Origin: Vezdaea acicularis
Taxonomy: Eukaryota
DNA length: 20,000 bases
NCBI GenBank assembly: GCA_026025075.1
Contig: JAPEUI010000036.1
Coordinates: 116,276 to 136,275 of the forward strand
Reading direction: 5' to 3'
Below the pieces are notes generated by a model. That model was not told the DNA's origin. It made no database searches and was given only the letters and a program-made list of their open reading frames with translations. The position numbers were made by a program, and so were the translations under genes. Below are positions 1 through 20,000 of the stretch, piece after piece (positions within the stretch are counted from its first letter, which is position 1; each line of letters begins with the position of its first letter).

Positions 1-1293
1 CAGAGAAACTTTAGAACGTAAACCTAATGGAAGAAGTAAACTTCTCCGTCCTTTTGGAATGTTTCTATTGGCACTCACGTATAACGTCATTCATTCTACC
101 GCCTTGTTCTATCAGGTGATCACGCTTAATGTCGCGGTGAACTCCTATTCGAATGCTTTGATCACTCTTTTAATGTCGAATCAATTCGTTGAGATAAAGT
201 CAACAGTGTTCAAGAGGTTTGAGAAAGAGAATCTCTTCCAGCTTACCTGTGCAGACGTGGTTGAACGTTTTCAGCTATGGCTGATGCTGGTGATCATTGC
301 TCTAAGGAACTTAGTTGAAGTTGGACTACCTGTTCTCAGCCTTGGTTTTGGCGGAGCCAGTACTAGCGGGGACTCTGCTAACTACGCGGCAAACATGACG
401 GCACCACTAAGGGCTGGCATCCTACCAAAGAGTTTCACTCTCTTTCCCAAATGGACAGGACAGCTGTTTAGCCCGTTCTTCTTAGTCCTAGGGAGCGAGA
501 TGATCATTGATTGGCTGAAGCACTCATATATTACAAAATTTAATAACACCAAACCCGCGATATACGGTCGATTTCTTGACGTCTTAGCTAAGGATTACTA
601 TTCCAACGTAAGTAGTCAATCTTTACTTTTGTAGAACGGATCTTTGATTATCTCTAGGCTTTTGCAGATCAAAATTTGACCCGTCGACTTGGCCTTCCTG
701 TTATTCCACTCTCCTGTCTTTTCATCCGTTCCTCACTTCAAACCTACCACATGTTTTTGGCAAACCACATGCCCTCACCATTGCCTAGCTCGGCAACATC
801 GCTCTCAGAAGCCTCTACTACTTCACCTGCTACCACAGCAGCCCTGGAACACGTGGATGCAATTATTCGGCGGGCGTTGGGCCGTTCCTCATTCGGCGCC
901 GGCGGCGTTTCCTTGACGGGCAGCAGATGGTGGTGGAGCGGAGACGATGTAATCGCTCTAATAACTCTTATTGTGGTCTTCGCCATCCTTTTCTTTGTAC
1001 TACTAGCATTTAAGCTTGTCCTTGGAATGCTACTTTTGAATTTCTCGCAGAGAAGGTATAAAAGCATGAAGGAGCGGGAAAGTGACTGGAGCGGCACAAG
1101 CGCTAAGAGTTCTGGAGGGTGGGGCGTTGTGGAGGTAGATGATGACAAGAAGCGCTGGATCTATCAAGACGATCCTGCTGGTGCCAAGGCGGCAAGGGAG
1201 AGGGACAAAGCAGCTAGGGATCGTGAAAGCCGAAGTGAGGCAGATTTTGGTGGCGTGAGCCGTTACACCATGCATGCAAAGAGGATCTGGTAG
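1..1293 (+). CDS. EMP65: EMP65/TAPT1-family (DUF747) ER membrane protein, 5'-truncated by the window edge; exons <1-607 and 658-1293
   Basis: Frame is open from base 2 (RETLERKPNGRSKLLRPFGMF...). Family motifs LNVAVNSYSNALITLLMSNQFVEIKSTVFKRFEKENLFQLTCADVVERFQL and SEMIIDWLKHSYITKFN. Removing the 50-nt intron 608-657 (GTAAGT...TAG) joins DYYSN|AFADQNLTRRLGLP in frame. Stop TAG ends at 1293. Confidence 0.92.
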
Positions 1294-1523
1294 CAGGAGT
1301 TATATGGCTTTGAATTAGCTAAGCATTCGTAGAAATGTGTTCGAATAGAGTTATGCCGTAACAGCTGCATGTGCGTGACTTAACAATTCTTATATTACAT
1401 GGTTCCCCTAGTCGAAGAGTGTGGTGTAGACTATCTTTGTAGCTGCTGAAGTAGTGAAATAGCGTGCAGTTGGAAACTAAGATTATTGGAATATAAGTTA
1501 CAATAGTGCCCTAAAGCTCATTC

Positions 1524-1629
1524 GGCTGGGTAGTTCAGTGGTAGAATTCTTGCTTTGGGTTATACACGTCTTCGATAGTTCACGTGTTCCGAATGTAAGA
1601 GGTCGGGAGTTCGATCCTCTCCTCAGCCC
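1524..1629 (+). tRNA. tRNA-Pro(UGG): tRNA-Pro (anticodon UGG) with a 34-nt canonical intron at 1560-1593
   Basis: Cloverleaf folded by hand. Acceptor GGCTGGG/CTCAGCC; D-arm GTTC-AGTGGTA-GAAT; anticodon stem CTTGC/GTAAG; anticodon TGG at 1556-1558; intron one base 3' of the anticodon; T-arm GGGAG-TTCGATC-CTCTC; discriminator C1629. Confidence 0.92.
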
Positions 1630-1646
1630 CATCGGGGTACATTACC

Positions 1647-1660
1647 TTTTTGCCTTTTTT
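1647..1660 (+). terminator. RNA polymerase III terminator of the tRNA gene (T5 and T6 runs)
   Basis: TTTTT at 1647-1651 and TTTTTT at 1655-1660, starting 18 nt after the tRNA 3' end. Confidence 0.75.
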
Positions 1661-1762
1661 CTACTTCTTCTATAGAAGTTGCGAGTGCAAAATCCCCCCA
1701 TTATTTTTTCTTCCTACGTCTAAACACTATAGAGAGGAGCTTGGACTCCACCTCACATCGAA

Positions 1763-3014
1763 ATGCAAGGGTTCAGTAAGTGCTCCCCCCAATACTCCAT
1801 CACCATGCTAACTTAGCTTTAGACATGGGACGGTATGCTCTTATTGCAATAATGTCTTCAGTCAAAAGATCCCCTAATATCCCTACAGCTATGTCCCGCC
1901 CGATCTCGAAGGGACTGTCTCCGCCAACAAGCTCGCGGGAAAGTACGTATCTCATATCTTCTATACACCTTCATTCTAAACACTATATAGGAACGCCCTC
2001 GGCGCCCGCGCTCGCAAGTCCTCTCAAGGTATCTTGACCGTGCGCTTCGAAATGCCCTTCCCTATATGGTGTACGACCTGCCCCAAGCCCACTATCATAG
2101 CTCAAGGCGTGCGCTTCAATGCCGAGAAGAAGAAGGTTGGCAACTACTATAGTACGGCAATCTTCAGCTTCCGCATGAAACACAATGTCTGTGGTGGGGC
2201 GATCGAGATCCAGACTGACCCGAAGAACACGGCCTACGTCGTTACCGAAGGTGCGAAAAGGCGGGATACAGGAGAGGATAAAGAGACTGCACTTGGGGAT
2301 GGCGAGATCTTCCTGGAGGGAATGCGGGTTGGGGAGGAGGTCAAAGAGAAAGATCCATTTGAACAGGCGGAGGGGAAGGGTGCGGATAAGGCGGCGGCAA
2401 CGGAGCAGCAGACAAGGGTCAAGGAGCTCAAGAGGTTGCGGGATAGGGATTGGGCGGATCCTTATGAGGCGTCTCGGAGGCTAAGGAAGCCCTTTCGGGA
2501 GCAGAGAAAGATCAGGGAGGCAGATGAGGCGAAGGGAGAGCACTTGGCAACGATTTATGGGCTGGGTGTAGAGATGTTGCCGGAGATCCAGGAGGATGGA
2601 AAGAGGGCAGCATTAGTTGAATTTGGAGAGCCAAGGGCTACCATTGAGGGAGAGGACGCTCTGAGGGAAGTGGCAGGGAAGCCATTGTTTGGTAATGGCA
2701 AGGGGGAGATCAAGGGTACGGAGATGCCTGATGGAAAGAATCGCAAGCGTAAGGAGAAGCCGGAAGACGTTGCAAAAAGGAAACGCGAGGCGCTGCAGAG
2801 AGAGCTCAGGGGTAATACCATGGCTGTAATCGACCCGTTTCTCGGGATTGGAAAGGACTTCAGGTCTAATAATGGACGTATCATTCCGGGAGTAAAGAAG
2901 AAATTAATGAGTTCCATAACAGTCAATGACGAAGTCGAGCTCGAGGAAAACAATGTCGGGGCAAGGCCAGTGGAGCAAACGCTACGGCTGGTGGACTACG
3001 ACTCAGACGGCTGA
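1763..3014 (+). CDS. YJU2B: CWC16/Yju2-family splicing factor, CCDC130/YJU2B (Saf4)-type, 366 aa; exons 1763-1775, 1823-1832, 1889-1942, 1991-3014
   Basis: Three GT-AG introns (1776-1822, 1833-1888, 1943-1990) give [56 protein letters not shown]...GVRFNAEKKKVGNYYSTAIFSFRMKHNVCGGAIEIQTDPKNTAYVVTEGA. This matches the CCDC130 N-terminal Zn-binding domain as I recall it. Spliced length 1101 nt is divisible by 3. Confidence 0.9.
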
Positions 3015-3462
3015 CCGCTATGTGATAGTGGTGACTTACGGGTCTATGACAGGCAAGAAGTCATCCGCATCTCATTAATGCAGTTCATCAAAGGCGTCAT
3101 AACAGCATAGGTTCGGAGTCGCATTGCACGGTATTTGGGAAGGAATTAGTAGCGTACCATAGCGCAATTTCAGAAATTTTTATTGGCTAGATAGATACTC
3201 TTCACAACAGTGCAAAAACTAAGCAAGCTGCATAACTGAGCTCCTCCCCTATACACAAGCAACAATGACAATTTAGGCCAGAACGGGTATCCGCGAGAAA
3301 ACGAGTGGAGAAATGCAAGCTTTCAAAGCGCAAGGGCGAATATACAATAAGGCTGGTGGAACGACTGCTCAACACTGCAAACAATTCGGGCAAATTTCGA
3401 CGAGTGAACATGATAGCCAAAAATGAGAGGCTGTGAAGCGCAGTTGGGTGTGGAGTTGAGCT

Positions 3463-6400
3463 CTAGATGGGCTGTGTTGGGCCATGGCTCGAGTTCGGTG
3501 GTGACATCTCTTGGATCATCCTATCCAAGAACGTGTCAGTAAAGTTCGAGCCGAGCGTGGAAGTCCAACACACTGAACGCTTACCTTCTTGTCTCCGCTT
3601 TTAGGTCTAGATTCTCCTTCTTAGCTAGTTCTAGCTGTTTTTTTACCTGCGCCATCTAGTTTTTGTCAGTGTGAGTCCAATGTGGATCGTACAATCTTCG
3701 ACGAGGTCAGCAGCAAAAGCTGTGCCTAGTCTTCCAGGACAGGGTCTTTGGCTCATCGCATCAGGAACCAAAGGACGTCGCCCCTGGGACCACGCACAGC
3801 CCTTGCCATCAACTTCATCTGCACCGTAAAACAACCCCAAAAAGCTCTGCTCCAAAGAATCAGAAGGAAAGGGCGCCCACAGTGCCTGCACTCCCCACCA
3901 CCGAAGAAGTTTTCAGAACCTCACCTTCCTTCCCCAAAACACCCCCATCCTCTTCCTCATCCTCCGCCCACTTGCTCTTCTCAAGTCCAGTTGCTGGAGC
4001 TTCAGCCTTTGAATTCATAGCCTTTGCCTGCTCAGCTGCTAGCTGGTCCTTCAGGAGTTTGTTATCCTCATGTAGTTGGTCTACTTCGCGCTGCAAGGAC
4101 TCGATTTTGGTAGTAAAGACTTGGTTGAGGTCTTGAATGTCCTTTGTGGAGGATTCCTGGGATTTGGTGGCAGCGCTTTTATGCGCAGCAAGCTCTTCCT
4201 TTAACTTTTCAAGGGCCGATTTGTGTTGCGTAGCCTCTGCTTGCGATTTGCTAAGCTCCGTTGCATGCCCTTCCTTCAGTTCCTGAATATCAGCCTTCAG
4301 CTTGTCTGCTTCAGTAGTGTCAGGCTTCACGTTCTTAGCCGCATCTAGATCAGATTTGAGCTTCGAGATCTCCTCGTCGTGGGATGCCTTTAGATTGTCT
4401 AGTGCGCTTGCATGTTTTTTGGTTTGTTCAGAATATGCGTTGCCCGAGGCTTCATGCTTCTCTTCCAGATCTTTGATTTGGGTTGTGAGCTTGGATACGG
4501 CTTCCTTTTCTTTAGAGAGCTCAGATTTAAGGGCTTCAATTTGATCAGTATAATGCTTCTCGAGAGCCGTAGTGTCTTGCTTTGCTTTGGCCGCGTCAAG
4601 GCTCTTCTGATGGTCTGCCTTGAGAGCCTCGATCTCCGCAGTGTGCTTAGAGCTCAAATCGGCTTCTTTGGCAGCTGTGGCGGTTTCCAAAGCTTTTGAA
4701 TGGTCACTCTTCAATACAGTAATTGCATTTTCATGAGCTGTTTGCAAATCATGTTGAGACGCGTTCGACGCGTCAAGCTTCTGCTGCCAATCTTTAAGGG
4801 CGACTTCATGGTGAGATTGCAGCTCAGAGAGCTGTTTCGACCGAGAATCCTCGTGCTCGGCTTTCAAAGCTGCGATTGCCTCAGCATGTTTCTTTTCGGT
4901 CTCGGCCTTGTCCTTGATGAGAGCGTCATGCTTCTCTTCTAGCTCCTTCAACTTCTCTTTCTGCTTTGATTCAATGGTTTGCTCCAGCGCCTCGAATTCG
5001 GTGGCATGATCATCACTCAAACTTCTCAGCTGATTCCTGTGTCGTTCTTCCAAGGTCGTAATTTCCTTGGCCTTCTCATCCAAGCTTTTAGCGGTCGCGC
5101 TATGATCGGCTTTAACTTTAGACAACTCAGCCGCGTGCTGTTCATCCTTGCCCTTTCCTTCCTCGTCCATCGTATCTAGGGCTTTCTTTATGCTAGCGAG
5201 TTCCGCCTGAGCCTCCTCCAAAGCTTTGCGTTCCGCTGCGGACTGCGTTTGTAGGAGGTTCAACTGCTCTTCGAGACTTGTTCTTGCTTTGGTCGCCTCT
5301 GCTTCTGCTTCACCAAGTCGCTGGGTATGAGCTTCACCCAAGTCTCTTGATGCAGACTCATGGCTACTTTTGAGCTCACTAATAGCTTTTTCATGCTCTT
5401 TGCTTAATTCATTGACCTTCTCGGCTGTTTCTTGGCTGTGCGTTTCATGTAGCTTTCGCAACTCGTTTTGAAGATTCTCAACGACTTGGCCTATGCCTTT
5501 GATTTCATTATCCCTTTTCTGGATCGCCTCCTCGTGTGACAAAGATGCACTTTTTGATGAGCTTTCGGCCTCTGAAAGGGCTGCGCTAAGCTCTGCAATT
5601 TTCTTTTCTGAAGCAGCTGCCGCTTCCTCATGACTAGAAGTATACTTTTTCAAAGAGTCTGATGTCTCTTGATGGGCTGATATTTCATTGTCCCGAGCCT
5701 CCGATATGGCCTGTAGCTGTGACTCATAGGATTCGCGAAGATGGGCTATTTGACTATCATGGGCCGAGCGAATGTTCTGCTCTGCTTCTTTTACAAGCTC
5801 AGATTCCTTTGAAGCGGCATCACCAAGCTCCACAAGCTTCGCCTTAGAGGCTTCGAGCTCTTGCTCCAGTTCTGATGTCTATTTTATATTTGTGAGCACA
5901 AAATTTACCTATAGTGGGATAATTGTTAAAAGGGAGGAGGGGCTCACTCTTGCGTCGCTAGCTTCAGCTCTTCCTTTTAGGCTCTCAATTTCTGCTTCCA
6001 TATCTCGAGCAGTCTCGCCGTTCGTTGTTTCTGTGGCCGCGTGGCCCTCTTTCAGAGTCTGAACCTCAGCTTCCAACTCGTGTACGCGGTCTCGTAAAGC
6101 ACTTGGATCCTTTGACGTTGCCGATACGCCTGTTGTACTGCGTGCGGTCGTCTTCGGTGCCGGAGAGCTTGATATCGCACTCAAGCGCTTCCTGGCATCC
6201 GCAACTGCACCAGTAGCAGCAGTCTTAGTCGAGTTCGCTGCTTCTCGGACTCTAGTTGTAGTAGAGGGGGGGCCTCTCGATACGGCCGTAGCGCTGGTCG
6301 TGGATGGCTTTGAGGGACTGTTATTGTTGCTGAGAGGCTTGCGAACCGTGCTTGTAGAAGGATTAAGACTCGATCGACGATCTGCAGTGGACGCGGGTTT

Positions 6401-6889
6401 AGTCACAGGGGACCTTGCGGTCCCGGACCCCGTTCCAGCCAAAGACATTCTCTTCGCCGTGCCACCCAAAGGTTTTTTATCATTGTCTGTAGAACTTGTG
6501 GATGGATGCGATTTGTGTCCCGATGAAGCCGTTGGCCCCGTAGCAGTACCAGCTGTGCGGCGTATAGTGGAGCCGGGAGGAGGACGGGTAGGGGGCTTCG
6601 TCAACCCGCTGCCCGGTACGGCTCTTGCGGTGGATGCTGGGGTTCCCTTTGGTGCCGAAGTTGTACCAGATCCAGCTACACGTTTTGCTGTAGTTATAGG
6701 CCGCTTGGGAGGTACAGAAGTTTTCTTCGCTGGTGAGGGCGCGGATGTTTCTTCACCCACGCCTTGCGCAGGCTCAGTTCCGTCCGATGCAGGAACTTCT
6801 TCAGAGGGTAACTCTTCTGTCACCTCATCAGCAGTGGGTTCCTCCACTGTCGCTAGGGCAGCTGGAGACTGTTCTTCAACGTCGGCCAT
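3463..6889 (-). CDS. Uncharacterised 1022-aa protein with a basic S/T/P/K/R-rich disordered N-terminus and a long coiled coil; exons 6889-5948, 5878-3881, 3655-3585, 3520-3463
   Basis: ATG at 6889 (MADVEEQ). Intron 5947-5879 (GTGAGC...GCTCAC...TAG) joins ASDAR|TSELEQELEASKAKLVELGD. Introns 3880-3656 (GTGGGC...ACTGAC...TAG) and 3584-3521 (GTAAGC...ACTGAC...TAG) add MAQVKKQLELAKKENLDLKAETRRMIQEMSPPNSSHGPTQPI*. The body is rich in E/K/A/L/H heptads. The last two exons are less certain than the first two. Confidence 0.8.
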
Positions 6890-7683
6890 TTTTCTGAATC
6901 CTAATCTAGTGGTGAGAACAGGGAAGTTGTGCGTGAAGTAGCGATGACAGAAAGTTGTGATAGGGCGTGATCCCAAAGATACAATGAGATTGACGACGTA
7001 ACGAAAGTCGGCAGCTGTCTTTTTAAAGCTGCCAGCAGTGTGGACGACACGTCACAATGGCCCTAAAAATATTGTCATTCGCTTCACGTGAAGAAGCAGC
7101 TTTACGAGACAGCTGAGTATTGAAGGACTTGTAGCTCGTCGCTCCGCAGGTATAGGATACACAATTGATGCAGCAGGGCGAATGGAGATTTCGGGACCAG
7201 GGCGGAGAGCATCAAATTACCCGCGACCCAGATAGAGAGATGGGCGGTAAGGTGCTTTGGATGAGACGGTAGCGGAGAAGCGCGTCCTCTCGCCGATCGC
7301 GAAGGTGTGTGGCGCCCTATCAAGAGAGTGCGTGCAGACCAGGGGGAGGCTTTACATTTACAGACGTTAACCGAAGTATCTTTGCACCCAACTTGGGTGA
7401 GCCAATCCTCGCTACTGTCACTGTGGCACCAGCTATCATGTCAAGCGTGTGCACAGTCTGCATGGCCTGTGCCCAGTGGGGCCGTAAGCGGAAGTCAAAT
7501 CAAACGAGCTCCTCTTCGCAGATCCGATCGAAAGCTTCGGTCTGACCTGAGGGAGACCCTGAGATTGGATTACTAAGATTAAGGGTATATGCAACGAAGA
7601 GCCTCTGCTCAGTGGCAGCCATGGTATCATGTTAAGACAGAAATCCTAAATGCTCTATCATCTCCATCGCGAAGAAAATTGCA

Positions 7684-8504
7684 TCAGACACTCCGTAACC
7701 ACCTGGGCATTCGTGCTCCCCTCCCAGGATGCATCTCCAAGTCCCTTTCGATATCCACCTTAATCTCTCTCGCCTTGGAGACAATGTCATCAAAGCCTCT
7801 AGTCGACAGAGGCTGTCCCTCGCCTCCATAATGAATGAGGATCTGCATGTATCGATTGTCGCCTACCACCAGCGCTTGTCAACCCTTGAGATCTCAGAGT
7901 GCGAAGGATTGGTAGGTCACGGCCACTCACCATCAAACTCCTTTAGGGCCTTGATGAGCGTTCGAGTTTCGACGTCTTGCCAATCTCTGGGTCTTGCTTC
8001 CTCCCGATGAGCAACCTTGAAGAGGCTGAGTCGTTCAAAGGGCTCGCCGCATTGATCGACCTCGTATGTAGCTTCTTCAAGCTGTTGTGCATTCCCTAGT
8101 ACTTCCCGTTGGCGATTGATCTGAGAGTTGACAAGCGCAGCGCGTTCTTTCCTCCTGCGCAGATTGTCCTTTGCCTCTGCTTCTCTCTGTGAGGCTAGCT
8201 TGCGTGCGAGCTTCTTCTTAGCGTTCGCAACCTCCTCTACACTATCTTCAGGGCCCAATTCTGCATCTTGATGTTTTGATTTCTTATTAGTCCCGGCTGA
8301 TTTACCGCCCTTCTTTCTCTTGATCGCCTGTGTATCGACGCCATTTAACGTCCCTGACTTCGAAGAGCTGTTCAGTAAACGTGCAATTTCTTCGGGGTCC
8401 TCGGCGTCATCATGTCGCTTCCCCATCGAGGAAGTTATCTCCATTTGCAGTTGCTCATTTGCGGCACCGTCCGACTCATCTGGGGCTCTATCCTTTCCAT
8501 GCAT
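7684..8504 (-). CDS. Hypothetical ~250-aa nuclear protein with a C-terminal degenerate Myb/SANT (TRF/Tbf1-like) domain; exons 8504-7931 and 7862-7684; 5' end uncertain
   Basis: Intron 7930-7863 (GTGAGT...TTGAC...TAG) joins two ORFs in frame: RDWQDVETRTLIKALKEFDG|DNRYMQILIHYGGEGQPLSTRGFDDIVSKAREIK. NLS-like KRKKGGK...KKSK and a coiled-coil segment lie upstream. Confidence 0.65.
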
Positions 8505-9078
8505 TGAACCTGCATGTAGAATACGTCAATTGAGTAGATTACCACGAATAAAAAAGAGCAATTCACCTTGACCTCTAACGCTGAACGTATGAAATATCCC
8601 TCTGATGTCAGCTGTGGCCAGAAGCCAGAGCTCTGGCCCTTTCGAAAGCACTTATTTAGTTGCTTCACGTTACGAGCATGGTATTCATAGTTGAGGTCGG
8701 GAAGCGCAATGCGGAACGCGAAGCGAAGGCGGCAGCACGTGTGTATCATGGCCTCAAGAATAATGTAATACAAACTGATATAAGGCTTATTGCGATTTCA
8801 GGATGTATGTATGCTTTCTAGAGCTTTTGGACGGTAATTTAACGCGCTCATGATTGGTGTCCGTTGCCCAAACCACAGAAACTCAGCGAGCTCCCCGAAG
8901 ACCAACTGACCATTGGACAAGACACAAAACAATCGCTTGGGCAGAGCCCGAGGACCTTTCCCTTGATCACTTGTTTCGTGTGTTAGATTTAGACTATACG
9001 CAACCTGTTCACTTTGAGCACTATGTAAAGTCTGTAGATCTATCACGTCGTCAAAATATCAGTGTGCTTTAAATCACC

Positions 9079-10564
9079 ATGGCTACTGCTAAACCTACCG
9101 ACAAGGAGCATGGTCATAACAACCAAATTGATGGGAAAGAAACGCCAGATAAATCCTCGGTGCTTAGAATCAGGCGGCTCTCTATTCTTACCCAAGAGGA
9201 GGCGAGCGAACACGTCTTCACTGTGCCAGTGAAAAGGATACATGACGGTCACGATGTTACACGTTTCTTGTCTTCTAAAGCCTACAGGAGCATCATGACT
9301 TTCTTATATCAACTAAATACAGCTATGTATCCAAGGACCTCTGTTTCTGATCCGAATGATCCTGATTCGATACAGACCTGGGAACTGGACTCACCATCGA
9401 TCCAAACCTCGAATTCTGTCAAGAAGCTTCAAGACTTATTCCGCAAGCTTGAAGAGATTATTGATGAAGCTCCGCCAGACCCGGGACCACAGCGATTTGG
9501 TAATGTGAGCTTTCGGACATGGTATAAGCTGGTCGAAGAGAGGCTGCCGGTTCTTTTAAAAGAGTATCTACCTGCCGAGATCCTAGCCAATGACCGTGGC
9601 ACGAAGGCGGATAGTTGTGATGCAAAGGACGAGTTACTAGTGTACCTACTTGGGAGTTTTGGAAGTGCACAAAGACTAGACTATGGGACAGGCCATGAGC
9701 TTAGCTTCCTCGCTTTTCTAGGTTGCATCTGGCTGCTAAGGGGCTTCACTGGACCAGATTCTGAATCAATAGAGCGAAGTATAGTAATTGGACTTATTCA
9801 ACCGTACGTTCCCCTTACTCCTGGTGGCTCAATACTCTTGTGCTGAATGACGTTCAAATCTATCAGCTATCTTCAACTGGTACGTCACTTGATTAAAATC
9901 TATAATTTAGAGCCGGCAGGTTCGCATGGCGTTTGGGGCTTAGATGACCACTCATTTCTTCCTTATATCTTTGGATCAGCACAATACTCTCCGGTGCTAG
10001 CCTCATTAGACAAAATTCCGATGGAAGGCTCTCGTCTTGGAGCCCCAGCCCCTGGAGACGTGGTCAAACCGGCAGTAGTTGCTGCCCAGCGGTCCCGTAA
10101 CATGTACTTTTCTGCAATTGGCTTCATACAGGATGTAAAGAAAGGGCCATTCTGGGAACATAGCCCTATTCTCTATGATATATCTGGCGTCCGAGCGGGT
10201 TGGGCGAAAATAAATAAGGTATGTGTGGCGAGGTTGAATCTTGAATTTTTCCTTGCTCGGCTTACGGTGGCAGGGAATGATCAAAATGTACAGTGCAGAA
10301 GTTCTCTCAAAGTTTCCAGTTGTTCAGCACTTTCCCTTTGGGTCGCTCTTTAGCTGGGAACTGGATCCGGAAGCTGTAACTACATCTCAATCAGTACATA
10401 CATCTAGCCATCCTACTCTGGCTGGATCCGCTACAAATCAGGTCAGTGCTGCAGCACTTCGGGGGGCACCTCAGGCAACCGCGAGAACATCGCCAAGTGG
10501 TTCGACCGGCGTGCAAGGTTTAGCTTTCCAAAGTCGCACGCCTGCACCTTGGGCTACAAAATAA
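9079..10564 (+). CDS. RRD1: Serine/threonine-protein phosphatase 2A activator (PTPA, Rrd1-type), 455 aa; exons 9079-9803, 9867-10218, 10274-10564
   Basis: PTPA motifs [106 protein letters not shown]. Introns 9804-9866 and 10219-10273 restore the frame. Confidence 0.93.
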
Positions 10565-11159
10565 CACTAGATCAGGGTTGCCCGACTGTCGACGCTGCAC
10601 TATAGTCCCACGAACCGGTTAAGCAAGCCAGTTCCCTCATCCTGTCACGAGTACGAAAGGCTTGAGTTAGGTGCTGAGTACATTAAATGGAGCAAATTCT
10701 ATTAGGGTCAAGAGATAGCACAGTTACTCCCATACTAGGATTTCCAGAGGAGCGCTCGCCATCGGATACTAGCAACCAAATACAAGGTCCATCGCGCGAT
10801 TGCGCCTTATATAATTAAGTTCAATTTAACTAGTAGAAAATCTTAAAACTTCATAGTAGCTACATAACATTATTCTGATCGGTTTTGTCATCTTGATCAG
10901 AGGTGAAGTGCAATGTTGAGGATGGCTACGGGAAAGCGCTACCACAAGGTTCTGTCTTCGCTTAAACCTGCAGAATCGGGGTTACTGTTTTGGGGACAAG
11001 GCTAGCTTCACCGAGCTTCCTGTCGCGGCTTCACTTCTGCGGACAACTTTGAAACAGCATCGATAGAGCTCTGTTACAAGCTACTATTTCTTGGGACTTC
11101 ACGTCATTAAGACCATCCAGATCATTGTCTTGCTGCTTTCTGAATCCATCCTTGCCAAC

Positions 11160-12027
11160 ATGCCTGGAGTTCGTAAGTATATCGGAGCTGCTATTGGGCG
11201 CTAATCATGGAGCTGACGGTGCCTCCTTTCTAGCACCCGACGCAATCAATCAAGTCAAGCTAGGCCTGAAGAAATTATGGAGTCGTAGAGGAAAGAAGAA
11301 TAACCAGTCAGCTCCTGTTGAAGGATCATCAACAGCTGCTGCTGCGGCTCCTACAGCTACGGCTACATCCAGCGAGCCAACAAAGACAGCTGAGACCGCA
11401 CCAGCAGCGCCTCAGCCCGGTACCACCCGTAAGTCAACATCTTGTGATTCTGCGTGATTAGAAATGTTGAGCGTGCACATTTCATCTTGATAATCTTTGA
11501 TGCCATTCATCCAACTCTCTGGCTTATTCTTCCGCTTGTACTGACTTCACGCAGCTACACCAACGACTGCGGCCCAAACGACAGAGCCCCCTCCTCCCGC
11601 TCCAGCGTCAATAACCGAAACTACCGCTGCGAAGGCTGTCGAACCCACGCCAACTGCTACCAACGAAAGTCCTGCTACAGTTCCGGCCCCGGCCCCTGCT
11701 ACTACGACTACCTCTCCTCATGGGTTGTCCGCGACCTCAGGACCACTCGAAGACTATCCAGCTCACGGGGGAATGCCAGAAGAAGAAGAACATGCAAACG
11801 CGAAGGAACCGGCAGCACCTGCTGCAGCACCAGCTGAACCAACTCCAACAAAGACGGAAACAGCTCCCGCAGAGCCTACTCCAGTAACTACAGCCACGCC
11901 TGATGCTGGAGAGACCGCTCATACTGCACCTACACCTACGAGCGCAGGAGCTCCAAGCTCTACCGAAGTTAATGTCCCTTCAGCTTTGACTGAAGCAGTA
12001 GGGACGGCATCCTCGACTACCATATAG
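11160..12027 (+). CDS. Uncharacterised 226-aa Pro/Thr/Ala/Glu-rich low-complexity protein; exons 11160-11172, 11234-11428, 11555-12027
   Basis: ATG CCT GGA GTT C|GTAAGT...GCTGAC...TAG (intron 11173-11233) and GTAAGT...ACTGAC...CAG (intron 11429-11554) join three ORF pieces in frame: MPGVPPDAINQVKLGLKKLWSRRGKK...HGLSATSGPLEDYPAHGG...STTI*. Confidence 0.8.
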
Positions 12028-12128
12028 ATTCCCCATAACACCATGTTTCCTTTGGGCTCGCCGTTACTGGATGGCAACGCCCTAGTATGATCTTGATCGT
12101 AGTTTTTCTCGGAGGATTGGAAGAATGA

Positions 12129-12141
12129 GGGGGGGGGGGGG
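12129..12141. repeat. G13 homopolymer between convergent gene 3' ends
   Basis: 13 consecutive G on the + strand. Confidence 0.9.
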
Positions 12142-12374
12142 ATAAGATCTATGTGATTGCAACACTCGATTGATAAATTCGTGAACAGCTAGCGTTGTTG
12201 GAACGTGTGAAGACTGTCTCCACAGAGACAAAATTCTTATACCCTAACGAAGCTTCTTTTCTCGTCCCTTCATCTGTGAATGTGGATGCAGGTGTGCGTA
12301 GCGGATCCACATGCGTCTCCACCACAGGACCTTTGATTAGCGTGCCCTTCATGTAGGTTAGAAATTGATTTGTA

Positions 12375-13043
12375 CTATCTCTTCTTGCTGATGACCTTGG
12401 TGAATCCTTCCTCATCGACTTCTGGCTTAGGCTTCTCACGAGGAATATTAGTAGACGTGACCTCGCTCATATTCGTATCTCCTTCATCGTCTTCGTCCTC
12501 TTCGCAGTCATCGCTGTCCCAGTCCGTTTCGTCATCTTCGTCTGTCCTTTCCACCTTCTTAAAGGTTCCTGCTACGGGCTTCCCCTTTCTTGCAAGCCAA
12601 GCCTCATTGAGAGAATCAACTTGGCTGAAATCACCATCAAGTGTCTTCTTCCTTATGGAAACTATATTTTCAGCCACTTCGAATGCTGTGTCGTCTTCTA
12701 CGTTGACCTCAAACTCATCAAACATGACCTGCAGTAGCACAGTCTCGACATCTTCCAAATCCGTCTCTGGGCGAGTAGCGAATAAGTCGCAGATCGCTCC
12801 TGCAAACCACTCGCGCTTTGCTTCACTTTCGGAGCCACCCCACTGACTCTGCACAGCAAGAGTGAGAGCAGGCCAATTGAATAAGGCTAAAGTAACGCCA
12901 AGCTCGAACTTTGCTTGGATTTGAGCTACCCCAAAGTATCAGCTGAGGTATGTACGGACACAAATGACCGTACCACTCGTTGGGAACTGCAGTTTCGCCG
13001 TATTCCTAGCTTCGTTATTGTCCATTTTTGAAGTTCCTGACAT
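12375..13043 (-). CDS. TSR2: Pre-rRNA-processing protein Tsr2 (WGG domain), 206 aa; exons 13043-12974 and 12925-12375 (alternative ATG at 13025)
   Basis: FELGVTLALFNWPALTLAVQSQWGGSESEAKREWFAGAI...DVETVLLQVMFDEFEVNVEDDT, an acidic tail and terminal VDEEGFTKVISKKR. The 48-nt intron 12973-12926 (GTACGG...GCTGAT...TAG) contains an in-frame stop. Confidence 0.92.
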
Positions 13044-13305
13044 CGTTGACGTAATCTAATATAAATGTTTAGGTTATGCACGAGTTTTTAGTGCTTGTTT
13101 TTAGCTGTCGATCCGAGCTCTCGGCAAATCCCCCTTGAGCTCATGCTTAGCCGCTGACGTATGCGCACCACGGCTCCGGCTCATGTGTGGCTATAGCTTG
13201 CGGTGCACGGAGCTTACTTTCGAGCTGCTGGCGATGAGTATGAAACTCTTATTGCTATGAGAATGTCTCAAAATACAGAGCAAAATGAATACCTGACCGT
13301 TCAAT

Positions 13306-16166
13306 ATGCCTTTCAACACTATTACCGTAGGCAGCGCGGTGACCCCTACCGTCATCGAAACATGGCTTTCTCATGTGAGTTGAGCTGGACAAGGCGATGA
13401 AGCTAGACATCATACTTACGAGAAGTGTCAGTACCTAAACCGAAAGCCCTTGCGACAGAAGCCTACAGCCCATGTATCGTACCATGAGGGGCTGGAGCTG
13501 ATTCGGCAGTTCCTTCTTTACGCGTCACATCATACGGTAGAAGAGATACAAGCTTTCACGTCTCAATGGGTTCCGAGCCCTAGATGGGTCAAGGTTCAGG
13601 AAGCGAAGGTTCCTGAAGAAACACTCTCGAAGGCCGCAGAGATACTCCGGCATCAGCTTGGTCACCATGGTATATTGAGAGTCGGAGGCAAAACCTGGTG
13701 GCAGTGGCGACGCCATGGGACCGAGCTGGAGGCTGAATGGATCGAGATGAGGAGTGACTATCAAGAGCGCAAAAAGACTGGCGACAAAGGAAACAAGATC
13801 ATGCTATACGTTCATGGCGGCGCATACTTCTTCGGGAGCGTAGACGAGCATAGGTACCAGATGCAAAGGCATGCGAGAAAACTGAAAGCCAGAGTGTTTG
13901 CCCGGTAAGCATCAAACAGTCCTCAATTGCGATTACCCATCTGACAGTCACAGTGAGTTTTCTTGAATATACCCATAATCTCATGCTCACGAAGATAGCC
14001 CGATATCGTTTAGCCCCCCAATTTCCATTTCCGTGTGGCTTGCACGATTGTCTCGCAGCATATCTATACCTCCTTAAGGAGTACGATCCTTCCAACATAA
14101 TTCTTGCAGGTGACTCGGCAGGAGCCGGCATGGTAGTCAGGTAATTTGAGAACCGGGTCTAGCTTGATGGTAGAGACTAATGTCTAGCACAGCATTCTTG
14201 TCACTTTGCGTGATCAAGGTATTCCTCTGCCGGCCGGAGCTATCCTGATCTCTCCGTGGGTCGACCTCACACACTCATTTCCCAGCGTTGCGGGCGACAA
14301 CAGCTTGGATTATATACCCAATTGTGGCTTTCTGCATCGACCTTCTCCTGCATGGCCTCCCCCAAACACAGACGACATGATAGAGATTGCTATGACGGCA
14401 GTGGGGCAAGTTGCGCAAAAGCTTGGGGACTCAAACGACCAAGATGCAGTACAAGGGTTTTCTGTCACCGAAAATCCAGACATACCGCGTTCAGAACAGC
14501 ATGGAGGATCCGCTGCCGCTGGCACGGATAACCCTACTGGGGTCGGCGGCAATACCGCTCCCGGACCAGGCCATGAATTGTCCATCATGCTTGACGGTAA
14601 TTTAGTGGAGATCAAAGACCAAATACAGATGTATGCAAACAACCAATTGATATCTCATCCGCTAGTTTCCCCCGTTCTTCAGCCATCCCTTGGAGGTCTG
14701 CCACCATTGTTGATTATGACTGGAGGCGGAGAAGTGCTGCGGGATGAGCAGATCTACCTTGCTCATAAAGCGGCCAACCCGTCAAAATACCCTCCGGGCG
14801 ATGCGTATCTTGACAACGACCACGGCAAAGATGATGTATCAAAATGGAAAGGCACGGATGTACAGCTCCAAGTATGGGACGACTGCTGCCATGTCGCGCC
14901 AACACTAAGCTTTACTCGCCCGGCCAAATATATGTATCGCTCAGTTGCGCAATTTGGCGCTTGGGCTCTAGCCAGGGCCCAAAAGACGGAGATCGAGATC
15001 ATGGATGACGATGACGTTTCCGTCATCTCCGAAGATTCGGAAGACGGAACCGGTGAGAGAACCGCAGATGGTGATATAAAAAGAACGCAGCAAGTTGGAG
15101 AACTTGCGGGCACCCAGCAGGTTGGCAAAGCTGGAGACGCCTTGCCCCCTTTTAGGAATCATATGATCCGAGAGCGCGTTGACCGTCATGGTAACATATT
15201 TCCTCTGGCGCCTGCCTCGGTACTTCCGGCGCTTCAGCTACGCCCGAGCGAGATTGGCGTGATCAAAGCTGGCCCTACCCAGAAATGGATGGCAGCAAAG
15301 AAAAAATGGGATACGAAGTACGCCCGGGAAAAGCGAAGGGTTCAGAAGCAACGAGCAAAGGAAATGGCAGCTGGATTCGAAGGGTTCGGAGACGATGAAG
15401 TCCCGCCACCAAGCGCCTTGGCTGGCCGTCGAAGGGCAGATATGCCGAAAGAAGCCAAGAAGGGAAGGAGTTGGGGAATGAGTCTCTGGAGTGTGTGGGG
15501 AAGTAGCCATGATGAAAAGACGGTACGTCGTGGGCCATTTGTCCTTACATTTGGGCTCAATAAAGCACAATCGAACACATCACTGACTCGCACCCCCCTC
15601 AGCTCGAACGCGAAGGAAAAGCCGGCAAAGTCCTAGAAAGCACAGCCGTGAAAGCTGAGTTGGGCAGTGCAGAGGCTCGCTCTGATTCCCAAAACCGCCC
15701 TTCACGCTCCCGCCGAAGGACCGTCACCGACGCAGGCCAAACCTCTGCTGCAGGAAATGGCGCATTCGAAGAAGCCGACGAAACCGCATCAGCAGCAGAC
15801 ATCCTAAGCAAAAAGGACGAAGACCCGAATCGACTGGGCCCACCAGCTACCGCAACTTCTTTCGCGCGAAGCGAATCTACGCCCGGTGAGTTGAAGCCCT
15901 CGCATCTACGCCCAAACGTCGGACCGGTGGCATACCCCTTCAAGCTCGCGCCAAAAGACGGCCAGGAAGTCAATGCAAGTACCATGACGCTGGAATCTGC
16001 TCGTGGCGTATTAGCACCTGCGCACGAGGGAGGGAATGGTAGTGCGGAAGTGGCTGATGCCGAGCACGAGAAGGTTGCGGGTGGGGACGGCGAGGGTGTT
16101 GGCGCTGTACGGCCTGAGCCACATACTTTCGTTACGGCGAGTGAGGGGTTCGGGGATCTGAGATAG
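13306..16166 (+). CDS. HSL-family (abhydrolase_3) lipase/esterase, LipS-like, 858 aa; exons 13306-13374, 13432-13903, 13999-14140, 14193-15522, 15603-16166
   Basis: Oxyanion motif [23 protein letters not shown], nucleophile [33 protein letters not shown]. Introns 13375-13431, 13904-13998 (nested), 14141-14192 and 15523-15602. Spliced length 2577 nt is divisible by 3. Confidence 0.92.
13904..13998 (+). other. [D1,2] spliceosomal twin intron (stwintron): internal intron 13905-13953 interrupts the donor of the external intron (G13904 + 13954-13998)
   Basis: G|GTAAGC...CTGAC-AGTCA-CAG|TGAGT...GCTCAC-GAAGA-TAG. Excising the 49-nt internal intron rebuilds donor GTGAGT of a 46-nt external intron. 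Only this route yields the conserved [13 protein letters not shown]. Confidence 0.88.
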
Positions 16167-16748
16167 GGGTGCTGTGTATAGTGTGCTATGTTGAGATGTA
16201 AATTTACTTTCACGCGCCCTGGGTGCTTCACATCTGTAGTCTCCAAAGCTACCACCCCAAAGAGTTGGGTTCACCAGAGAATAAACCCGTGGTCCAAATT
16301 TGTTGAGGCATGTTACCTTGGGGGGGTGGACTGACATGAGATGCAGTGAATGGTCGGCTGACTACTGATATGTTGACGGTTGGGCGCATATGCATATGCG
16401 ACGAGATCCTGTGAGCTGCATGTGAAGCTGAAGCACGGCGAACAGCTCACGAGGTCACAACCATGAGTCCAGGTGCCAGCTTGCGAGGTCACGTCCATCA
16501 CATGCCCTTTACTGGGGAGCGTCCCTCAAATATCAATAGTTTCTTTTGCTATTTTTGGACTACAATAGATCTCCCCCTTTTTTTTCTGCCATATTAAGAC
16601 AAGAATCTAACGAAAACGCCAAATAAACTTTTTGTTGGACAAGCCGAGCAACCCCAGCGCGCGCCCTTTTCACCCAGCAACAGAGGTCGCATGATAAAGT
16701 CTAAGGGACCTTCTCAGGGAGATCTGACCATCCGGCTAAATATACCAT

Positions 16749-19110
16749 CTAAACTTGGCAGGTGTTATCGTAGAAGAGATAAGGACTATTATGTGTAGGC
16801 ACGAGGAGGTCATTCGCAATAACCTCAGCGTAGCCTGTGCAGGACTCGATGCTGGATCCATACGCGAACGCCTTGCATCCGGACTTCGCAACGCAGAGAG
16901 CCTTGCAAGCTTTGAGCGTTTTGACTCCAGTCCCGATAGTGCCTAGATAGTGGTCTTTCCCCTCTAAACCGTTAGAATATGCCGGTCCTGCTCCACAGGT
17001 TCCATGCGAAGGTATGGTGGTGGCCGTTGTGGTATGGACGGTGGTGGAAGAAGTTTTGGTGGCGGTGGCGGATGTGATCAGGCATGCGCAGGCGCTGCTA
17101 AGGCTGCTGGGGCCATAGCTCAAAACGCTCGAGAAGATCTCGTTGGTAGTAGGTAAGTAGCGCCTTATCTTGGGGATGGCCTTGGCCTTGGTAATGCTAG
17201 GAGTGAAGTCAGATTGGAAAGCATGGGAAGCGAATTGGGAGAGACGTACACAGTAGGCTCGGGGCCGTTATGTGTAGTCTTGGTGTATGAGCTGCAGAAT
17301 GAGCTTGCAGAGGTGCTATAGCGTTTATCAAGGAAAGAACGGAGAAGGTCGTCGTGATGGCATATGGTCGACGGGCCTGATTGGTCATTAGATGAGTCGA
17401 TAGTTTATTGCGAAGCTACTGACTTCTTGCTTCAATGGTTGCTTCAACAGTTGCTTCAACGGTTGCTTGAACAGTTACTAGCGATAGAACGCTTGTTACC
17501 AGGCTCTGAATTGGGTGAGGGCGTGAGCTCGTCGAGCTAGTCGAGGTTGTTAAACGGGTTGAGGTTGTCGAACGGGTGGAAGTTGACGAACGGGTCGAGG
17601 TCGACGAACGGCTAGAGGTCGTGGAGCGAGTCGAGGTCGTCGAACGGGTGGAAGTCGACGAACGAGTCGAGGTCGTGGAGTGAGTTGAAGAAGTCGTGGG
17701 ACGAGTGGAAGTCGTCGAACGGGTCGAAGTCGACGAACGGGTCGAGGTCGTGGAGTGAGTTGAAGAAGTCGTGGGACGAGTAGAGGTAGAAGTCGTCGAA
17801 CGGGTCGAGGTCGTCGGACGGGTGGAAGTCGACGAACGGGATGAGGTCGTCAAATGGCTTGAGGTCGTCGGACGGGTGGAAGTCGTGGAGTGAGTTGAAG
17901 TCGTGGGACGAGTGGAAGTTGACGAACGGGTCGAGGTCGTGGAGTGAGTTGAAGTCGTGGGACGAGTCGAGGTCGTCGAACGACTAGAAGTCGTCGAACG
18001 GGTGGAAGTCGACGAACGGGTCGAGGTAGTTGAGCGAGTAGAGCTCGTCGAATGGCTGGAGGTCGTCGGACGGGTCGAAGTCGTCGAACGAGTGGAGCTT
18101 GTCGAACGGGTCGAGGTCGTGGAGTGAGTCGAGGCGGTCGAACGAGTCGAAGTCGACGAATGGCTCGAGGTTGTCGGACGGGTCGAGGTGGTCGAACGAG
18201 TCGAAGTCGACGAATGGCTCGAGGTTGTCGGACGGGTCGAGGTGGTCGAACGAGTCGAAGTCGACGAATGGCTCGAGGTTGTCGGACGGGTCGAGGTGGT
18301 CGAACGGGTTGAAGTCGTCAGATGGCTTGAGGTCGTTGAGCGAGTGGAGCTCGTTGAATGGCTGGAGCTCGTCGGACGGGTCGAGGTGGTCGAACGAGTC
18401 GAAGTCGACGAATGGCTCGAGGTTGTCGGACGGGTTGAGGTGGTCGAACGGGTCGAAGTCGACGAATGGCTCGAGGTGGTCGGACGGGTCGAGGTGGTGG
18501 AATGACTTGAGCTTGTCGAGCGAGTCGAGGTCGTCGGACGGTTTGAGGACGTCGAGTGAGTGGAGCTCGTCGAATGGCTAGAGCTCGTCGGACGGGTCGA
18601 GGTCGTTGAACGGCTAGAGCTCGTCGAATGGCTCGAAGTTGACGAACGGCTCGAGGTTGTTGGACGGGTCGAGGTCGTGGAGTGAGTCGAGCTTGTCGAA
18701 TGCCTCGAGGTAGTAGAGTGAGTCGAGCTCGTCGGACGGGTTGAGCTCGTCAAACGGGTGGAACTCGTCGAATGGCTGGAGCTCGTTGGACGGGTCGAGG
18801 TCGTCGAATGTTTCGAGGTCGTCGAGTGAGTGGAGCTTGTCGAGCGAGTCGAGGTCGTCCGATGGGTGGATGTCGACGAATGGGTGGAGCTCGTCGAGCG
18901 GCGGGAGGTCGTTGAATGGCCCTTTGAGCTGCTCAGGTGGTCGCAGGGTACTATTTGCGATCCACTGTAGCAGCGGACGTCAAATTCAACAGGGAGTCCG
19001 CTAGTATGAGCGGGGGCTTCGCTAGAATGGACAGAGGCTGATTTGCAGTGGGGTTCACAAGCAAGGGCTCCGCTTGAAAGAGCAAAGAGCACGATAGTAG
19101 TCAACAGCAT
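16749..19110 (-). CDS. Secreted mucin/adhesin-like protein, 753 aa: signal peptide, Ser/Thr-Arg/His hexapeptide-repeat stalk, Cys module, C-terminal PAN/Apple-like domain; exons 19110-17424, 17376-17250, 17196-16749
   Basis: ATG at 19110, MLLTTIVLFALSSGALA-C signal peptide. Introns 17423-17377 (GTCAGT...CTAAT...CAG) and 17249-17197 (GTACGT...CTGAC...TAG) join the 580-aa and 124-aa ORFs via ICHHDDLLRSFLDKRYSTSASSFCSSY...SSLSSACACL. The C-terminus CKALCVAKSGCKAFAY...C...FYDNTC is PAN-like. Spliced length 2262 nt is divisible by 3. Confidence 0.85.
17530..18920 (-). repeat. Coding minisatellite: 18-bp unit (hexapeptides STTSTR/PTTSSH/SSTSTR) with a higher-order 54-bp unit
   Basis: About 1.4 kb of GTCGA-rich tandem units. 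Three identical 54-bp copies at 18136-18189, 18190-18243 and 18244-18297, plus a near-identical copy at 18388-18441. Confidence 0.95.
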
Positions 19111-20000
19111 GTTGCTTGAGGTCGAAACGCGATCAAAGAACGACGTACGTGAGTGCAATGAGAATAAACAGGTTCGTGTCGCCGCACGGTGATGCTCAAG
19201 ATCGGAGAGAGAAAAGACCCGTAGGAAAGGAAAAAGCTGGAATCTTTATAGAAAGACACCTTCTCATGAGGTAGGCTAACAATCTCAACAACATGTTGAG
19301 ATGGGAAAGAGTCGCAAGCTAACCCATGGTCGAGCTAGCTTCAGTAGCCACGATATATTTGTATTCAGGGCCGTGATAACGATGCATATCACGAGGGACA
19401 TCTCATGATGTGCAAAATCCGAGGAATCCCCACGCTAGGTCCGTGAGAAGTTGTATGAAGAACATAGAATCGTATTCTCTGCCGCAACAGATACGCTATC
19501 ATTCCTCTAATGGGTCACCTGTAAATTGATGACGGATCTGCTCCTTCGGCATGCTCGCTATCAAGAGCATCAGTGGAAGTCGTCATAAGATAGAATGCAC
19601 ATGCGTTAGGATATTTAAAGGCATCCATTGTCTCGACCACGGGTAGTTGCCGAGCCATTGGTTCAGCGTAATTCAGTCGTGCTTCGCAGAAAATGGTGAG
19701 GCTCTAATCTTTTTCCGTGTTGAGTATTGCCGCAAGCTAGAGGATGGCCCTGAGGTTTGGGGCAGAGTCGTGTGCGTCATCGCCGCCAAATTCATGAGGC
19801 TACTATTCCTCTCCGTGTCTTGACCATGTTGTTCGAAAGCCAAGGTCATGTGACGTGCTACCAAGCACATTTCCACCCTTAGCATGCGGTTTTTGGTAAG
19901 CGAGCACCTTCAACCGAAGCCGGACGGTGGCCCTTCCACCACCTATCCGAAAAGCCACGGAGCCATCTGCCACCGTCGGCTAGAGAGCAGCAAGCGCTTC

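Follow-up and report, generated by a model that had tools for sequence, protein, structure and literature searches.

The interruption at positions 13904-13998 of the window (the whole 20-kb stretch of Vezdaea acicularis contig JAPEUI010000036.1 that was analysed) is very probably a [D1,2] stwintron of the fungal lipS gene, removed by two ordinary U2 splicing reactions, and its anatomy, its reading-frame logic, its orthology with the published element and the conservation of its layout in related DNA are documented here. [quoted passage not shown] The internal intron is made up of GUAAGC (GTAAGC in the DNA, 13905-13910), 29 nt, UCUGAC (containing CTGAC, 13941-13945), 5 nt and CAG (13951-13953), and it splits G13904, the first nucleotide of the external donor, from the rest of that donor. 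The remainder of the external intron (13954-13998; 46 nt when counted with G13904) reads G/UGAGU (TGAGT, 13954-13958), 26 nt, GCUCAC (GCTCAC in the DNA), 5 nt and UAG, and has its own branch site (GCUCAC, 13985-13990) and acceptor (UAG, 13996-13998). GCUCAC has one mismatch to CURAY and is the best candidate in the external intron, from which a strict CURAY is absent, as it is in 7 other distinct related loci.

In the first step the 49-nt internal intron would be removed, so that G13904 meets UGAGU to form a consensus GUGAGU donor, in an intermediate with the junction 13904/13954 (GCCCG/TGAGTTTT). In the second step the 46-nt external intron would be removed up to UAG 13998, joining C13903 to C13999 to give CCC, the codon for Pro181, at the mature junction 13903/13999 (GTGTTTGCCC/CCCGATATCGT). 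From experiments in Aspergillus we infer that this order of steps, the intermediate and the mature junction would also apply in V. acicularis.

The gene lies on the forward strand and its five exons, when spliced, translate to a product of 858 aa. Exon 1 (13306-13374) comprises 69 nt from the ATG, or 23 codons ending with His23, and homologue tblastn alignments begin at 13306; the 57-nt intron 1 (13375-13431, GTGAGT...CAG) falls between His23 (CAT) and Tyr24 (TAC). Exon 2 (13432-13903, 472 nt) includes the HGGA oxyanion motif, and exon 3 (13999-14140, 142 nt) starts with CCCGATATCGT, completes the Pro181 codon (C/CC) and encodes the catalytic GDSAG motif at 14110-14124, the intervening sequence being in phase 1 of the Pro codon between GTG TTT GCC C and CC CGA TAT CGT. 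Intron 3 (14141-14192, 52 nt, GTAATT...CTAAT...CAG) interrupts the Ser228 codon (AG/C) and is followed by exon 4 (14193-15522, 1330 nt), intron 4 (15523-15602, 80 nt, GTACGT...ACTGAC...CAG, phase 0) and exon 5 (15603-16166), which ends with the stop TAG at 16164-16166; intron 4 was placed from homologue tblastn alignments, which shift frame between 15531 and 15702, and the frame stays open across the join. Homology is highest to fungal alpha/beta hydrolase fold-3 proteins of about 800-950 aa, with 74-79% identity over exon 2. A Pfam profile search matched Abhydrolase_3 (PF07859) on exon 2 (profile positions 1-33), exon 3 (37-85, E = 5e-13) and exon 4 (140-190), in the N-terminal half of the protein, and the product is a putative hormone-sensitive-lipase-like alpha/beta hydrolase.

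Removal of 13905-13953, followed by that of G13904 with 13954-13998, gives V-F-A-P-R-Y-R with the frame open through GDSAGAG. In the Abhydrolase_3 profile the Phe is position 33 and the Tyr position 37, exactly one residue being absent between Ala and Arg, and xxxP-x-YRL stands without an indel in 81 of the 120 listed database homologues; V-F-A-P-R-Y-R, which comes from the two-step route only, thus matches the spacing of both the profile and these homologues. Enumeration of one-step GT/GC-AG candidates gave 71, of which 8 were in frame and stop-free and none restored VFAP-RYR. As the sequence-only reading had predicted, one-step removal of 13905-13998 is a frameshift (VFARPISFS...IPP, then the stop TAA 14075-14077), use of the acceptor AAG 13994 leads to an immediate stop after VFAR, and translation finds early stops both in the unspliced RNA (TAA 13906-13908) and in the first-step intermediate (after VFAREFS). 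Nine [D1,2] combinations were enumerated, and the consensus donor G/TGAGT was regenerated only by the internal intron 13905-13953, the remaining combinations regenerating G/TCACA or G/TTTTC. The alternatively spliced DHA1 antiporter stwintron described by Fekete et al. (2017, PMC5587772) is likewise of the [D1,2] type, with an internal intron within the external donor, and its alternative [A2,3] route requires a G opening the next exon, whereas lipS here has C13999 after the 3' end of the intron; that route is indeed closed, since no second internal intron interrupting the acceptor A/G of an overlapping external intron, and leading to an identical mRNA, was found (0 [A2,3] candidates enumerated).

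The site was also compared in related DNA, using 80 metagenome loci found by tblastn, of which 32 had the stwintron layout, 48 had no intron and none had a plain intron. Apparent 49- or 56-nt gaps that resembled plain introns in 6 loci were tblastn artefacts, the DNA there encoding Pro-Lys-Tyr-Arg-Leu directly with another intron further downstream. In the 32 intron-bearing loci the intervening sequence was 95-125 nt long (28 distinct sequences) and always started with C, then G, then G(T/C), so that the G equivalent to G13904 was kept in all of them. The internal intron was 47-68 nt long, a range that includes the 49 nt of the window, and every one of the 28 distinct sequences regenerated a GT donor after the internal AG and ended with AG followed by CN. 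The 29 regenerated donors, with that of the window included, were GTGAGT (22), GTAAGT (3), GTGGGT (2), GTAATT (1) and GTAAGC (1). A 142-nt exon followed by AG/G(T/C) was present in 31 of the 32 loci, the contig of the remaining one ending too early. The pattern GGTAAG-N30-60-YAGTRAGT had one match on both strands of the 20-kb window, where 0.01 were expected and a match arose in 2 of 200 shuffles, a significance that is somewhat overstated because the pattern was written post hoc, after the site had been seen; the conservation in related loci would appear to be the stronger argument.

These loci also bear on G13904 itself. Errors that add one base are common, and G13904 might have been a sequencing or assembly error within a plain 94-nt intron, or the gene a pseudogene or otherwise broken, but we give almost no credence to this, as each of the 32 related loci with intervening sequence has the extra G, none of the 80 has a plain intron at the site, and lipS otherwise has good splice sites and an open frame of 858 codons. 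The sequence-only reading had expected gene predictors to err at this junction, and 39 of the 120 listed homologues are mis-modelled there (3 in other ways and 36 as 'xxAR' models that imply the extra G); since read-through of that base yields these 36 models, many species do have it.

Removal of the 95 nt all at once, as a non-canonical GG-AG intron with no intermediate, would yield the identical mature product, and the computed evidence fits one step or two equally; nevertheless this is highly improbable, as cloning and sequencing in A. nidulans and A. niger recovered intermediates from which only the internal intron was missing (PMC5639578), and one-step removal leaves unexplained why every one of the 28 distinct related sequences keeps the internal donor, branch site and acceptor and the regenerated GU donor.

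Two further solutions would keep part of the intervening sequence as coding. The first is a single 53-nt intron (13905-13957, GUAAGC...GAG) with 13958-13998 retained, so that 15 residues replace Pro181. It is the sole one-step, in-frame, stop-free solution from the strong donor, adding 14 residues, and analogous read-through models are annotated in some homologues (insertions in P0027, P0037 and P0074), but its acceptor, GAG, is poor and is preceded by CAG 13953, which follows the same branch site, and the insertion falls in a conserved core in which indels are absent from the Pfam profile and from 81 of the 120 homologues. Among the 29 distinct related sequences just 10 allow a comparable in-frame solution, their lengths and residues being unrelated, which is chance level, and we consider this intron highly unlikely as the main route. 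The second solution consists of two ordinary introns (13905-13947 and 13953-13998) around a 5-nt micro-exon, TCACA (13948-13952), giving VFARHTRYR (VFARHTRYRLAP) in frame and without a stop by use of a GTGAGT that the sequence itself contains at 13953-13958. Short insertions akin to it (WTR, TR, VAR and EYSR) occur in some annotated homologues. Against it, the branch A (13944) would lie just 3 nt upstream of the AG at 13947, the two extra residues would fall in a motif that is free of indels in those same 81 homologues, just 14 of the 29 distinct related sequences allow a micro-exon, the length and sequence of which vary, and the micro-exon is absent from the Aspergillus lipS cDNAs described in PMC5639578, making this exceedingly unlikely. 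Both routes may occur as minor products in V. acicularis.

The stwintron reading is also the one that agrees with the published gene. In A. nidulans and A. niger both cDNAs and splicing intermediates of lipS were sequenced (Flipphi et al. 2017, PMC5639578), and the stwintron is described there as lying in phase 1 within the Pro codon of Val-Phe-Ala-Pro-x-Tyr-Arg, with internal and external introns of 53 and 46 nt in A. nidulans and 52 and 57 nt in A. niger. The exon after it is 142 nt, the third intron interrupts a Ser codon 47 codons downstream and the first intron lies 69 nt past the ATG, between His23 and Tyr24 (PMC5639578). The element of V. acicularis was suspected to be the orthologue of this stwintron, and the shared Pro codon, phase, 142-nt next exon and first intron position establish that it is, as judged against the published description of the A. 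nidulans gene, the protein of which is not among the 120 listed homologues. The third intron position is likewise shared, the external intron has the same length as in A. nidulans (46 nt) and GUGAGU is regenerated in the same way (PMC5639578), while the A. nidulans gene model, AN7524, is reported there to be similarly wrong at the stwintron.

There are also differences from the Aspergillus genes as described. The internal intron is 49 nt here compared to 53 and 52, and the total 95 nt compared to 99 and 109 (in A. nidulans and A. niger respectively), which equals the shortest entries of Table S2 of PMC5639578 (A. wentii and Marssonina brunnea). The residue after Pro is Arg here and Asp or Lys in Aspergillus, the external branch site GCUCAC here and GCUGAC or GCUAAU there, intron 4 (15523-15602) is extra relative to the four-exon Aspergillus model, and LipS has 858 aa compared to 871 and 909. 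Splicing of the Aspergillus genes was verified by RNA, whereas the V. acicularis stwintron is read here from DNA.

According to Table S2 of PMC5639578, lipS stwintrons of Lecanoromycetes and Leotiomycetes start about 590-615 nt past the start codon and are 95-149 nt long; the offset of 598 here falls between those of Cladonia macilenta (594) and Lasallia (605). Genera in that table include Cladonia, Umbilicaria, Lasallia, Gyalolechia, Ramalina and Marssonina. In a quick single-gene tree the LipS of the window grouped with Vezdaea and Thelocarpaceae (SH-aLRT 97), and neither Vezdaeales nor Thelocarpales was found in Table S2, suggesting that the element is also present in a lineage, near these orders, that was unsampled in 2017. 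The NCBI taxonomy places both Vezdaea and Thelocarpaceae in leotiomyceta incertae sedis. Annotated proteins of Thelocarpon, Vezdaea and Candelaria are among the 'xxAR' models, from which the stwintron would extend beyond the three classes that the 2017 study named. This taxonomic extension is the sole, small addition made here, as the stwintron itself is already known, published and conserved, and neither its mechanism nor its class is new.

The [D2,3] stwintron of bioDA (PMC5639578) is, like that of lipS, an ancient, conserved, donor-disrupted element at an old intron position, although the gene is a different one and the internal intron separates nucleotides 2 and 3 of the donor. Loss of the bioDA element usually left a plain intron, as described there, in contrast to lipS, for which none was seen in the 80 related loci and none is reported in that account either.

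The best interpretation of the element is as a piece of gene structure that was inherited, any regulatory role being hypothetical. The sequence-only reading had described it as gating expression of the lipase gene, with possible coupling to NMD, and this part was without support, early stops in retained introns being the general rule and no special feature. A term search of the main text of PMC5639578 and PMC12403724 gave no statement on NMD or regulation, and the introduction of PMC6616335 has a generic sentence only on the subject. We regard it as very unlikely that the nested arrangement provides a checkpoint, kinetic or for quality, in which splicing in the wrong order dead-ends in an early stop, for example where 13953-13998 is removed first by way of the GTGAGT of the primary transcript. 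If this were true, first-step efficiency, together with decay of mis-spliced RNA, would tune how much LipS is made, and the checkpoint could explain why the 80 related loci have the complete stwintron or no intron at all, a plain intron being absent throughout.

For annotation the consequence is more direct, as 39 of the 120 best homologue models skip or garble the exon with the catalytic GDSAG, and the correct 858-aa protein is obtained once the stwintron is recognised. As regards intron evolution, the alternation between a stwintron and nothing that was published for this position recurs in the window and the 32 metagenome loci.

Direct reading of positions 13200-15300 agreed at every base with the sequence-only reading, which had proposed a [D1,2] stwintron (an intron nested between nucleotides 1 and 2 of another intron's donor) at 13904-13998 in a lipase gene. 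Exon 2 ends in GTG TTT GCC C (last base 13903), G13904 stands directly before GTAAGC (13905-13910), an internal branch and acceptor set (CTGAC 13941-13945, CAG 13951-13953) is followed immediately by TGAGT (13954-13958), and an external set (GCTCAC 13985-13990, TAG 13996-13998) precedes exon 3, which begins CCCGATATCGT at 13999. The element totals 95 nt (49 + 46), and the pattern GGTAAG-N30-60-YAGTRAGT, chosen after the site had been seen, had a single match in the window, where 0.01 were expected. Pairing all GT or GC donors at 13860-13975 with all AG acceptors at 13930-14030 (minimum 35 nt) gave 71 one-step candidates, of which 8 were stop-free and in frame with exon 3 and none gave the conserved junction. 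As had been predicted, splicing from GTAAGC to 13998 frameshifts (VFARPISFS...IPP*, stop TAA 14075-14077), while splicing to 13994 stops at once (VFAR*). Enumeration of nested and two-intron routes yielded nine [D1,2] combinations, among which a consensus donor (G-TGAGT, used with acceptor 13998) is restored only by removing internal intron 13905-13953, the others giving G-TCACA or G-TTTTC; this supports the nested structure, and the [A2,3] route, with the internal intron inside the external acceptor, is closed as claimed (no candidates in the enumeration).

The lipS gene, a putative hormone-sensitive-lipase-like alpha/beta hydrolase, lies on the forward strand, with exon 1 (13306-13374), intron 1 (13375-13431), exon 2 (13432-13903), intron 3 (14141-14192) and exon 4 (14193-15522) placed by homologue tblastn and direct reading, together with exon 3 (13999-14140, 142 nt), intron 4 (15523-15602; 80 nt, GTACGT...ACTGAC...CAG, phase 0) and exon 5 (15603-16166, stop included). 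The spliced product is 858 amino acids, free of internal stops, and Pfam matched Abhydrolase_3 on exons 2, 3 and 4. Exon 2 aligned to profile position 33 (Phe) and exon 3 from position 37 (Tyr), and therefore exactly one residue is absent between Ala and Arg, namely the Pro supplied by the nested model. Open frames with Pfam matches also lie at 2-1293, 1980-3014 and 9073-10353 (forward) and at 12375-12938 and 16749-17267 (reverse), their families being a DUF747 membrane protein (two pieces), a Saf4/Yju2 splicing factor, a PTPA phosphatase activator (two adjoining frames), a TSR2 pre-rRNA processing protein and a PAN-domain frame; no clear Pfam family was found for the large reverse-strand frames 3860-7051 and 17416-19245.

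Flipphi et al. 2017 (PMC5639578) describe lipS [D1,2] stwintrons of 53 + 46 nt in A. nidulans and 52 + 57 nt in A. niger, in phase 1 within the Pro codon of Val-Phe-Ala-Pro-x-Tyr-Arg and followed by a 142-nt exon, with a first intron 69 nt past the ATG between His23 and Tyr24 and a third interrupting a Ser codon 47 codons past the Pro. The window gene shares these features (Pro181, Ser228, the His23/Tyr24 position and the 142-nt exon), and its stwintron, 95 nt long with a start offset of 598, compares with 95-149 nt and starts about 590-620 nt past the start codon in Table S2 of that paper; it has five exons (fourth intron 15523-15602), whereas the Aspergillus models there have four. Intron position and phase thus bear out the orthology that the sequence-only reading had called probable, and both structure and orthology are supported for this element as the already known lipS stwintron.

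An alignment of exon 2 with 18 homologues was used to scan metagenomes, giving 80 loci that were sorted by tblastn with exons 2 and 3 and by inspection. The exons were separated by the Pro codon alone in 42, and apparent 46-53-nt gaps in 6 were rejected, the DNA reading Pro-Lys-Tyr-Arg-Leu straight through with a different intron further on; 48 of the 80 are therefore intron-free at the site. An intervening sequence of 95-125 nt was present at the site in 32 (28 distinct sequences) and a plain intron in none of the 80. This stwintron-or-nothing pattern repeats the 2017 report (PMC5639578), which describes a plain intron as never substituting for the lipS stwintron within Leotiomyceta. All 28 distinct sequences start C-G-G(T/C) (a GC donor in one), have an internal YAG or AAG whose next base is T, regenerating a GT donor, and end AG-CN, completing the Pro codon. 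Regenerated donors, counting the window, were GTGAGT (22), GTAAGT (3), GTGGGT (2), GTAATT (1) and GTAAGC (1). Internal introns of the related sequences were 47-68 nt (median 52) and external introns 46-57 nt (median 49), and AG-G(T/C) lay exactly 142 nt from the exon 3 start in 31 of 32 loci, the remaining contig ending too early. GCAAGT (a GC-AG variant) begins the internal stwintron intron of one locus (L016) and the third intron of another (L012). From the strong donor GTAAGC only GAG 13957 leaves the frame open, with fifteen residues in place of one, but only 10 of 29 distinct sequences offer one in-frame intron starting at the main donor, with unrelated lengths and residues, and a single 53-nt intron, not being conserved, is very improbable. 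Two micro-exon solutions also exist, the strong-donor one keeping the 5 nt TCACA (13948-13952; product VFARHTRYR), but such a solution was found in 14 of 29 distinct sequences, again with unrelated lengths and residues and no conservation, making a micro-exon scarcely credible.

Searching longer proteins with exon 2 returned 1212 at E <= 0.001, of which the best 120 were analysed; the closest were 74-79% identical and came from Leotiomycetes, Lecanoromycetes and allied lichen fungi, and none of the 120 was identical. The junction read xxxP-x-YRL without indel in 81 (mostly Sordariomycetes, Dothideomycetes and unnamed entries), 'xxAR' with the following YRLAP exon missing or garbled in 25, 'xxAR' with a 2-18-residue insertion before YRLAP in 11, and was faulty in another manner in 3. 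The 'AR' arises when a predictor reads C-G-G into a codon ahead of the GT. The 36 'xxAR' models therefore show that gene finders fail at this junction and that many species genuinely have the extra G, against which a sequencing error at G13904 is most unlikely. The expectation that predictors would go wrong here was realised in 39 of these 120 homologues, many of which drop the exon that carries the catalytic GDSAG motif (among them models named Chlorociboria, Diplocarpon, Thelocarpon, Xylographa and Teloschistes), and the automatic annotation of AN7524 likewise overlooked the stwintron (PMC5639578). One homologue on a 4.9-kb contig (P0030) has an uninterrupted junction, ...TPRYRLAP, and is 85-89% identical to Usnea and Alectoria models (P0046, P0050) that both read 'AR...' there; it may represent a transcript, showing the mature junction, from a related lichen fungus, or come from an intron-losing species.

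Two consecutive U2 splicing steps, as in Aspergillus, are very probably the best reading: removal of 13905-13953 would join G13904 to TGAGT and form the donor, and removal of the external intron up to TAG 13998 would then restore the Pro codon. One-step GG-AG splicing would also remove the 95 nt, but Aspergillus cDNAs, together with intermediates lacking the internal intron alone, were sequenced (PMC5639578), leaving this route highly improbable. The stwintron had also been proposed to gate lipase expression through nonsense-mediated decay (NMD). The premature stops are there (TAA 13906-13908 if unspliced, VFAREFS* in the intermediate), but most retained introns carry early stops, and a regulatory role is unsupported; term searches of the main texts of PMC5639578 and PMC12403724 found no such claim for stwintrons, and the introduction of PMC6616335 has only a generic sentence on NMD or regulation.

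The lipS stwintron is described as present in Eurotiomycetes, Lecanoromycetes and Leotiomycetes and missing from Sordariomycetes and Dothideomycetes (PMC5639578). In a quick single-gene tree (50 proteins, LG+G4, SH-aLRT support only) the window LipS clustered with Vezdaea and three Thelocarpaceae (support 97), and this group adjoined Lecanoromycetes. NCBI places both orders, Vezdaeales and Thelocarpales, as leotiomyceta incertae sedis, and neither appears in Table S2 of PMC5639578. On the basis of one gene and a short search, the window thus modestly widens the known range of this stwintron, whose practical value lies in the correct annotation of lipS.
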